This document shows positions 1 through 64,000 of a stretch of 64,000 nt of DNA, in pieces. Numbering within the stretch: the stretch's first letter is position 1; every line of letters starts with the position of its first letter. The position numbers and the translations under genes were made by a program. Source of the stretch: Acidobacteriota bacterium (GTDB lineage Bacteria; Acidobacteriota; UBA6911; RPQK01; JAJDTT01); NCBI GenBank assembly GCA_965217775.1, contig CBDCJH010000002.1, positions 4,608,001-4,672,000 of the forward strand, in the 5' to 3' direction. The notes below the pieces were generated by a model. It saw nothing but the letters and a program-made list of their open reading frames with translations, made no database searches and was not told where the DNA came from.

Positions 1-134
1 ATGCCCGCGAGTCTTTCGTCGAGTTCCCGGCGGCTGGCCCGGAATTGGGTGAGGATGAGGCCGCCCAGGGTGAGGGTGGCGGTGAGGATGAGGCCACCGA
101 GTGAAACGATGATGATGGTGAGTTCGGACATCAT
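1..134 (-). CDS. Partial small protein with an N-terminal hydrophobic helix (MMSELTIIIVSLGGLILTATLTLGG...), runs off the window
   Basis: ATG at 134 preceded by GGGAG; manual translation; architecture resembles 11424..11753 and 16499..16786. Confidence 0.6.
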   Translation of the reverse strand, partial: MMSELTIIIVSLGGLILTATLTLGGLILTQFRASRRELDERLAG

Positions 135-222
135 TGGAACACTCCCTGCAAGTTTACTCCGTCGGAGCCGGATTGGACAATTCCGTTACCGGTCAAGGCA
201 ATCCGCGTGCCAGGGGGGAGTT

Positions 223-1197
223 CTAATCCGCAGTCGCGAAGACGGTGACCGTGGCGCCGCGTCCCAGGGCGGCCTCCGCGGCGGCAAGGGGTTGGGCCAG
301 GAGCAACAGTTCGAAATAGACGGCCTCCTTCAGCGAGAGCCCCAAGGACCGCGCCCGCTTCGTCTCCCGCAGCAGGCGCACCTTCTGGGACATGGGATCG
401 AGGGCCGGAAAGAGGCTGGAGACCAGGGCGGCGGCGTTGTCGCGCAGGGAGAAGTGGCGCACCCGGCGAACCCGGAAGCCGGCGCGGCCGAGGAGCTCGA
501 CCAGTGCCCGCGCCGTGAAGTTGTGGATATGGCGGGGACAGTCGAGACCGTACCACCGGGAACCCAGGAGCGCCGCCTGGATGCTGTGGCTGTTGGGAAC
601 CTGGATCACCAGACCGCCGTCGCCGGCCAGGAGCCGGCGGATCCGCCGCAGGTAGTGAAGGGGCCGGGGCAGGTGCTCCAGGACGTGGAAGAGCGTCAGC
701 ACGTGGAAGGTGGCGCCGCTTCGGATCAGGTCCCGTTCGTCTCCCACCACTACCCGGCCCGGCAGGATCTTCTCGGCCGCCTCACCCGCTTCCGGGGAAG
801 CTTCCAGTCCCTGCACCCGGAACCCGGCCTCCCGGGCCAGCTTCAGGAAGGTGCCGCTGCCGCAGCCGATGTCCAGGAGGCGGCGGCCGTTCCCCGGCGG
901 GGCCACCGAGAGGACGAAGCGCAACTGGTCGTGCCGGAGGACCCACTCCCGGTAAAGACCCTCCACGCCCCGGGGGTCTCCTTCCGGGTCCCACCAGTAG
1001 CCGGGCGGGTAGAATTCGGGGATCCGGTCCGCAACCTCAGACACCCGCTGGAAGCGGAGGCCGCAGCCGGGACAGTGGTAGAGGGGAAACGCCTCGCGGG
1101 TGACCTGGAAGAACCGGTCCTCCAGGCGGCGCCAGAATCGGCAACGGGGGTGGCGGCAGACGGGACAGGGCAGAGAGGCGTCCGGATCCACGCTCAT
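223..1197 (-). CDS. Class I SAM-dependent methyltransferase with N-terminal Cys pairs
   Basis: CPVC/CPGC pairs, LLDIGCGSG motif I, FHVLEH; ATG at 1197 overlaps the stop of the upstream gene. Confidence 0.9.
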   Translation of the reverse strand: MSVDPDASLPCPVCRHPRCRFWRRLEDRFFQVTREAFPLYHCPGCGLRFQRVSEVADRIPEFYPPGYWWDPEGDPRGVEGLYREWVLRHDQLRFVLSVAPPGNGRRLLDIGCGSGTFLKLAREAGFRVQGLEASPEAGEAAEKILPGRVVVGDERDLIRSGATFHVLTLFHVLEHLPRPLHYLRRIRRLLAGDGGLVIQVPNSHSIQAALLGSRWYGLDCPRHIHNFTARALVELLGRAGFRVRRVRHFSLRDNAAALVSSLFPALDPMSQKVRLLRETKRARSLGLSLKEAVYFELLLLAQPLAAAEAALGRGATVTVFATAD

Positions 1198-1868
1198 CCC
1201 CCGAGCCGTTTCTTGAAGAGGAAGACCAGATTGCTCCAACCGTCTCTCCAGGGCCGGAGCTTCTTCTCTCCGGCACGGTTCGAATAGTTGATGGGGATCT
1301 CCTTGAACCCGATCCGGGAATGACGCATGGCTTCGATCTTGATCTCCTCGGAGAAGGCCATCCCGTCGCTGACGAGGTTCATGTTCTCCAACGCCTCCCG
1401 GTAGAAGATCCACATCCCCGACTGGGAGTCCCGGACCCGGCGCAGGAACAGGACCGAGACCGCCAGGCTCAGGCACTTGTTCCCGATGAAGCTCTTCCAG
1501 GACATGGCCTTGCGGTTCTGCATGGGAAACCGGGAAGCCGAGACGAAACCCACGCCGGAGCCGATGAGGGCTTCGATCAGATAGGAGAGGGAGTCGGCCG
1601 GGTAGGAGTGGTCCCCGTCCAGGGTCACGATGACGTCCCCCTGGGCGTGGAGCAGACCCGTCTTGTAGGCGCGGCCATATCCGCGCACGTCCTCCCGAAT
1701 CACGCGGGCACCCATACGCGCGGCGATTTGCGCCGTATCGTCGGTGGAGCCGTTGTCCACCACGATGACCTCGTCCACGAACTGGGGGAGCCGCTCCAGG
1801 ACCATGCGGATCCCCTCTTCCTCATTGAGGCAGGGGATGACGACGGTGATCTTGTGATCTCGATACAT
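1194..1868 (-). CDS. GT2 glycosyltransferase, DPM1/polyprenol-phosphate mannose synthase-like
   Basis: VVIPCLNEE, VVDNGSTD, RGYG, LDGD, DSQSG, EIPINY motifs. Confidence 0.9.
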   Translation of the reverse strand: MYRDHKITVVIPCLNEEEGIRMVLERLPQFVDEVIVVDNGSTDDTAQIAARMGARVIREDVRGYGRAYKTGLLHAQGDVIVTLDGDHSYPADSLSYLIEALIGSGVGFVSASRFPMQNRKAMSWKSFIGNKCLSLAVSVLFLRRVRDSQSGMWIFYREALENMNLVSDGMAFSEEIKIEAMRHSRIGFKEIPINYSNRAGEKKLRPWRDGWSNLVFLFKKRLGG

Positions 1869-4083
1869 GGTCTTGAATAAGGTCCAGCAGGATCCTGATT
1901 TTGCGGACCAGGTCCGCGGAGGGCGACAACTCCAGGGCACGCTTCAAATTTTTCTCCGCTTCCGCCAGCTCGCCCCGGCGCCGGAGGAGAACTCCCAGAT
2001 TGTAGTGGGTCTCGGCCGCGGCCCGGAGGCGGATCGACTGCCGGTAGAGGCGGACGGCCCGGTCGCCGTCGCCGGTCCGGTCGTAACAGTGCGCCAGCAG
2101 GTTCAGGCTCTCCGGCTCGACGCGGAGCCGGACGGCGCGCTCCAGATGCGGAATGGCCTCCTGGAATTTCCTCAGATGAACGTAGCAGAGGCCCAGGTTG
2201 AGCTGTCCCGGCCGGCTGCCGGGATAGGCCTCCACGAATTTCTTCAGATAAACCACCGCCTGCTCGTAGAGCCGTTTGGCCTGCTCATCCAGTTCCTGCT
2301 TCTTCTTGAATTGGCCTTCGTTAAAGGCCGCCACCCCCTGATTGTGGACGTCGCGAGCCTGGTCCAGGAAGAGTCCGCCGACCGACAGCCAGACCATGCG
2401 GGCGGCGGGTTCGCGGTTCCGGGACTTGAGAGCCTTCTGAAAGTAGCCAAATGCGGTCTCGCGCAGTGGCAGAACCTGCTCGAAGTCTTTGGCCGCAAGG
2501 GCGACCTCGGCGGCCTTCTCGTAGCAGTTCCCCATGTTGGCCAGACTCATGAAATTCGAGTCGTCTCTCTCCAGCGCTTTTCCCGCCGCCTCACGGCACC
2601 TGTCCAGCAGGCTCGACGCCAGATCGTATTTCTTCCGCGCTCGTGCGCGCTCGGCCAACTGGACGTACAGGGCACCCAGATTGCTCCATTCCAGGGCCCG
2701 GCCGGGGTTGAGCTCCAAGGCTCTCAGAGTGTGTTTCAGGGCCAGGTCCGGCTTCTGCCGACCCATGTAGGTGACCGCCATATTGCTGTGGGCGCGGTAG
2801 GACCCGGGGGCATGGTCCAAGGTCGCCCGCCACAGGGAATCCAGGTTGGCCCAATCCCGATTGCGCCCCATCGTGCGCACCGAGAATACGATAAAGACCA
2901 GGGCCAACACCCCCACGGCCAGTTCCCGGAAACCCCGCTCGCGAGACACGTAGTCCACCGCCACTCCTCCCAGCAGGGAAACCCCGATCAGCGGGACGTA
3001 GAGAAAGTGGTCGGCGGCCAACTCGTGAAAGGGCAGGATCTGGAGCACCGGCACCAACGCCGTCAGGAACCAGCCCATCCCCAGGGAGACCAGGGGCCGG
3101 GACGGGTAGACCCGGACGGCCACGGCGATGAAGGCCGCCAGCAGGAGCACCGCCAGCAGGGTCGGCGCGTCGGCGAACCCGGGAGAGAGGGCGAAGACGT
3201 CTCCCGTGTAGTCCGCGATCAGAGGATGGGGGAACAGCGCCAGGCTCGAATAGTGCGAGAAGAGCTTGAAGCTGGTGCCGGCATGGGCCGCGAGGCTCCC
3301 TCCCCAGAGTCCCTCCATGCGGCTGGCCGGACTCAGAAAGAGGGCATAGTAGAGGGACGCCGCGGCCAGAAGGAAGCCCAGAGCGTAGGCGAGCCGGGAG
3401 CGCGCGAGAGCGCGGAAGATTCGAACCGCCACCGGCTCCCGGCCCGGCCCGCCGGAGGGGCCCGGCCGGCACAGGTCCAACAGCAGAAGCAGCGCCGGCA
3501 GCACGATCACCAGCTCCTTGGCCAGGACCCCCACCACCAGGCAGGCGAGGCAGAGAAGAAGATATCGCCGCCGCCCCGTGTCCCGATAGGAGAGGAACGA
3601 CAGGCACCCCGAGAGAATGAAGAAGGCGGCCAGCAGGTCTTTCCGCCCCGACACGTAGGCCACCGCGGCGGTCTGAACCGGGTGGGCGGCAAAGAGGAGG
3701 GCTCCCGCCAGCGCCAGCGTCCGGCCTCCGGTGACGGCCCGGAAGAGCCAGTAGACCAGGAGCGAATTGAGGGCGTGCAGGAGCAGGTTGAAGAGATGGT
3801 ACCCCGTGGGCTCCGGACCGCCCAGCCAGTAGTTGAACGCATAGGTGAGCGTGCGGACCGGCCGGTAGACCCGGTGGCTCAGGATGTCTCCCCAGCGCAG
3901 CTCCGTCACCGTCCGGTTCTGCTGGATCAGGGTGAGGTCGTCGTGGACGAACTCGTGGCCCAGCGTATTCCAGTAGAGTCCCAGGACGACGGCCACCAGG
4001 AGGCACGGGTAGAGCAGGTCCGGCCGCCAGAGACGGGACCCGAACCCCGGGGACGATCTCCTGTCTTTCCTTCTCGCCGCCAT
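1822..4083 (-). CDS. TMTC-like membrane glycosyltransferase (GT-C) with C-terminal TPR repeats
   Basis: FVHDD, YRPVRTLT, YHLFNLLLH, HPVQTAAVAYVSGRKD, KE, DHFLYVP motifs; many TM helices; TPR tail. Confidence 0.85.
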   Translation of the reverse strand: MAARRKDRRSSPGFGSRLWRPDLLYPCLLVAVVLGLYWNTLGHEFVHDDLTLIQQNRTVTELRWGDILSHRVYRPVRTLTYAFNYWLGGPEPTGYHLFNLLLHALNSLLVYWLFRAVTGGRTLALAGALLFAAHPVQTAAVAYVSGRKDLLAAFFILSGCLSFLSYRDTGRRRYLLLCLACLVVGVLAKELVIVLPALLLLLDLCRPGPSGGPGREPVAVRIFRALARSRLAYALGFLLAAASLYYALFLSPASRMEGLWGGSLAAHAGTSFKLFSHYSSLALFPHPLIADYTGDVFALSPGFADAPTLLAVLLLAAFIAVAVRVYPSRPLVSLGMGWFLTALVPVLQILPFHELAADHFLYVPLIGVSLLGGVAVDYVSRERGFRELAVGVLALVFIVFSVRTMGRNRDWANLDSLWRATLDHAPGSYRAHSNMAVTYMGRQKPDLALKHTLRALELNPGRALEWSNLGALYVQLAERARARKKYDLASSLLDRCREAAGKALERDDSNFMSLANMGNCYEKAAEVALAAKDFEQVLPLRETAFGYFQKALKSRNREPAARMVWLSVGGLFLDQARDVHNQGVAAFNEGQFKKKQELDEQAKRLYEQAVVYLKKFVEAYPGSRPGQLNLGLCYVHLRKFQEAIPHLERAVRLRVEPESLNLLAHCYDRTGDGDRAVRLYRQSIRLRAAAETHYNLGVLLRRRGELAEAEKNLKRALELSPSADLVRKIRILLDLIQDHVSRSQDHRRHPLPQ

Positions 4084-4085
4084 GA

Positions 4086-5228
4086 TCAGGCTTCCCCGCC
4101 TTCCTTCGCTCCCAGCGACCGGGCCAGCTCAAGAATCCGGCCCGCCACCCGATCCCAACCCAACCGCCGGTTGAATTTCAAGATGTGAGGCTGGAACCGT
4201 GGTCGCAGATTGCGGCGAAAGTAATCGATCAGGAGACGCGCCAGCCGATCGGAATCTCCGGGTGGAAAGAGGAGCCCGGTCTTGCCGTCCAGCACCACCT
4301 CCGAGAGTCCACCCACGTCGCTGGCGATGACCGGGACCCCGAACTGGTAGGCCAGGGGGACGATCCCGCTCTGGGTCGCGCTCCGGTAGGGAAGCGCCAC
4401 CACGTGGGCGCGGCGGAAGAAGCCGGGCACCTCCCGGTTGGGCACATAGGCGCCGGTCCAGGAGACCGCGCCGTCGAGGCCGAGAGCCCGGACCCGTTCC
4501 TTCAGGGGACGGGGATCGCCATAGAACTCTCCCGCCACCACCAGTTCCGCCTCCAGCTCCCGGCGCACCCGGGCGAAGGCCTCGATGAGGACGTCGAGCC
4601 CCTTGTAGGCCCGGATGTTGCCGAAAAAGAGGATGCAGGGCTTCTCACCCGGCCCGGGCGACTCCGAGTCCCAGCGCCGGTAGAAGGAGTAGGCGGGATG
4701 GTGGACCTGACGTACCGGAGCGTTCGGACGGAGCTCCCGCACCTGCCGCGCCAGGTCCTTCGACTGCACCAGGAACCCGTCCACGCGGCGGAAGGCCATC
4801 CTCACCAGCATCGCCTCAAGATGTCGGCTTCCCATGCGTTCGTGGGGGAAGACGTTGTGGCACAGACACAGGATCACCGCCGCCGACCGCTTCCGGACGC
4901 GCCGGATCAGGTCGGCGTAGGCCGGACCGAAGAAGGGGTGCCACCATTGGAAGACCAGCAGCTCGGGTCCCCAGGCGGCGACTCTCCGGGCGGTGGCGGC
5001 CCAGCTCCCGGGAGAGAGAGGGCGGAGGAGCCTCTCGGAGGGCACCCGCCAAGCGCTGGGGCTCCGGTCCAATTCCGAGCTTCCGGGAAAGAGCAGCCGG
5101 GGATAGAGCTTCCGGAAGGAATAGATGCGCACCTGGTGGCGCCGCTCCAGCTCGCCGTACAGGGATGCGGTGTACTGGGCGATTCCGCCGCGCAAGGGAT
5201 GGGCCGGACCCACGAGGGCGATCCTCAT
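4086..5228 (-). CDS. GT4 glycosyltransferase
   Basis: MRIALVGPAHPLRGGIA start; FFGNIRAYKG, PYRSATQSG, PVIASDVGGL. Confidence 0.9.
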   Translation of the reverse strand: MRIALVGPAHPLRGGIAQYTASLYGELERRHQVRIYSFRKLYPRLLFPGSSELDRSPSAWRVPSERLLRPLSPGSWAATARRVAAWGPELLVFQWWHPFFGPAYADLIRRVRKRSAAVILCLCHNVFPHERMGSRHLEAMLVRMAFRRVDGFLVQSKDLARQVRELRPNAPVRQVHHPAYSFYRRWDSESPGPGEKPCILFFGNIRAYKGLDVLIEAFARVRRELEAELVVAGEFYGDPRPLKERVRALGLDGAVSWTGAYVPNREVPGFFRRAHVVALPYRSATQSGIVPLAYQFGVPVIASDVGGLSEVVLDGKTGLLFPPGDSDRLARLLIDYFRRNLRPRFQPHILKFNRRLGWDRVAGRILELARSLGAKEGGEA

Positions 5229-6199
5229 CCGGGCAGAGAGACCAGGGACTTGGAGCTGGCCTCCTCCGGTTCCACCACCCGGACCTCGCGCACCGAGTAG
5301 TCCCCTTCCCTGCGGGAGGAGTAGGCGATCATCTCGGCCAGGAGCCCGAAGAAGATGAACTGGACGCCCATGATGAGGAGCAGGATTCCCAGCATGAACA
5401 GGGGCCGGTCCTCGATCCAGCGACCCTGAAACCAGCCCACGGTGAGATATGCCTGGATGGAAAAGCCGGCCAGGAGCAGGACGACTCCCAGAATCCCGAA
5501 GACGTGCAGCGGCTTGCTGTTGTAGCGGGTCAACATGATCACCGTCAGGAGATCGAAGAAACCGCCCAGAAAGCGGCCGGCGCCGTACTTGCTGCGCCCG
5601 TAGGCGCGGGGAGCATGGTCCACGGGGACCTCCCCGATCCGAAAGCCGCGGTAGCTGGCCAGGACCGGAATGAACCGGTGCATCTCGCCGTAGACCTTCA
5701 ACTCCCGGATCACCTCCCGGCGGTAGGCTTTGAGTCCACAGTTGAGGTCGTGGAGCGGAACTCCCGTCAGGAGAGCGGTGACGAAGTTGAAGATTCGTGA
5801 AGCGGCGCGCTTGCGCCACGGGTCCTGGCGCTTGACCTTCCAGCCGGAGACCAGGTCGTACCCCTGCTCCAGTCGGTCCAGCAGCTTGCCCACCTCCCGG
5901 GGACGATCCTGAAGGTCCGCATCCATGGTGACGATGACCTCTCCCCGAGCATGCCGAAATCCGGCCGCCAGCGCCGCCGACTTCCCGAAATTGCGGCGAA
6001 ACCGAATGATGCGGATTCGGGGATCGCGGTTCTGGAGGCGCTTCAGGGTGGAGAAGGAGCCGTCGGTGCTGCCGTCGTCGACGAAAATGATCTCCAAGTC
6101 GCCGGAATGGGAACTCAACTCTCGGATGATGCCTTGGTAGAGCTCAGGGAGCGATTCCTCTTCGTTGAAGAGGGGAATCACCATGGAGATCAGTCTCAT
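5225..6199 (-). CDS. GT2 glycosyltransferase, ArnC/GtrB-like with two C-terminal TM helices
   Basis: VIPLFNEE, VDDGSTD, RNFGKSAAL, MDADLQD, DLNCGLKAY, HRFIP. Confidence 0.9.
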   Translation of the reverse strand: MRLISMVIPLFNEEESLPELYQGIIRELSSHSGDLEIIFVDDGSTDGSFSTLKRLQNRDPRIRIIRFRRNFGKSAALAAGFRHARGEVIVTMDADLQDRPREVGKLLDRLEQGYDLVSGWKVKRQDPWRKRAASRIFNFVTALLTGVPLHDLNCGLKAYRREVIRELKVYGEMHRFIPVLASYRGFRIGEVPVDHAPRAYGRSKYGAGRFLGGFFDLLTVIMLTRYNSKPLHVFGILGVVLLLAGFSIQAYLTVGWFQGRWIEDRPLFMLGILLLIMGVQFIFFGLLAEMIAYSSRREGDYSVREVRVVEPEEASSKSLVSLPG

Positions 6200-6235
6200 G
6201 GGCGGATTTTCGCCGCTGATTTTAGCACACCGGGA

Positions 6236-6313
6236 GGAGCGGCGATTTCCAATCGCCGGACTCCGCAACGAACATGGAGCGAGGAGGAACGGGCGATTGG
6301 AAATCGCCCCTCC
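6236..6313. repeat. REP doublet (REPIN-like). Same REP families recur near 7806-7879, 8311-8390, 11138-11161, 11753-11863, 16295-16499, 16979-17083, 20149-20205, 29151-29180, 43766-43789, 45173-45203, 45597-45616, 58267-58290 and 62188-62212
   Basis: GGAG-GGGCGATTTCCAATCGCCC and GGAG-CGGCGGTTTCCAGCCGCCG hairpins, often in inverted pairs. Confidence 0.9.
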
Positions 6314-6324
6314 TAAAAGAGCAC

Positions 6325-6362
6325 TTGAAGTTCATAGTATGTAGTGTGTAGTATATAGTACA
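6325..6362 (+). promoter_or_regulatory. Candidate sigma70-type promoter overlapped by four heptamer direct repeats (possible operator)
   Basis: TTGAAG-18 nt-TAGTAT; TAGTATG TAGTGTG TAGTATA TAGTACA at 6335-6362, upstream of the XRE regulator. Confidence 0.5.
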
Positions 6363-6402
6363 CACTCGAACGAAGGACGATTCACTTCGTCCCAGGGTCA
6401 GT

Positions 6403-6753
6403 ATGGCGTTTGGAGACTACATTCGGGAGGTTCGCGAACGGTGGCGGCGCGACGACCGGACTTTCTCGTTGCGCCAGGTGGCGGGCCGCGTCGGAATCGA
6501 GCCGGCCTACCTGAGCAAGATCGAGCGGGGACTGACGCCACCTCCCTCGGAGCGGACGATCCGCCGGCTCGCAAAGGAGCTGGACGAGGATGCGGACGTC
6601 CTGCTGGCGATGGCGGGGAAGGTTTCCAAGGACCTTCAGGAGATCGTGATGCTCCGTCCCAAGCTCTTCGCCGATCTTCTGCGTCAGCTCCGGGAGGCGC
6701 CGGATCACGCGGTGCTGCGGATCGCGCGTGAGATCCGGGATGGAGATTGGTGA
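6403..6753 (+). CDS. XRE-family HTH transcriptional regulator
   Basis: FSLRQVAGRVGIEPAYLSKIERG helix-turn-helix. Confidence 0.9.
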   Translation: MAFGDYIREVRERWRRDDRTFSLRQVAGRVGIEPAYLSKIERGLTPPPSERTIRRLAKELDEDADVLLAMAGKVSKDLQEIVMLRPKLFADLLRQLREAPDHAVLRIAREIRDGDW

Positions 6754-6797
6754 AAGCCAGGTAGTAGGAGCCTGGGGAAACAGGAGAGGAGGAAAAA

Positions 6798-7802
6798 ATG
6801 ATTGAACTACAGCACGATACGTTGACTTTCAGCTTCCCGGAGGTGCATGAGGAGGCGAGGTGCTCGATTTCGTTTTCGCGGACCCTGCGCATTCCGGACG
6901 ACGACCGTGACCATCCCCTTCCCCCGGGCCTGGGAGAGTTTCCGTTGCACCACGTGGATGACTATGCCGATCGCCTACCGAGGCGCTGGAGCGATCACGG
7001 CGGCGTCTTCATGCCCATGTACCAAGCGGAGGCGCTCTGGATTTCGTTCGGGAGCGGGTTTCGTTCGTATCCCATGGCCGTCAAGGTGGCCGCTGGGAAG
7101 GTCGACGCCGTCACCGGGCAACCATTTCGCAACGGATTGAACCAGAGGCCTCAGGACTACGTCGTGATCCCGGACCAGCCCTGGCTCGACGGTTTCTGCG
7201 TGCGGAAGGGCCTGATCCGGCAGTTTGTCGCCATGCCCCTCGGTGAGGGCTATACGGCGGAGGAGCAACTGACCGGCGCCGCGGAGCACGGAGGCCTGCA
7301 GATCGTCGTCTATCCGATGAAGGCGTCGCGGTACGAAAGACTGATGGCCGAGCGGGTCGAACCCTACGAAGCTGGTGTCATCTATTGTTCCATGCCGGAT
7401 CCCTGCCAAATGGGCTTGGCGCCCGGCGGGATGATGCGCCAGGAGGTCTACTCCGACGACTACGGATTCTCCGCCTGGGAGCGGGACGTCGGTTCGCGTT
7501 GCTTCGTCCACCTGCTCAACAGCGGGCAATACCGGACGGTGACCGGATTTGCGCCGCCGTATGAGCCGCCGACTGCCGCCGACTACACCGAGGCCGGCCT
7601 CCCCTGGTTCGAGTATTTCGACGGCGACCTCGAGGCGTTGGAGGGGGCGCCTCGACTCGACCGCCTCGACAGCGTGGGGGCCCGCAGGGTGAAGGAGGGA
7701 AAGCCGCCGCTGCACGGGGGCGAGAACGTGGAACCCAAACCGACACAGATCAAGCGCCTGCGCAAGAGCCAAGTGGTCCGGGACGGAAGCGCCGCCTGGT
7801 AG
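6798..7802 (+). CDS. Conserved hypothetical protein (RTLRIPDD...LPPGLG.FPL, PMYQAEALW, QPWLDG, QFVAMPLG family)
   Basis: Strong RBS GGAGG; 334 aa; recognisable uncharacterised family. Confidence 0.85.
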   Translation: MIELQHDTLTFSFPEVHEEARCSISFSRTLRIPDDDRDHPLPPGLGEFPLHHVDDYADRLPRRWSDHGGVFMPMYQAEALWISFGSGFRSYPMAVKVAAGKVDAVTGQPFRNGLNQRPQDYVVIPDQPWLDGFCVRKGLIRQFVAMPLGEGYTAEEQLTGAAEHGGLQIVVYPMKASRYERLMAERVEPYEAGVIYCSMPDPCQMGLAPGGMMRQEVYSDDYGFSAWERDVGSRCFVHLLNSGQYRTVTGFAPPYEPPTAADYTEAGLPWFEYFDGDLEALEGAPRLDRLDSVGARRVKEGKPPLHGGENVEPKPTQIKRLRKSQVVRDGSAAW

Positions 7803-7957
7803 GTTCGGCGGTTTCCAACCGCCGGACTCTGGAGTAACAAGTTGGCGCCGAGGAACGGGCGATTGGAAATCGCCCCTCCTGTCACCTGGCTCGTGTACCG
7901 TCTGATCCCTGGTGGACATGTGATCGTTGGACGATCGGAAACGACCAGGAGGAGACG

Positions 7958-8308
7958 ATGACCTTTGGAGAACACATTCGCACGGTTCGGGAGAAGCGGC
8001 AGCGTGAAGATCGGGCATTTTCGTTGAGGATGGTGGCTTCCCGGACCGGCGTCCAACCGGCATACCTGTGCAAGTTGGAATTCGAGCAGACGCCGCCCCC
8101 ATCGGAGCAAACGATCCGCCGGCTCGCGACGGACCTGGAAGAGGACGCCGACGTGTTGTTGGCCATTGCCGGGAAGGTTTCACGGGATCTCCAGGAGATC
8201 GTTATCCGCCGGCCCAGGCTCATGGCCGATCTGTTGAGGGAACTCGACGAGGCTCCGGACGACATGCTGACCCGGATCACCCGGGAGGTCCGAGCCGGAG
8301 TTTCGTGA
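7958..8308 (+). CDS. XRE-family HTH regulator, paralog of 6403..6753
   Basis: Both 116 aa and collinear (PPPSE.TIRRLA..L.EDADVLLA.AGKVS.DLQEIV). Confidence 0.85.
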   Translation: MTFGEHIRTVREKRQREDRAFSLRMVASRTGVQPAYLCKLEFEQTPPPSEQTIRRLATDLEEDADVLLAIAGKVSRDLQEIVIRRPRLMADLLRELDEAPDDMLTRITREVRAGVS

Positions 8309-8510
8309 CGGGGGAGCGGCGGTTTCCAACCGCCGGACTCCGGAGTGACAAGTTGGCGCCGAGGAATGGGCGATTGGAAATCGCCCCTCCCAAGGGCAAT
8401 CCATCACGCGGTCGAATCCTGCCCACCCCGTCAATTGGTCGCGTCGGGATGAGTCGTGATCTGACTCGGGCATCCGGACATCACATTGGTGAGTCATCAT
8501 GATGACTCCC

Positions 8511-8771
8511 ATGCGGACGACGTTAACGATCGAACCGGACGTCGCTCAGCTCCTTCGGCGGGAAATTCGGCGTTCCGATAGGAGCATGAAAGCCGTCGTG
8601 AACGAGGCCTTGCGAATCGGTCTGGGAATGCGGGGCAAAACGCCTCAGACGTCTCGATACGAGGTGAAACCCCATGCCTTCGGCTTCAAGCCGGATATTG
8701 ACATCAATCGGCTCAATCTACTGGTCGACGAGTTGGAAGCAGAGGAAATGGGTCGAAATAGTCAGCTTTGA
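8511..8771 (+). CDS. vapB: VapB-like antitoxin (RHH-type)
   Basis: MRTTLTIEPDV...KAVVNEALRIGL; overlaps the PIN toxin start. Confidence 0.75.
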   Translation: MRTTLTIEPDVAQLLRREIRRSDRSMKAVVNEALRIGLGMRGKTPQTSRYEVKPHAFGFKPDIDINRLNLLVDELEAEEMGRNSQL

Positions 8772-9013
8772 TCATTCCCGACGTCAACCTGTTGCTGCAC
8801 GCCCACAATTCGGACTTTCCGCGACACCGGGAAGCCCGGGAATGGTGGGAAGCCCTGATGAACGGGACTGTCAGCGTCGGACTCCCGTGGGCGTCTATCC
8901 TTGGTTTTATCCGCATCGCGACTCACCCGAGAATTTTCGAGTATCCCCTCGACGTGAGGGGCGCCTGCACTCGCGTCCGATCTTGGCTCGATTTCCGGGT
9001 CTGCGATGGGTGA
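8768..9013 (+). pseudogene. vapC: Truncated VapC PIN-domain toxin
   Basis: MIIPDVNLLLHAHN N-terminus, but only 81 aa; C-terminal PIN half absent. Confidence 0.75.
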
Positions 9014-9179
9014 ACCCACTCGCCTGACGTAGCCGCCGATCTGCCTGGAGCGGCGGATTTCCGACCGTCGAAATCCCTTTGAGTTTGGAACAGCGAAGAT
9101 TGGGGGACAAGAATGTCTCTCCTCCCAGGTGTGAATTATAATGGGCGGGGACCTTGCCCGGGCAGGGTCCCCCGGGACC

Positions 9180-9965
9180 ATGTTGAGTTCGCTTCTTCGC
9201 CACAAGCACCTGATTCGTGAACTGGTGTCCCGGGACATCCGGAGCCGCTACGTGGGCTCCGTCGCCGGCCTCTTCTGGTCCATTCTGAATCCGGCTCTGC
9301 AACTGGCACTCTACACGCTGGTCTTCTCTCTCGTGCTGGAGATCCGGTTCGGAACCGAGGGCTCCACCGGGGTCTTCGCGCTGAACCTTTTCGCCGCCCT
9401 TCTGCCCTGGATGGCCATTCAGGAGGGCGTCGTCCGGTCCGCCCGGACCTTCATCGAGAACGCCAACATCATCAAGAAGCAGCGATTTCCGCTGGAGACG
9501 CTTCCCTTCAGCGTCCTGATCTCGGCCGTGGTGCACCAGCTCCTGGGGACGGCCGTTTTCCTCGTGGTGCTGGCGGTCACCCAACTGACCGACTTCCGGT
9601 TCCTGGTCCTGATCTTCCCCCTCTTCGGGATCCAGATCCTGATGACCTACGGGCTGGCCGCCATGGCCGCCCCGCTGAACGTCTTCTTCCGCGACGTGGC
9701 CCAGCTCCTGGGCGTTCTCTTCATGCTCTTCTTCTGGGTCACTCCCATCGTCTACCCCCGGAGCCGAGCCCCGGAAACCTACCAGTTCCTCCTCGCTCTG
9801 AACCCCCTGACCCACATGGTGGAGGCCTACCGGTTCGCCTTCCTGGGCGCTCCGGAACCCTCCTTCTGGGGGTTGCTCTATTGGGCCGTCCTGTCCCTCG
9901 GGTTCTATCGCCTGGGGCGTTTCGTCCTGGACCGGACCCGAAACCAGTTGGTGGACCTGCTGTGA
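9180..9965 (+). CDS. wzm: ABC-2 polysaccharide export permease
   Basis: RDIRSRYVGS.AGLFWSILNP, FFRDV, TPIVYP, LNPL. Confidence 0.92.
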   Translation: MLSSLLRHKHLIRELVSRDIRSRYVGSVAGLFWSILNPALQLALYTLVFSLVLEIRFGTEGSTGVFALNLFAALLPWMAIQEGVVRSARTFIENANIIKKQRFPLETLPFSVLISAVVHQLLGTAVFLVVLAVTQLTDFRFLVLIFPLFGIQILMTYGLAAMAAPLNVFFRDVAQLLGVLFMLFFWVTPIVYPRSRAPETYQFLLALNPLTHMVEAYRFAFLGAPEPSFWGLLYWAVLSLGFYRLGRFVLDRTRNQLVDLL

Positions 9966-11155
9966 AACCCCCCGTCCGGGTCGGCCGCCTCTCCAAGTTC
10001 TACGGGTCGCATTGGAACCCCCGGAGCCTTCTCCGCCAAATCCTCACCGGAAAGGATTCGGTCCAGCGGATCCGGGCCCTGGAAGGGGTCAGCTTCCAGG
10101 TCGAGGCGGGCCAGGCCCTGGGAGTGGTCGGCCAGAACGGTTCGGGAAAGACGACCCTGCTGAAAATCGTGTCGGGCGCCGCCCATCCCAGCTCGGGCCA
10201 AGTCGAGGTGGATGGACGGATCGGCGCCCTGTTGGACCTGGGAGCCGGCTTTCATCCCGAGTTCAGCGGCCGCGAGAACATCCGGTTCAGCGGAGCTCTC
10301 ATGGGCCTGGAGCCGGACCGGGTCCGGGAGGCGGAGGACCGGATCGTGGCCTTCAGCGACCTGGCGGAATTCATCGACCAGCCGGTGAGGACCTATTCCG
10401 CCGGCATGTACGTCCGGTTGGGCTTCGCCGTCTCCACCGGATTCCACCCTGCTGTGCTGGTCATCGACGAGGCGCTGGCGGTGGGAGACCAGCCCTTCCA
10501 GAAAAAGTGCACCGACCGGATCCTGTCCATCAAGAAGAGGGGAGCCGCCATCGTGATCTGCTCCCACAACCTCTACCAGATCAGAACCCTGTGCGAGGAG
10601 GCGATCTGGCTCCGGGAGGGCCGGCCCCAATCCCAGGGAGACGCCGTCACGGTGGTGGAGGACTACAGCCGATTTCTGGGGCAAGCGTCGGCTCCCCGCG
10701 ACGGGGGCGCCGACACCGCCGGTTCCGACACCACCCGGAATTGTAGGATCGAAAGCCTCCGGCTGGAGGACGGTTCGGGATCCCGATCCGGGAGCTTCCG
10801 GACCGGCGAGACCTTGCGGCTGGAAATCGTCGCCGAGTTCGCGTCCGACTTCCGGGGCCGCCCCAGCCTTCGGGTGGCGATCCGGAGAGACGACGGCCTC
10901 AGCATCCACGAGACCCGGATCCGCAGCATTGAAGAGCTCCAGTCCCTGGGCGGCGGCCGTTACCGGGGGCGGCTCACGCTGCGGGAAATTCCCCTCCTCG
11001 CGGGCGGTTACCGGGTTCTGGCCGCCGCCTGCTCCCATTCCGAGGAGCCGGAGCCGGGGAATTGGAGCTCGATTCCGTTCAACGTACGCTCCCGGGGCGG
11101 GGAATGGGGAGCGGTCCGTCTGGAACATCGTTGGAGCGGGAGCGGCGGTTTCTAG
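9962..11155 (+). CDS. wzt: ABC polysaccharide export ATPase with Wzt C-terminal domain
   Basis: GQNGSGKT, YSAGM, IDEALAVGD; GTG overlaps the wzm stop. Confidence 0.92.
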   Translation: MKPPVRVGRLSKFYGSHWNPRSLLRQILTGKDSVQRIRALEGVSFQVEAGQALGVVGQNGSGKTTLLKIVSGAAHPSSGQVEVDGRIGALLDLGAGFHPEFSGRENIRFSGALMGLEPDRVREAEDRIVAFSDLAEFIDQPVRTYSAGMYVRLGFAVSTGFHPAVLVIDEALAVGDQPFQKKCTDRILSIKKRGAAIVICSHNLYQIRTLCEEAIWLREGRPQSQGDAVTVVEDYSRFLGQASAPRDGGADTAGSDTTRNCRIESLRLEDGSGSRSGSFRTGETLRLEIVAEFASDFRGRPSLRVAIRRDDGLSIHETRIRSIEELQSLGGGRYRGRLTLREIPLLAGGYRVLAAACSHSEEPEPGNWSSIPFNVRSRGGEWGAVRLEHRWSGSGGF

Positions 11156-11217
11156 CCGCCGACTCTTCGTCTCGCCCCAAAGATTCTTCGTCAATTTGAA
11201 CAAGAATTCGAGATTAA

Positions 11218-11246
11218 CAGCCCGTGGCAAAAGTCACCACGGACTG
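11218..11246. mobile_element. 29-bp internally deleted copy of the CAGCCCGTGG MITE
   Basis: Both MITE ends fused; TTAA on both sides. Confidence 0.75.
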
Positions 11247-11423
11247 TTAAGGAATCAACGGGCACCCGATGACCGATCGCACTTTTTCCGCCGTCGTCGT
11301 TGTAGGTAATGAGCGTTGACAATCGATGAGGGACAACGGAAGAATGCTTCGTATGGAACCAAACCCCTTGAGGGCAAGATGTAGTCGACTCTCATCTCTC
11401 GCCATCAGGTGGAGACCAAAACC

Positions 11424-11753
11424 ATGAATGTCGATTTGATCAGGGTCTTGGTAGCCGTGGTGGCGGTTGGCATCGGTTTGGCCGGACTGATGTTGGCCAG
11501 CTTTCGAGGGCTGCGTCGGGAGATGATGGGCCTGCGCCAGGAGATGCGGCAGGACATGCGGGGCCTGCGGCACGAGATGCGGGACGAAATTCAAGGCCTG
11601 CGGCACGAGACGCGGCAGGATATACGGGACATGCGCGGCCACATGGGACGGATCGATTCCCATATCGGCGAACTCCGGGAACGAATGGCGCAAGTGGAAG
11701 GACTGCTGAAGGGGTTGCGCGACGCTTTCGTCCAGGGGATCACTCCCAACTAG
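11424..11753 (+). CDS. Small protein: N-terminal TM helix plus 11-residue-periodic coiled coil
   Basis: GLRQEMRQDMR-type repeats; paralog of 16499..16786. Confidence 0.8.
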   Translation: MNVDLIRVLVAVVAVGIGLAGLMLASFRGLRREMMGLRQEMRQDMRGLRHEMRDEIQGLRHETRQDIRDMRGHMGRIDSHIGELRERMAQVEGLLKGLRDAFVQGITPN

Positions 11754-11914
11754 GAGGGGCGATTTCCAATCGCCCATTCTTCCGCTCCCTCGTGGGCTCC
11801 TTCTCCCGTTCTCTTTTGCTTTATTGACACTTGGGAGTTCGGCGGCTAGGAAACCGCCGCTCCCTTCCCGTTCGTGGAATCGGTTTGGGCGGCATGGTAT
11901 CGTGCTGGCCAGTC

Positions 11915-13966
11915 ATGGGAGCCGGGAGGGGAAGTTCGGACGATTCTTCCGGCCTTCGGCGACACCGCGACCTCTACGATCACGGCTACTTCCACGGTAA
12001 GACCAGCGGCTATCCGCCCGAGGGTTACGCTCGGGCGCATCCGGATTGGAACCCCTGGATTGAGTTGCTGGCGGCGCTCCAGCCCCGGGGCTTGTGGGTG
12101 GAGCTGGGTTGCGCTTACGGCTACCTGACGGAGGCGGTCCGGGGCTCCGGCCGACGGGCGGTGGGCCTGGACCTGAGCGACTACGCCCTCTCCCAGCACC
12201 CGCCGGCGCGTCCCTTCCTGGTGCAGGGTGACGCCCAGGAACTCCCCTTCTCCGGCGGCTGCGCGCACGTCGTCACCCTGTTCGACCTGCTGGAGCACCT
12301 TCCGGATCCGCGCGCCTGTCTCCGGGAAGCGGTCCGCGTCTTGCACCCGGACGGACTCATGGCAGGCACCACCCCGGACCCTCTCCATTTCCAGCGTCCG
12401 GAGTCGACCCACTGTTTCGAGCGCCCCCCTTCCTTCTGGATCTCGGCCCTGGAGGAGCTGGACCTGGCCGTGACCTACCGCTTCTCCGTGACCCCCTACA
12501 ACTTCCAGTTCCTGGCGGCGTTCAAGGAGTCCCCCACGGCGGAGCGGACGGCGGCGTGGCAGCACGACTATTACGGCCCCGAACCGGAATTCGTCTCCGT
12601 CGACGGTCCCCTGGAAGCCCTGCCCCGCTGGGGCTGGTCGGCCTTGGAGTCCGGATCCCGGGGCATGCAGGGAAATTCCTCGGCTCTCTACCTCCTGAAC
12701 CGGCTGGCCGGACCGGTCCGTTTCACAACCCGCTTCTCCGTCTCCTCCTCGCCCGACTTCACCACCCTGCGGGTCCGGGCCGGCAGCTCCACGTTGGCCG
12801 AGATCCACGTCGATTCGGAGCGGAAGACCACCCGGGTCGAACTCCCCCCGGTCAGCGTGGCCACCGGGGGACACCATCTGATCTTCGAACCGTTCCCCCT
12901 GGGTCCGCGGCTCCGCATCCACGACGTGGAGATCGAGGCCGAGCCCTGTTCCCAGGAGGACCTGGTCCTGGGTCTTCCCTTCGACCTTTACCAGCGCTAC
13001 CGCCTCGTAGCGCAGGTGGGTTCCCGATTGACCCAGGGTCCCATCCTGGACGTGGGCGGCCTGTTGGGGGACCAGGACGGACACCTGGCCACCACGGCGG
13101 ACTTTTTCTCCGAACTGGAATTGGACGCGCCCGTGCAGGTGCGTACCACCGACCTGAGGCATTGCGACCATCCGGACCACGCTCCGGCGCGGGCCTGGGA
13201 GCAGCCCTTCGAAGACGCCTCCTTCGACCTGGTGCTGGCCCTGGACGTCCTGGAGCACTTGGAACCGGAGCGGCGGCCCGACCTCCTTTCGGAACTGGAC
13301 CGTGTCGCCCGTTCCTTCATCCTGATCGGCGCCCCCTTCTCCACCCCGGCCGTGGAGCGGACGGAGGAAGAGCTGGCGCAGGGACTGCTGGACACCCGCC
13401 GTTTCCTGGAGGAGCACCGGACCCTGGGGCTGCCGTCCCACGACCTGGTGGAGAGTCACTTCGGGGACCGGCCCGACTATGAGGTCCACCGGTTCCCCAG
13501 CGGCTATCTGCCTCGCTGGCGGGCCATGCAAGTGCTGACGCAGCACTATTTCCAGTTGAACGACTACACCTCCATGACCGCCCTGAACCGCCTCTACAAC
13601 CAGACCTGCTACGTTCCGGACCTGGCCGAACCGGCCTACCGGACCCTTTTCCTGATCTCCAAGACACCTCTTTCGGAAGGCCGGCGGAATTCGCTGGCGG
13701 CGCTCATCCCGGGGCCCGACGCGGATCCCGAGTCCCCCTGCGGCCTCTCGGAGATGGCCCGGCACGCCCAGTTCCCGAGTCTCCACCAACGGCTTCGGGA
13801 GCTGCTTCAGGAACGGGACGAGGCTTGGCTGAACACCCGTTTCCTCATCAACGAGCGGCAGAAGCTGATCCGGCTGCTGCGCCGGGAGATCCGGCGCCTG
13901 CGCACCGAGGTTCCCCTCTGGAAACTGGCGGGTATTCGCCTCCGGGACAAACTGAGACGCCGGTGA
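11915..13966 (+). CDS. Double methyltransferase-domain protein with C-terminal coiled coil (possible glycan capping/chain-length enzyme)
   Basis: VELGCAYG and ILDVGG motifs, FDLLEH/LDVLEH; start codon uncertain. Confidence 0.8.
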   Translation: MGAGRGSSDDSSGLRRHRDLYDHGYFHGKTSGYPPEGYARAHPDWNPWIELLAALQPRGLWVELGCAYGYLTEAVRGSGRRAVGLDLSDYALSQHPPARPFLVQGDAQELPFSGGCAHVVTLFDLLEHLPDPRACLREAVRVLHPDGLMAGTTPDPLHFQRPESTHCFERPPSFWISALEELDLAVTYRFSVTPYNFQFLAAFKESPTAERTAAWQHDYYGPEPEFVSVDGPLEALPRWGWSALESGSRGMQGNSSALYLLNRLAGPVRFTTRFSVSSSPDFTTLRVRAGSSTLAEIHVDSERKTTRVELPPVSVATGGHHLIFEPFPLGPRLRIHDVEIEAEPCSQEDLVLGLPFDLYQRYRLVAQVGSRLTQGPILDVGGLLGDQDGHLATTADFFSELELDAPVQVRTTDLRHCDHPDHAPARAWEQPFEDASFDLVLALDVLEHLEPERRPDLLSELDRVARSFILIGAPFSTPAVERTEEELAQGLLDTRRFLEEHRTLGLPSHDLVESHFGDRPDYEVHRFPSGYLPRWRAMQVLTQHYFQLNDYTSMTALNRLYNQTCYVPDLAEPAYRTLFLISKTPLSEGRRNSLAALIPGPDADPESPCGLSEMARHAQFPSLHQRLRELLQERDEAWLNTRFLINERQKLIRLLRREIRRLRTEVPLWKLAGIRLRDKLRRR

Positions 13967-14982
13967 TGGGACCGCGGCCGACGTCCGAATCGGTTCCGTC
14001 CCGGGGACAGGTCCGACCTGCCGAAACCGGCTCACCCGCCCCCGCCTCCGTCGCCATCATCAACTACAACGGCCGTCCCTACCTGGAGGAATTGCTCGGT
14101 TCCCTGGAACTTCAGACTCACCGGCCGCTGGAGACCCTGCTGGTGGACAACGCCTCCCGGGATGACAGTGTCGCCTACGTCCGGCGGGAGTTTTCCTGGG
14201 TCCAGGTACTCCCGCAGGACCGGAACCTGGGGTTCTCCCAAGCCGCCAATCTGGCCGCCGAGTCGGCCCGCGGACCTTACCTCGTCCTGCTCAACACCGA
14301 CCTTCGGCTGGAGCCGGACTGGCTGGAAGAGCTCGTGGCCGTGGTCGAGACTGACCCCTCCATCGCCGCCGTCTCCTCCAAGCTGAGGCTGTACGACCAT
14401 CCCCGACGGCTCAACGGGGTGGGGGGCTGCATGAACCGGTTGGGCTACACCTGGGACCGGGGCATGGGGGAGGAGGACCGGGGCCAGTACGACCAGAGCC
14501 GGGACGTCCTTTTCGCCTGCGCTGCCGCCGCACTCTTCGACCGGTCCCGTTTCCGGGACGCGGGCGGGTTCGATCCCCGCTTCTTCATGTACCACGAGGA
14601 CGTCGACCTCTGTTGGAGGCTCCGGCTGCGGGGTTTCCGGGTGGTCACGGCGCCCAGGGCGGTCGCCTACCATCACCTGAGCGCCTCCACCCGGGAGGAC
14701 CGGGGGCTCCTCTGGCGGGAGATCCTGGGAGAGCGCCACAACATGCGCGCCCTGCTCAAGAACTACCAGGGCGCCAACCTGGCCCGGGCCCTCTGGGATC
14801 TCCTGGCCCTGCGCCAGCCGCCGCGCCGCAAATGGGCGCAACTGGGAAACCTGGCCTGGAACCTGCGGCGGCTTCCCGAGACGCTGCGGCTGAGACGCCG
14901 CATCCAGCAGGAACGGCGGGTGACGGACGCACAACTGAAACGCCTTATCGTACAATCGCGCCATGTCCCCATCCCCCGGTGA
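13966..14982 (+). CDS. GT2 glycosyltransferase (rhamnosyltransferase-like)
   Basis: IINYNG, VDNASRD, NLGFSQAAN, LLNTD, FFMYHEDVDLCWR. Confidence 0.9.
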   Translation: MGPRPTSESVPSRGQVRPAETGSPAPASVAIINYNGRPYLEELLGSLELQTHRPLETLLVDNASRDDSVAYVRREFSWVQVLPQDRNLGFSQAANLAAESARGPYLVLLNTDLRLEPDWLEELVAVVETDPSIAAVSSKLRLYDHPRRLNGVGGCMNRLGYTWDRGMGEEDRGQYDQSRDVLFACAAAALFDRSRFRDAGGFDPRFFMYHEDVDLCWRLRLRGFRVVTAPRAVAYHHLSASTREDRGLLWREILGERHNMRALLKNYQGANLARALWDLLALRQPPRRKWAQLGNLAWNLRRLPETLRLRRRIQQERRVTDAQLKRLIVQSRHVPIPR

Positions 14983-16285
14983 CGTCTCGGTCGTCACCGT
15001 CAACTGGAACGGCAAGTCCCACCTGTCCACCCTGCTTCCTCCCCTGTTGGCACTGGAACCGGGCGAGGTGATCGTGGTGGACAACGGGAGCACCGACGGC
15101 TCCCAGGGGTTCCTCAGGAAGCGTTATCCCCAAGTCCGAATGCTGGAGAACGGAGTCAACCGCGGCTTCGCGCAACCCTGCAACCTGGGGGCTGAGACGG
15201 CGCGGGGGTCCTGCGTCGCCTTCATCAACAACGACATGCGCCCCGAACCGGACTGGCTGACCGCCGCGCTGGAGAGGCTGGCGCCCCGGACACCGTGCGT
15301 GGCGTCGCGAATCCTGGACTGGGAAGGCCGGCGCATCGACTACAACGGGTCTTCCCTGCATTACCTGGGCTACGGCCTGCAGGAGGATCTGGGCTTGCCC
15401 GTCGAGGAGGCGCCGCGCCGGGACCAGGTCCTTTTTCCTTGTGGCGGGGCCATGCTGGTGGACCGGAGGGTCTTCCTGGAGGTGGGCGGATTCGATTCCG
15501 ATTTCTTCGCCCTGTACGAGGACGTGGACCTGGGCTGGCGGCTCTGGCTGGCGGGCCACCGTGTGGTCATGGCCCCCGATTCGGTGGTGCGCCACCGCGG
15601 GCATTCCACCCTGGAGACCCAGGCGCCGGAGAAGACCCGGTATCTGATGCACCGGAACGCCCTGCTGACCATCTTCAAGAACTACGAGGAGGAGAATTTC
15701 CGGAAGATCGTTCCCCTGGCGCTGCTCCTTTCGGTGAAGCGGGCGGTCCACTTCTCGGGAGTGCGCAAGGAGAGTTTCTACCTCTGGTCGGAGACGCGCC
15801 ACAAGCTGGAGGAAGGGGACGCAGCCGCGCGATCCCAACTCCTGGACTCGTTGAACCACCTGGTGGCCGTGGACGACGTGCTGCAGTCGCTGCCCCGGTT
15901 GCTGGAGAAACGCCGCCGGGTGCAGGCGCTTCGCCGCCGGAGCGACCGGGAGATCATGGAGCTGTTCGGAGACCCCCTGCGGCGAATCGTGGAGGACCCG
16001 GAATACGTCAGGGAGGAACTGGAGCTTCTGGAATTTCTGGGGTTGGGATCGTTGCTGGATCCGGGCCCGAGCGCCGACGCTCCGGAGTCTCTGCCGGGGT
16101 CGCTGAGGGAGAAGATCCGGTTGCTGGAAAAGGAGTTGAATGGACTCCGTTGGCTGGGGGGGCAAGCGGGTCTGCATCCTCCCGGCCCGCCGGGGCTGGC
16201 GGCGCGGTTTCTCCGCACCGTTCGGCGGGAGGGGTTGAAGGTCGCCTGTCTGCGGGCGTTCGACTACGTCAATCGAGCGGTGTGA
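14963..16285 (+). CDS. GT2 glycosyltransferase with C-terminal helical extension
   Basis: VNWNG, VDNGSTD, INND, YEDVDLGWR. Confidence 0.9.
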   Translation: MSPSPGDVSVVTVNWNGKSHLSTLLPPLLALEPGEVIVVDNGSTDGSQGFLRKRYPQVRMLENGVNRGFAQPCNLGAETARGSCVAFINNDMRPEPDWLTAALERLAPRTPCVASRILDWEGRRIDYNGSSLHYLGYGLQEDLGLPVEEAPRRDQVLFPCGGAMLVDRRVFLEVGGFDSDFFALYEDVDLGWRLWLAGHRVVMAPDSVVRHRGHSTLETQAPEKTRYLMHRNALLTIFKNYEEENFRKIVPLALLLSVKRAVHFSGVRKESFYLWSETRHKLEEGDAAARSQLLDSLNHLVAVDDVLQSLPRLLEKRRRVQALRRRSDREIMELFGDPLRRIVEDPEYVREELELLEFLGLGSLLDPGPSADAPESLPGSLREKIRLLEKELNGLRWLGGQAGLHPPGPPGLAARFLRTVRREGLKVACLRAFDYVNRAV

Positions 16286-16338
16286 AAGATGAGGGGAGCG
16301 GCGGTTTCTAGCCGCCGAAAGGAGCGGCGGTTTCTAGC

Positions 16339-16468
16339 CGCCGAACTCCGGAGTAAAATTACGAGCCGAACTCTGGAGTAAAATTGACGAGCCGAACTCT
16401 GGAGTAAAATTGACGAGCCGAACTCTGGAGTAAAATTGACGAGCCGAACTCCAGAGTAACATTGACGA
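16339..16468. repeat. Five tandem ~26-bp repeats (GCCGAACTCTGGAGTAAAATTGACGA) inside a REP pair
   Basis: Direct inspection; no unique spacers. Confidence 0.9.
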
Positions 16469-16498
16469 GGGGGACTGGGCGACTGGAAATCGCCCCTC

Positions 16499-16786
16499 CT
16501 AGTCGAACGCGGTGCGTTGGACGAAGAAATTGCGCAAGCCTTTGAGCAGTCCTTCCACGTGCGCCATGCGTTCCCGTAGTTCGCCGATATGGGAGTCGAT
16601 CCGCCCTATGTGGTTGCGCATGTCCCGCATTTCCTGCCGGACTTCGTGGAACTCTTCCTGCGTTTCCTGCCGCATGTCCCGCATTTCGCGCCGGAGCCCT
16701 CGCAAACTGGCCAGCATCAGTCCGGCCAAGCTGACTCCCACCGCCAACACGGCTACCAAGACGTGGATCAGGTCAACATTCATCAT
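16499..16786 (-). CDS. Small TM plus coiled-coil protein, paralog of 11424..11753
   Basis: MNVDLI.VLVAV.AVG..LAGLMLAS.RGLRREM...GRIDSHIGELRERMA.VEGLLKGLR. Confidence 0.8.
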   Translation of the reverse strand: MMNVDLIHVLVAVLAVGVSLAGLMLASLRGLRREMRDMRQETQEEFHEVRQEMRDMRNHIGRIDSHIGELRERMAHVEGLLKGLRNFFVQRTAFD

Positions 16787-17115
16787 CTGATCTCCGCTGA
16801 CACCCCGAGTGGGTCAGCTCCGGATCCCGGCGAATAGGAACAGCCTACCTTCTGCGATGAATCCAGTCTATACGAGGCATTCTTCCCTTGTCCGTCGACG
16901 ATTTCCAACACTCAATACCAACAACGCCGGCCGTGAAGAAAACGCGATCGATTCTTGAAAAACGTGTCCATCGAACTCGGGAGCGGCGATTTCCAATCGC
17001 CGACAGGGGCGGCGGTTTCCAGCCGCCGAACTCCCGAGTGACCATTTGGCGCCTAAGCTTGGGCGATTGGAAATCGCCCCTCCTATTGGTTCCTCTCCGG
17101 TAGACTTGTCTATCC

Positions 17116-18069
17116 ATGCGAATCAGTGTCGTCATTCCGACCTACAACCGGTCCCGGGTTCTGGTGCGGACGTTGGAGGCGCTGCGCCGGCAGACGGTGC
17201 TTGAGGAGTCTGAGGCTGATTCGGGGGGAGGAGCTCCTTACGAGGTGATCGTGGTGGACGACGGGTCCACGGACGACACGGGCGAGCGGGTTCGGGGGAT
17301 CTCGGCGGGGTATCCGGTGCGGTTGGTCTACCTGCACCAGGAGAATCGCAAGCAGGGGGCGGCGCGGAACCTGGGAGTGAGGAGAGCCCGGGGGGAGTGG
17401 TTGGTTTTCCTGGGGGACGATACGGTTCCGGCGTCCGATTTTCTGGAGGAGCATCTGAGGGCCCGGGACGGGGTCGCGAGTGAGAAAGCGGAACGGGTGG
17501 TGGCGATCGGTTACACCCCCTGGGCCCGGGAGTATCCCCGGACCCGGTTCATGGAGTACGTGGGGGAGGAGGGATGGCAGTTCGGGTTCTCCTTGATCGA
17601 GGACAGGAACGACGTTCCCTTCAATTTCTTCTATACCAGCAACCTCTCCATCTCCCGGGACTTCTTCCGGGAGTCGGGAGGGTTCGACGAAGACTTCGGC
17701 GAGTACGGTTGGGAGGACATCGAGCTGGGATGGCGGCTCCACCGGATGGGGATGCGGCTGGTCTATCATCCCCGGGCGGTGGCCCACCATCACCACCCGA
17801 CCTCGGTGAGGGCCTTCGTCCGCCGGCAGCGGCGAGTCGGGGCATCGGCCTGGAATTTCTACGGCAAGCATCCCGAGATGGCGGCCTTCCTCAACGTCGA
17901 CCGCCTGGCCCGCTACCGGCTCCGGGACCGGCTCCGCATGGGATTCCTGACCTGGATCTGCGCCTGGACCGAGAAACGGCAATGGCCTGACCTCAGTTCC
18001 CTTTATCCGGATCTCATGAGCTACCACTACAATCTGGGGTTGCTTCAAGGCCGGCGGGAGGAACGGTAG
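17116..18069 (+). CDS. GT2 glycosyltransferase
   Basis: VVIPTYNR, VDDGSTD, FLGDD, YGWEDIELG. Confidence 0.92.
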   Translation: MRISVVIPTYNRSRVLVRTLEALRRQTVLEESEADSGGGAPYEVIVVDDGSTDDTGERVRGISAGYPVRLVYLHQENRKQGAARNLGVRRARGEWLVFLGDDTVPASDFLEEHLRARDGVASEKAERVVAIGYTPWAREYPRTRFMEYVGEEGWQFGFSLIEDRNDVPFNFFYTSNLSISRDFFRESGGFDEDFGEYGWEDIELGWRLHRMGMRLVYHPRAVAHHHHPTSVRAFVRRQRRVGASAWNFYGKHPEMAAFLNVDRLARYRLRDRLRMGFLTWICAWTEKRQWPDLSSLYPDLMSYHYNLGLLQGRREER

Positions 18070-18071
18070 AC

Positions 18072-19142
18072 ATGCCGAGCGCCTACGATTCCAGGCTGAC
18101 GGTGATCATCCCCACCTGGAATCGGGCCCGGCTGTTGGAGCAATGCCTCTTGTCGCTGGCCAGGCAGCGGGTGACCTGTCCCGTCCTGGTGGTGGACAAC
18201 GGCTCCACCGACTCGACCCGCGAGATGCTGGAAGCCCGGTTCCCCGGGGTCGAGGCGCTGGCGCTGGAGGAGAACCAGGGATTCGCCCGGGCGGTGAATC
18301 GGGGCATTCTCCATTGCAGCTCCGAATACGTGGCGCTCTTGAACAACGACACCGAGGTGGACCCGGGTTGGACGGAGGCGGGAATGGCGGCGTTCGACCG
18401 GGATCCCTCCTACTGGTTCCTGGCCTCTCGAATGATGGACTTCCGCAGCCGGGACCGGATCGACAGCGCCGGCGACGGCTACGACCGGACGGGGATGCCC
18501 TTCAAGCGGGGCCGCGGCGATTCCTGCGAGCTCCACAGCCGCAGCCGGCCGGTTCTGGGCGCCAGCGCGGGCGCCGCCTTCTATCGCCGCGAGCTGTTCC
18601 GCCGCATCGGCCTCTTCGACGAGAACTACTACATGTACCTGGAGGACGTGGAGCTGAGCCTGAGAGCCCAGCTCACCGGTCATCCCTGCCTTTACGTTCC
18701 GGAGGCCGTCGTCTACCACATCGAGGCCGCGTCCGACCCCTCTCGGGAGGACCTGGTAGCAGACCTCCTGGCGCCGGAAGAGGAGGAGCACCGAAACGTC
18801 CGTCCGGTGAAGAAGGACACCGGGCTCGGGCCGGTCCAACCCGAGCCGGACCCGCCTCCGCTACCCGTCTGCTATTCGCCGGCCCGGGTCTACTGGATCA
18901 CCCGGAACCGGTGGCAGCTCATGGTGACCTATCAACCGGGCCGGAACCTGTTGCAGTTGGCCTATGGCTGGGCCCGCAGCACGGCATTCCACGCCGTCAA
19001 GGCCGGCCATCTCGGCTGGTTCCTGCGAGGACTCGCGGCGGGGATGGCGCGCACCCCCCAGGCCCTCGTCAAACGCTTTCGGATGCGCCGGAACCGGGTT
19101 CTCAGCGGACGGGAAATATGCCGACTGATGAACGGGTGCTAG
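18072..19142 (+). CDS. GT2 glycosyltransferase
   Basis: IIPTWN, VDNGSTD, LLNND, YLEDVELSLR. Confidence 0.9.
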   Translation: MPSAYDSRLTVIIPTWNRARLLEQCLLSLARQRVTCPVLVVDNGSTDSTREMLEARFPGVEALALEENQGFARAVNRGILHCSSEYVALLNNDTEVDPGWTEAGMAAFDRDPSYWFLASRMMDFRSRDRIDSAGDGYDRTGMPFKRGRGDSCELHSRSRPVLGASAGAAFYRRELFRRIGLFDENYYMYLEDVELSLRAQLTGHPCLYVPEAVVYHIEAASDPSREDLVADLLAPEEEEHRNVRPVKKDTGLGPVQPEPDPPPLPVCYSPARVYWITRNRWQLMVTYQPGRNLLQLAYGWARSTAFHAVKAGHLGWFLRGLAAGMARTPQALVKRFRMRRNRVLSGREICRLMNGC

Positions 19143-20035
19143 CGCTGGTCGTCAACTGGAACGGCGACGACGTGCTCCCGGCGACGCTCGACGCGTTGCG
19201 TTCCACCGTACACCCCCGTCTCGAGATCGTCGTGGTGGACAATGCGTCCACCGACGGGTCCGCCGATACGGTGCGAAGTCCGGTGAACCTGGTGCCGCTG
19301 GTGGAGAATCTGGGTTACGGGGGCGCCCTCAACGCCGTGCTCCGGACGTTGAATCTTGGCGGCGAACTCGGCATGAGTATGATAGCCGACTATTTCCTCC
19401 TGCTGAACAACGACATCCTGGTGGAGCCGGAGACGGTCTCCCGGCTGTTGGAGCTGGCCCGGGAGAAGGGTCCGGGGATCTACGGACCCAAGGTCCTGTT
19501 GCAGGGAAGGCCGGGCCGGTTGGACGCCGCCTGGGGACGAATCACCTGGAGCCACGTCCTCTCTTCCTTCGCCGGTATAGGGGCGCGCGACGGACCGCGG
19601 TACGACCGGGTCCGCCGGGTTCAGTTGCTGCTGGGATGCGCGCTTCTGGTACACCCGCGGGTCTTCCGGGACGTGGGGTACTTCGACGAGGACTACTTCA
19701 TGTACCACGAGGAGGTGGATTTCCTCTTCCGGGCGGGGCGGCGGGGGTTTCCGGCGTACTACTGCCCGGCTGCGCGCGTCCATCACCGGCGGGCTCATTC
19801 GACCCGCGACGAACCATTGAAGCGGGTGTTCTGGGTTCGGCGGAACACGGTGCTCTTTATGAGGAAACATCGGGTCGGCGCGTGGGCGTGGGGCTGTTGG
19901 GGGAAAACCTTGGTGTTGAGCCTCGTCTGGAACGCCGTGTTGCTGCGGTGGCAGCGCTTGGCGACAATCTGGCGAGGCGTCGTCGCGGGGATGGGAGGGG
20001 CGATTTCCCAATCGCCCAGGAGGGGCGATTTCTAG
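19118..20035 (+). CDS. GT2 glycosyltransferase
   Basis: VVNWNG, VDNASTD, LLNND, YHEEVDF; ATG at 19118; stop falls inside a REP copy. Confidence 0.88.
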   Translation: MPTDERVLALVVNWNGDDVLPATLDALRSTVHPRLEIVVVDNASTDGSADTVRSPVNLVPLVENLGYGGALNAVLRTLNLGGELGMSMIADYFLLLNNDILVEPETVSRLLELAREKGPGIYGPKVLLQGRPGRLDAAWGRITWSHVLSSFAGIGARDGPRYDRVRRVQLLLGCALLVHPRVFRDVGYFDEDYFMYHEEVDFLFRAGRRGFPAYYCPAARVHHRRAHSTRDEPLKRVFWVRRNTVLFMRKHRVGAWAWGCWGKTLVLSLVWNAVLLRWQRLATIWRGVVAGMGGAISQSPRRGDF

Positions 20036-20089
20036 TCGCCCAGGAGGGGCGATTTCTAGTCGCCCAGGAGGGGCGATTTCTAGTCGCCC
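19994..20089 (+). repeat. Four head-to-tail REP copies (24-25 bp period)
   Basis: GGAGGGGCGATTTCTAGTCGCCCA repeated. Confidence 0.9.
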
Positions 20090-20206
20090 CATGCTACCGC
20101 GGCCACTAACTCCTTGGCCGCTCACCGGTCGGGGTGTTGTTAATCCGGAGTTCGGCGGCAAGGATACCGCCGCTCCTGTTCGGCGGTTAGGAAACCGCCG
20201 CTCCTC

Positions 20207-20593
20207 CTAGAGCGCCTTGTAGACGGCGCCGAAGATCCGGACGGCTTGAGCATCCATCCTGAACTCGATACTCGAAATACGAGAGTTGACTTGGGTGAAC
20301 TTGTCGTCGATTCGCGCGCCGAGTTCCGCACCTTGTGCTTCAATCTTCGCTTCGAGATCCGCTCCCTGATTATCGATCCTCGCAACGGCTACCCCTTGCG
20401 CATCCAATCGGGCAGCAATTTCCTTGGTTCGGGCATCGATCTTCGCACCGATGACGGAGACCACGTTCCGGCCGGCACGGTTGCGAACCTCATCGTCGGC
20501 GCGGTAAGCCAATTCCGGCTCCACACCAACGCTCCGCAGGGCTTTGAAGAGTGCTCCGGTCGATTCAGTCCGTGTGGAGGTCTCAGGTATCAT
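20207..20593 (-). CDS. Small coiled-coil protein (CCDC90/DUF1640-like), possibly C-terminally truncated by a REP
   Basis: LFKALRSVGVEPELAY.A N-terminus and repeated IDAQG/IEAQG units. Confidence 0.55.
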   Translation of the reverse strand: MIPETSTRTESTGALFKALRSVGVEPELAYRADDEVRNRAGRNVVSVIGAKIDARTKEIAARLDAQGVAVARIDNQGADLEAKIEAQGAELGARIDDKFTQVNSRISSIEFRMDAQAVRIFGAVYKAL

Positions 20594-21399
20594 TTCCACT
20601 TTTTCCTCAAGTCTAGCACGAGCCGAACTCCAGTTGGTGGCCCCATCTTGGGTCCTCGCACCGCAACGCAACGGCGTTACCAGCGTTCCTTTTCACACGC
20701 AACATTCGGTCCAGACGCGCTGTTCCAATGGATTGGCGCTTTTGGCATCCGCGAGACCGTCGGATGTCCCGGCAACTGCGAGAAAACAATAGTTATGTGT
20801 TGTGACTTTCCAGTGACCCACTGGGACAGGCGACTTTTTTGTCGCCTGCTCCGGATTGAGGAAAAGGACGAAGAGGTGGCGGAGTTTCGAACTCCGGGCG
20901 GGAATTGTGGAGATCAAGGCCGACATCCCGTGGTTGGTGACACAGTCTCGGACAGGACCTTGGATTGGGAGCTGTAAGCCGCTCAAGCTGACCACTTAGG
21001 TCGATACTTGGAGTGAGCTCGTGGGCGATGGAAGGAGTCTTCGAGGATCTGCTGGAAACCGGCGACCTGGAACGATTTCTGAGAGGGCGAGGTTGGACAA
21101 CCCGGCCTGTCGACGCCCCGCGGGCTCGGTTTCGAAAGGTCAGGTTCGACGTTCCGTGTTTTCCACGGATGGTCGAACCAAGTGATCAGGCGCAAGCGAT
21201 TTCTGTCTGGAATCCGCGGACTGGGATAGTCATTTAAGAAAAGCCGGAAACCAGCCGAAATCTAGCGCAAGTCGATGTGCGACGGTTTTTCGGGTAGCCC
21301 TCGATCGATCATTTTCAGCTTCGGTGGGTGACTGCAGGGGGGATTTGTAGGCCCCGACTTGGCTGCTCCTCCGGTCCCGTCTCGGGATATTGTTGCTTT

Positions 21400-21583
21400 G
21401 GAGTTCGGCGGTTGGAAACCGTCGCTCCGCTCGGCGGCTAGAAACCGCCGCTCCTTTCGGCGGCTAGAAACCGCCGCTCCGCTCGGCGATTGGAAACCGT
21501 TGCTCCTCTCGGCGGCTAGAAACCGCCGCTCCTTTCGGCGGCTGGAAACCGTCGCTCCTCTCGGCGATTGGAAATTGCCGCTC
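21400..21583. repeat. Cluster of about 7 same-orientation REP hairpins
   Basis: CGGCGG(T/C)T(G/A)GAAACCGCCGCTCC variants. Confidence 0.85.
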
Positions 21584-21585
21584 CG

Positions 21586-21625
21586 AAAAAAAAGGGGCAA
21601 CCGCTGATGCGGCTGCCCCTTTTTT
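21586..21625. terminator. Rho-independent terminator (bidirectional geometry)
   Basis: A-tract, GGGGCA/TGCCCC stem, T-tract just downstream of the 21647 stop. Confidence 0.85.
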
Positions 21626-21646
21626 CGTTGGGTCCGCTGGGGACCG

Positions 21647-24600
21647 TTACTGGACCGGGACCACCGGGAGGGTGGTGAAGATCCGGTTGTTGAAATCCAT
21701 CTCCAGGGCAACACCGGTGAACATGGACCCCGCCGGCGCGGTGCAGTGGACCGAGCCTTCGAAGTCGTCCGTGTTGGCATTCGGGAAGAGCTCGTGGATG
21801 AACTCGGAGTTCTGACCGTTGCCAGGCAGCTCGATCGGGTTCTCGCCCATCGGGTTGCCGCCCTTCATCAACCTGCAGGTCACCGTCGTCATTTCCGCCA
21901 TAAGGTTGCGGATCGCGGCGCCGGTGTTGATGCCGTTCATCACGCGGCGGGCCGGGAAGATGGCGGCGTTGACGGCTTCGCTGGCTCCCACTCCGGCGAC
22001 CCCGAAGTTGGGGATGTCGAAGCGGAGGACTCCGCCGATGGGCCCGTCGGAGACGACTCGCACCGAGCCGATCATGCCGTCGCCCATGCCACTGGTGGAG
22101 ATCGTCATTTCACCCATGGGTGGGATCTCGTCCATGACCATCAAGGCCCCGTCGCTGTCGACCTCGACTCCGTCCATCATCGCGTCCACAACCATCGAGG
22201 CATCGATCATGTTGCCCATCTGGTCATAGAAGTAGATGGCCGGTGAGACAGCCGAGCTGGCCACGTTGACGAAGACCAGGTCGGAACTGGTTGCCGTTCC
22301 TGCGAAATCGCCGTTGGCGAAGTGCGCAAAGTTCAGCATCGACTCACCACTATCGGAGCCAGTGTTCAGCGGCACCACCGGGAGGGTCGTGAAGATCCCG
22401 TTCGGGGCATCCAATTCCAGTGCAACTCCGGCGAACATCCCGCCGTCGGCGGCCGTGCAGCGCACTGATCCCACGAAGGCGGTGGTATTGGAACCCGGGA
22501 ACATCTCGTCGATGAACTCGGAGCTATGGCCGTCTCCGGCCAGCCTGACCATCTCGGTATCCATCACATCGCCGCCCTGCATCAGCATGCAGGTCACCGT
22601 CATAGGCTCGGCGCTGAGATTGCGGATCGCCGCTCCGGTGTTGATTCCACCCTCCATCCGGCGAGCCGGGAAGATGGCGTCGTTGACAGGTTCGCTGGCA
22701 CCCACGCCGGCCACACCGACGAAGGGGATGTCGAAGCGCAGCACGCCGCCCAAGCGGCCGCTGCCGAATACTCTTACCGAGCCGATCACCAGGGCACCTT
22801 CGCCGTTGGTCGAAATTGTCATTTCGCCTCTGCCTGCGATCCCCATGGGAACGGCCAAGGAGCCGTCGCCGGCCATCTCCAGGCCACCCATCAGATCCAC
22901 CACCGAATCGGCGGGAATCATCTCGCCCATCTGGTTGTAGAAGTAGATGGCCGGGGTCACCGTGGAAGTCTCCACGTTCACCAACACGATGTCGGAGGTG
23001 ATGGTCACCCCAGTCGATTGGCCGTTGGCAAAGTGGGCGAAGTCGATGCCCTCCATGGGCGTCGCCTCAACCGAGGCGGAGGCGCCAGTACCGATGGCGT
23101 TCACCGCTCTCACCTCGATTTCATGGCCGATCCCGTTGGTCAGGCCCGTCATGGTGTAGCTGGTGGCACTCGCGCCGCCGGCCACGGCCATCCAGTTGCT
23201 CCACTGTCCACCGTTCATCCGGTAGCGCACCTGGTAGCTGGTAATCGCGGACCCGCCATTATCGGCCGGCATCCCCCACATTACCGTGATGGTCTCGCTT
23301 TCGACTCTCGCCGTCAGGCCCGTGGGCGCGGTGGGCGCCCGGCCCGGCGTCGCGCTGTCTTCGGCAGCCGCACCTTCGCCGATACTGTTCACAGCTCGGA
23401 CCTGGAATCCATATTCCCTGCCGTTGGTAAGGCCGGTGACCGTGAGGCTCGTGGCATTGGGGCCGCCACTGACGGTCGCCCAGGCGCCGTAGGATTCACC
23501 GACTGCGCCGTAACGGTACTCGTAACGGAGAATCTGCGAGCCGCCGTCAGCCGGCGCATTCCAGCTTAGTGCGACCTGTTCGTCACCGCCCGTTGCCGTC
23601 AGATTCGCAGGCGCACCCGGGACCGATTCGGCCAACGTCGCGCTGGTCGTGGAACCCTGGCCGCCACCGATGCTGTTCACCGCGCGCACCTCAAAGGTGT
23701 AGGAGATCCCGTTTTCCAGACCGGTCACCGTGTAACTGGTGGCGCTGGCGCCGCCGGGAATGGTCGTCCATGCAGTGAAACCGCTACCGCTCTCCTGAGA
23801 ACGGTATTCGTAGCGGGCGATGGCCGATCCACCGTCGCTCGCCGGTGCGCGCCATCTCAATGTAACCTGCTGGTTTCCGGCAGTAGCCGTCAGTCCACCA
23901 GGCGCACCCGGCGTGCCCTCTACAGGTATGGTCACGGTCACCGGCGAGGGCTCTACACCCGCGTAGTCCGCGCCGCTCACCGAATGCGTCAGTGTGACCG
24001 ATTGCACTTCCTCGCTGCCGGCCTCTTTATCCACCATCACCGTCACGGTCTGTTCCGAATTCCAGGTCGCCGTCGTGAAGGTCAACGGCGAACCGCTCAC
24101 CGTCACATCGTCTCTCGGGCTATTGACCCTAATCTGCACGGCATCCGTTGGTTCGGTATTGAGCCGGATACGGTAGGTTCCCGTCCCGCCCGCCCCGATG
24201 GTGAGCGATGTCGGAGCTACTGTCACACCAATCGTGTCGTTATCGCTGAGCGTCACCAGCACGGGCGTAACCGTCAGGGACTGCACCCCGTCCGTGTTCG
24301 GGTCTATGTCTTCGTATTCGTCGGCGCCGCTCACCTTGTGGGTCAGCGTCACTGGTACGTCTTGGACCGCGTCATCGTCCTCCGACACACTCACCGTCAC
24401 CGATTGCTCACGGTTCCAGTTGGTGGTCGAGAACGACACCCGCGACCTGCTCACCCTCACGTCGCCGGATGCGCCGGATATGTCCACATACACCGACGCC
24501 GTCGGCGCCTTGGTCAATACCATCGTGTAGGAATCGCTTCCGCCTTCCTTGATCGACAACGACGTCGGGTTCACGGCCACACCTGGCACGTCGGCATCCA

Positions 24601-27409
24601 GCACGACGACCTCGACGTCCGCGGATTGGTCGGCACCATAGTCCGAAGCCGAGCTAGACACGGTGTTCGCCACATCTCCCATCTCAACCGTTGCATCGGC
24701 AGCCGCGTGCACCCTGACGGTTCGGGCCGTGAACCAATTGTTGGGTGTGAAGATCAGCGAACCCGGGCTCGCGGTCGTACCGGTGGGGCCGCCGCTTATC
24801 GTCACCGTTACATCGTCGTCCGGTTTTGTATTGAGCACCACGGTGTAGGTCCGGCTCGTACCCTGGGCGATCTCCAGTTTCGCCGGCTTCACCGTCAGAC
24901 CCGCCATGTCGTTATCCGTGATGGCAACGATCACATCGCTAGCCGGCACGTCTCCGTAGCCACCGCCGTTCAGTTCGTGCATCAGTCTTACAGAGCCACC
25001 CGCTGCGTTGTCATCCTCTGCCGCACGTACCGTCACGTCCTGCGGAACGCTCCAGTTGCGCTGAGTAAAAGTCAGCGTGGTCGGATTGACCACCAGGGAC
25101 TCGTCTTTTGCGGCAGCCAAGCCAACCAAGCTCACCGTTACCGAACCCGTGGGCTCGGTCGTCAGCACCACGGAGTAGGACCTCGCTGCCGATCCCTCCA
25201 TGACCGTCAGTCGGCTGGGAGTTACGATCACCCTCTTGGGGTCGTTGTCGGTGATTGTGACCGTCACCGTGCCCCCGGTCACGCCGTTGTAGCCACCGCC
25301 GCTTGCGGCGTGGTCCAGTATTACCGCCTCGTCCGGTTCTCCGTCGGCGTCTTGGCCAGCCTTTACCTCCACCGACTGCGGTTCATTCCAGTTGCTAGTG
25401 GTGAAAACCAGGCGGGATGGCTTCACGGTCACATCGCCGGTCGCGCCGCGCACCATGACCGTCACGGTCCCCGTCGGTTGTGCTTCGAGGCTGACCATGT
25501 ATTCGCCAGTCTTACCCTCGGTAAGCGGCAAAGAATCGGTAGTTGTGATGATGCCTCGGGTTTCGTCCTCCCGGATCGTGACCCTGACGTTGTCTACGCT
25601 CTCGCGGTCGTAGTCGCCGCCGCGCACCGTGTGGCTCAGCGTCACAGCGTCGTCCGGCTCCCCGTCCGAATCGTGGGCAACACGGACCTCCACTGTCTGT
25701 TCGCTACGCCAGGTGGTGGCAGTGAACCTCAACTGTGACGGGTCCACGGTCACGTCACCCGACGCACCACTGATCGTCACGGTCACATTGCCATCAGCAT
25801 CGCCAACAGGTTGGGAATTCAGCGAGATACTGTAGTTTCCGGTTGCGCCCTCCACGACTTCAAGCGACGTCGGGGCCACACTGACGCCCCTCCGATCGTT
25901 TTCACTGACCGTCACCCGCAACATTCCGTTGGCCAGGTTCGGTCCGGTATCGCTGTTGTGCCTATGCGTCAACATCGCCGTGTCCGACACGGCATCATCA
26001 TCCTCGGCCACGGACACCGTCACTGTCTGCGTGTCGTTCCAGTTATCCGTCGTGAATTCCAATGAATCCGGATCAGCCATCACGTCCGAATTCGGGGAGG
26101 CCACCGCCACCGTCATATTGGTCGTTGGATCGGCGGCCAGCCTCACGGTGTACGTCCTGGTGGCGCCCTCGTTGATGGTCAGCGAACTCGGGCTGAGCCT
26201 GACACCGGGCTGGGTACCCGAGACAGTAACGCCGACAGGCGCAATCGTCACACCGTCGTAGGCCTTGTCCCTGCTGCTCGATGAATCGTCCACCGTATGC
26301 GTCATATTTACGGACCCCGACGCTTCCGAGTTCGTACGAACCGTCACCGTCTTCGGCCGATTCCAGTCGGTCGTCGAGAAACTCAGGCGGGTCGGACTCA
26401 CCGTCACGCCTTCAAGATCCGTATCTTCGGCCACCGTAATGGCCACCGAACGCGTCGGCCGAGCATCAAGCATTACCGTGTAGGTGGCGTTTGCGCCCGC
26501 CGCAATACTGAGCGAACCGGTACTCACGAAAACACCCCGGACGTCGTTGTCGGTGACCATTACCGACACCGTGCCAGGTGTGGGGCTTACAGCCACACCC
26601 GTGTAGTCGCCACCTCGAACCGTGTGCGTCAGGGTCGCTTCGTCGGTCTCTGCGTCGAAATCCTCGCCCGCAAACACGGTCACCGTCTGCATCATCTCGT
26701 AGTTTTCCGCGGTGAAGAACAACCGGGACGGACTCACCGTGATCTCGCCTGAAGCGCCACCGATGTCCACGGTCACCGTTCCCGTTGGTTCCGTCCCCAG
26801 CACCACCGTGTAGGAACCAGTCTCCTCGGCTTCCATGAAGGTCAAGGAAGTTTCACTCAGCGTTACGCTCCGCGTGTCTCCGTCCTTGACCGTCACCCTC
26901 ACTGACCCACGCGCCACGGCCATGGCCACGGCATCGTCATCGTCGCCAATGGTCGCCGTGTGCGTGAGCGTCATTGTCTCCGAGACTGCGTCATCATCAT
27001 TCTCCGTACTCACCGTAACCGTCTGCAGCATGTTCCAGTTGCCACCGGCACCGCCCGGCTCCTCAGGCGCAGTGAAAGTGAGTACGAGCGTCCCGTCCGT
27101 TGTGTCAGCACCTGGGGCACCCACCGTAATGTCCGCGTCGTCGGTAGGTGCTCCCACCACCGTGATTTTCACATCCTCAGACGGTTCGGTGTCCAACACT
27201 ATGGTATACGTGCCGTCTTCACCCTCGTCGATTTCCAGCGTCCTGGGATTCACGGTCACGGCCAGACTGCCCTGGGCGAACGCCAGCTGTGGCGTCGCGA
27301 GGAGCATCACGGCCAAGAGGGGGAGAAATCCCCTCCCCAGGTGGAAGAAGTAACATTTTCTGAAACCGTCACAGAACGATATGGATTGACCGGCATCACG
27401 TCTCAGCAT
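21647..27409 (-). CDS. ~1900-aa secreted surface protein: ~10 Calx-beta/cadherin-like repeats, 3 FN3 domains, 2 C-terminal FAHFANG domains
   Basis: Signal-like LLAVMLLATPQLAFA; ten FT..NWN..QTVTV-type motifs; FN3 W.AP..GGS.I..Y.YR; start codon uncertain. Confidence 0.88.
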   Translation of the reverse strand: MLRRDAGQSISFCDGFRKCYFFHLGRGFLPLLAVMLLATPQLAFAQGSLAVTVNPRTLEIDEGEDGTYTIVLDTEPSEDVKITVVGAPTDDADITVGAPGADTTDGTLVLTFTAPEEPGGAGGNWNMLQTVTVSTENDDDAVSETMTLTHTATIGDDDDAVAMAVARGSVRVTVKDGDTRSVTLSETSLTFMEAEETGSYTVVLGTEPTGTVTVDIGGASGEITVSPSRLFFTAENYEMMQTVTVFAGEDFDAETDEATLTHTVRGGDYTGVAVSPTPGTVSVMVTDNDVRGVFVSTGSLSIAAGANATYTVMLDARPTRSVAITVAEDTDLEGVTVSPTRLSFSTTDWNRPKTVTVRTNSEASGSVNMTHTVDDSSSSRDKAYDGVTIAPVGVTVSGTQPGVRLSPSSLTINEGATRTYTVRLAADPTTNMTVAVASPNSDVMADPDSLEFTTDNWNDTQTVTVSVAEDDDAVSDTAMLTHRHNSDTGPNLANGMLRVTVSENDRRGVSVAPTSLEVVEGATGNYSISLNSQPVGDADGNVTVTISGASGDVTVDPSQLRFTATTWRSEQTVEVRVAHDSDGEPDDAVTLSHTVRGGDYDRESVDNVRVTIREDETRGIITTTDSLPLTEGKTGEYMVSLEAQPTGTVTVMVRGATGDVTVKPSRLVFTTSNWNEPQSVEVKAGQDADGEPDEAVILDHAASGGGYNGVTGGTVTVTITDNDPKRVIVTPSRLTVMEGSAARSYSVVLTTEPTGSVTVSLVGLAAAKDESLVVNPTTLTFTQRNWSVPQDVTVRAAEDDNAAGGSVRLMHELNGGGYGDVPASDVIVAITDNDMAGLTVKPAKLEIAQGTSRTYTVVLNTKPDDDVTVTISGGPTGTTASPGSLIFTPNNWFTARTVRVHAAADATVEMGDVANTVSSSASDYGADQSADVEVVVLDADVPGVAVNPTSLSIKEGGSDSYTMVLTKAPTASVYVDISGASGDVRVSRSRVSFSTTNWNREQSVTVSVSEDDDAVQDVPVTLTHKVSGADEYEDIDPNTDGVQSLTVTPVLVTLSDNDTIGVTVAPTSLTIGAGGTGTYRIRLNTEPTDAVQIRVNSPRDDVTVSGSPLTFTTATWNSEQTVTVMVDKEAGSEEVQSVTLTHSVSGADYAGVEPSPVTVTIPVEGTPGAPGGLTATAGNQQVTLRWRAPASDGGSAIARYEYRSQESGSGFTAWTTIPGGASATSYTVTGLENGISYTFEVRAVNSIGGGQGSTTSATLAESVPGAPANLTATGGDEQVALSWNAPADGGSQILRYEYRYGAVGESYGAWATVSGGPNATSLTVTGLTNGREYGFQVRAVNSIGEGAAAEDSATPGRAPTAPTGLTARVESETITVMWGMPADNGGSAITSYQVRYRMNGGQWSNWMAVAGGASATSYTMTGLTNGIGHEIEVRAVNAIGTGASASVEATPMEGIDFAHFANGQSTGVTITSDIVLVNVETSTVTPAIYFYNQMGEMIPADSVVDLMGGLEMAGDGSLAVPMGIAGRGEMTISTNGEGALVIGSVRVFGSGRLGGVLRFDIPFVGVAGVGASEPVNDAIFPARRMEGGINTGAAIRNLSAEPMTVTCMLMQGGDVMDTEMVRLAGDGHSSEFIDEMFPGSNTTAFVGSVRCTAADGGMFAGVALELDAPNGIFTTLPVVPLNTGSDSGESMLNFAHFANGDFAGTATSSDLVFVNVASSAVSPAIYFYDQMGNMIDASMVVDAMMDGVEVDSDGALMVMDEIPPMGEMTISTSGMGDGMIGSVRVVSDGPIGGVLRFDIPNFGVAGVGASEAVNAAIFPARRVMNGINTGAAIRNLMAEMTTVTCRLMKGGNPMGENPIELPGNGQNSEFIHELFPNANTDDFEGSVHCTAPAGSMFTGVALEMDFNNRIFTTLPVVPVQ

Positions 27410-27604
27410 GGGTTTCCTCCCAATTCGGCGAACTGGCTGCGAATTCTGGAAATAGCACAGCAGATGCTCTTGGCACAATTCGGGCAGTGTCACTGATCAA
27501 AAATAGCACAACGCCTCTGACACGACACTCTCCAGCCGATAAACTGCGTGTGCCTGAGGGTTTTTCGCACATTATAAAAGAGTCTTCTCAGACCTTTACT
27601 CCAA

Positions 27605-29080
27605 CTACGGGATTCCGATTCGAGCGACCAGTACATCTCCCAAGATGACCCGTGGCTCCATAGGCGACCGGCGGATCTTGCGCCGGTTGTAGACCACGGC
27701 GACTTCGTTCTCGCCGGAGCGGACCAATCGAGGGTATAGATGCTCGAAACCCTTTTTTGGCTCACTAATTTTCATCAACTCCGAGAAGCCGGACTCCAAC
27801 TCCCCGCTCCAGGCCAGATAAATCTCGGGCGATGCTCCGATCGCTCCTTTGGAATAGGCAACCAGGCATCCCCCTCGCCATGGTAGAAGGTCGAATCCGT
27901 AATAGAACCTGCCGGGTTCATGGTCCCCCGCCAGAGAGTCTCTCTCCCCTTCCGCGGACCTCCATCCCTTTGCGGCCGAAAAAAGACGATAGGAGAGTCG
28001 GCGATGGGTCTGGCCCCAATCTTCTCGTGACTCGAACCAGCCGGCGAGGAGCCCGTCGTTGACGGGGTGGAGGGAGGACCGGACCGACAACGCCTTCCGG
28101 TCGAAAATCACCTGGTCCTCGTTCCAGGTGGCGCCGCCGTCCGGCGAATGGTCGAAGTAGAGTGTCGTCCGATCGCCCTTCACGACGTGCCAAGCGACGT
28201 AAATCGAATCTTCCCGCACCGCCATTCTGGGCCCCTGACAGCTCATGGAGGGATCGTCGTTGACACGGACGGGTACGGACCAGGAGAAATCTCCTTTGGA
28301 TCTGCTGAAGACGACCGCTCGCCGTCCGGCCGTCCGGTCAATCCAGACCAGGCATGCCCCGACGCCCGGTCCAACGGCCAACTGGGGTGATGCCGTTCCA
28401 CCTCGCTTCCGACCCTCCGGGAAATTGACGTCCACCGGGCGCCAGTCCTCTCCGCCGTCGTTGCTCTGAAACAGATGGATGCGTTCCCGTTCCCCGGGAT
28501 AGCCATTGGAAACGGCCAGATAAAGGTTGCCTCGACCGTCGCCCATCAACTGGGGACGCCGGGCCAGGACCGTCCCCACGGCGAATTGGCGCGGCGGCGT
28601 CCAGGAAGTTCCTCCATCCTCCGATCGCCGATATCCGACCCGGAGCTCGCTTCTCTGCTTTCTCTGCTTCCGGCGTTCATTTCCGACCCAAGAGAAGTGA
28701 ATCACGCCAGATCGGCCGTGCACCCAAACCGCCGGGGATCGCTCGAGGGCGGGACTCTCCGCAATGGCAGCGGGTGAACCCCAGCGATCTTCCGAGCGGA
28801 CGTAGCGAGAAACGTAGACGTCCGTATCCTTATTCGGATTCGCATCGCGAACGGCAGTAAATCCGAGAAACAGGTCTCCGCCTGGAACAGCTTTCAACTG
28901 ATTGTAAGAAAAGGCGGTCTCGACGAACGCCTGGATTCCCGGCGGGTTGACCAGGAGCCGCGACAACTGCCGCCACTCGGCCGGGGCCGCGCCCATACTC
29001 TGCACAGGCGCCGCAACGACAGCCAAGAGAATAACGGCACCGGAAAATATCCCTCCCAACTGTCCGTTCAGCGGAAACAA
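27605..29080 (-). CDS. Secreted BNR/Asp-box (sialidase-like beta-propeller) protein
   Basis: SEDGGTSW, SNDGGEDW, SPDGGATW Asp boxes; signal peptide. Confidence 0.8.
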   Translation of the reverse strand: MFPLNGQLGGIFSGAVILLAVVAAPVQSMGAAPAEWRQLSRLLVNPPGIQAFVETAFSYNQLKAVPGGDLFLGFTAVRDANPNKDTDVYVSRYVRSEDRWGSPAAIAESPALERSPAVWVHGRSGVIHFSWVGNERRKQRKQRSELRVGYRRSEDGGTSWTPPRQFAVGTVLARRPQLMGDGRGNLYLAVSNGYPGERERIHLFQSNDGGEDWRPVDVNFPEGRKRGGTASPQLAVGPGVGACLVWIDRTAGRRAVVFSRSKGDFSWSVPVRVNDDPSMSCQGPRMAVREDSIYVAWHVVKGDRTTLYFDHSPDGGATWNEDQVIFDRKALSVRSSLHPVNDGLLAGWFESREDWGQTHRRLSYRLFSAAKGWRSAEGERDSLAGDHEPGRFYYGFDLLPWRGGCLVAYSKGAIGASPEIYLAWSGELESGFSELMKISEPKKGFEHLYPRLVRSGENEVAVVYNRRKIRRSPMEPRVILGDVLVARIGIP

Positions 29081-29279
29081 TTCACAGAACTCCTGATTGA
29101 AGGTCGAAAACGACCGTCCCGCCGGCGACGACGTTTCACATGCTCCGCTCGGAGTTCGGCGGTTGGAAACCGCCGCTCCCAGGCGATGATCTGTCTCCGG
29201 GCTGCGGCCATTCAGGATAGATACCGCACTTTGGGAAGGGTTGCAATTCGACAGGAGTGGGGGACGCTGGATTGGGCCA

Positions 29280-29318
29280 AAAGAGAAAGGGGGGAGCCCG
29301 GCATGGGCTCCCCCCTTG
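29280..29318 (-). terminator. Rho-independent terminator
   Basis: AAGGGGGGAGCCC/GGGCTCCCCCCTT stem followed by a T-rich tract on the minus strand. Confidence 0.8.
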
Positions 29319-29384
29319 GTTTGTCTCGGACCGCCGATCTCACCTCATTCAGGGAGAGACGATCCTTGCGTGATGCAATACAGC

Positions 29385-31067
29385 CTACTGGCCGTCATCG
29401 TCCGGAGACGGAGGCGACTTCAGCGTCCACGAGGCCGCGAAAGTCGAATCCGGAGTGATGAACTTCAACAAGGCTCGTCCCGTGGTGACGAATGTCCGGG
29501 TTGTGCCTGCCTCCTCCACGATCAGTGTACCGGCCGTGTAGGTCCGCTCGTCCACAGCGGGAACGCCATCGGGTTGCTCGAAGGCTTCAAGATTCGGAGG
29601 ATCTCCGTCTCCATAGTCCATCTTGCACTCCAAGGTGCCGCGCGCGAACTTTACCCACCCCGGAGAGGCGTTCATCATGGGTTCCATCCCGCCGTCATCC
29701 AGACCCATAAAGTCGCCATGGCCTGCGGTCGCCTCGGGAACGAGGCTCGTCAGGTGGCTCAGAGTCCAAGGTCCGTCGATCGCGTCTCCATCACAATCGC
29801 CGGCATTGACCATGACATTGATGCCGTTGACGATGATCGTGGTGCTCGGCATGTCCGCATCGGGATCTTCCGTGCCACCGCCGACGATACCAGGATCGTC
29901 TTCGGCAGACATCATCTCCAATTCGTTACCCATGGCGTCCATGAGGGTGACATCGATCGCCGTCATGGCGGGTATCAACATGTATCCGCCTGCATCCCCA
30001 ATCTCATCCGCCACGGACAGCAACAGCATGATCTGTTTGGAGGAGTCACTTACTCCGCTAAGGGATGGAAGCACCATAGCCCCCATTTTGATGCCTCTGT
30101 TGGAACGAGGGCCACTTTCGATTTTACCTTGTGCGGCCTCTGCATCGTCAACGGCATTGTCGCCATCGTTGGAATAGCCTGCTGCAGCGGTGTTCGTTAT
30201 TGTCTCCGTGATACCGGCGGCGTCCTTCTCGGCCAACATGGCTTCCGCCGGAGTACCGTCCAGAACCTGGTAGTCCTGCATTATCATCATCGCGTTGTCC
30301 GTATCAGTGACAACAGGCCGGACTACCGGCGTGCCGCCCCAGGATGCGGTCTGGTCGCTTCCGCCCGAACCGGTGCCAACCAGAGCCTCGGTGAAATGAC
30401 CGGTCAGGTGGTTGAATGAGATGACCTCAGCTTCGCCGACACCCCAAGCCGCGACGTTCGCGGAAGTGTCGTCTTCATCGCTACACGCCTCGATGTCACC
30501 GTCGGGGTTGGGATTAATGAGCATGAGGTTGTTGTCACCGGCGTCGGCGTCTTCCGTAGCGCTGCCCTGAGAAGTCTTAAGCTCACCGCAAGCGTCGATG
30601 TTGCCCATCCCATGCATGTCCTCAGCCAGGGCCTCCGGGAAAAGAGCGTTCGCCGTTTCGCCGGTGTTCATTTGCTCGCCAACATCAAGCTGTGCAGCGA
30701 CCGCGGTGACGGCAATCACAAAATGGCCGTTACCCATTTTGCCGCTTCCCATGATTTCGGCGCCCGTGTTCAGCTCAGTTCCTGGAATCATGTGGTCAAA
30801 CGGGTCGACCAGAACGCTGGATCCGCCGGGGATCACTCTCAGGTACCAGACAGCCATCTCCATATCGTTGTTGTAGTACTGAACCAGCACCGTAACCGCA
30901 TTACCATCAGGTTGCGCGTTCACAACAGAGATGTAGTTCGTATGGGCCATGTTGCTCTGGAAGATCAACTGCGAGCCCTTGTCGGCGGCGAGGCCCTGAT
31001 CCACGACCATAGTGACCGCGAGAATCGGGATCGCGCCCAGAACCAATAGTTTCAACCATCCCTTCAT
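29385..31067 (-). CDS. Secreted acidic Met/Asp-rich hypothetical protein
   Basis: RBS GGAGG, signal peptide, own terminator. Confidence 0.85.
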   Translation of the reverse strand: MKGWLKLLVLGAIPILAVTMVVDQGLAADKGSQLIFQSNMAHTNYISVVNAQPDGNAVTVLVQYYNNDMEMAVWYLRVIPGGSSVLVDPFDHMIPGTELNTGAEIMGSGKMGNGHFVIAVTAVAAQLDVGEQMNTGETANALFPEALAEDMHGMGNIDACGELKTSQGSATEDADAGDNNLMLINPNPDGDIEACSDEDDTSANVAAWGVGEAEVISFNHLTGHFTEALVGTGSGGSDQTASWGGTPVVRPVVTDTDNAMMIMQDYQVLDGTPAEAMLAEKDAAGITETITNTAAAGYSNDGDNAVDDAEAAQGKIESGPRSNRGIKMGAMVLPSLSGVSDSSKQIMLLLSVADEIGDAGGYMLIPAMTAIDVTLMDAMGNELEMMSAEDDPGIVGGGTEDPDADMPSTTIIVNGINVMVNAGDCDGDAIDGPWTLSHLTSLVPEATAGHGDFMGLDDGGMEPMMNASPGWVKFARGTLECKMDYGDGDPPNLEAFEQPDGVPAVDERTYTAGTLIVEEAGTTRTFVTTGRALLKFITPDSTFAASWTLKSPPSPDDDGQ

Positions 31068-31242
31068 TGGAAAGTCCTCCTTCGAATAAGTTTACAAATC
31101 CCCTGAAAACAGAAAATACCCGGAGCGGAGAATGTCCCGAGACTCCAACTCCGGGAAGGACGGAACCAAACTGCTGGTTCCCTCTTGACACACAAAACAA
31201 ATTACGCTCACCAAACCCTCTCTCCGACAGTGCTGATTAGGA

Positions 31243-31409
31243 AAGATGCCGACCTCTTCGAAAAGTTGCGCTTTCCTCCCGAGCGGCATGGTGATGGTTT
31301 GAAACGTTTCCTCAACTTCTCCACGAGCATAAGCCCAACGAAAGGCGCCGGACAGGCACCTTCCCGACAGTGACGATTAAAAAAGATGCTGTCCCCTTCG
31401 AAAAGTTGC
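31243..31409 (-). promoter_or_regulatory. Two tandem ECF-type promoter candidates (GCAACTTTT-N11-GCATCTT)
   Basis: Copies at 31243-31269 and 31383-31409 inside ~48-bp imperfect direct repeats. Confidence 0.6.
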
Positions 31410-31600
31410 GCCCCCGGCGTGGGAAGAAAGGCCTTGGGGGCCCTCCGCCACACCGTCACGTATTAGTGACGGCGGAGTTTGAGGCAATCCCGGGGCAATG
31501 TCAAGAGGAGGAATGAAAGTTGTTTCGTTAGTACGTGATCTGTCCAGTCCCTTCAAGGCGAGGTCAGGATGAGCCTTTTCCCCACCGAGAGGAGGCGGGT

Positions 31601-31917
31601 ATGGAGCCGTATCCGCCGCGCGCCGCGGAGCGGAAGATGCAGGTGCAGGAAGTCGTCCTTCGAGCGATGAGTGGACAGATCAACCGGACCCAGGCGGCCG
31701 ATATCATTAGCGTGAATCCTCACAGCATGCGGCGCCGTTACTAAGAGATACGGCTACGACGGACTATACGATCGGCGGCGGAAGCGGCCCTCGCCGAAAC
31801 GAGTCCCCGTGGCCACAGTCGAGAAGGTGCTGCGACTGAACCGGGAGAAGCGTCGGGACTTCAACCTGACGCATTTGGTGGAGAGGCTGCATTCGGAGGA
31901 AGGGATCGAGCTGAGTT
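31601..31917 (+). pseudogene. Transposase N-terminal remnant (ISNCY/IS481-like HTH region)
   Basis: KMQVQEVVLRAMSG...QAADII, then stop/frameshift to YGYDGLYDRRRKRPSPKRVP. Confidence 0.7.
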
Positions 31918-31999
31918 GCAATTGAATGATCTCCCACTTTCTACCGGGTGGTGTCTATTATTGATGATCGCCCGAATGCGGGGTGAAGGGTCAAGACAA

Positions 32000-32221
32000 A
32001 TGGAGACAGTCACGGAAGAAACCAAAGAGGCGATCCCCAGCATAGACTTCGAGCGGATGGCGAGCACCTCCCAACCCAGCCTGGTCCAGGAGCTGCGGGA
32101 CTTCCTGCGCTACAACAAGAAGTGGTGGCTCGCGCCCATTATTCCGGTTCTGCTGCTGGCGGGCTTGCTGGTGCTGCTGAGTCAGTCGGGCGCGGCGCCC
32201 TTTGTCTACACGCTGTTTTAG
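32000..32221 (+). CDS. DUF5989-like small membrane protein
   Basis: FLRYNKKWWLAPII...APFVYTLF signature. Confidence 0.8.
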   Translation: METVTEETKEAIPSIDFERMASTSQPSLVQELRDFLRYNKKWWLAPIIPVLLLAGLLVLLSQSGAAPFVYTLF

Positions 32222-32289
32222 GCCGGACAGTCGCGGATTCTGCCGGGAATTCCCCCACTGGCTTCGGTCCCGCATAGTCCCGGCAGAAA

Positions 32290-32575
32290 AGGGAGGCGTG
32301 TGGGAGCGGGGGGTTGCAACTCTCGATTCGGGGACGGGGATGAGGAGGGGGGGAGGGACAGGAAAGTCCCCTGTACCCTTTAGGGGACTTCACCCACGGT
32401 GGGTGAAGAGGGCCATCCGGCCGGGAGCGACCCTAAAGTCCCCGCGCCTGAGAGCACCTGGAGGGGATTCGTGCCCCGGCCGGTAGCCGCGATGGAGAAC
32501 CGGTGGAAAGTCAGCGTCCTAGAACAGCCAGTACAGGAACCGATCCGAATCGCGGCGGCCCAACATCCATTTAAG
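32290..32575 (+). ncRNA. Predicted bridge RNA of IS110 element 1 (ends approximate)
   Basis: Stem-loops containing GGAGGGGA (complement of the right flank TCCCCTCC) and GTGGAAAGTC (9/10 match to the right end). Confidence 0.55.
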
Positions 32576-32591
32576 CACTCGGAGGGTCGGG

Positions 32592-33839
32592 ATGAAACAA
32601 GATCAATGGTTTGTGGGGGTCGATTGGGCCTCCCGGTCGCACCAAGTCTGCGTGCTGGACGCGCAAGGCACTTGTCAGGGACAGCGCAGCTTCCCGCATA
32701 GCGGTTCGGGCCTCGCCCAGATGGCCGACTGGATTCTCGAGCAGACGGGAACGAGTGCGGAGGCCGTCTCGGTGGCGATTGAAGTGATCAACGGTCCCGT
32801 AGTGGAGTTCCTGATGGGTCGGCGTTTTGTCGTCTATACCATCAATCCGACACAGTTGGATCGGTTCCGCGACCGCTTCTCGCCGGCCGGAGCGAAGGAT
32901 GACCGCCGCGATGCCCGGGTGCTGGCCGACGCCCTGAGAACCGACGGCAATCGCTTGCGACGGCTGGGTCCCGTCGACTCTGAGGTGATCGAGCTGCGCG
33001 AGTACTCACGACTGGCCGACCAGTTGATCCGCGAGCGGACCCGGCTGGTCAACCGTCTCCACGATCAACTCTGGCGCTACTATCCGCAGTTCCGGGACCT
33101 CAGCAAGAATCTCGCCGAGCCTTGGGTGATGGAAGTGTGGAAGCTGGCCCCGACGCCGGAGGATGCCCGGAAGCTGCGCCCGGTCCGCGTCGCCAAAGTG
33201 TTGAAACAACATCGGATCCGCCGAATCGACGCTCCCGAGGTCCTGCGTCTCTTGCGGGTGCCCTCCTTCCCCCTGGCCGCCGGCACCGTCCAGGCCGCCA
33301 AGGTTCACATCGCCAGCTTGGCGGAGCTCCTCGCTCTGGTCCAGCGCCAACTCCGTGACCTCTCTCGTGAGAGTGCGCGTCTGATCCGGGTTTTGGAGAA
33401 GCGGTTAGAGTCGGCGGCGGGGCCCCAGGGCCCGAGGCAGGACGTGGCGATCCTTGCCTCCCTGCCCGGGGTCGGCACCAGGGTTCTCGCCACACTACTC
33501 TCGGAAGCCTACGATGCGGTGCAACGAAGAGACTATGCCGCCTTGCGTTGTCTGTGCGGGGTCGCCCCCGTGACCCGGCGCTCCGGCAAACACACCCGCG
33601 TGGTGCGCCGCCAGGCGGTTCACCCTCGTCTGCGCGAGGCGGCCTATCATTGGGCCCGGGTATCCGCACAACACGACGCCACCAGCCGAGCCAAATACAA
33701 GGCCCTCAGGGAGCGCGGCCACGGCCATGCGCGGGCCCTGCGGTCCGTGGCTGACCGTCTGCTGGGGGTGGCCTGCACCATGTTGCGAAACCAGACGATG
33801 TTCGATGAGAATCATGCGAGACAGCGCCGTGCCGCTTGA
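32592..33839 (+). CDS. IS110-family recombinase (DEDD)
   Basis: VGVDWAS, VAIE, KDDRRDARVLA, LPGVG, GVAPVTRRSG. Confidence 0.95.
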   Translation: MKQDQWFVGVDWASRSHQVCVLDAQGTCQGQRSFPHSGSGLAQMADWILEQTGTSAEAVSVAIEVINGPVVEFLMGRRFVVYTINPTQLDRFRDRFSPAGAKDDRRDARVLADALRTDGNRLRRLGPVDSEVIELREYSRLADQLIRERTRLVNRLHDQLWRYYPQFRDLSKNLAEPWVMEVWKLAPTPEDARKLRPVRVAKVLKQHRIRRIDAPEVLRLLRVPSFPLAAGTVQAAKVHIASLAELLALVQRQLRDLSRESARLIRVLEKRLESAAGPQGPRQDVAILASLPGVGTRVLATLLSEAYDAVQRRDYAALRCLCGVAPVTRRSGKHTRVVRRQAVHPRLREAAYHWARVSAQHDATSRAKYKALRERGHGHARALRSVADRLLGVACTMLRNQTMFDENHARQRRAA

Positions 33840-33957
33840 TGTAGATCCGGCCCGAGGTTCGCTCCAGGCTCCGCCGTGCGCGACCGCGCCTGGGGCTCGA
33901 GTGCGAGCCCGCCTTGGCGAGATCGGTCCGGATCCGGTTCCGTCCTGGGATCTAGCC

Positions 33958-36422
33958 CTGCCCTTTACCCACATATTGCACAGGGCACATTAGCCTGGGT
34001 CTGGTTTCATTCATGTTTCTTCTCGTAAAGCGAAGCCCAGACACATGCCGTAGAGCGTGACGTAGCCCTGCCACATCAGTTGATGCCCGGGTGGGGGGTC
34101 GTGTTTACGAGCCAGATATCCCCCCAGGCGGGCCAGCACGAGCACGGCCGCCCCCAGGTCTTCCGGCGGTGGGTATCGTCACGACGCGGCAAACGCCCCC
34201 AGGACCCGGATTTCCAGATCGGAAAACAGCAACTGCGCCGGCAGGTCCGGGTCCTCTCGCCCCAACAGCGTCATCAGCATGATCCGCCAAGCGATGACGG
34301 CGTGCATGGCGATGGCCCGTTTCAGACGTTCGGCGGTTTGGTGCTGGAGCTGTTGCACCCGGCATCCGGTCTTGAGCACCCGGAAATAATCCTCCACCCG
34401 CCAGCGCAGCGCATACCATCTCAGCAGTTGCTGCGCCGTCTCGACATCGGTCACGGGCATGGTGGTGAGCAGGAACCATTCCAGGCGCTTCCCGTCCGCC
34501 GGCGGCGCGACCTCCCGCGCGTGCACCACCGACAGTCTCAGCGAAGGGATGCCGGTTGGGTTCCCGCGCGGCGCCGGAATCGTCAGGGTCTCGTAGCGCA
34601 GTTCCATCCGTGCCACCCGCGCCAGCCGCCGCGGGCGGGCCGCCTGCTTGCTGGCCTTGATCCGCGCACTCTGACGCTTCACCTCCAGCAGCATCCGGGC
34701 CCGCACCGGCGCCGATCGCAGGCGCCCGAACAGCTTCCGCTTCTGCTCCGGGTCCGGATCCCCGCTTTTCCCGGCCGCCTTCGCCCGGGTCTTCCGCTTC
34801 AGCACCCGATCCTGCTTCGCACGCACCAGCAACTCCACCTCCGGAGACGCTCGTTGCTCGGCGAACAGTGCGAAAAAATCCGCCGCCCGGTCCACCACGC
34901 TGACCACCCGCACCCCCTCGAGGGACCGCGACACCTCGGCGCAGTCCCGAAGTCCCTCGATCCAGCGATACGTCTTCTTCTTTTTCCGCGTGGCCGCCGG
35001 TCCCGGCTTCGGCGCGTCCAGCTTCGCCCGCAACACCCCCAGCGGCAGCCCCGTCTCACTCACCACCAGCGTCGCGTGCAGATGCAGTCCCCGCGCCGTC
35101 GCTCCCGTCTGGTTGCGCCCGATCACCCCCAGTCCCTCACACCGGCCGTGCCGCGTGAAGTTCAGATCGCTCCCGTCCTGGATACACAGCACCGTCCGCT
35201 GCCCCTGCATCCGCTGTCGGGTCCGCTCCCGGTGCGGGGCCAGGATGTTGGACACCGTCACCGCCGAGGCTTCCGGCTGGTCGATCAGCCGGTAGTATCC
35301 CTTGACCGCCGCCGGATCGCCCCGCGCCACTCCCGTGAACGCCCGCCCCGGTTCCTGCGCCTGACGGTGCGCACTCTCCACCAGTCGCCGACTCAAGCGC
35401 CGGTCTCCCAGCGGCGCCCCGCCCAACTCCTGCTGCGCCCAGCCCTCTCCCTCCAGTCCCTCGCCCTCCGACATCGGTTCCACTCCCCGCCTCGGCGCCG
35501 GTCCCACCCCCAACCGCCGCCGCCAATCCCGGCACAACTCATACCCATAGATCGCCTTGCTCGTCTCCGCCGCCCGGTGCGCCCGATCTTGCCGGCCTCG
35601 ACCTTGCGTCTTCCCCAGAACCCTCCAGTTCGAGGCGCGCAAACTGGCCCCATCGTGGCGGGCCGTCTCCACGAAGGTCTCCACCAGCCAGGGCCGGTAG
35701 CCGTAGCGCGCCTGGAACTCCGGACCCAGCCGCCGCAACGCCTCCCCCAGCACCCGGGAGGCCAGATTACGACATCTCACCGACGGACGGATCAGAAACC
35801 GGCTCAGCCCCACCACCCGGTGCAGGTGCGCCCGGCGCTGTTCCTTATCCCATCCGATCCAGCGGTCCCGGTCCCGCAACCGCAACGCCGCCGCCCCGAA
35901 GCCCAAGCCCCCCAGCCAGCCGTGCGCCGAGTTCACCAGATAGCGTAACTGAGCACCCACCAACGGCCCCGCGCCCCGCGGATGCTCTCGCGCCATCAAC
36001 TCGTTCCAGAGCGCTCGCTGCGGACTCGTCTCCACCAGAATCAATTCCAGCTCCCGCACGCCGTCCACCGTCGCGGGCACTCCCACCGCCTCCGGCACCG
36101 CTCGGCCCAGTCCTCGGGGCCCGCAATGTTTCACCCGCCGTCGCGGCGTCGGCAGACGAATCCGTCCGCGCGCCTCCAACTCCCGCAGCGCCTTCAGGCA
36201 GCCGCTCCGTTGCGCCCGCCCTCGGGCATCGTGAAATCCAAACTCCGAGCAGACCCGGTCTGCCAGCGCCGTCCGGTGGGCGAACTTCTCCCGCCTCATC
36301 ACGGCGTGTAAACGATCCAACTCTCGGCTCAAGGTGCGCTTGATCTGGCTCTGAACTACCATGTCGTGGAGACTACGACAGGCAATCTTGTTTGTCCAGC
36401 ACTATTTGTGGGTATAGGGCAG
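33958..36422 (-). mobile_element. IS4-family (IS50/Tn5-like) element
   Basis: TIR CTGCCCT(T/A)TACCCACA; 8-bp TSD ATCTAGCC at 33950-33957 and 36423-36430. Confidence 0.9.
34011..36362 (-). pseudogene. DUF4338-like plus Tn5-type transposase fusion with a premature TGA at 34179-34181
   Basis: IQDGSDL, YALRWRVEDYFRVLKTGC; the frame resumes after the stop (ARLGGYLARKHDPPPG) to TGA at 34011. Confidence 0.85.
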
Positions 36423-36538
36423 ATCTAGCCGCCGCCGTCGAGCCGGTGGGAAAGTGGGAAACATTCCCATGTTTTCCACTTTCCCACCGGCTCCTGGCTC
36501 CTCCCGTGCCCCCTTGATAAAAGGTGGGAAGTCCCCTC

Positions 36539-37663
36539 CTATCCGGACTCGAGGATTCGCCGAACCGTCTCGGCCAGGCGGCGGGCTATCAGTTCATTGC
36601 CCCGATCCCCCGGGTGAACATTGTCCAGGAAGACATCCTCCTTCACCTCATCGAAAACCGTAGTCAGGTCGAGGAACGAAAGACCTTCCTCGCGCAGGCT
36701 CCCCACCCGGTCTCGAATCTCTTGCGAGGCGTGTTGGAAGTAGGCTTGACTCTGCCGGTTCAGACGAGCCGATTCCCGGGGACTCAACTCTTTTCCGGTG
36801 GTGTAGAGCGAGGGCTGAAGGACGAAGAGATAGGGAGAGTCCCTCATGCGGAGGGCCACCGTGGCCAGTTGAACATTCTTCGCCAGGCGTGCCGCCACCA
36901 GGGGAGGGTCCACGGGTCGATCTCCGATCTCCTGCACGTCGACGAGGCCCCCGCGGCCCAAGAGGCGAAGTGCGGAATCGTTCAGCGACCAGAACAAGTG
37001 ATCGTGGTAGGTCCTGAACCACATCACGTCTCGTCCCATCTGTCCCCAGTGCACGTCGTTGAGGCCGGAGAAAGAGATCACCAGGTCCGGCTGCCATTCG
37101 GAGAGACGGTTTTCGATGAGGATTCTCTCGTGGGTTGAAGCCCAGGCGGGATTGGCCAGGGTAAAGACCCGATACCGCGGCTCGGCCACACCGCGGTTGA
37201 GTTCCGCCTCGAGATATCCCCCGATGGTCCGATCTTGGGAAGGGGCTCCCGACCCGAAGGCCACGGAGCCTCCCGTGATAAAGATGCGCGCTACACCGGC
37301 TTGCTTCCGGGCAGGCAGCTCCCGGGTGGACCGAAACTGGCGGCGATTGATGGTGGCGTTGCCACTGGTTCCCGGTTGGGGACCGGTCCCCACGAAGGGA
37401 GTGGGGACGTTGGGGACGGCCCAGGTGAAGCCCTCCATTGCCTCCAGGGCAGCCTCCGGTTCATGGTAGGCTCGGGCCAGGTCCGGCCATTCCCCCGGGG
37501 GTATGAAACCACCCATGAGCTCCCTCCGCCAAGTCTCGCTCGCGGATCCCCGCAGGGACCGGATCTCCAGATAGGATCCGATCAGGATTCCTGTTCCCAG
37601 CAGGGCTGTTGTCAAGAGGGTCGCGGCCAGCGCCAGCACCAGTTTTATTCGGAGATCGCTCAC
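36539..37663 (-). CDS. SGNH/GDSL hydrolase-like membrane-anchored protein
   Basis: GGSVAFG, SGLND, FLDNVHP. Confidence 0.8.
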   Translation of the reverse strand: MSDLRIKLVLALAATLLTTALLGTGILIGSYLEIRSLRGSASETWRRELMGGFIPPGEWPDLARAYHEPEAALEAMEGFTWAVPNVPTPFVGTGPQPGTSGNATINRRQFRSTRELPARKQAGVARIFITGGSVAFGSGAPSQDRTIGGYLEAELNRGVAEPRYRVFTLANPAWASTHERILIENRLSEWQPDLVISFSGLNDVHWGQMGRDVMWFRTYHDHLFWSLNDSALRLLGRGGLVDVQEIGDRPVDPPLVAARLAKNVQLATVALRMRDSPYLFVLQPSLYTTGKELSPRESARLNRQSQAYFQHASQEIRDRVGSLREEGLSFLDLTTVFDEVKEDVFLDNVHPGDRGNELIARRLAETVRRILESG

Positions 37664-37820
37664 AGAGCAGGATTATGGAGCGAACCTGAGGCCGGTCACA
37701 AGGAGGGCGGGTTGGGTCGTTTCGTTATTACGTGAAGTGTCCGGGAGGAGTGAAAGCAGGTTTCCAGACAGCGAAACCGAACCTCCCCGAGTGATCTCGA
37801 AGGGGTGAATTCGGAAGATC

Positions 37821-38078
37821 TCAGTCTTGGCGGCAGGTCCGGCGGTCTTCCCCGTTGCTCGGGCGGGTCGGCTTCCGCATTACCCGTTTCGAGATCTGCT
37901 CAGCATTCACATGTTGCGGTCTGCGGACTCGCTGAGTCGCCCAAGTCGATCCTTTGACATCGGAGTGCCTCAATCCATATCGTTGCCTCCACGAACCGCT
38001 CCGACTGCTTCCGGCTGGAGCGACAGTTGCCGGGTGGGATTCGCACCCACTGAGAAACCGCGCCTTTGCACGGCGCTC
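37821..38078 (-). mobile_element. 5' fragment (domain I) of a group II intron, no RT ORF
   Basis: Begins GAGCGCCGTGCAAAGGCGCG...GGGTGCGAATCCCACCCGGCAACTGTCGCTCCAGCCGGAAGC, resembling bacterial group II intron 5' ends. Confidence 0.7.
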
Positions 38079-38107
38079 TGAGATATCCCGGCAAAGTCCG
38101 TAGTAGG

Positions 38108-38524
38108 ATGACACCCGTAACAGTGAAGGGCCTGAAACGATTGCTGGTCGGTATCGCTAGCGCCGGAACTATTTTCTGGGCCGTGATTCCCAGCCCCGAT
38201 TCGACGGAGGACCGGCAGAAAGAATGTTTTCGGCAGCGGATTGCTCGCCTTTCATATACCGCTGTTGAGCCGGACATGACGACGATTGAAGTCAGGCCGC
38301 CGGAATGGGTCGACATCACATTCAAGGGCGAGACGGCCCGCATTCTCGACCTCAACAAAGAGAGCGCCCGCCGCGCCGCCTCCGTCGGGCTTCGCATGTG
38401 GCGCGACTGTGCCTATCTGACGCGCTATAAGCCGATCATTCGCGGCATGAAGCTCTACAACGATCGCGGTGACATACTCACCAGCTTTCACACCGGCTCG
38501 CAGGGCCGGATCAACAGCCGGTGA
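38108..38524 (+). CDS. Hypothetical protein with an N-terminal hydrophobic segment
   Basis: 138-aa ORF, AGG before ATG, plausible composition. Confidence 0.5.
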   Translation: MTPVTVKGLKRLLVGIASAGTIFWAVIPSPDSTEDRQKECFRQRIARLSYTAVEPDMTTIEVRPPEWVDITFKGETARILDLNKESARRAASVGLRMWRDCAYLTRYKPIIRGMKLYNDRGDILTSFHTGSQGRINSR

Positions 38525-38775
38525 CCCTCCGATGGAAGCAAGACCGCTCACACAGTAGAACGGGGTCCGGTTTCCCCTTCCGTTGACTATCCTGCCTCAT
38601 CCGGCCCCTGGCGCTTTCGCGCCGATTCCCTCCTCCAGGGCCGATTTCGTCTGGTCCTGAGAAAAAAGAAGGGGACTATATAGCGAGAGAGCGAATATCG
38701 GCCCTATGCGGGCCTGTTGGCGTTTGGGCCGGTGTGTTGGGAGGAGAGCGAGTCGCTTAGGGCAAGCCAACCTAG

Positions 38776-38933
38776 CAGCCCGTGGCAAAAGTCATCACGG
38801 CATTCGACCGTCCCTGCATCCCGGCGGACGGCGTTGCTATCGGCTCACATACTCCCGGTATGCACCCGAATCGCGCCTTGTCCGGCGGGCGCAGGAACGG
38901 TCTCGGTGCTCGCGGGACTTTCACCACGGACTG
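38776..38933. mobile_element. ~158-bp MITE (CAGCCCGTGG...CCACGGACTG)
   Basis: TIRs; TSD CTAG; other copies at 39530-39687 and 44784-44942. Confidence 0.9.
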
Positions 38934-38937
38934 CTAG

Positions 38938-39065
38938 CCCGCATTTCTCACCAGGTCGCTACGCGTATGATGAAAAATAATCTGTTTTTGAGCATTTACG
39001 CGGAATTTTCCAAGGTTTCTCCGGGACAGACTGCGCTGGGCGCGCGCGCTGATGAGAAATCCGGG
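38938..39065. mobile_element. 128-bp MITE with IS1380-like ends
   Basis: CCCGCATTTCTCACCA / TGATGAGAAATCCGGG; CTAG on both sides. Confidence 0.7.
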
Positions 39066-39321
39066 CTAGCTGTTGCGGGGACTGAGGATCAGGATTGCCT
39101 TCGACAACGAACATGCAGTTTCCATTATTCGTTTTCAGCCGCTCGTGACACGGGGCCTTGACGTCATCGCACGATGGATCCTGGATTATGCGGGGCCTGC
39201 GGCTGCCGATCGGTCGCTTTCCGAGATCGAAAGGACGATCACGAGCCGGGCACAAACCCCACACAGGGGATCGATCCGCAATGAAATGGCGACCGGGTTG
39301 CAAGCAATCGGGCTTATATAC

Positions 39322-40659
39322 CTAAGTGCCCTTGGCATACAGTTCTGGCACCACGCTTTCCCCAACGAGATACGTTCCGGTGCCCAGGGCAAGAACCCCA
39401 GCCCTGAGAATGTTCAGGGCGGCATTGTGGTCCCTGTCCATTCCAAGTCCGCAGGCCCTGCACCGGAAGGTTTCGCTCCGCCCTGGATCGTGGCGGGCGC
39501 CGCACCGGTGGCAGTCCTGCGATGTATATCAGCCCGTGGCAAAAGTCGTCACGGCATTCGACCGTCCCTGCATCCCGGCGGACTGCGTTGCGATTCGGGC
39601 ACATACTCCCGGTATGCACCCGAATCGCGCCTTGTCCGGCGGGCGCAGGAACGGTCTCGGTGCTCGCGCGACTTTCACCACGGACTGATATGCGGGATTC
39701 ACTTCTACGAACTTCCGACCGGCCCATTCTGCCTTGTACTGGATTTGATTCCGCAGAAGCCCCCAGGATTGCGTCAGTATTTCTCGATTCAGCCCCTTCT
39801 TCTTCGAGCCCTTCGTTACCATCCCTTGGATGTTCAGCTTCTCCACAGCGATCAGACCGTGCTCACGAATGATCCTGGTGGAGAGACGATGGCAGGCATT
39901 ACGGTTTCGGACCGATTCCCGGTGACGGAGCCGAGATAGCTGTACGATCCGCTTCCGTCTGGTCTTGGAAATCTTCTTGCACCTGGAGACCTTTCTCTGC
40001 TGCTTTCGGATCCCCGCCCAGTCCCGTCTATTCCGTTCGATCCTCTCACCCGTGGACAGCACCGCTCGCTGGCGGACTCCCAGGTCGATCCCCACCGAAG
40101 ACTCGCATTTCGGTAGCGGCGGCTTCTCCACCTCGTACGTCAGGTCCACATACACCCGGTTCGGCTTGCGGACAATCCGCAACGCCTTCAACGGGCATCC
40201 GTCCGGCAACGGCCGGGACGGAAATATCCGGATCGTCGGGAAGCCCTTGGGCCGGATGGCGTAGCCCCGAGCGCGCTTCTTCACCCGGGTCGCCTTGGGG
40301 TCGACGACGTCGATGGTCTCCATCCTCGCAATGGGCCGGAATCGAGGATACCCCGGCTTCTCCCCCGCCTTGCAGCGACGGAAGAACGCCTTGAAGGCCC
40401 GGTCCAACCACATCAACATCCCACGCTCCGCCTTGACCGCCACCGACCCGAGCCCCTCCGGATCGTCCTTCCTCTGGGAGGTCAACCCCTTCATCTGATC
40501 GTACAGGGTCACGCCGCGTTGCTCGGATTCCCAGGCCGTCCTGCGTTCCTCCAGTGCAGCGTTGTACAGCCGATTCAGGATGGACCTCACCCCGTCCAAC
40601 CGCCGGATTCCACCCTTGGACAGCTTGGCTCTGCACTGGATAGTTGCGTGGACTTTCAT
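39322..40659 (-). pseudogene. tnpB: TnpB RNA-guided endonuclease interrupted by a MITE
   Basis: LYNAALEER, GYPRF, VGIDLG, IAVEKL; removing the MITE restores VNPAYTSQDCHRC...CRAC...DRDHNAALNI. Confidence 0.92.
39530..39687. mobile_element. MITE copy inserted in tnpB
   Basis: TSD ATAT; near-identical to 38776-38933. Confidence 0.92.
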
Positions 40660-40873
40660 GGTAGGAATCGTAACCCATCAGCCTGAATTCTCGGCACTTA
40701 CGTATATAATCCCCCAAGCAATCCCCGGCGGTCGAAAAGCCGTCGTCGCCTTTGCCGTCGACGACGACGCGGGCGAGTTTCTCAGTCATGCCGGGGCCGA
40801 TTGGGTGGCGCAGATGCCTGGAAGGCAAGATGTCGAGGGAGAGAGGGGGGCGGGGCATCTTTTGGGGATTAAG

Positions 40874-42804
40874 CCGAAGTTCCAGACATAGAGACGAGAT
40901 AACTCCTTGATTCTAAAGGGACAACTCACGAAGCGGACTAGTTGTCCACTGGGAACACCTTGACCAACTCCAGCGCCCGTCGCTGCAGCGTCGTCGGTTC
41001 CGTCAATCGTTGCAGCGTCGGACCGTCCGGGTCCGAAGCGGTTCGGCACTGGTGACGGGCACGCGTCGCCATCTCCGCCATCAGTGTCTTGAAGCTGTGA
41101 AGCGGCAGTCCGTCCTCGGTTTCCCGCTTCGTCTTCTTTCGTTTGGCCGAGGCCGACGGCTCGGCTTTCAGCACCGGGTCCCGTCGAGCGCGGTGCGCGT
41201 CCAGGTCCTCGTCATCGAACAACAACGGGGCCAGGGCTCGCCGCAGATGCCACTGGACATAGTAGGCCAGCAGGCACAGGAACAGGTGCGACCGCACCCG
41301 CATCTCTGCCCGGTGACGGATGGGACGGATCTGCAAGTCCACCGTCTTGAGTGAGCGGAAGGCCCGCTCCACGTTCGTCAGGTTCTTGTAGCTGCGCACC
41401 ACGTCGGGCGTCGCCAACCGGTCTTCGGGTTCGCTGGTGCGCAGGATGTAGAATCCGTCCAGTTGCGCCTCGCGGGCGATGGCTTCGGTGCGCCGAGCGT
41501 ATTCGAAGCGCCCGTCTTCGATCACCAGCTCGAAGTGCTTGGCCACCTTGTACCGGTTCTTGATCCGACCCACCTTCAGCGCGATCTGGGTCGCCAGCAA
41601 GGGCGTCTTGGTCCGTCGCGCCACCTCCCGGGCGATCCGGGCCAACTTCTTCTCCGTCTCCGCCACCAGGTCCTGGCGTTTGTTCCGCCGATACTCGGCC
41701 AGCATCGGGTTGTAACAGACGACGAGCCGTTCGCCCGGATAGGCCTCGGTCCGGATCTCCGCCAAGTGACGCTCGTCAAAGAGCGAGGGTTGAACCGCTT
41801 GGGCGTCCACCAGTTGGCGAATGGCCTCATGCCGCAGGGCCGAGATCCAGCCCAGCCCCGGATACCGCTTCAGATGCTTGATCTGAGTCTCGGTCAGCAG
41901 CCCCCGGTCCCCCACCAGCACCACCCGCTTCAAGCCGAAGCGCTGGCGTAACTTCTCGACTTGATCCGGCACCGTGACCGGATCCCCCGTGTTGCCGGGA
42001 TAGGCCTGGACCGCCACCGGACAACCCGCCGCATCGGCCATCACCCCGTAGACCACGATGGGACGGCCCCGCTTGCCGTCCCGGCTGTGGCCGTACTGCA
42101 TCAGGGAGCAGGTGTGGCCTTCATAGTAGCTGCTGCTGACGTCGTAGAGCACGTGATCCCCTTCAGCCAGATGCCGCCGGGCCAGCTTCTTCTCGATCCG
42201 ATTCTGACGTTCGAGCAACCAGTCCATGGCCCCGTACAGGTCGTCCTCGTCGGCGTCCTCCAGGGAGAGCTCGGAAGCCAGGGTGGTGGTGTGCCAGAGC
42301 CGGGTGGTGGCGAGCTTGGAGGCGGGATGCAACAAGCGCTGAATGATCAGGGCCAGCACCAGGTTGCGCTGGCGCGAGGGCTTGGGGTCGATCAGAGTCG
42401 GGAGCTTCAGGCGGCGGATGGCTTTGAGAACCATCTCGACATGGCCATGAGGAAGGGAGCGTTCGATGACGAAGAGCTCATCGGGGTGGACGAGAGGGAC
42501 GTTCTTGAGGACGAGACGGAGTCGCTGGATCTTGTCCGGGGGCCACTTGGAGAGGTTGGCGATGGTGCGTTTACGGACGCGCTTGCCTTCGCGCCAGCCT
42601 TCGCGCAGGAGGATGGCGGGGCGGGAGTTTCGGTTGGGGACGGTGTCGATGTACATGGCAACTAGTATATAGAATATACCTTTTATATTCAACAGGAAGA
42701 GTCATCACATACATGGGAACACAAATGAGCTGATTCAGAGCCGTATCCGTAATAAAATCAACGACTTAGCTCGATTTTAGGGGGATATTTTCCCGGAACT
42801 TCCG
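40874..42804 (-). mobile_element. IS1634-family element
   Basis: TIR CCGAAGTTCC / GGAACTTCCG; 6-bp TSD ATTAAG. Confidence 0.88.
40938..42656 (-). CDS. IS1634-family transposase
   Basis: LYDVSSSYYEG, YGHSRDGK, VGDRG, VERAFRSLK. Confidence 0.93.
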   Translation of the reverse strand: MYIDTVPNRNSRPAILLREGWREGKRVRKRTIANLSKWPPDKIQRLRLVLKNVPLVHPDELFVIERSLPHGHVEMVLKAIRRLKLPTLIDPKPSRQRNLVLALIIQRLLHPASKLATTRLWHTTTLASELSLEDADEDDLYGAMDWLLERQNRIEKKLARRHLAEGDHVLYDVSSSYYEGHTCSLMQYGHSRDGKRGRPIVVYGVMADAAGCPVAVQAYPGNTGDPVTVPDQVEKLRQRFGLKRVVLVGDRGLLTETQIKHLKRYPGLGWISALRHEAIRQLVDAQAVQPSLFDERHLAEIRTEAYPGERLVVCYNPMLAEYRRNKRQDLVAETEKKLARIAREVARRTKTPLLATQIALKVGRIKNRYKVAKHFELVIEDGRFEYARRTEAIAREAQLDGFYILRTSEPEDRLATPDVVRSYKNLTNVERAFRSLKTVDLQIRPIRHRAEMRVRSHLFLCLLAYYVQWHLRRALAPLLFDDEDLDAHRARRDPVLKAEPSASAKRKKTKRETEDGLPLHSFKTLMAEMATRARHQCRTASDPDGPTLQRLTEPTTLQRRALELVKVFPVDN

Positions 42805-42864
42805 ATTAAGAGTCGGCGGCAAGAAAACCGCCGCTCTCGCTCCCGCTCCTGCTAGGATTTCCCC

Positions 42865-43827
42865 ATGGCGACGCCCCCCGCCGTCAGTGTGATCATTCCC
42901 TGCTACCGGCACGCCGCGGTGCTGCCTCGGGTGTTGGAGGCACTGGAGGCTCAGGAGACTGCTCTGGATTTCGAGGTGCTGGTTGTGGAGTCGGGGGGGA
43001 ACGAGGCGGCAAGGTTGGTCGGGGGGCGGTTTCCTGAGGTCCAGGTGCTGTGTCATGAGGGGCGGTTGTTGCCCGGAGCGGCGCGGAACCGGGGGGCGGC
43101 GGTGGCAAGGGGAACCTGCCTGGCGTTTGTCGACGCGGATGCGGTGCCGGAGCGGCGGTGGCTGGAGACACTGTACCGCCGTTTGGCTTCTTCGCCCCGA
43201 ATAGTCATGGTGTCGGGGACGGTGGGGCGGCCGGCGGGGGCCGGCGCGGCGGCGCGGGTGCTCCACTGGATCGAGTTCTCCTCGTTCCTGCCCGGGCTGG
43301 CGTCCGGAGATCGGGACGCCCTCTGCAGTTGCAATCTCCTGGTCCGGAAGGAGGAGCTGCTGGAGTGCGGGGGTTTTGACGAGAGCCTGGAGATGGCCGA
43401 GGACCTGATGCTCTGCCGGAGGATCGGTGGGCAAGCGGGAACACTACTATATATAGAGGCGTCTGCCGGCGTCTGTCACTCGAATGATGTGACCTGGGAA
43501 AAGGCTCGGGTCCATCTGCGCCGTCTGGGCTACTGGAGCGGCCGGTTCCGAACTCTGGAGGAGGTCCCCGGGTCGTGGTTGCGCCAGCTCCCGGCGCTCA
43601 GTCTGGCGTTGCCGCTGTGGCGGCTCCCCCGGATCATTGGGCGGATATTTCGCAGTGATGCCAAGGAGGGGTTGAGGTCACTCATCCGGCTTCCCTGGTT
43701 GGTTTGGGGGCTGTTGGCCTGGGCGCTGGGTTTCCACCAAGGGTTGAAGGCGGGGAAAGAGGATGGGAGCGGCGGATTCCAGCCGCCGATTCGGGGGGAG
43801 GGGGGACGGAGTCCCCACTCCGCGTAG
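42865..43827 (+). CDS. GT2 glycosyltransferase
   Basis: SVIIPCY, GAARNRG, FVDAD, GGFDE..AED. Confidence 0.85.
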   Translation: MATPPAVSVIIPCYRHAAVLPRVLEALEAQETALDFEVLVVESGGNEAARLVGGRFPEVQVLCHEGRLLPGAARNRGAAVARGTCLAFVDADAVPERRWLETLYRRLASSPRIVMVSGTVGRPAGAGAAARVLHWIEFSSFLPGLASGDRDALCSCNLLVRKEELLECGGFDESLEMAEDLMLCRRIGGQAGTLLYIEASAGVCHSNDVTWEKARVHLRRLGYWSGRFRTLEEVPGSWLRQLPALSLALPLWRLPRIIGRIFRSDAKEGLRSLIRLPWLVWGLLAWALGFHQGLKAGKEDGSGGFQPPIRGEGGRSPHSA

Positions 43828-43911
43828 CGTCTTCCAACCGGGAGAAATGAAGAATGGGGGACAAGAATATCCCCCCTCCTCAAGAGCAGGCGGCAAGAAA
43901 GTCGTCACTCC

Positions 43912-44766
43912 TTAGCGACAGGTCTCCGGCTCCGACTTGACGTAGTAGCTCTTGTAGTTTGACCCTTCGGGATCCATGCACCCGGCCAGGTTCAGCAGCT
44001 CGACCTTGCGGAACTCGATGGGGTGGCTCTCGCTCTGCAGCGAGATGTAGCCGTTCTCCAGCGGCTCGCCGTCCCGCTTGAACGCCGGATCATGCCCCTC
44101 CACGGCGCCGCCTCCGATCTGCGGCATTTCGTATTCCAGCACCACCTCTCCTTCGGCGATGTGCCGGACCACGGAACTGCCCAGCACCAGCACCTCCGCC
44201 CGGACCCACTGGTCTCCGTGATAGGTCTTCGACCTGGAGTCCGTGCAGTGGTCTGTCATGAGCGTTCCGTTGAACACCACATGGGTCCCGGGCGTGCACA
44301 GGTTCATGGTGGTGCGCTCCCGTTCGCCGTCGCCGCCGAGCAGTTGGGCTTCGATGGAGATGGGAAAGGTCTGATCGCGGCGCATGCTTTCGGGGGGCTG
44401 CGAGTGCAGCATGATGCCGCTGTTGCGGAAGGCCCAGCTCGGACCGCCCTGGACCTGGTCTCCGATGAATCGATATTCCACGACCAGCCTGTAGTGCGAG
44501 AAGGGTCGCTCGTAGAAGATGTGGCCGAACCGCGAGTTGAACGGGCCTTCATACGCCTCGTAGCCGACTTGCATGACTCCGTTGCTGACGCGGAACGTAT
44601 TCCCGAAGTTCTCTCCCGTCTCGTGGCCGCGAATCTTGGGAATCCAGCCGTCGAGGTTCTTGCCGTTGAACAGTTGGATCCAGTCCTCCTTCGCGTGCGA
44701 TTGTCCGCTGGCGGTCAGGGTCGCCAGGAGCAGGGAGAGGAAAGAAATGCAGAGTCGCCGGGACAT
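43912..44766 (-). CDS. DUF1080 / 3-keto-disaccharide hydrolase family secreted protein
   Basis: WIQLFNGKNLDGW, NSGI, GYISLQSESHPIEFR; signal peptide. Confidence 0.9.
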   Translation of the reverse strand: MSRRLCISFLSLLLATLTASGQSHAKEDWIQLFNGKNLDGWIPKIRGHETGENFGNTFRVSNGVMQVGYEAYEGPFNSRFGHIFYERPFSHYRLVVEYRFIGDQVQGGPSWAFRNSGIMLHSQPPESMRRDQTFPISIEAQLLGGDGERERTTMNLCTPGTHVVFNGTLMTDHCTDSRSKTYHGDQWVRAEVLVLGSSVVRHIAEGEVVLEYEMPQIGGGAVEGHDPAFKRDGEPLENGYISLQSESHPIEFRKVELLNLAGCMDPEGSNYKSYYVKSEPETCR

Positions 44767-44783
44767 TCGAGTGGAGAGTATAG

Positions 44784-44942
44784 CAGCCCGTGGCGAAAGT
44801 CCCGCGAGCACCGAGACCGTTCCTGCGCCCGCCGGACAAGGCGCTTCGGAGGGAGCATACCGGGAGTATGTGAGCCGATAGCAACGCAGTCCGCCGGGAT
44901 GCAGGGACGGTCGAATGCCGTGACGACTTTTGCCACGGGCTG
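44784..44942. mobile_element. MITE copy (inverted) directly upstream of the DUF1080 gene
   Basis: TSD ATAG. Confidence 0.9.
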
Positions 44943-45382
44943 ATAGCTGGTGGGCCGTCCCTTCGTGGGGAGGTCGATGCGGGGAATGCGGGAGTCGGGG
45001 CAAGAGGGGGAGTGAGGAGGTTCCCGGACGACCGGTTATTGCTATAGATAGACAAATTTGGCGCTGTTTTTACCATCCATAGTCGAAATCCCGATTCCGC
45101 ATGGATTGAGCCAAGATATTTCACGGTCCAGCCACCTGCTCGCCCATGCTTTTGTGCCCCATTGTGAGCTTGGGAGTTCGGCGGTTATGAAACCGCCGCT
45201 CCTCGACCGAATATTCCGTTCGTCGTGTTCGACGCAGGTTTGGCGGTCGCCGCAAGTGAATCAGGCGCCACGGTCCACGGAGCGCGTCCTGGAAGCTGAG
45301 AGAAAAGGTAGCGGCGCCTGGAAGAGTGAAGAAAGGAGCGTAGATTACGCGTAGCGCGCACCACAACCGAAAAGGTCAATAC

Positions 45383-45544
45383 TCATTCCGGTCGCCGGTA
45401 GACATCCCGGCGATGGGCGACGCGGACGACCAGCACGACGAGTACACCTTCGCGCACTTCGTAAATCACGCGGTAATCGCCCACGCGAAGCCGGCGCAGG
45501 CCCCGCATATCGCCCTTGAGCGCATCGCCGAGGAATGGATTCTC
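45383..45544 (-). pseudogene. relE: C-terminal half of a RelE/StbE toxin (absent from the ORF track)
   Basis: Manual translation [49 protein letters not shown]. Confidence 0.8.
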
Positions 45545-45623
45545 TGCATGAATAGCGGTATGGCGTCGGCGGAAAACGGGGGTGGAGGAGAAGAATGGGC
45601 AATTGGAAATCGCCCTTCCGGCG

Positions 45624-46508
45624 TCACTCCTTTTCGGGCTTGACTTCTTGCTCGACCGCGGCGGGCAGGCTGGGGAGGGGAGGCGGTGAAGCCGGGCTGG
45701 GGAGGACGGGCGTTACGGTTTCTCCGCGCTTGAGTTGGTCGAGCTTTTTCTGGGTGAGGCCCAGCAGGGCTTTGGCGCCGGGACTCACGTAGTTGTAGAG
45801 GACGCGCACGGAGAAGAGTTTCTCCTTGGCTTCGTCTGCGTCTCCGAGTTTCAGCAAGAGGCGGAACTCGCTGGTCAAGGGTTTCTTGGATTCGTTCCCG
45901 ATGTAACGGAAGACCAGGCGGAGATCCTGGCCCGGGGCGACGGAGTCGGCGCTCTCCAGCAGCTCGAAACGGGTCTTGTCGTAGTCGACGCGGGAAATGT
46001 GGACCGATTCAGGCAAGCCGTTGCGGATCCGGACCGTGCCCCGTTGGGTCCGGTCCAGGAAGTGGATCCGGACTTGCCTGGGAAGCACCTTCAGGGTGCC
46101 GGGTTTCGGCCCGCTCGGTCTTGGCGCCGTCCCGCCGGCAAGAGCCCTTTTGACCTTTTCCGGATTCGGGGGGCGAATCCGAAGCCGCCATCCGTCCTGT
46201 TGGCGGACCCAGACCTCGCGCATGGGCACGGGATAGTAAACCCCTGCCGGCAACAGCATCTGCTCCACCTTCACCGTTACCAGCGCTTCGTCCGGGGATC
46301 GGGACTCGATCTTGCCCAGCTCCCAGGAGCGAAAAGGGTTGGTGCGGCGGTCGAGGAACAGATTCTGACCCTCCGGCACGATGTATAGGAGGGCTCCCAC
46401 CTTGTCCCCCTTCTGCAGCAGGTCCCAGTAGGTCCGGACAGCTTTCTCCAGCTCCGGGTCCACGGCGGGGCTGGAGAAGAGGCTCAGATAGAGGGGCAGC
46501 CAAATCAT
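45624..46508 (-). CDS. Hypothetical exported protein
   Basis: 294-aa ORF, hydrophobic N-terminus, Pro-rich tail. Confidence 0.7.
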
Positions 46509-46773
46509 GCCTGGGGTCTCCTGGGAAGATCCGAACCAAAAATGGCCGCTCCGGAGAGCGGCCGAGGCCAGAAAAAATCGTATCGAACGATCAGAGGAAT
46601 GGAAAAGATCGGGGGCTGCGCCATTGGTTCGCGGCAGCCCCCGACTTCAGCTCTCGTTGCTCCCACCCCGGAATTGCCCGATCCGGGAGCGGGAGTCCCT
46701 GCCGAAAAATTCTCTTGCAGGGAATGTCACCGTCACCCTTTGACGATGGCGGTGTCAGGTCTGAAGTGCCCCT

Positions 46774-47349
46774 CTATTCCATCATCATGTCCATCATCAT
46801 GGGCTTGATCCCTGCGCCCTGATGAGAGACGGGCGGCGTCATGTCGCCGTGCTGATTCAAAAACGCACCGATGATGGTGCGGGTTCCGGCGACGCCGTCG
46901 AAGTTGGCCACGACCCAGGCATAGCCCATGAACTCCATGTCACCCACAATCTCGCTCAAGAGCACGGTGTAGGTCATCCCCGGGCCAAGCATCCCGTCCA
47001 TCAGACCGTGGCCGGGGGAGTCCATCGAGGTCTCATGCATCATCATGGTGCCGTCCGAGTTGTAGAGGTAGATCTCCAGGGTGCCCATCATGTCGGAGCC
47101 CTCGTAAGCTCCACCCCCGGTGTCGATGCCGGCCGGAGCCATGAGGACGTTGCTCACCGAAATGGCGGTGTCGAAGGCATACATCGGATCTTCATTGGGG
47201 AGGCTGACCAGGTAGCTGGCGAAAACGGCAGATTGCTCTGACGTGTGCCCGGCCGCCATGAAAGAAACTGAGGTGCCGGCCATTGCCGTTCCGCCGAAGG
47301 CAACGGTTAGCAGGACTACCGAAAAAAGCATCGCTCTCGATTTGTTCAT
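46774..47349 (-). CDS. Secreted Met-rich hypothetical protein
   Basis: RBS GAGGAG, signal peptide ending AMA, C-terminal MMMDMMME. Confidence 0.8.
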   Translation of the reverse strand: MNKSRAMLFSVVLLTVAFGGTAMAGTSVSFMAAGHTSEQSAVFASYLVSLPNEDPMYAFDTAISVSNVLMAPAGIDTGGGAYEGSDMMGTLEIYLYNSDGTMMMHETSMDSPGHGLMDGMLGPGMTYTVLLSEIVGDMEFMGYAWVVANFDGVAGTRTIIGAFLNQHGDMTPPVSHQGAGIKPMMMDMMME

Positions 47350-47459
47350 TCCCTGTACTCCTCTACGAAATGACGGTTGGAAACAAAAACCCAGACCGCA
47401 ACGAAATGCGGCCGTTCGAACACACAAACTCCGTTACTCTTCCACGGAACTGACTGTCC

Positions 47460-47486
47460 AAGATGCCAGAGCCTTTTAAAAGTCGC
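47460..47486 (-). promoter_or_regulatory. ECF-type promoter candidate GCGACTTTT-N11-GCATCTT
   Basis: Same motif and spacing as 31243, 31383 and 49250. Confidence 0.55.
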
Positions 47487-47502
47487 AACTTTCGCAACCG
47501 GA

Positions 47503-49191
47503 TCACCACCAGATCACCATCTGGCGGGAATCAAGCCTAAAATAGTCTCCCACGATAATCAAGCCGGGATATTCCGGAGCCGGAAATGAAGTGTAGAGCA
47601 CATGGCCTTGCTCGGTCGTCTCGAAGACCGCGAAGCTGACGATGTCCTCGTAGACCAACACTTCCCGGCCATCCTCTCCGTCCGAGTTCTCCAGTTCCAG
47701 AGTGTGGAGGGAGTGTCCGGGAAACGACAGCCGTCGTGGCCGCCCGTCGTGATAGAGGGTGGAATAGAATATGGACTGCGTCATGTCCCGATCCAGAATG
47801 TAGAGGCGCTTGTCATAGCGCCTGATATTGGAGGTCATGACGATCCCGGGCGCGAAGCTCATGGCCAGTTCCTTGAAGAGGACCAGTTGCTCGCCGTCTC
47901 GAGTGTAGATGGTCAGGCCGGGTCCCAGGTCGGTCACCATGACAATCTCTTCCTCTCCGTCGCCGCTGAAATCGAAGAGGGCGAGATTCAGGACCTGCCG
48001 CCGCAAAACGTGACCTTGGGCCTGGAGCACGAACTGGCCGGAGCCGTCTCCTGTCTCAGTCTCCAGGAGGGCCCCCAGGGGACCGTTCAGGGCCCGGACC
48101 AGGTCCACGTGACCGTCCTGATTCAGGTCGGCGACCACGACCATCTCGTCCTCATCGAAGACCCGGTACCCTTCCGGATTGGGTCCGATGGTGAAGGTGC
48201 GGTCGTTTTCCAGGAAAAACTGATTCCGGGCGTCTCGGCGGCCCCGATAGACGCGCCGGGCACTCCCTCCCGTGCCGTAGTCGCCGACCACCACGAAGTC
48301 AAACGTGGGGTCCGGGGCGACGAGGCCGCCTCCGGGACGGAACGGCGGCGGACGGGGAGCCGGGGGCACGGGGTCAGGCCCACCCGGCGGAGCGGGCGGC
48401 GGCATGGGCGGCGGCATGGGCGGCGGATTCGGCGGCTCCGGCGGAGTCGTACCGGTGGACGGGTCGCCGGTGTCGCCGCCCCCGTCGGAGGGATCGTCGC
48501 CGGTCACGTCATTGGGGTCCGCCCGGTCCAGGAAGGCCCGCCGGAACGGATTGCGCGCGTTCATGTAAGGGTTGCCCAGGGAGCGGCCGCTGCCGAACTG
48601 GCTCCAGGCCGCCTGGTAGTCGCGCTCGAACTGCCGGAGCTCGGACGCCCGGGCCATCATGTCGGCCGTGGAACGGGCGCCTTCAGGGGTGATCGGATCG
48701 GCCCCCGGTCCCGGTTCCGCCGCATCTCCCGGGCCGGTCCTGGAGGTGGTGGCTCCCGCGGGGTTGCGGCCCGGAGTCCTTCTCGACTGGCTGGTCCGGC
48801 GGCTCGCGGACTGCGAGCGACGGCTGGACGAGGCGGAACGGGAGGTTTGAAACCTCCCCGCATCGCGGCTTCGAGGGGAGGTCCCGTAAGAGCGGGGAAA
48901 TGGAAACGAAGCCGGCGCCGCCGCATCCGATCGGACCCATCCGGCGGTACCCGGGTCCGGCCGATAGTGGGATTCATCGCCGGATCCCGGGATGAACTGC
49001 CAGATCAGCACCGAGAGCAACGACGCGGCCACCAGGGAGGCAAAGAAGCCGAAACTTCCCAGCCTTCTGCCGTACCCGCGCCTCCGGCCATTTCGACTCA
49101 CTGTTAGGATTAAACTCCGATTCGAATCACCGGGCCGCCGATGGGCGATCGAGCCGAGTCGTGAGACCGCCGTTGGGGACGAAGCCGGCAA
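47503..49191 (-). CDS. Membrane-anchored protein with Ser/Pro-rich linker and FG-GAP/VCBS-like repeats
   Basis: TM segment, PPMPPP tract, ADLNQDGHVDLV and FDFSGDGEEEIV; start uncertain. Confidence 0.75.
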   Translation of the reverse strand: MPASSPTAVSRLGSIAHRRPGDSNRSLILTVSRNGRRRGYGRRLGSFGFFASLVAASLLSVLIWQFIPGSGDESHYRPDPGTAGWVRSDAAAPASFPFPRSYGTSPRSRDAGRFQTSRSASSSRRSQSASRRTSQSRRTPGRNPAGATTSRTGPGDAAEPGPGADPITPEGARSTADMMARASELRQFERDYQAAWSQFGSGRSLGNPYMNARNPFRRAFLDRADPNDVTGDDPSDGGGDTGDPSTGTTPPEPPNPPPMPPPMPPPAPPGGPDPVPPAPRPPPFRPGGGLVAPDPTFDFVVVGDYGTGGSARRVYRGRRDARNQFFLENDRTFTIGPNPEGYRVFDEDEMVVVADLNQDGHVDLVRALNGPLGALLETETGDGSGQFVLQAQGHVLRRQVLNLALFDFSGDGEEEIVMVTDLGPGLTIYTRDGEQLVLFKELAMSFAPGIVMTSNIRRYDKRLYILDRDMTQSIFYSTLYHDGRPRRLSFPGHSLHTLELENSDGEDGREVLVYEDIVSFAVFETTEQGHVLYTSFPAPEYPGLIIVGDYFRLDSRQMVIWW

Positions 49192-49249
49192 GACCCGTTC
49201 TCAAGCGTAATGGCCAATGATAGCACTTTCCTCGTCCTTCTCTCATCTT

Positions 49250-49276
49250 GCGACTTTTTCCTTTCAGGGTCATCTC
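49250..49276 (+). promoter_or_regulatory. Putative autoregulatory ECF promoter GCGACTTTT-N11-TCATCTC
   Basis: About 90 bp upstream of the ECF sigma gene. Confidence 0.55.
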
Positions 49277-49367
49277 CTAAATTGATTGGGAGAGAGGAGG
49301 GCTGGTAGTTTTGGCAAGGTCGGAGAGGCAGTTTGGGGCAACCTGAATTCCGTTTTAGTCCGTACAC

Positions 49368-49958
49368 ATGCCAGGCGAAATCAGTCCGGAAGAGTTGGCG
49401 GCCATCGTCAAGCGAGCCCAAGAGGGTTCCGCCGCCGACTTTCATGCGCTCTACGAGCTATTCGTCAAGCGCATTTACAATTTTATCTTACGGCTGATCG
49501 GCTCCAAGGAAGATGCCGAAGACCTCACACAAGAAACTTTCCTCAAGGTCCACCGGGAAATCAAGAAGCTCCGGGACCGGAAACAGTTTCGCTACTGGCT
49601 CTACCGCATCGCCAGGAACGAGGTCTACCAGAAGCTTCGCCGCACTAAGAAGGTCAGCGAGATCTCTCTGGATGGAGAGGAAGGGCCTCTGGACTGGCTC
49701 CTGGCCGATGAGGGCATGGAGTTGGATCCGGAGCGGACGTTTCTTTCTCAAGAGCTCAATCAGGTCATTCTCAGTGCCTTGCGGTCGCTCACGCCCAAAT
49801 ATCGCGACGTGTTCGTGCTGGCTGTTTTCCAGAAGATGAAGTACATAGAAATTTCAAGAATCGTGGGTCGGTCGCTGCTTTCGGTAAAGACCGACATCTA
49901 CCGAGCCAGGTTGGTGGTGAAGGACCACGTGAAGACCTACATGGGGAGGAGAAAATGA
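49368..49958 (+). CDS. ECF RNA polymerase sigma factor
   Basis: DAEDLTQETFLK, FRYWLYRIARN, region 4 YIEISRIVG.SLLSVKTDIYRAR. Confidence 0.93.
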   Translation: MPGEISPEELAAIVKRAQEGSAADFHALYELFVKRIYNFILRLIGSKEDAEDLTQETFLKVHREIKKLRDRKQFRYWLYRIARNEVYQKLRRTKKVSEISLDGEEGPLDWLLADEGMELDPERTFLSQELNQVILSALRSLTPKYRDVFVLAVFQKMKYIEISRIVGRSLLSVKTDIYRARLVVKDHVKTYMGRRK

Positions 49959-50455
49959 GCCGCTCCTGCCGGGGTTTTCTGCTTTCGATTTCGGCGCTGG
50001 CCGACGACAACCTGGAGGCGGCGTCCGTACCGGCGGTGAGGGCCCACCTCGCCGAGTGTCAAGCGTGCAACCGGCTCTACCAAGAGCAGCGGGAGTTGTC
50101 GGACTGGATCAGGGCCGGGTTTCCGGACGTGGAGCCGGCGCCTGAGATCTGGAGCCGTATCGAGTCGAGGTTGCCGGTTCCCCGGGGCTCCCTCTGGGAG
50201 CAGTTGGGATCGGGGCTGGCGGCGGCGGTTCGTTTTCCCGAGGTCCGGTACGTGGCGGCCAGCCTGGTTCTGCTGGCAATTCTCTCCGGCGGTTTCATGG
50301 GACGGATCCAGGAGGCGCAGCCGGTGCCTCCAGTCTACGCCAAGGCGGAGAACCCGTTCCTGTTGGCATTGAAACAGGAGACCTTCCCTTCTTCCCTCGC
50401 CCAACGAGCGGAGAAGGGGGAGAATCCCTTTGACTTGATCAGGGGTGTGCGATGA
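49955..50455 (+). CDS. Zinc-binding anti-sigma factor (zf-HC2) with TM helix
   Basis: HLAECQAC motif; coupled to the sigma gene. Confidence 0.88.
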   Translation: MSRSCRGFLLSISALADDNLEAASVPAVRAHLAECQACNRLYQEQRELSDWIRAGFPDVEPAPEIWSRIESRLPVPRGSLWEQLGSGLAAAVRFPEVRYVAASLVLLAILSGGFMGRIQEAQPVPPVYAKAENPFLLALKQETFPSSLAQRAEKGENPFDLIRGVR

Positions 50456-50898
50456 GGACTCTGATCCGATTTTCCGTTTTTCTGCTGGTTTTCGGGTTGG
50501 CGCCGGTCTGGGGATTTTCCGCGGCGGCGTCGGACCCGGCAGAGAACGCCAAACTGGCGGCGGCCGCGACTCACTACGAGATCGCCCAGCTCAAGCTCGA
50601 GTCGGGCGAGTATGACGCGGTCCTGGCCGAGATCCAGAAGATCCTGGACCTGGACTTCAGCGCCGAGAATGAAGGCGTGCTGACGTTCTCGGTGCTGAAC
50701 TTGACCGAGGAACTGCTGAATGCGGACCAGCATGGTCTGGCTCGGCAGGCGGTGGACGCGAGCTTGAAAGTCGTCGGCCAGCAGGAAAACCGGTTCATGC
50801 TCCTCATGTTCAAGGCCCGGGTCTTTAGAGACGAGGGTGAGACCGACGCCGCCCTCGAAACCTACCGCTCCGCCCAGCAACTGATCCAGCAGTTCTAG
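50452..50898 (+). CDS. Exported helical/TPR-like protein
   Basis: Signal peptide; ATGA overlap with the anti-sigma gene. Confidence 0.75.
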   Translation: MRTLIRFSVFLLVFGLAPVWGFSAAASDPAENAKLAAAATHYEIAQLKLESGEYDAVLAEIQKILDLDFSAENEGVLTFSVLNLTEELLNADQHGLARQAVDASLKVVGQQENRFMLLMFKARVFRDEGETDAALETYRSAQQLIQQF

Positions 50899-51030
50899 GA
50901 GCCTGCGCCGCAGAAATTGATCTACTGCGAAAGCGGTAGAATAGGTTCATATTTCCCCGATTTCTCGGCGAATCGAACGACTATGCACCTCAAAATCGAG
51001 AAAATCCGGCCTCGATTCCCCGCTTTCTCG
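50899..51030. mobile_element. Possible degenerate MITE remnant
   Basis: CTAG-GAGCCTG start and AT-richer non-coding tract; no matching right end found. Confidence 0.3.
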
Positions 51031-51231
51031 AAATGAATGAGTTACCCGACTTCAGCTCTGGAACTTCAGTTTAGATTACGGGCCATTTTTCACGCTACGA
51101 TGTCACCTGCTTCGAGCCCGACCAGGAAACCGGAAAGACGTCTCAACACCTCCACTCTGATTCCTCGTTCCTCATCAGACCGAGGTGTTCGAGGTGAAAA
51201 GGGTCGAGCGGTTCGGTCTCTGCGGTATTGA

Positions 51232-52701
51232 CTAATCGTACTCTCCGAAGTCACGCTCTCCGAAAGAGTTCCGTCTGAAAACCACCAAACGCTTCGACCC
51301 GCCCTTCTTCAAACTGCCCAAGAGGAGCCAGAGCACCAAATACAGATAACGGGGAAAGAAGAGGAGCGCCTTGAGTATCTTTCTCAGAATCAGTCGCGGA
51401 AGATAATCCGTGGCTAAAGACGGCATTCTCCAAAGATTGAGCAGACCACGTGGGGTCCGTCTCAGATACCAACAGTCCCGATTCTCATTGAACACCAGGC
51501 GAGCCCGAGCCGGCAGCAGAAGAAACATCAGCTTGTGGAGCCGGAATACGGGGCGGCCCGAAAAGATCGCCGCCAAGACATCCACTCTCGTCCTGGCCAG
51601 TTTCAATATCGTCCGCAGGTTGGCCAGGGTCTGCCCGGATTCATAGGTGACTACTTCCGAGACTTCCGGCCAGGACTCATAGAGCGTCTTTTTCGTCTTC
51701 GGACCGAACACTCGAATCCGGCCGGGACCGATTATCTTCCGATCCTGGAGTCGTCCAAAAACCTCCGTAGCGTATGAGTCCGCCTCGGTGGGTAGGAACA
51801 GAATCGTCGACTCCCACCTGGAACGAATTAAAGGAGTCCGCCACAGATTGAACAGTCCCCGCGGAGTCCGTCTCAGATACCAACAGTCCCCATGCTCATT
51901 GAAGACCAAGCGAGATCGAGCCGGGAGCAGAAGAAACATCAGCTTCTGGAGCCGGAAAACGGGTCGACCGGAAAAGATCGCCGCTATGACATCCACTCTC
52001 GTCCTGGCCAGCCGTAAAATGGCCCGCAGATTGTCCAGGATCCGTTCGGAGTCATAGGCGAATACTTCCGAGACTTCCGGCTGAGACTCATAGAGTGTCT
52101 TTTTGGTTTTCGAGCAGAACACTCGGACTTGGCCGGGACCTACGATCTTCCGGTCCCGGAGTTTTCCAAAGACGTCTAGAGCACCAGCGTCCGCCTCGGT
52201 GGGCAGATACAGGATCGTCGACTCCTTGGCGGGAAGGTTTCCAACGTAGCGGCTTCTTCGAAGAATTGCCCGGATGTTCGCAAATTTCAAAAGGTAGGGC
52301 TGCATCCGTCCATCGAAGATCAAACGGCGCCTGACGGGAAGCAGAAAGAAGAGAAGCTTCTGTTTTCTGAAGACGGGGCGACGGCTGAAGACCGCACAAA
52401 TAAGATCCGGGTCGAATTTGGAAATTCTCCGCCAGAGGCCCGCGACCCGATAGTCCCCTCGCCGGGGTAAGAGTATCAACTCGACATCCGGCAGATCCTC
52501 GAAGGATCCAATATCCTCTTGCCGGCACACCATGGCCAGCTTACACGCCGGATGCAAGCCGGGTTTCCGCAGCTTTTCCACAGCGGCACGCACAAGTACC
52601 GGATGCTCGGTTTGAAGCATCAGGCACCGGGCGACGGCCCGGGGGGGTTGGACGCGGCGCTGCTTTCGCCCCTGCAGCCTATCCATTGGACGGTCAGCCA
52701 T
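51232..52701 (-). CDS. Hypothetical protein with three tandem ~137-aa domains
   Basis: D.(I/L).A(V/I)FS.RPVFR..KL.F.LLP occurs three times; lower GC. Confidence 0.75.
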   Translation of the reverse strand: MADRPMDRLQGRKQRRVQPPRAVARCLMLQTEHPVLVRAAVEKLRKPGLHPACKLAMVCRQEDIGSFEDLPDVELILLPRRGDYRVAGLWRRISKFDPDLICAVFSRRPVFRKQKLLFFLLPVRRRLIFDGRMQPYLLKFANIRAILRRSRYVGNLPAKESTILYLPTEADAGALDVFGKLRDRKIVGPGQVRVFCSKTKKTLYESQPEVSEVFAYDSERILDNLRAILRLARTRVDVIAAIFSGRPVFRLQKLMFLLLPARSRLVFNEHGDCWYLRRTPRGLFNLWRTPLIRSRWESTILFLPTEADSYATEVFGRLQDRKIIGPGRIRVFGPKTKKTLYESWPEVSEVVTYESGQTLANLRTILKLARTRVDVLAAIFSGRPVFRLHKLMFLLLPARARLVFNENRDCWYLRRTPRGLLNLWRMPSLATDYLPRLILRKILKALLFFPRYLYLVLWLLLGSLKKGGSKRLVVFRRNSFGERDFGEYD

Positions 52702-53199
52702 GGTTCATACTGGGGAATCTCCTTTTTTGGCCTTCACCGATGACCGCCACATCTCCAGTCGGGTCGAGGTTGCTGAGCACCAACTGCACCGACCATCGCC
52801 TCCGTCCAAGTAGTCGGGGAAGACCAAGGTCGTCTCCCCTTCTGAATTCTCCGTCTGGTGTGAGAGGGAGTCGCTGGCGGACCGCCGGGCGTTCTCGGAC
52901 GGCTGAGCAGGCTCTTGCGTCTATGACGAGACCAGCAACAGCAACAATGCCGACGAAGATCCCCAGAATATCTTCATGGCAAGAACTCTTTCGCTACGTT
53001 TGCAGTCGATCCCGTACGGTTCCTAACCACGACCCCGACGGAACCAGTCGATGCTCACATCGCTCGCTTCCCGGCCGCGGTCAGCCTTTGCCCTCAACGA
53101 TCTCCTTTCACAAGTTGGAGTGACGGCAAGTGAGATGCGAAGCATCGTGAAAATAGGAACTAGAGCAGTTTACACAAGTAAAGTGAGATTTCAACCTGG

Positions 53200-53308
53200 G
53201 AGGCTGTCCGAGAACTCGAAAAATCACGATCCAGAAAAAACTATCTCCTTATAAATCAATAACTTAAATCTGTCGATTTGGATGAAAATCGCATTCTCGG
53301 ACAGCCTC
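53200..53308. mobile_element. 109-bp MITE (IS5/IS1182-like ends)
   Basis: TIR GAGGCTGTCCGAGAA / TTCTCGGACAGCCTC; TSD CTGG. Confidence 0.85.
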
Positions 53309-53484
53309 CTGGAATGGTGATATTTGGGTGATTTCTTGCACCAATCCGGGATCCTTGCGACACAGAGGGCTCGGCTTCAGCTCCGGCTCGGGCAGGGACG
53401 AGATGAGCGCCCGGCTGGCCGCCGTAGGGGCCGTCCCTAACCCCAAGTCACCCGCAGAAGCTGGTTCGGGCGTTTTAGGGGCGT

Positions 53485-54166
53485 GGGCGATTTCCAATCG
53501 CTCACGCTCACTCCGGAGGTCGGCGGCTGGAAACCGCCGCTCCTTTTCGGCAGGAGAGGCGATTTCCAGTCGCCCACTCCCCGCATTCCCACACACCGCT
53601 TTCGCTCGCGCTCTCTCCGGAGGTCGGCGGCTGGAAACCGCCGCTCCTTTTCGGCAGGAGGGGCGATTTCCAGTCGCCCACTCCCCGCATTCCCACACAC
53701 CGCTATCGCTCACGCTCACTCCGGAAGTCGGCGGCTGGAAACCGCCGCTCCTTTTCGGCAGGAGGGGCGATTTCCAGTCGCCCACTCCCCGCATTCCCAC
53801 ACACCCGCTATCGCTCGCGCTCACTCCGGAGGTCGGCGGCTGGAAACCGCCGCTCCTTTTCGGCAGGAGGGGCGATTTCCAGTCGCCCACTCCCCGCATT
53901 CCCACACATCGCTATCGCTGGCGCTCTCTCCGGAAGTCGGCGGCTGGAAACCGCCGCTCCTTTTCGGCAGGAGGGGCGATTTCCAGTCGCCCACTCCCCG
54001 CATTCCCACACACTGCTATCGCTCGCGCTCATTCCGGAGGTCGGCGGCTGGAAACCGCCGCTCCTTTTCGGCAGGAGGGGCGATTTCCAGTCGCCCACTC
54101 CCCGCATTCCCACACATCGCTATCGCTGGCGCTCATTCCGGAGGTCGGCGGCTGGAAACCGCCGCT
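53485..54166. repeat. BIME-like REP array, ~6.5 units of 104-105 bp
   Basis: REP-B at 53521, 53625, 53729, 53834, 53938, 54042, 54146 alternating with REP-A. Confidence 0.93.
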
Positions 54167-54185
54167 TGTCTGTTTAAATAGGCCC

Positions 54186-54346
54186 GTCCGGGTCGCTCAT
54201 GAGCGACCCGGACGGCGGTGGCTGGACCGTACCGCCGCGGACCATTACGAACCGTTTGGGAGTGAGGTCGGCCACCGTCTTTCCCGATGTCCTGAATGGA
54301 TACAAGGGCATCAAGGCCCGAATGACAAGCACAGGAGACAGGAAAG
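54186..54346 (+). ncRNA. Predicted bridge RNA of IS110 element 2
   Basis: 5' palindrome; target loop with ACCGCCGC and GGAG; donor loop with ATGGATAC and GACAAG. Confidence 0.82.
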
Positions 54347-55294
54347 ATGAATCAGCATACCGTAGGCATCGACATCTCGAAAGCGCACCTGGACGCGCAC
54401 CGGCTGGCCGACGGCCATTCCGCCCAGTTCGACAATGACCCGGCCGGCTTCCGGGCGCTGATCGATTGGATCGGAACTCCGGTCGAGTGCGTCGTCTACG
54501 AGGCCACCGGCCCCTACCACCGGGACCTCGAGGAAGCGCTGTCCAAAGCGAAGCTGCCGCTGGCGAAGGTGAACCCCTGGCAGGCGCGGCGCTTCGCCGA
54601 GGCGACCGGGAGCCGTGCCAAGACCGACGCCGTAGACGCTCGGAAACTGGCCCAGTTGGCCGCCAGCCTGGATCCGCGCCGGACCCCGGCACCGTCGAAA
54701 ACGCAACGCCGGCTCCAGGAAATGCAGATGGTCCGGGACGGGCTGATGCGCCAGCGCACGGCCACGCTCAACCGCCGCCAACAGCTCCGCGAACCCGTGT
54801 TGAAACAGCAGCACCAGACCCAGATCAACATGTTCGAGCGCCACGTGCGCACCATCGACCGCAAAATGCAGACGCTGATCGCGGCCGACGAGGCGCGGGC
54901 CCGCAAGCTGGAGATCCTCACCTCCATCCCGGGGATCGCGGCCACCACCGCCGCCGGTCTGCTGGCCGAGATGCCCGAGCTGGGCGCCCTCAGCGGCAAG
55001 GCCGCCGCCAGTCTGGCCGGGTTGGCCGCCGTTCCGCGCGAGTCGGGGGCTTGGCAGGGCCGGGCGTTCATCCGGGGCGGACGGGCGCGGGCGCGACGGC
55101 TCCTGTACATGCCGGCGGTGTCCGCCCTGCGCTGGAACCCCGACTTGGCCGAGGTGTACCGGAGGCTGAGAGAGCGCGGCAAGCCCGGCAAGGTGGCCCT
55201 CGTCGCCGTCATGCGCAAGCTCATCGTCCTGGCCAACACCCTCGTCCGGCAGGACCGCACCTGGTTGCCCGTCGCACCCCGCGTGGTCTCCTGA
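54347..55294 (+). CDS. IS110-family recombinase (DEDD)
   Basis: VGIDISK, YEATG, KTDAVDA, SIPGI, GLAAVPRESG. Confidence 0.95.
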   Translation: MNQHTVGIDISKAHLDAHRLADGHSAQFDNDPAGFRALIDWIGTPVECVVYEATGPYHRDLEEALSKAKLPLAKVNPWQARRFAEATGSRAKTDAVDARKLAQLAASLDPRRTPAPSKTQRRLQEMQMVRDGLMRQRTATLNRRQQLREPVLKQQHQTQINMFERHVRTIDRKMQTLIAADEARARKLEILTSIPGIAATTAAGLLAEMPELGALSGKAAASLAGLAAVPRESGAWQGRAFIRGGRARARRLLYMPAVSALRWNPDLAEVYRRLRERGKPGKVALVAVMRKLIVLANTLVRQDRTWLPVAPRVVS

Positions 55295-55713
55295 GCCCAC
55301 GGAGCGACCCGAGGAGGAGAGGGGACGTGTCGGGTCCCCCAAGGAACGTCTGTAGAACTTCCGGTCAGGCCTGGCCGGAAGCTTGCTTACGGCCATGAAA
55401 GCTCTTCACGCCCTGGGGAGCGTCGGGTCACCCGAAGGGGCGCAGCGAAGCGGAGGAGCCGGAGGCTTGACCCGGCGCTCCCCAGGGCGTATCCGGACCT
55501 CCCGGAGGACTGACGTCGACGATCTCAGGCCCCTCGATCCAGTTGATCGGTCCACTCATCGCCCCCTCCACGGCACCCGGCGGATCCAGTCCGATCTCCG
55601 CCTCACCTCCGGCGGAAGAACCCTCCTCCTAACCCTGTGCCCTTTGGACCGGACAGATCACGTACTAACGACACGGGATGGAAAGGGTGCACGACAAAAA
55701 AGTGACGACCGGG

Positions 55714-57005
55714 TCAAGCTGCGGCTTTGGAATTGGCTCGCCATTCCCAGAAGTCCTCAAAACGTCCACTGAGTCGAACGCACCGAAGGGCCATGATCGA
55801 ATTAGCTCCCCGCACACTCCAATGCATCCCGGAACGTTTGAGTCGTGCCCCGATGGCGTTTTTGCATCCGGCTTCCACCACCCCGGTTGAGGTGCAGAGT
55901 CCCTGGGCCTCGAACTGCGCGTAACGCACGATGTCGATGCTCTTGGAAATAGGTGCAGGCCGCTTTTCCCTCCTCGTGGTGAGAGGCCTCGGTGGCGAGG
56001 ACCGACAGGAGGGTCTCGATCCGACCGGCATCGAGTTCCGCGCAACGTTGTTGGGCCCACTCCTGCCCGGACTGGCGGTCGGCATACAGACTCTTCGAGA
56101 GCGTATGGAGTCGCTCTTTGGCGTGAAAACGATCGACAATCTGCACCGCCTCCGGGAAGAGCTCGCCGGAGAGATTCCAGATCCACCTCGCTCCGTCTCC
56201 CAGGACGACTTGCCGTGGCGCTTGCCCAAAACGGCGTCGTTGGCTTTCGCGCTCGACTCGCTCTCGCGAACTCCGAAAGCTGGGGGTCCGTATCCAGGGT
56301 GGCGGCGCTCTCGATGGCCGCGGTGTAGGTGACCGAGTGCGGGTCGCGCTGGGGCCGACCCTGGGCGTCCCGTCGCTCGGCACTCCAGACCGTACAGAGC
56401 TTGGCTTCGCGGGTTCGGGCCGACCCATCAGGCTGTTTGCCCGCCCGCCCCTGCACCTCGGTCGATCGCATCGGCACCCCAGTGCCGTCCAGGCCCAGAT
56501 AGAGCGTCGAGGGCAAAGGGAGCCCCGAGTCGGGCTCCCGGGTCTGGCGTTCATAGCCCGCGACTTGCTCTCCCAGAGCCTGGGCCGACCGCTGCACCTG
56601 TTTGGTGCCCACGTCCACTCCGGCCAACTCCTCCAACAACTGACTGCTTTCCTGAAAGCTGACCATGGAGGCGACCGCCCCCACCATCCGCATCAGGGCG
56701 GGAGACAAGGAACTCCCCTCCAGTCCCAGCGCTCGATCTCGGGGACAGAAGCCATGGCTGCAATCCCCGCAGTGATAGTAGGCGCGCGCCAATCGCATCG
56801 GTCCCAGCACGGTGACGAACTCTTTGGTCCGCCGACCCGCGTAGCGCGCGCTCCCTCCACAGGAGCAGTTGTGGCGGGGAGTGGCGTCGGAATGATCCTG
56901 GTTCAGATGCGTTTCCACCGTCCGGGCCGCCAGCTCGAGGACTTGACGCCGGAGGGCTGTCTCCAGCGCTTCAAAGTCCAGGGCGGCGGCGGCCGCGGGT
57001 CCCAT
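55714..57005 (-). pseudogene. ISKra4 transposase with frameshifts
   Basis: Motifs spread over three frames: YLGLDGTGVP; LGDGARWIW..VDRFHA; GVVEAGCK..RLKRSGMHWS. Confidence 0.85.
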
Positions 57006-57424
57006 CAGGGTCCGGACTTCTCGCTGGATTTCTTGGGCCAGCGTTTTTTGGAGCCCTTTTTTTGGCCCTTCCGGGCCGGAGAGGCGTCCAGCTTAGCCTG
57101 GCAAATCTGCTCGCTGACCTCCACCAACTCCTTCACCAAGCTCCGCAATCGGCGATACTCGCCGATCTGCTCTCGAGTCCGTTGGACGGCCGGCCCCGGG
57201 GGAATGATCTTGGTCACGGTCTTGCCCGCCACGCGACGGGTCAAGGAGAAACTGGGCCCGTGGCCCCGGTCGCCGGGCTGGGCGCAGTGACAGTTGGGCT
57301 TGCCGCAACGGCGGTAACGGGCCACCAGGGACCCGGGCCGGAGATCACCGAGTTCGAGCAAGGCCTGCAGCAACTGCTGGCGACGTCGTTGAAGCTGGGG
57401 CTGAGGGGAAACGCCTGGAGACAT
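57005..57424 (-). CDS. ISKra4-associated ORF (DUF6788-like)
   Basis: RPGSL..YRRCGKPNCHC...GHGP. Confidence 0.85.
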   Translation of the reverse strand: MSPGVSPQPQLQRRRQQLLQALLELGDLRPGSLVARYRRCGKPNCHCAQPGDRGHGPSFSLTRRVAGKTVTKIIPPGPAVQRTREQIGEYRRLRSLVKELVEVSEQICQAKLDASPARKGQKKGSKKRWPKKSSEKSGP

Positions 57425-57596
57425 GGGCACACTCCTCTCTGACAGTTATAGCAACTGACAGACAATCTAAGCCCAATCTCTGACGTTGTCTGGCCTCCAC
57501 CACCAGCATCACTTTCGTGTCGTGCACCCGGATGGAAACACCGATTAGCACCCACCACTTGCAACATGGATACTCCTCTCCTTTCGTTGATTTTGC

Positions 57597-58268
57597 TTGG
57601 TGAACGTTTGGAACTTTGTGTCATGCGACTCAAAGAATCGGCGGCTGGGAAACCGCACCCGCTTCTATCTCGACCCTTATAGGGCCGTTGATGTTCACCA
57701 CAACCGCCTACCCCACTGGCAGCAAGGTGACAAATTCGTCTTCGTGACTTGGCGGCTGGGAGATTCGCTTCCCCAAGCCAAACTGGATCAGTGGCGGGAG
57801 GAGCAGAAGCTCTGGTTGAAACACCATCCTCGACCTTGGAATTCTCAGACAGCGCGACGCTACCGCAATCGTTTCTCCGGACGGATCAACGACTGGTTGG
57901 ATCAAGGCAACGGGTCGTGCGTCCTCAGGGATCCGGCGTTGGCAAAGATCGTGGCTGACTCCTTGCGGCATTTCGATGGCCGGCGTTACGAACTGGAATC
58001 CTTCATCGTGATGCCCAACCACGTCCATGTGCTGTTTCGCCCTCTTGGCTCTAATCGACTCGGGGATATCTTGAGGTCTTGGAAGCTATTTACGGCTCGC
58101 CAGATCAACCAGAAGACCGGAAGGTCGGCCAAGCTCTGGCAGAAAGATTATTGGGACCGGTTGATCAGGCACGAGACACACTTTTTGCAGTGTTTGGAAT
58201 ACATCCGCGAGAACCCGGCGAAAGCCGGGTTGAGAGAAGGGGAGTTTGTATTGTTCGAGAAGGTTTAG
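57597..58268 (+). CDS. rayT: REP-associated tyrosine transposase (RAYT, HUH Y1)
   Basis: LPHW, FVTWRL.DSLP, MPNHVH, WQKDYWDRLIR, YIRENP; REP-flanked; start uncertain. Confidence 0.9.
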   Translation: MVNVWNFVSCDSKNRRLGNRTRFYLDPYRAVDVHHNRLPHWQQGDKFVFVTWRLGDSLPQAKLDQWREEQKLWLKHHPRPWNSQTARRYRNRFSGRINDWLDQGNGSCVLRDPALAKIVADSLRHFDGRRYELESFIVMPNHVHVLFRPLGSNRLGDILRSWKLFTARQINQKTGRSAKLWQKDYWDRLIRHETHFLQCLEYIRENPAKAGLREGEFVLFEKV

Positions 58269-58326
58269 GAGGGGCGATTTCCAGTCGCCCACTCCCCCCA
58301 TTCCCACACACCGCTATCGCTCGCGC

Positions 58327-59307
58327 TCACTCCGGAGGTCGAGCGTCCCTCCCAGTGTAGTTCGTGAAATGGTCCTTCATCTGGGAGCGGGTGAGATGAC
58401 CCGTGTGGATCAGAATGCGGTAGAGAAGGAGGGCCGACTGGCCGGGGTTCAGGGAGAAGTTCAGGGGCGGGGCGCCTTTTTCGAAGTCCGCCCGGCCGAA
58501 AGGGTTGGCGGCGAAGAGGCCGTAGGCGCGGGCGTGCCAGTAGGTGGGATAACGGACGCTGCGAGGATGGTTCATGATGGCCAGGGTCAGATCCTCGCCC
58601 TCGACCGATCCGCGTAAGGCCATCCACGGAGATGGTTTGCCCCAGACGTGCTCCGCCCGCTCGAGACCTTCGGCGTTGAGGTAGCGGCCGGTGCGGTCCT
58701 CGCGCAGATCGGAGGCGACGCGGATGGCCAGCAAACCCTCCTCGATGTCGCCGAAGGTGACCGGCTCCTCTTGGGCGGTGAGCGTGATCTTCAGGTCGAG
58801 GGTTCGCCATTCGGGTCCGGTTTGGATGGTCACCCGGGAGGTTTGCTTAAGCAGGACCTTGCCGGTGGGGGCGACCCAGTTGGCGGTGGCGCCCAGGATG
58901 CCTTGCTGCCCTCCTTCCATTCGTGTGAAGCCAGTGTGCCGGATCCTTCCGCTTCCCGGGTTGTCCCCCCGGGGAGGGAACTTGGACCAGAAGTCCACGC
59001 CGTTGACGTTGCGGTAGGTGAGGAAGACGCCTTCGTGTTGCCAATGGTCGGTCTGCTCCCCGGGGATGCCGAACTCCATGGGGAATCCGCGGGTGATCCG
59101 GTGCCCCCCAGGACTGAGCAGGGGATGGAAGATGGGTTTGTGCAGGCCGATACCGTAGTGGTAAGAGGCGAAGAGCGCCTCGCCGGCATAGATGTCCACC
59201 CGCGCCGCGTCGGTCTTGATGATGCGGATCCGGTGAGGAGATTCGGCTGAGGCGGCGGACGGAACGAGCCAGGCGAGCAGCAACGCGGCAGACGTTAAGC
59301 GCCTCAT
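58327..59307 (-). CDS. DUF6807/PmoA-named family secreted protein (not a methane monooxygenase)
   Basis: KPIFHPL, TRGFP, DHWQHEG, WHARAYGLFAANPFG; signal peptide. Confidence 0.82.
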   Translation of the reverse strand: MRRLTSAALLLAWLVPSAASAESPHRIRIIKTDAARVDIYAGEALFASYHYGIGLHKPIFHPLLSPGGHRITRGFPMEFGIPGEQTDHWQHEGVFLTYRNVNGVDFWSKFPPRGDNPGSGRIRHTGFTRMEGGQQGILGATANWVAPTGKVLLKQTSRVTIQTGPEWRTLDLKITLTAQEEPVTFGDIEEGLLAIRVASDLREDRTGRYLNAEGLERAEHVWGKPSPWMALRGSVEGEDLTLAIMNHPRSVRYPTYWHARAYGLFAANPFGRADFEKGAPPLNFSLNPGQSALLLYRILIHTGHLTRSQMKDHFTNYTGRDARPPE

Positions 59308-59317
59308 TTCTAGATTT

Positions 59318-62122
59318 CTAGTGTCCTTCTTCGTTTCTACGCCTCCGGATCAAGTCGCGGTGTTCCTGATCCTTCCGGTTGATGGTGTGGTACGCGTTGC
59401 GGAGCGCCCGCTTGAAGTCCATCGTGAGCTCCACGGCCGTGGGCAGGCCGTGAATGACGTGCGGGGTGATGAAGACGACCAACTCGGAGCGGCGCTTGTT
59501 CTTGGTGGTCCGCCCGAAGAGAGCCCCTACTACGGGGATGTCTCCCAATACCGGGATCCGGCTGCGGCTGCTGTCGCTGCTGTCGCTGATGATGCCGGCG
59601 ATGGCCACCGTCTCGCCGTCCCGCACGATCAGGGAGGTTTCCACGTAGTTCTGGCTGATGGTGGGGGTGAGAGACGAGCCCGCGGCCTGGCTGACCTCGA
59701 TGGCCAGATCCATGGTCACGATGCCGCTGGCGCTGGTGCGGGGCATGATCAGGACGGAGGTCCCGGTGGGACGATAGTTGATGCTGTTGGCGAAGGCGCT
59801 GGCGACTCCCGACGTGATGGGGTCTCCGTAGGAGGCGGTCGTGACCGGCACCTCGGCGCCCACGTTGATTCGAGCCTGCATCCCGTCCACCGCCAGCAGC
59901 GTGGGAGCCTCCAGGATTTCCACGTTGGTCCGGGATCGAAGCGCCGTGATGGCGGCCTCCAACTCTCGTTGTGCCCCGATGAAGGCCTTGGTCACCATGG
60001 ACAGTGCGCCGCCTCCCCCGCCACCGTCAGAGCCGCCGCTGAGGCTGCCGGTAGTGGGCGGACCCGTGCTGTCGGCCTGCCGTCCCCGGAGGAAGGCGGC
60101 CACGCCAAAGCTGAGGTCGTCCCGCAGCTCCACCGAGTAGATCCTGGCTTCCATGAACACCTGACGCGGCAGCTTGTCCAGTTGACGGATGGTATCCAGC
60201 AGAAAACGGTAGTCCGCCTCTGTGGACTGGATGATCAGAGAGTTGCTGAAATCGTTGACGACGATGCGGATATCTCCCGCACTCACCACCCGGATGCCGG
60301 ACGGACGGCTGAGGGAACGCCCGAACAGGGAGGGCCCCATGCCCCTGCCGCCACCGCCACCGTAGCCGCCGCCATAGCCGCCGTAACCGCCGCCGCCGTA
60401 ACCGCCGCCGTAACCGCCGTAGCCACCCCCGCCGTAGCCACCCCCGCCATAGCCGCCACCGTAACCACCGTACCCGCCGCCGCCGTAACCGCCGCCGTAC
60501 CCGCCGTAGCCACCCCCCCCGTAGCCGCCATAGCCGCCGCCGTACCCGCCGTACCCGCCATAGCCTCGCTGCTGGCGGAGGAAGCGGGGGTCCTGGATCG
60601 GGGTTCGCTGCATTTGGTCGCCCGCCTGCGGGTCCGTGGGATCGGTCCCGCCCGTGGGCAGGCCCAATCCCTGGTAGTAGAGCTGGCCCAGGACGTCCGC
60701 GATGTAGGCGGCGGTGTTGTTCTCGACTTCGTAGACGTAGGTCTTGAGATTGGTGTTGGTGGAAGGAGTGTCCAGCTTGGCGACCCAGGTCTTGACCTCC
60801 TGCAGGACCGAAGGCGCGTGCGTGACCACGAGGATGCTGTTGAGCCGCTCGATGGCGACGATGCGCACACCGCCTCCCTTTTCATTGGGAGAAAAGACCG
60901 CGCTCAGGTCCGTGGCCACGTCCACGGCATGATTGTGCCGGACGGTGATCAGATCCACCGTGTTGATGGAGAAATACTCGGTGTCCAGCATCCGGATCAG
61001 GTTCAGGGCCTGTTGGATGTTCCGGCGGTAATCGGTGATCAGGAGAATGTTGACCGAGACCAGGTTGACCACGGTGGCTCCCTCGGAGACGAAGGGCTTC
61101 AGGATCTCGATCATGTCTTCGGAGGGGAGGTAGTGGAGGGGAATGACATAGGTGATGATGCCCTCTTCGTCCTCCAGCCGGCGGGCCTCCTCCGATTCCG
61201 ACGGCGTCAGGACCGTGGGACCGGGAGCAGACTCGGAAGCCGCCGCCTGCTCCGCCGCGGAAGCTTCTCCCTCTTGAGCAGGCCCGGCCGCGGCGGACGT
61301 TACCGTCTCTCCGGGGAGAGCCGCCCCTTGCGCGGGAGCAGTTCCCCCCGGAGACACCGCCGTCACGGCCCCTTCCGAGGGATCGGCTTCGGGGATTTCC
61401 CGCCCGGGAGGTACGGTCTCGGGTTCCTCCTCCCGGGCTTCCTGTTTCTCCGGGACCGGAGCGGGGACGGCCCGACTTCCGCCGGAGGAAGGCGGCCGGG
61501 CCAGAATCTTGTGCGGCACACGGGGACTCTTGCCGATGGGCAGGACCACGTAGATCCCCTCTTGCTTGACGATGGCCTGTCCCGCCAGCTTGAGCACCTG
61601 CTCCAGGACCCGGAAGAGGGTCTTCTTGGGGATGTCGTCCATGGTGAACAGGCTGACCGATCCGGAGACGGCGGGATCGATGACGTAGGAGTACCCCAGC
61701 TCGGTCATGACGGCGTTCACCACCCGGTCGACGGGCATGTCGGTGAAGGCCAGCTTGACTCCTCCGTTTCCCTTGCCGGAGCGCCCCGAGCCGCCGTTCG
61801 GAGACCTCGTTGCGGCCTGGAACTTGTCACGAGAGGAATCCGTTTCCGGGGAAGTCCCGGAGTCGCTTTGAGCGTCCTGAGCCTGCCTCCGGTACAGCTC
61901 CTGGAGAGCCTGACGGCGCTTCTGGAGTTGGTCTCCCGCCTTCTCCGAACCGGACTCCGGGGGAAGACCGCCGACGTTCACGGCGGGATCGGCCCCCACC
62001 AGCGGCTCCTGACCGGTCTGCCGGGTGGTCCCGGAACGTTGAGCGAAGCCGACTCGCTGCGCAACCACTGCGAGTTCGCTGCCGCCGAATAGAATCAATA
62101 CAACCACGATCCACCAACGCAT
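59318..62122 (-). CDS. gspD: Type II secretion secretin with Gly/Tyr-rich insertion
   Basis: N-domains, LDKLPRQV..EA, GAEVP, IPVLGDIPVVGALFG, ELVVFITPH. Confidence 0.92.
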   Translation of the reverse strand: MRWWIVVVLILFGGSELAVVAQRVGFAQRSGTTRQTGQEPLVGADPAVNVGGLPPESGSEKAGDQLQKRRQALQELYRRQAQDAQSDSGTSPETDSSRDKFQAATRSPNGGSGRSGKGNGGVKLAFTDMPVDRVVNAVMTELGYSYVIDPAVSGSVSLFTMDDIPKKTLFRVLEQVLKLAGQAIVKQEGIYVVLPIGKSPRVPHKILARPPSSGGSRAVPAPVPEKQEAREEEPETVPPGREIPEADPSEGAVTAVSPGGTAPAQGAALPGETVTSAAAGPAQEGEASAAEQAAASESAPGPTVLTPSESEEARRLEDEEGIITYVIPLHYLPSEDMIEILKPFVSEGATVVNLVSVNILLITDYRRNIQQALNLIRMLDTEYFSINTVDLITVRHNHAVDVATDLSAVFSPNEKGGGVRIVAIERLNSILVVTHAPSVLQEVKTWVAKLDTPSTNTNLKTYVYEVENNTAAYIADVLGQLYYQGLGLPTGGTDPTDPQAGDQMQRTPIQDPRFLRQQRGYGGYGGYGGGYGGYGGGGYGGYGGGYGGGGYGGYGGGYGGGGYGGGGYGGYGGGYGGGGYGGYGGGYGGGGGRGMGPSLFGRSLSRPSGIRVVSAGDIRIVVNDFSNSLIIQSTEADYRFLLDTIRQLDKLPRQVFMEARIYSVELRDDLSFGVAAFLRGRQADSTGPPTTGSLSGGSDGGGGGGALSMVTKAFIGAQRELEAAITALRSRTNVEILEAPTLLAVDGMQARINVGAEVPVTTASYGDPITSGVASAFANSINYRPTGTSVLIMPRTSASGIVTMDLAIEVSQAAGSSLTPTISQNYVETSLIVRDGETVAIAGIISDSSDSSRSRIPVLGDIPVVGALFGRTTKNKRRSELVVFITPHVIHGLPTAVELTMDFKRALRNAYHTINRKDQEHRDLIRRRRNEEGH

Positions 62123-62214
62123 TAGCTAAACCTCTTGCGAGAAATCATAAGTCGCGAATACATTTCGAAAATTCAAATCGTTGGACCTCGGCGGCTGGAA
62201 ACCGCCGCTCCTCC

Positions 62215-63012
62215 TCATCTCCGGGTCGCGGCGCTGCCGTAGACGGGCCGTCTGGCGGTGGCGGTGCGGCCGCGGGCGGTGCCCTGGCGGCCCGTTAGGG
62301 TCGTGCGGCCGCGGGCGGCGGCTCCTCCGGCCCGGATTCTTTGTTGGCCGGCGGTGGGACTCACGGCCGCACGCGCCGCCTCCTCGGCGGGCGGGACCGA
62401 TGCGGCCACCGTCTCCACCGCGGCCCGGGTGGAACCGACGGTCACGATGTTGACCGCGCCGGCTCCGGCCTGCTTGGAGGCCGACTTCTTGGACTGCTTG
62501 CCCTTCTTGGAGTCCATGATGTCGATCAACTCGGTGTGATGGTTCCATACCAGGGTGACCGTGGTCGAGGTGATCTCCCCCACCCGGTACCCCTGAACCA
62601 TGTCGCCCAGCATCACCGTCCGGGACTCGCCCTGATTCTTCTTCCCCGCGAAAACGGTCAGGAACGCCCTCTGCTCCCCCCGGATGGTGGACACGCCGTG
62701 CAGAGTCGGCTTTATGGGCAGTGGAGGGGGCTTCTGGGAGGCGACCGGCGCCGCCCCGGTCACCTCCTCTTCCGGCCGGCGTTCCGGGTTGAAGAGGTTT
62801 CGCTCATGGATCTCCAGGTAGTCATTGAAAGACCGCGGCGATTCCTGTCGGAAGGACGCCTCCTCGGGCGGCGCGGGACTGCGGTTGATGCGCTGGTAGA
62901 CATCCTGCCGCGTGGACTCCTGGAAATGTCGCCAGTTCGAGATCAAGCGCTGGCCCAGAAGGCCGACGCCCGCCACCAGCAACAGATTGAGAAATACGAC
63001 TCCTTGCCTCAT
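62215..63012 (-). CDS. T2SS GspC/PilP-like protein
   Basis: N-terminal TM, RNLFNPER, LHGV, GD.VQGYRV; operon position. Confidence 0.65.
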   Translation of the reverse strand: MRQGVVFLNLLLVAGVGLLGQRLISNWRHFQESTRQDVYQRINRSPAPPEEASFRQESPRSFNDYLEIHERNLFNPERRPEEEVTGAAPVASQKPPPLPIKPTLHGVSTIRGEQRAFLTVFAGKKNQGESRTVMLGDMVQGYRVGEITSTTVTLVWNHHTELIDIMDSKKGKQSKKSASKQAGAGAVNIVTVGSTRAAVETVAASVPPAEEAARAAVSPTAGQQRIRAGGAAARGRTTLTGRQGTARGRTATARRPVYGSAATRR

Positions 63013-63599
63013 GTTCCGCCCCTGGTAGAGATGCCCGACTCGGGAGAAAGTTGAATCAGGCCCGAAACGTGAATGCTGGGGTTGAGGCGTCGCTTGCCCT
63101 TGGCCCTTCCGACCCGGAGCTCCAGGTTTTCGACCTTCAGGAACTTGGGGTAGGTCGAAAGCGCGTGCACGAACTCCAACACCTGCCGCAGATCGGCCCT
63201 AAGATTCACCCTCAGGGTGATCTTCGCGTACCGATCGTCCAGGACCCGCTCCTGGACCCGGCTGCTCCGGGAGATGGTGATGCCCAGGCGGGACGCCAGA
63301 TCCCGCACCGCCAGTTCCACCTGGGTGGTGGCGTCGCTCGAATTCTCGGCCTCGATGAAGCGGCTCTCGTACTGCTGGACCCGCCGCTCGATCTCCTCGC
63401 TCCGCGACCGGTAGTAGTCCCGCTGAGAGAGGAGCTGCTTCGAACGCTCCAGCAACTTGGCCTTGGTCTCCAATTCGGCCGGGATCGAGGCCCGGGCCTC
63501 ATTGAAGGGCTCCACCGCGAAGAAGTAGACCAGCACGACGGCTGCCGTCAGGCCTCCTCCCTGCAGGATGCGCCGTTCTCGATGCGTCAGCTTCCTCAT
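63009..63599 (-). CDS. T2SS GspM/PilO-like protein
   Basis: LTHRERRIL plus TM and coiled coil; operon position. Confidence 0.75.
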   Translation of the reverse strand: MRKLTHRERRILQGGGLTAAVVLVYFFAVEPFNEARASIPAELETKAKLLERSKQLLSQRDYYRSRSEEIERRVQQYESRFIEAENSSDATTQVELAVRDLASRLGITISRSSRVQERVLDDRYAKITLRVNLRADLRQVLEFVHALSTYPKFLKVENLELRVGRAKGKRRLNPSIHVSGLIQLSPESGISTRGGT

Positions 63600-63608
63600 G
63601 GCTCCCTT

Positions 63609-64000
63609 TCACTTGGACGTGGCGTCGAAGGTGAACTTCTCCCGATTCCCCATCCCCCTGGCGGGCGCGATGTTCCGGGGTTCGACGGTATCCAGCGACT
63701 CGGAGGTGGTGAGGTTGGACAGGAGCCCCGACGCCGACGACGCGTAGCCCACCATGTTGACCTGTTCCCCTCGAATCGACAACCGGTCCAGGAACGCGTC
63801 GTCCGGGGTCTTCTCCGTCATCTCCCGCAGGATTCCCAGGACCTTCTGCCGGCCCTGCATCAACTCCTGCAGTTCCGCCAGCCGGGCTTCGGCCCGGCGG
63901 GTCCGTTCCCGCAGCTCCATGACCTCCTGGACCCTGGGCTGCAGGGCGTCGAGCTCCGTCCGGATCTGGCCGGTCAGATCGGACTGCTGGAAATAATCCC
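63609..64000 (-). CDS. PilN/GspL-like protein, C-terminal part
   Basis: ILREMTEKTPDDAFL...GYASSA; continues beyond the window. Confidence 0.75.
   Translation of the reverse strand, partial: DYFQQSDLTGQIRTELDALQPRVQEVMELRERTRRAEARLAELQELMQGRQKVLGILREMTEKTPDDAFLDRLSIRGEQVNMVGYASSASGLLSNLTTSESLDTVEPRNIAPARGMGNREKFTFDATSK

What the first reader, a model, noticed from the sequence alone, without database searches (positions are those of the whole stretch)
39301..40722. TnpB carried between terminal inverted repeats with an 8-bp target duplication
Seen: tnpB (ATG 40659, stop 39322) fills a 1.4-kb unit bounded by 22-bp TIRs (CGGGCTTATATACCTAAGTGCC vs GGGGATTATATACGTAAGTGCC, 19/22) and flanked by CAAGCAAT on both sides. 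The stop codon lies inside one TIR and only ~33 nt separate the other TIR from the ATG. Removing the unit rejoins a ParE-like toxin in frame (GLQAI|PGGRKAVV), so the whole unit moved as one element. All three RuvC acidic residues (GID, VE, DRD) and the zinc finger are intact once the MITE is removed. Established: TnpB normally rides IS200/IS605 (Y1) or IS607 (serine) elements, which lack TIRs and make no TSD. Inference: an RNA-guided nuclease captured by a DDE transposon, with TIR style and TSD length resembling IS1595, and mobilised in trans. I cannot check here whether this pairing has been reported.
Basis: partly seen in the sequence, partly recalled or inferred. Interest (0 to 1): 0.88.

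Follow-up and report, generated by a model that had tools for sequence, protein, structure and literature searches.

The report
TnpB riding an IS1595-type DDE transposon
A guide-RNA nuclease gene (tnpB) sits inside a small transposon moved by an IS1595-type cut-and-paste enzyme encoded elsewhere, and a fixed flanking base at nearly every copy suggests the nuclease helps decide which insertions persist.

Summary
Window 39309-40714 is a tnpB-only unit with 22-bp TIRs (19/22) and the 8-bp duplication CAAGCAAT. Its tnpB is split by a 158-bp MITE.

The genome holds 14 such units at different sites. It also holds five 1762-bp elements whose TIR is 21/22 identical and which encode an IS1595-family DDE transposase.

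The pairing is old and wide. TnpB relatives at 41-97% identity in Acidobacteriota, Binatia and Chloroflexota carry the same kind of ends. Four Dehalococcoidia copies carry transposase and tnpB in one TIR/TSD unit.

The general idea is already in print: Altae-Tran et al. 2023 describe DDE-linked TnpBs with inverted ends and solo copies moved in trans. IS1595 is not named in the text I could read.

Two points appear to be new:
- The last helix of the predicted omega RNA is built from the right TIR.
- The base just outside the duplication on the tnpB 5' side is G in 47 of 49 units, against 9 of 23 tnpB-less IS1595 copies. This looks like a TAM, but that is inferred, not shown.

The parts
40723..40723 (-). 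Base -1 of the flank on the tnpB 5' side. It reads C on the + strand, which is G in tnpB orientation. Proposed last base of a TAM.
   Evidence: G in 47 of 49 TIR/TSD-bounded tnpB units, against 9 of 23 tnpB-less IS1595 copies.
40715..40722 (.). 8-bp target-site duplication, copy on the tnpB 5' side (CAAGCAAT on +, ATTGCTTG in tnpB orientation).
40693..40714 (-). Left TIR (tnpB 5' side), GGGGATTATATACGTAAGTGCC in tnpB orientation.
   Evidence: It is 21/22 identical to the TIR of the IS1595 transposase-bearing family B.
40660..40692 (-). 33-nt leader between the left TIR and the tnpB ATG.
   Evidence: No sigma-70-like match was found on this strand in the intact copy, and no ssDNA hairpin.
39688..40659 (-). 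tnpB 5' fragment (residues 1 to about 324; RuvC D and E).
   Evidence: Pfam OrfB_IS605 4e-18.
39530..39687 (.). 158-bp MITE inserted in tnpB, flanked by the 4-bp duplication ATAT (39526-39529 and 39688-39691).
   Evidence: The genome holds 205 end-to-end copies, 150 of them with an identical 4-bp duplication.
39322..39529 (-). tnpB 3' fragment (zinc finger, RuvC DRD, stop TAG at 39322-39324 inside the right TIR).
   Evidence: The intact copy L033:514-1689:- is 391 aa and hits guided_TnpB at 1.6e-63.
39309..39470 (-). Predicted omega RNA scaffold, overlapping the tnpB 3' end and running to the element end. The 5' limit is not determined.
   Evidence: Two helices with compensatory changes in 25 relatives. 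The terminal hairpin appears in the MFE fold of the intact copy.
39309..39330 (-). Right TIR (tnpB 3' side). In tnpB orientation it ends ...GGCACTTAGGTATATAAGCCCG. The outermost base is G here and C in 12 of the other 13 copies.
39301..39308 (.). 8-bp target-site duplication, copy on the tnpB 3' side. Predicted first 8 nt of the guide.
   Evidence: The guide role is inferred from TnpB biology.
39073..39308 (+). ParE-like toxin gene, N-terminal part, interrupted by the element.
40724..40891 (+). ParE-like toxin gene, C-terminal part (stop included).
   Evidence: Intact homologues bridge the join.

Best explanation
The unit is a dead copy of a 1244-bp non-autonomous IS1595-family transposon. Its only cargo is tnpB together with the omega RNA embedded in the tnpB 3' end.

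Shown:
- 22-bp TIRs, 8-bp duplications, many copies at different sites, and an empty site in natural populations.
- An IS1595 DDE transposase is encoded in the same genome by elements with almost the same TIR.
- In some relatives the IS1595 transposase and tnpB share one TIR-bounded unit.

Inferred, mobility:
- That transposase binds the TIRs and moves the tnpB unit in trans.

Inferred, nuclease:
- The tnpB transcript is processed into an omega RNA whose last helix uses the core of the right TIR.
- Read-through into the right duplication and flank supplies the guide.
- An empty allele (left flank ending in G, one copy of the 8-mer, right flank) would then be a TAM-plus-target site. TnpB would cut it, and recombination with an occupied copy would restore the element.
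- In the occupied site the same target is preceded by the CCCC of the TIR, so it would be spared.
- Copies that land beside a G would therefore be the ones that persist.

This window's copy no longer makes TnpB, because the MITE splits the gene. It also has a changed outermost TIR base.
For: Ends and copies:
- The TIR core gives 33 matches in the genome (17 forward, 16 reverse) and none for the control pattern read backwards.
- There are 11 family-A units. 9 have a perfect 8-bp duplication, 1 has 7/8 and 1 has none.
- Three more diverged units each have a perfect 8/8 duplication.
- 11 copies encode an intact 387-391-aa TnpB (10 at 95-100% identity, one at 87%).

Partner transposase:
- All five family-B copies have 8/8 duplications and encode an IS1595 transposase. 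Four are intact and one is split.

Empty site:
- Contigs in runs X2 and X3 join L033 492 to 1745. They skip 1252 bp, which is the element plus one duplication, with 8 letters shared at the joint.

Breadth:
- 6 of 15 genomes of the taxonomic family have the TnpB, counting this genome. All are in one genus.
- 62 of 80 loci from other genomes carry the right-end motif (3 or fewer mismatches to a 13-mer) within 200 nt after tnpB.
- Four composite 2246-2249-bp units carry transposase plus tnpB with 19-20/20 TIRs and 8/8 duplications.
- The stop codon lies 5-33 nt from the element end in 32 of 36 units.

RNA:
- The two helices are 85.6% paired, against 72.7% in shuffles (0 of 500 reach the observed value).
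- 43 cells have changes on both sides, against 15.4 in shuffles. Slid controls give 30-53% paired.
- Many G-U pairs fit the sense strand only.

Flank:
- Base -1 is G in 47 of 49 units. In tnpB-less IS1595 copies it is G 9, C 10, A 2, T 2 of 23.
- Fisher p = 2.4e-7, or 2.4e-11 against pooled half-sites.
- The 17 family-B copies within that control give G 7, my count from the listing.

Protein:
- The closest solved structure is ISDra2 TnpB, E 3.5e-32 over residues 31-375.
Against: - No experiment shows transposition, omega RNA processing, a TAM or cleavage.
- A TAM with a single position conserved across the whole clade would be unusual for TnpB. The other positions look lineage-specific: in the genus, -2 is G in 14/22 and TSD base 1 is A in 22/22; in other lineages, -2 is G in 2/27 and TSD base 1 is A 12, C 9, T 6.
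- Cut-and-paste excision normally leaves a break, not a clean empty site. The benefit of homing to a DDE element is disputed (review PMC13565253, passages read).
- Even the youngest copies (98-100% identical) obey the G rule. That fits a filter at or soon after insertion better than slow selection.
- Two units break the rule (L126 A, L179 T).
- The helices were chosen from the same sequences on which they were counted.
- The RNA-library evidence is from assembled contigs, which cannot show strand, ends or level.
- The control set is dominated by one IS1595 family in three genomes.
- One genome (G007) has five intact tnpB units, but only a broken IS1595 fragment was found there with my query.
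Confidence: 0.8

Rival explanations
1. The architecture is right (an IS1595-mobilised tnpB unit), but the flanking G is not a TAM. It would come from the transposition machinery acting on these particular ends, or from some other orientation-specific effect. TnpB would be uncoupled cargo as far as site choice and retention go.
For: - Only one position is conserved clade-wide.
- Very young copies already obey the rule.
- tnpB-less IS1595 copies also prefer G or C at -1 (19 of 23) and at +1 (18 of 23), so the transposase does read these positions.
Against: - tnpB-less IS1595 copies show no G-over-C preference in either orientation: left G 9 and C 10, right C 6 and G 12.
- The rule holds in lineages whose two TIRs are nearly identical, such as the G007 family and L174, L175 and L177. 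Terminal TIR asymmetry therefore cannot explain it.
- The bias is tied to tnpB orientation across 41-100% protein identity.
Confidence: 0.3
2. Simple nesting: an ordinary IS1341-type (IS200/IS605) tnpB element once inserted into an IS1595 MITE and still has its own hairpin ends inside the TIRs.
For: - The terminal RNA hairpin sits where the right-end hairpin of an IS605-type element would sit.
- Solo tnpB elements of the IS1341 group are common (review PMC13565253, passage read).
Against: - Only 33 nt lie between the left TIR and the ATG, and the stop codon is inside the right TIR. There is no room for separate ends.
- ssDNA folds of both ends are no better than shuffles.
- The 3' arm of the terminal helix is the TIR itself.
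- The same compact layout holds in 36 units from several phyla.
- Transposase and tnpB share one TIR pair in four composite copies.
- No Y1 or serine recombinase gene lies within 18 kb of any copy.
Confidence: 0.03
3. The guide's first 8 nt always match the left copy of the duplication. TnpB-omega RNA would therefore bind its own left junction (G plus an 8-bp seed) without cutting. It would then act as an autoregulator or roadblock, and insertions lacking the G would be lost quickly.
For: - Every TSD-making insertion creates this 8-bp match beside the left TIR and the tnpB leader.
- The rule is obeyed even by the youngest copies.
Against: - Pure inference; nothing in my calls tests binding.
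- Eight base pairs is a short seed.
- The RuvC residues are intact, which argues for a cutting enzyme.
Confidence: 0.08

Closest known systems
DDE-transposase-associated TnpB branches (DDE-1 to DDE-6) of Altae-Tran et al. 2023, PNAS (PMC10691335; section 9 and passages read)
   Same: - TnpB within inverted terminal repeats.
- A DDE partner.
- The TnpB 3' end lies close to the transposon end.
- Solo TnpB copies have ends like those of transposase-bearing elements, read by the authors as trans mobilisation.
   Different: - The only DDE family named in the main text is IS630. A 2026 review citing it lists ISL2, IS630 and IS1031 (PMC13565253, passage read). 'IS1595' occurs 0 times in the PNAS main text.
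- I saw no flank-base asymmetry and no TIR-built omega RNA helix in the parts I read.
Fanzor1 in eukaryotic TIR transposons (Bao and Jurka 2013, PMC3627910, listing and abstract only; Saito et al. 2023, PMC10432273, passages read)
   Same: A TnpB-family nuclease as the single ORF between inverted repeats. The omega RNA sits at the right end, with the guide beyond it and a TAM drawn beside the left repeat.
   Different: Fanzor1 is eukaryotic, larger, and rides other transposon superfamilies. Here the host is bacterial and the partner is IS1595, with an 8-bp duplication.
IS1341-group solo tnpB elements of IS200/IS605
   Same: A tnpB-only unit of about 1.2-1.4 kb, mobilised in trans. The omega RNA overlaps the tnpB 3' end.
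   Different: Those elements have no TIRs and no duplication. They have hairpin ends, a Y1 TnpA partner and a 4-5-nt TAM set by TnpA (PMC13565253, passage read). All of these features were tested here and not met.
ISDra2 TnpB (PDB 8bf8, 8exa, 8h1j)
   Same: It is the closest natural solved relative (an AI-designed nuclease, 9yyg, scores higher), E 3.5e-32 over residues 31-375, with the same domain order and RuvC and zinc-finger motifs.
   Different: ISDra2 TnpB rides an IS605-type element with TAM TTGAT. Here the only clade-wide flank signal is a single G.
IS1595 family insertion sequences
   Same: TIRs beginning GGGG or GGGA, 8-bp AT-rich duplications, and a transposase with a zinc ribbon plus a DDE_Tnp_IS1595 domain. 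Some members carry passenger genes: family B here carries an Mrr_cat-like ORF.
   Different: The window's unit has no transposase. A tnpB passenger is not mentioned in the 9 papers that hold both 'TnpB' and 'IS1595' (titles and abstract starts only).

Membership tests
IS1595 family (as a non-autonomous derivative) | Terminal inverted repeats matching those of elements that encode an IS1595 transposase | tested here: met
   The left TIR is 21/22 and the right TIR 19/22 identical to the family-B TIR. Family B encodes DDE_Tnp_IS1595.
IS1595 family (as a non-autonomous derivative) | 8-bp target-site duplication | tested here: met
   The window copy has 8/8. 12 of the 14 genome copies have 8/8, one has 7/8 and one has none.
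IS1595 family (as a non-autonomous derivative) | Encodes the DDE transposase | tested here: not met
   The unit holds only tnpB. The transposase lies in trans in family B. In relatives L169, L170, L171 and L179 it lies in cis.
IS1595 family (as a non-autonomous derivative) | Shown to be moved by that transposase | not testable with these tools
   Only inferred, from shared TIRs, co-occurrence in G000 and G014 and an empty site.
TnpB RNA-guided nuclease | Family HMM above the curated cut-off | tested here: met
   NF040570 guided_TnpB scores 215.3 bits against a cut-off of 100 for the intact copy. The window copy is split by the MITE.
TnpB RNA-guided nuclease | RuvC D-E-D triad and C4 zinc finger | tested here: met
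   D192, E273 and D356 are invariant, and C329, C332, C346 and C349 are invariant or nearly so. All are present in the window's two fragments.
TnpB RNA-guided nuclease | Omega RNA at the 3' end with a guide from the flank | tested here: inconclusive
   Two covarying helices support a sense-strand RNA. There is no Rfam match. Ends and guide cannot be seen from contigs.
TnpB RNA-guided nuclease | TAM beside the target | tested here: inconclusive
   G at -1 in 47 of 49 units fits a TAM, but no cleavage test was possible.
IS200/IS605 (IS1341 group) | No TIRs, no target duplication, subterminal hairpins | tested here: not met
   TIRs and an 8-bp duplication are present. End folds are no better than shuffles.
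IS200/IS605 (IS1341 group) | Y1 (HUH) TnpA in cis, or nearby in the genome with matching ends | tested here: not met
   PF01797 gives 3 weak hits in the genome (22-39 bits). The nearest lies 18.7 kb from a copy.
IS607 | Serine recombinase TnpA partner | tested here: not met
   There is one PF00239 hit in the genome, 163 kb from the nearest copy.
DDE-associated TnpB branches (Altae-Tran 2023) | Placement in one of the branches DDE-1 to DDE-6 | not testable with these tools
   The branch lists and alignments are in supplements that were closed. The main text does not name IS1595.

The most novel reading that the evidence does not exclude
A cross-phylum TnpB clade has been rebuilt to serve a cut-and-paste DDE transposon. 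The right TIR doubles as the last omega RNA helix, and the 8-bp target duplication becomes the first 8 nt of every guide. A minimal TAM (G just outside the duplication) decides which insertions are kept, or chosen. This would be natural evidence that RNA-guided homing or retention works for TSD-making DDE elements in bacteria.
Probability: 0.45. Interest if true: 0.75.

Novelty: new variant of a known kind. Interest (0 to 1): 0.62.

Why it matters
TnpB is the ancestor of Cas12, and its role is understood mainly for IS605 and IS607 elements, which excise without a scar. A 2026 review (PMC13565253, passages read) argues that OMEGA modules should bring little to DDE transposons and notes how rare the pairing is in prokaryotes.

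This case offers:
- a large natural family, with solo and transposase-bearing forms, in which the pairing is old and active;
- a strand-specific flank signal (47 of 49) that is hard to explain unless the nuclease module influences which insertions exist.

That makes the question 'what does TnpB do for a DDE transposon?' directly testable with a compact 391-aa enzyme, a defined RNA and a defined transposase. If the TAM really is as short as it looks, the enzyme would also have an unusually permissive targeting range.

Tried and rejected
- Chance TIRs: rejected. None is expected in shuffles, and the backwards control pattern gives 0 in the genome.
- Nesting in a MITE: rejected (see rivals).
- Broken G007 copies: I first read the 'stops inside' of the G007 copies as broken genes and as evidence for decay after loss of the transposase. 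One search showed they are the natural stop codons of intact 386-aa ORFs. I withdrew that reading.
- Nuclease-made duplication: I considered that a staggered TnpB cut could make the 8-bp duplication, with the left flank matching another copy's right flank. By eye, the flanks show no such likeness, and the TIRs match IS1595. I dropped it without a formal test.
- Rfam: no credible match in the intact copy. The best was COG3860 RNA at E 0.96.
- Promoter scan: nothing on the tnpB strand.
- Antitoxin: a tblastn with the upstream ORF of the intact ParE locus found nothing in window 38300-39200.
- Phylum sample: only this genus matched at E <= 1e-50 (3 of 401 genomes). later found 50% relatives in other orders of the phylum, so that sample simply missed them.
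- RNA-library contigs:
  - They cover 29, 29, 30 and 21 of 30 bins in runs X1, X2, X3 and X5.
  - X5 holds a 255-nt contig at depth about 1900, against 9.6-49 for its neighbours. It lies over the tnpB 3' region of a related copy.
  - I treat this only as a weak hint of an abundant omega RNA, because contigs show neither strand, ends nor level, and DNA may be present in these libraries.
- Literature:
  - 'TnpB' plus 'IS1595' gives 9 papers, none on this pairing by title or abstract start.
  - 'TnpB' plus 'terminal inverted repeats', 'target site duplication' and 'DDE' gives 17 papers.
  - 'TnpB' plus 'IS630', 'IS1031' and 'ISL2' gives 1 paper.
  - A broad six-term search was uninformative.
  - PMC9956272 (passages read) is not relevant.
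  - Supplements of PMC10691335 could not be opened and may already list this clade.
- Rows dropped before the flank count:
  - Of 94 loci, 44 failed the thresholds TIR >= 14/20 and TSD >= 7/8. These are truncated matches, contig ends, degraded ends and rearranged copies.
  - They include G000 C2:1186780 (no duplication), C2:2021652 (a deletion in the right TIR; by eye 8/8 duplication with G at -1) and C2:5734289 (degenerate TIR; by eye 8/8 with G).
  - One duplicate row was removed.
  - L136 and L138 are one orthologous site counted twice.
  - L168 passes the thresholds but its ends are not IS1595-like.
- Rows dropped from the control: of 49 IS1595 loci, 26 failed TIR >= 17/20 and TSD 8/8.
Full report
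**What is in the window.**
- The 22-bp TIRs lie at 39309-39330 and 40693-40714 and agree at 19 of 22 positions.
- CAAGCAAT flanks them at 39301-39308 and 40715-40722.
- tnpB runs on the minus strand from the ATG at 40657-40659 to a TAG at 39322-39324, inside the TIR.
- 33 nt separate the ATG from the other TIR.
- The 17-nt TIR core occurs only at these two places in the window, with none expected in shuffles.
- The reading frame is broken once, by a 158-bp MITE at 39530-39687 with the 4-bp duplication ATAT. A second copy lies at 38776-38933 with CTAG.
- This MITE has 205 end-to-end copies in the genome, 150 of them with an identical 4-bp duplication.
- MITE plus duplication is 54 codons. Without them the protein reads through NPAY-TSQDCHRCG.
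- The RuvC triad and the four zinc-finger cysteines are in place.
- The host gene is a ParE-family toxin gene. Five uninterrupted homologues in sister genomes read straight across the join, and one scores 37.2 bits on ParE_toxin.

**It is a transposon family, and its driver is in the genome.**
- The TIR core gives 33 matches in the 6.4-Mb genome and none for the control pattern read backwards.
- They pair up into 11 units of 1244 bp that hold only tnpB. One is 1265 bp, and the window's is 1406 bp because of the MITE.
- Nine of the 11 have a perfect, different 8-bp duplication. One has 7/8 and one has none.
- Three more diverged tnpB units (98%, 87% and 72% protein identity) have related TIRs and perfect duplications.
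- The same search found five 1762-bp elements whose TIR differs from the tnpB unit's left TIR at one of 22 positions. All five have 8-bp duplications.
- These five encode an IS1595-family DDE transposase (Pfam 1.8e-38, NCBIfam 4.7e-52) and a small Mrr_cat-like passenger.
- Four of the five transposase genes are intact.
- Assembled contigs from two RNA libraries (X2, X3) join the two flanks of one copy. They skip exactly the element plus one duplication, so the empty site exists in nature.
- No Y1 transposase or serine recombinase gene lies within 18 kb of any copy.
- The element ends do not fold into ssDNA hairpins better than shuffles.
- With 33 nt at one end and the stop codon inside the TIR at the other, there is no room for a nested IS605-type element.

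**The pairing is old and widespread.**
- In the genus, five of eight other genomes have relatives at 73-97% identity. All that could be delimited have IS1595-type TIRs and 8-bp duplications.
- None of six genomes of the sister genus had a match.
- A scan of one genome per species returned 80 loci at 40-97% identity. By their record titles they come from Acidobacteriota (including Bryobacterales and Terriglobia), Binatia, Dehalococcoidia, Caldilineaceae and others.
- 62 of the 80 carry the right-end motif within 200 nt after tnpB.
- The units are compact, 1.2-1.4 kb, and the stop codon lies 5-33 nt from the end in 32 of 36.
- In one Dehalococcoidia genome, four 2246-2249-bp copies carry an IS1595 transposase gene and tnpB, in that order. 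They sit between 19-20/20 TIRs with perfect 8-bp duplications.
- TnpB is therefore a regular passenger of this transposon family, in autonomous and non-autonomous forms.

**The RNA.**
- Because the ORF runs into the TIR, any omega RNA must lie inside the coding region and end in the TIR.
- An alignment of the last 220 nt of 25 units shows two helices with compensatory changes.
- Counted on that alignment, 85.6% of cells pair, against 72.7% in shuffles (0 of 500 reach the observed value).
- 43 cells have changes on both sides, against 15.4 in shuffles. Sliding the partners by one to three columns drops pairing to 30-53%.
- Many pairs are G-U, which fits only the tnpB sense strand.
- The 3' arm of the last helix is the TIR core (GTATAT and inward). 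This leaves about seven nucleotides (AAGCCCC) before the element end.
- The same hairpin appears in the MFE fold of the intact copy.
- The structure was derived from the sequences it was counted on, so it is good but not independent support.
- Rfam has no family for it.

**The flank asymmetry.**
- I oriented every delimited unit by tnpB and looked at the base just outside the duplication on the 5' side.
- Of 94 loci examined, 50 passed my thresholds and 49 remained after removing a duplicate. The base is G in 47 of these.
- In 23 tnpB-less IS1595 copies from the same and sister genomes, oriented by the transposase gene, it is G 9, C 10, A 2, T 2. The mirror position shows no matching bias.
- Fisher's test gives 2.4e-7, or 2.4e-11 against both half-sites pooled.
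- The 17 copies of the likely partner family within that control give G 7, my count from the listing.
- The rule holds in lineages whose two TIRs are nearly identical, so it is not a by-product of unequal ends.
- In the genus there is more: -2 is G in 14 of 22 and the first base of the duplication is A in 22 of 22. In other lineages these positions differ.

**How I think it works.**
- Shown: the IS1595-type ends, the duplications, the many copies, the empty site, and a partner transposase in trans (and in cis in relatives).
- Inferred: the transcript's 3' part is processed into an omega RNA, and read-through into the right duplication and flank gives the guide.
- An empty allele then reads left flank ending in G, one 8-mer, right flank. 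That is TAM plus target.
- In the occupied allele the same target follows the CCCC of the TIR and is spared.
- Cutting of empty alleles, followed by recombination with an occupied copy, would keep or spread insertions that lie beside a G.
- Precise loss is plausible for such elements, because the two 8-bp repeats flank any excision break.
- A weakness is that even the youngest copies obey the rule. This suggests a filter at or soon after insertion.
- TAM-assisted target choice, or binding of the guide's first 8 nt to the left duplication, are alternatives I cannot exclude.
- The window's own copy is dead as a nuclease gene. Its outermost right-TIR base is also changed.

**What is known.**
- Altae-Tran et al. 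2023 (PMC10691335, section 9 read) already report six DDE-associated TnpB branches with inverted terminal repeats. They also report solo TnpBs whose ends match transposase-bearing elements, and they propose trans mobilisation.
- Only IS630 is named in that main text. A 2026 review lists ISL2, IS630 and IS1031 (PMC13565253, passages read).
- IS1595 is absent from the PNAS main text. It is also absent, as a TnpB partner, from the titles and abstract starts of the 9 papers holding both words.
- The supplements that list the branches were closed, so priority cannot be settled here.
- Fanzor1 elements in eukaryotes have the same layout (PMC10432273, passages read).
- I therefore file this as a new variant of a known kind. 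The new points are the IS1595 partner, the TIR-built RNA helix and the flank G.

Noticed in passing
window 39530-39687 and 38776-38933: A 158-bp MITE with 10-bp imperfect TIRs (CAGCCCGTGG / CAGTCCGTGG) and 4-bp duplications. The genome holds 205 end-to-end copies, 150 of them with an identical duplication, mostly TTAA, CTAG or ATAT. No autonomous partner was sought.
   Followed up: partly
window 40938-42692 (minus strand): A 584-aa DDE_Tnp_1 (IS4-like) transposase ORF starts about 215 bp from the tnpB unit. This stretch is an insertion hot spot.
   Followed up: no
window about 57981-58208 (G000:C2:4665981-4666208): A weak Y1_Tnp (PF01797) match of 30.6 bits in a 225-aa frame, 18.7 kb from the tnpB unit. 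It is not linked to any tnpB copy and may be a REP-associated or other IS200-like gene.
   Followed up: no
L031 714-1154 (minus strand; G000:C2:445385-447146 element): The IS1595 family-B element carries a 146-aa passenger ORF with Mrr_cat / NA-iREase1 restriction-endonuclease-like domains (2.8e-6 and 7.8e-8).
   Followed up: no
L169, L170, L171, L179: Composite 2246-2249-bp elements with an IS1595 transposase followed by tnpB between 19-20/20 TIRs (GGGAATTACTGACAAAGGTT) and 8-bp duplications, in four copies in one Dehalococcoidia MAG. The flank base is G in 3 of 4.
   Followed up: partly
G000:C2:1186780-1188023: The only family-A copy without a duplication (AATGGATT against AAACATAT). This suggests a rearrangement between two copies. 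The partner junctions were not sought.
   Followed up: no
L033 564-778 (run X5): A 255-nt contig at depth about 1900, against 9.6-49 for neighbouring contigs, in a size-fractionated metatranscriptome. It matches the tnpB 3' region of a related copy. This may be an abundant omega RNA, but contigs cannot show strand or ends.
   Followed up: partly
window 39309 (last base of the right TIR): In this copy the outermost TIR base is G instead of C, so the apparent duplication is 9 bp (G plus the 8-mer). This is seen only in this copy.
   Followed up: no
G007 (L116-L119, L127): Five intact 386-aa tnpB units were found, but only a broken IS1595 fragment with the family-B query. Either the partner there is too diverged for that query or the units are stranded.
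   Followed up: no
L168, L173, L176 (SAR202 / Dehalococcoidia): TnpB relatives at about 44% identity whose ends (AGACGATTTCA...) are not IS1595-like. They may mark the edge of the IS1595-linked clade.
   Followed up: no

Follow-up and report, generated by a model that had tools for sequence, protein, structure and literature searches.

Introduction

The IS110-family element IS621 of Escherichia coli is the closest well-described system to the locus reported here. According to the parts of its published description drawn on in this study, IS621 encodes a recombinase with a RuvC-like DEDD domain and a Tnp domain with a catalytic Ser-Gly, uses a CT core, and carries at its left end a bridge RNA in which a 5' hairpin is followed by a target loop and then a donor loop. 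The left guides are written in sense and the right guides in antisense orientation, with the core in each; the natural right-target pairing comprises just 4 bp, the core included; on the 3' side of either right guide lie handshake positions that pair with the non-cognate DNA at its position 7; and a promoter is rebuilt where the ends of the element join. The same sections cite work on REPs as targets of insertion sequences. Other IS110 elements resemble the present locus in single respects. As far as the excerpted descriptions go, ISPpu10 and ISPpu9 of Pseudomonas putida insert directly beside a GC-rich hairpin that belongs to a repeated intergenic element, and for ISPpu10 this hairpin has been reported as a second specificity determinant; the likeness is one of descriptions. 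Expanded, cargo-bearing IS110 elements are above canonical size and still move as a unit, with half-match and partial excision products reported in the portion of the preprint cited here (Hu et al. 2026).

Here, we describe an element in a window of 64,000 nucleotides, the whole stretch of Acidobacteriota DNA that was analysed. The element very probably belongs to the IS110 family as an IS621-like element, and the IS621 traits listed above have counterparts in its sequence, with a candidate site matching 8 of 12 consensus positions in the case of the rebuilt promoter. It differs from IS621 in its sites (ACCGCCG-CT-CC as target and ATGGATA-CT-TGTCT as donor, against the wild-type IS621 target ATCAGGCCTAC in the published excerpts) and in its dimensions (1,554 bp without its passenger and 315 aa, against 1,279 bp and 326 aa). 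The term "compact" used in the original prediction is therefore not appropriate, and an IS110 element of 843 bp with a 201-aa protein has already been described in the literature as excerpted here. The element or its relatives may already be among the natural IS110 guide-target pairs tabulated in the supplement of Durrant et al.

Results

The element occupies the last unit of a tandem array and abuts the REP hairpin that closes this array (Table 1). At the left junction, ACCGCCG-CT is followed by TGTCT (54167-54171), and at the right junction ATGGATA-CT is followed by CCTCT. CT is present at both junctions in all four copies found in the genome, and the target duplication is not longer than this core dinucleotide. 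Copies without the passenger measure 1,553-1,554 bp.

Table 1. Coordinates of the element, its target and its annotated or predicted parts within the window.
Feature	Position	Strand	Remarks
104-bp tandem REP/BIME-like array	53497-54166	+	6.4 units, target ACCGCCG-CT-CC in every unit
REP hairpin CGGCGG-CTGGAAA-CCGCCG	54146-54164	+	3' arm = left target (LT) ACCGCCG, 54158-54164
Left CT core copy	54165-54166	+	identical junction in 4/4 copies
IS110-family element, whole	54167-57574	+	3,408 bp including nested IS and right CT core
-10-like hexamer TTAAAT	54174-54179	+	pairs with -35 TTGCAA (57559-57564, 17-nt spacer) only in the circle
Predicted bridge-RNA 5' stem-loop	54184-54215	+	perfect 32-bp palindrome, 16+16 nt, 100% complementary
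Predicted target-binding loop module	54216-54277	+	outer stem 54216-54221/54272-54277 and 54225-54228/54266-54269
Left target guide ACCGCCGC	54231-54238	+	same sense as LT + core C
Right target guide GGGAG	54258-54262	+	GGAG (54259-54262) = reverse complement of core CT + CC
UG, handshake-guide position of target loop	54263-54264	+	U can pair with donor position 7 (A)
Predicted donor-binding loop module	54290-54336	+	outer stem 54290-54294/54332-54336, inner stem 54306-54309/54316-54319
Left donor guide ATGGATAC	54296-54303	+	7-nt match in 41/41 elements
Right donor guide GACAAG	54324-54329	+	reverse complement of CT+TGTC; covaries with right donor in relatives
CA, handshake-guide position of donor loop	54330-54331	+	C can pair with target position 7 (G)
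IS110-family RNA-guided recombinase, 315 aa	54347-55294	+	D9, E52, D94, D97, S233-G234
Nested ISKra4-like IS, 1,845 bp	55685-57529	-	imperfect terminal inverted repeats, transposase split over two frames
DUF6788 ORF of nested IS	57430-57005	-	within 55685-57529
Right end	57559-57574	+	-35-like TTGCAA 57559-57564, left donor ATGGATA 57566-57572, CT core 57573-57574
Right target CCTCT	57575-57579	+	guide match limited to CC

The REP target combines a short GC-rich hairpin with a high copy number. Many target copies had been claimed for the window, and the 11-mer ACCGCCGCTCC indeed occurs in it 20 times, with 152 occurrences in the genome against approximately 12.6 expected from base composition. 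IS621, too, targets REPs, as stated in the original prediction. Past the CC, the right flank of the window copy deviates from the canonical REP continuation (CCTCT vs CCTTTTC in the array units), and it holds five bases more than the empty site of a same-genus genome (ACCGCCG-CT-CCTTTCG). A different element end as the source of these bases was rejected, since all four copies end in ATGGATA-CT; moreover, CT-CCTCTCC also stands 3' of another copy in the relative L024. The neighbouring ORF (57597-58268) falls just short of the cut-off of NF047646 (REP-associated tyrosine transposase, RAYT), with 78.3 bits against 80.

Judged by its sequence, the recombinase retains the N-terminal RuvC-like DEDD domain, the C-terminal Tnp domain and the catalytic residues. 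It matches the Pfam models DEDD_Tnp_IS110 (PF01548; 2.3e-22, 79.9 bits, cut-off 29) and Transposase_20 (PF02371; 1.3e-18, 67.6 bits, cut-off 21.3), and reaches 205.5 bits on the NCBIfam model NF033542, "IS110 family RNA-guided transposase" (cut-off 140). Its best solved relative is the ISCro4 transposase (PDB 9t56, protein chain only; 123 bits, E 1.4e-34, residues 3-299, same catalytic motifs); IS621 is distant (110.5 bits, E 8.8e-31), and the alignments to these two PDB relatives begin at residue 3 or 4 and end at 299. The motifs GIDISK, YEATG, KTDAVDA and RESGA are present, and the catalytic residues listed in Table 1 align with D11, E60, D102, D105 and S241-G242 of IS621.

Upstream of the recombinase gene, there is a predicted RNA region of about 150-165 nt (approximately 54184-54340), in which a 5' hairpin is followed by one module for target binding and one for donor binding. 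The palindrome of the 5' hairpin had been noted before as 28 bp at 54186-54213; it is real, but extends over 32 bp. The minimum free energy of the left end is -83.6 kcal/mol (z = -5.9), a stability equalled in 0 of 200 shuffles. Across 14 distinct left ends, the consensus holds six helices with 28 pairs, 96.1% of the cells being paired. Changes on both sides of a pair that preserve pairing occur at 11 of the 28 pairs, including four of seven in the 5' stem-loop (helix 1); as many were reached in 0 of 500 shuffles, and slid controls gave 0-3. The G-U pairs fit the given strand only. Aligned across lineages, the target loop showed no consistent inner stem; MAFFT mis-registers its hypervariable inner part as well as the alphaproteobacterial 5' hairpin. 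A search of 53000-58500 against Rfam 15 (E up to 1) returned no bridge-RNA family and five chance-level miRNA, sRNA or lncRNA matches only, so there is no curated model with which to compare the bridge RNA.

By the published IS621 rules, the predicted left-end loops match ACCGCCG-CT-CC, the REP target, as well as ATGGATA-CT-TGTC, the sequence formed where the element's own ends join. All four guide words named in the original prediction stand at the positions given there, correspond to the left and right target and the left and right donor, and obey the IS621 strand and core rules. When the 180-nt left end was shuffled 200,000 times by mononucleotide, the four words never occurred together (individually, ACCGCCGC appeared in 1,101 shuffles, ATGGATAC in 375, GACAAG in 11,263 and GGAG in 151,643). 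The four-word match to the flanks is not due to chance.

Guides and flanks were compared in 72 sequences (8 copies from this genome and 64 further loci). Both ends were found in 41 elements, which span four lineages; the remaining sequences are truncated, interrupted or missed by the anchors. For copies F and H, the scoring used an internal duplicate of the left end; their true outer flank is that of E and G. An uninterrupted LT match of at least 7 nt plus the core C was present in 28 of the 41 elements, a right-target match of the core plus at least 2 nt in 39, and a right-donor match of the core plus at least 4 nt in all 41. The guides track five left-target classes (ACCGCCG, GTCGCCG, ACCGACG, GCCCTCG and TTCGTGT), and right-target variants (CC/CCCA, CACG, CCCTC) and right-donor variants (TGTC, TGTA, TATCT) change together with them; as a control, the best LT match between lineage groups was at most 5 nt. 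At the handshake positions, all 14 aligned left ends have U directly after the right target guide, donor position 7 being A; the base 3' of the right donor guide is C if target position 7 is G, and A if that position is T, as in the alphaproteobacterial relatives. Complementarity of the second handshake base is inconsistent.

The view that the guides are programmed against the REP holds for the seven LT positions with the core and for the core with CC, but not for the remaining right-target positions. Past CC, the right-target guide mismatches its target in all four own-genome copies; it reads CTCCCAAAC in copies A and B, where the right targets are CCTCT and CCACG, and in relatives L028 and L031 it mismatches even the first right-target base. 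As read from these alignments, LT(7) with the core and the core with CC are the only guided portions, and the remainder of the right target varies among copies. Taken together, the protein family match, the fold with its compensatory changes and the guide rules support the predicted IS621-type bridge-RNA layout.

The four copies in the genome are 98-99% alike, with 28-30 differing positions and an intact 315-aa ORF in each. In line with the expectation that other copies lie at REP sites rather than at unrelated ones, all three remaining copies do so. Two copies carry a changed left-target guide, GTCGCCGC, and sit at the REP variants GTCGCCG-CT and GCCGCCG-CT, so that two target-loop variants within one genome are matched to two REP variants, with one mismatch in copy C (GCCGCCG vs guide GTCGCCG). 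The GTCGCCG target loop is nearly identical to the loop of an element that is about 82% alike overall.

A sister family has the same donor loop and a MITE as its target. In a single genome, at least three target loops occur alongside one and the same donor loop. A same-genus genome contains at least 13 full-length left ends; several right-target-guide variants are likewise present in a same-genus genome, and close relatives were also found in Ca. Foliamicus (Gammaproteobacteria) and in one alphaproteobacterial MAG. Solo left-end scars end at the CT of the guide, with an exact case in this genome and another, in a same-genus genome, that lies within 2 nt of it.

The interval also holds a nested ISKra4-like IS that the original prediction had missed. 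It is bordered by a 9-bp duplication, GGATGGAAA, at 55676-55684 and 57530-57538, and the joint 55675 to 57530 was found in three runs. Two frames give matches to NF033572, at 102.7 and 84.9 bits against a cut-off of 205 that neither reaches, which indicates that the transposase gene is split. Four full copies and one partial copy of this IS are present in the genome. Copies A and B of the IS110 element contain the same passenger at the same insertion point with the same 9-bp duplication and show 28 differences over 3,410 aligned positions. Because the second copy lies at another REP with the same passenger in the same place, the passenger seems to have moved together with the IS110 element. 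In contrast to the expanded elements in the cited portion of the Hu et al. preprint, the cargo is another, broken IS rather than plasmid DNA or adaptive genes.

Four of 24 listed public runs (X1, X5, X6 and X18) were examined, all of them as assembled contigs, which give neither RNA ends nor strand nor level. Contigs from RNA libraries (metatranscriptomes) cover 54206-54286 and the recombinase gene, a weak indication of transcription as DNA is possible in RNA libraries. In X18, two 81-nt contigs over 54206-54286 have word depths of 954 and 810, compared with 293 over 54257-54559 (one contig) and 64.9 over 54820-55281; this high depth is a hint only, as relatives or DNA may be summed in it. Neither the circle joint 57574 to 54167 nor a joint skipping the whole IS is among the joints listed. 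Go-back joints from 57576 to 53937/8 were rejected as circles, as they represent the REP flanks of other copies. The joined-end promoter TTGCAA-17 nt-TTAAAT is predicted by consensus match alone (8/12). Ca. Foliamicus relatives have TTGACA-18 nt-TTGAAT or TGTAAT in the same place (10-11/12), and a clear equivalent was not found in the alphaproteobacterial relative. No sigma-70-like site was found in the integrated state.

Discussion

Based on the analogy with IS621, we propose a hypothetical sequence of steps in which (i) the element would excise or copy out as a circle; (ii) its joined ends would create a promoter firing the bridge RNA from approximately 54184; (iii) the RNA would be held by a recombinase tetramer; (iv) the donor loop would pair with the circle junction; and (v) strands would be exchanged at the CT core. 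For RNA-dependent, reprogrammable recombination, the nearest natural evidence would be the pair of target-loop variants, each at the corresponding REP variant.

It is unlikely that the element is a genuine IS110 relic, with guides still legible but transposition in this host lost. Although the right-target matches are weak in all four copies, these copies differ by so few positions and have kept every recombinase ORF intact. The right end of the window copy is interrupted by another IS, yet the composite occurs with its passenger at two different REPs and thus seems to have moved after the nested insertion. Against the missing circle junction among the listed joints and an integrated state lacking a sigma-70-like promoter stand the full-length left ends, at least 13, in a same-genus genome and the RNA-library contigs over the left end and gene.

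Movement of the 3.4-kb composite was likewise weighed against gene conversion or independent ISKra4-like insertions as the origin of copies A and B. The shared insertion point and duplication, the near identity of A and B over their aligned length, and outer flanks that are unrelated apart from the REP make such an origin improbable, even though the number of ISKra4-like copies in the genome points to an IS that is or was active.

That the words match their flanks for a reason other than an RNA guide, such as transposase-bound DNA sites or copied target sequence, is formally conceivable inasmuch as the guide-coding DNA is identical to the left target by construction, but we consider it very improbable in view of flanking helices kept by compensatory changes, G-U pairs that are functional in the transcript of this strand only, an IS621 strand rule (left sense, right antisense, core included) that holds in four lineages, a protein that fits the RNA-guided family model, and a handshake base that switches from C to A precisely where G gives way to T at target position 7.

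With RNA-guided insertion as the favoured reading, we tentatively suggest, as one possibility, that the family retargets by swapping whole target-loop cassettes between lineages while the donor loop is kept. The DNA of the left-target guide could also act as a pseudo-target, recombination of which with the right junction would delete the rest of the element and leave solo left-end scars.

In summary, the known mechanism is unchanged by this system. What it contributes is a natural bridge-RNA system, cleanly readable and present in multiple copies, from a phylum that has been little studied; the host is apparently a sponge-associated Acidobacteriota bacterium. It provides ready-made pairs of orthologue and guides for studies of specificity and off-target activity. 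In practical terms, its value is that of a natural experiment in which one donor loop occurs with several target loops, right-target-guide variants, a passenger IS and possible self-targeting scars.

An IS110 element of a well-described kind

The bridge-RNA element predicted in the window is real and its original interpretation is right; the element belongs to a well-described kind and involves no new mechanism. Its 315-aa ORF matches the Pfam families DEDD_Tnp_IS110 and Transposase_20, reaches 205.5 bits (cut-off 140) against NCBIfam NF033542, 'IS110 family RNA-guided transposase', and aligns with the solved transposases of ISCro4 (E 1.4e-34) and of IS621 (E 8.8e-31), the E. coli reference bridge-RNA element. 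Opposite the catalytic residues named for IS621 by Hiraizumi et al. (PMC11208158), D11, E60, D102, D105 and S241-G242, stand D9, E52, D94, D97 and S233-G234. The description as a compact ortholog fails: IS621 encodes 326 aa within 1,279 bp, and an IS110 element of 843 bp with a 201-aa protein is already in the literature.

A genome search yielded four near-identical copies (A, in the window, to D), all of which start with CT/TGTCTGTTTAAAT, finish with CAACATGGATA-CT and carry the ORF intact (0-5 differences). Copies A and B are longer because another IS, of 1,845 bp, is inserted in their right end. This ISKra4-like passenger, of which the genome has four complete copies and a partial one, contains a DUF6788 ORF and an ISKra4-type transposase broken across two frames, and is bordered by a 9-bp duplication, GGATGGAAA. 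Since it occupies the same point in A and B, which lie at different REPs (host repeats with a GC-rich hairpin), the 3.4-kb composite most likely moved as a unit. The passenger-free form, in which 55675 is joined to 57530, is present in contigs of three runs.

Features of the element and its copies (window coordinates; G000:C2 positions lie in the window's own genome)
Feature	Position	Strand	Detail
REP hairpin	54146-54164		CGGCGG-CTGGAAA-CCGCCG
Left junction, core CT	54165-54166		ACCGCCG-CT/TGTCT
Copy A	54167-57574		3,408 bp; target ACCGCCG-CT-CCTCT
5' hairpin	54184-54215
Target module	54216-54277
Left target guide word	54231-54238		ACCGCCGC
Right target guide word	54259-54262		GGAG
Donor module	54290-54336
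Left donor guide word	54296-54303		ATGGATAC
Right donor guide word	54324-54329		GACAAG
Donor-module 3' arm	54332-54336		CAGGA
Overlap of donor-module 3' arm with AGGAG ahead of start codon	54332-54337
315-aa ORF	54347-55294
Nested ISKra4-like IS	55685-57529	-	1,845 bp, in right end of copy A
9-bp duplication	55676-84 and 57530-38
Right junction, core CT	57573-57574		ATGGATA-CT/CCTCT
Extra bases CCTCT	57575-57579
RAYT-like gene	57597-58268	+
Copy B			3,410 bp; target ACCGCCG-CT-CCACG
Copy C			1,554 bp; target GCCGCCG-CT-CCCAT
Copy D			1,553 bp; target GTCGCCG-CT-CCCAA
Sister family copies (L005-L008)	G000:C2:3135315, 5760330, 1656751, 6039725
Solo left end (L113/L009)	G000:C2:5910889-5910971

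Fold of the bridge RNA

Reading of 53900-57800 placed each of the four predicted guide words exactly where it had been claimed. The claimed 28-bp palindrome exists but is longer, comprising two 16-nt arms that are 100% complementary with no spacer. The segment 54180-54346 (folding energy -83.6 kcal/mol, z = -5.9) folds into this 5' hairpin followed by two modules, the first a further hairpin and the second containing an internal loop of 11/12 nt. Through relatives of the 315-aa protein, 65 loci were collected from Acidobacteriota MAGs (85-94% protein identity), the gammaproteobacterial genus Ca. Foliamicus (64-67%) and an alphaproteobacterial MAG (37-44%), and 14 distinct left ends entered the structure alignment. 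Their RNAalifold consensus has 28 pairs in six helices, with 96.1% of cells paired and changes on both sides in 11 pairs; none of 500 shuffles matched the observed pairing and both-side changes, and shifting the partners by 1-3 columns gave only 0-3 such pairs. G-U pairs are present and compatible with RNA of the given strand. For the inner stem of the target loop, a hypervariable and poorly aligned stretch, the alignment of 14 left ends gave no consistent solution. The AGGAG preceding the transposase start codon partly coincides with the donor module's 3' arm, and the fold may therefore mask the ribosome-binding site too.

Guide matching across relatives

According to Durrant et al. (PMC11208160), pairing is to the bottom strand for left guides, which hence read as the top strand, and to the top strand for right guides; the core is part of every guide. 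The window element fits these IS621 rules with target guides for ACCGCCG+C and the reverse complement of CT+CC, and donor guides for ATGGATA+C and the reverse complement of CT+TGTC. When the 180-nt left end was shuffled 200,000 times, ACCGCCGC occurred in 1,101 of the shuffles and ATGGATAC in 375; all four words together occurred in none.

Among the 41 elements for which the parser located both ends, the left donor guide matched 7 nt and the right donor guide the core plus at least 4 nt in every case (41/41 each), the right target guide matched the core plus at least 2 nt in 39/41, and the left target guide had an uninterrupted match of at least 7 nt in 28/41. Every left-target class (ACCGCCG, GTCGCCG, ACCGACG, GCCCTCG in Foliamicus and TTCGTGT in Alphaproteobacteria) has the same word in its loop, the alphaproteobacterial elements carry the loop CGUGAG opposite the right target CACG, and the right donors TGTC, TGTA and TATCT face the guides GACAAG, TACAAG and AGATAAG, respectively; no left-target match between lineage groups exceeds 5 nt. 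Exceptions are one mismatch between the left target of copy C and its guide, diverged sites at L037, L038 and several alphaproteobacterial copies, and the guides of L028 and L031, which mismatch the first right-target base. With strand and core rules obeyed and guides following the flanks across relatives, the predicted IS621-type layout is borne out. All four guides are readable as proposed, but right-target guidance stops at CC in the window's genome, with no match past it; for wild-type IS621, right-target pairing of only 4 bp and a natural target of 11 bp are described (PMC11208160). The handshake positions defined for IS621 by Hiraizumi et al. (PMC11208158) behave as the IS621 rule predicts: the base 3' of the right target guide is U in 14/14 left ends, donor position 7 being A, and that 3' of the right donor guide is C with a G at target position 7 and A with a T there.

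REP and MITE targets

The element lies next to a REP hairpin whose 3' arm is the left target. This hairpin is itself the last part of a tandem array (6.4 units of 104 bp) stopping exactly at the insertion point. Many target copies had been claimed for the window, and the 11-mer ACCGCCGCTCC indeed occurs there 20 times and in the genome 152 times, versus about 12.6 expected; GTCGCCGCTCC has a genome count of 60. The orthologous site is empty in a same-genus genome (ACCGCCG-CT-CCTTTCGTTGATTTTGC). Past the core, five bases of the right flank in the window (CCTCT) have no counterpart in that empty site (CT-CCTTTCG). They might stem from a tandem duplication of CTCCT or from divergence between the lineages; past ordinary divergence (local identity of the two regions is 82%) we cannot explain them. 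Insertion adjoining a GC-rich hairpin resembles that of ISPpu10, where the hairpin reportedly provides a second layer of specificity. Directly right of the element lies a gene for a RAYT-like Y1 transposase (78.3 bits against NF047646, below the cut-off of 80) with REP-like hairpins on both sides, and another same-genus genome has an IS110 copy just upstream of a homologous RAYT-like gene (L088).

The own-genome search also returned a sister IS110 family of four copies with about 66-67% DNA identity to the window element, the same donor words and ends, and the target loop GTATGC...GGGAGGGAG. Each of the four interrupts a MITE-like repeat of ~200 bp at its central CGGTATG-CT-CCCTC; the left half of this repeat gives 248 BLAST hits, many with an empty site. 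The left end of this family is ~500 nt long, and 2/4 copies have a 72-bp tandem duplication of its start.

Target-loop variants and solo left ends

Copies A and C differ at 30/1,518 positions, 13 of which fall in the 36-nt target-loop interval 54228-54263. Copy C (G000:C2:1161165-1162669) differs from the element at L029, which is overall only ~82% like it, at 276/1,555 aligned positions, only one of them in that interval. This clustering of differences in one pair and near-identity of the loop in the other suggest that the target-loop cassette may have been exchanged between lineages. At L021-L036, loci of one related Acidobacteriota MAG, at least four target-loop variants occur in near-identical backbones, with right guides GTATGGGAG, GTTTGGGAG, GAAAAGGAG and GAAAAGCAG and left guides ACCGCCGC or ACCGACGC; the ACCGACG variant is located at non-REP ACCGACG-CT sites.

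One solo left end in the genome (L113/L009) runs from a normal left junction to GTGTCGCCG-CT, in the guide-coding DNA, and then passes into the REP right half CCCGTTCGGCGG; a second (L102), from another genome of the genus, ends no more than 2 nt from this CT position. Since the DNA encoding the guide repeats the left target and core, its recombination as a pseudo-target with the right junction, in an aberrant excision, would give exactly such a scar. For IS110 elements, half-match as well as partial excision has been reported, and in the accessible passages of that literature we found no discussion of guide-coding DNA as a break site. A third truncated left end (L105) is instead interrupted by another insertion.

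Promoter, expression and distribution

Joining the ends in silico creates TTGCAA-17 nt-TTAAAT, with the -35 from the right end and the -10 from the left end, and transcription of the joined form would likely start at the base of the 5' hairpin. In Foliamicus relatives this position is occupied by TTGACA-18 nt-TTGAAT or TGTAAT; the joined ends of the alphaproteobacterial element contain nothing clearly comparable, and the promoter scanner found no sigma-70-like site in the integrated copy. This pattern of joined versus integrated form resembles, here as a consensus match only, the promoter behaviour described for IS621 (Hiraizumi et al., PMC11208158). The left end and the gene are covered by RNA-library contigs (sponge-metagenome and other runs), with the highest word depth in two 81-nt contigs over 54206-54286. 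Since these contigs reveal neither ends nor strand nor level, and the joints listed from the run contigs include no circle joint, activity of the element is something we only infer.

Some runs containing the window's stretch are labelled sponge metagenome. The left donor word ATGGATA is common to the Ca. Foliamicus MAGs and one alphaproteobacterial MAG (L037-L083), the latter with dozens of copies of a related element. There are hints that relatives of the element have spread across phyla inside one habitat. The features that merit follow-up are the natural variants of the target loop, the sister family directed at a MITE, the passenger IS and the scars.
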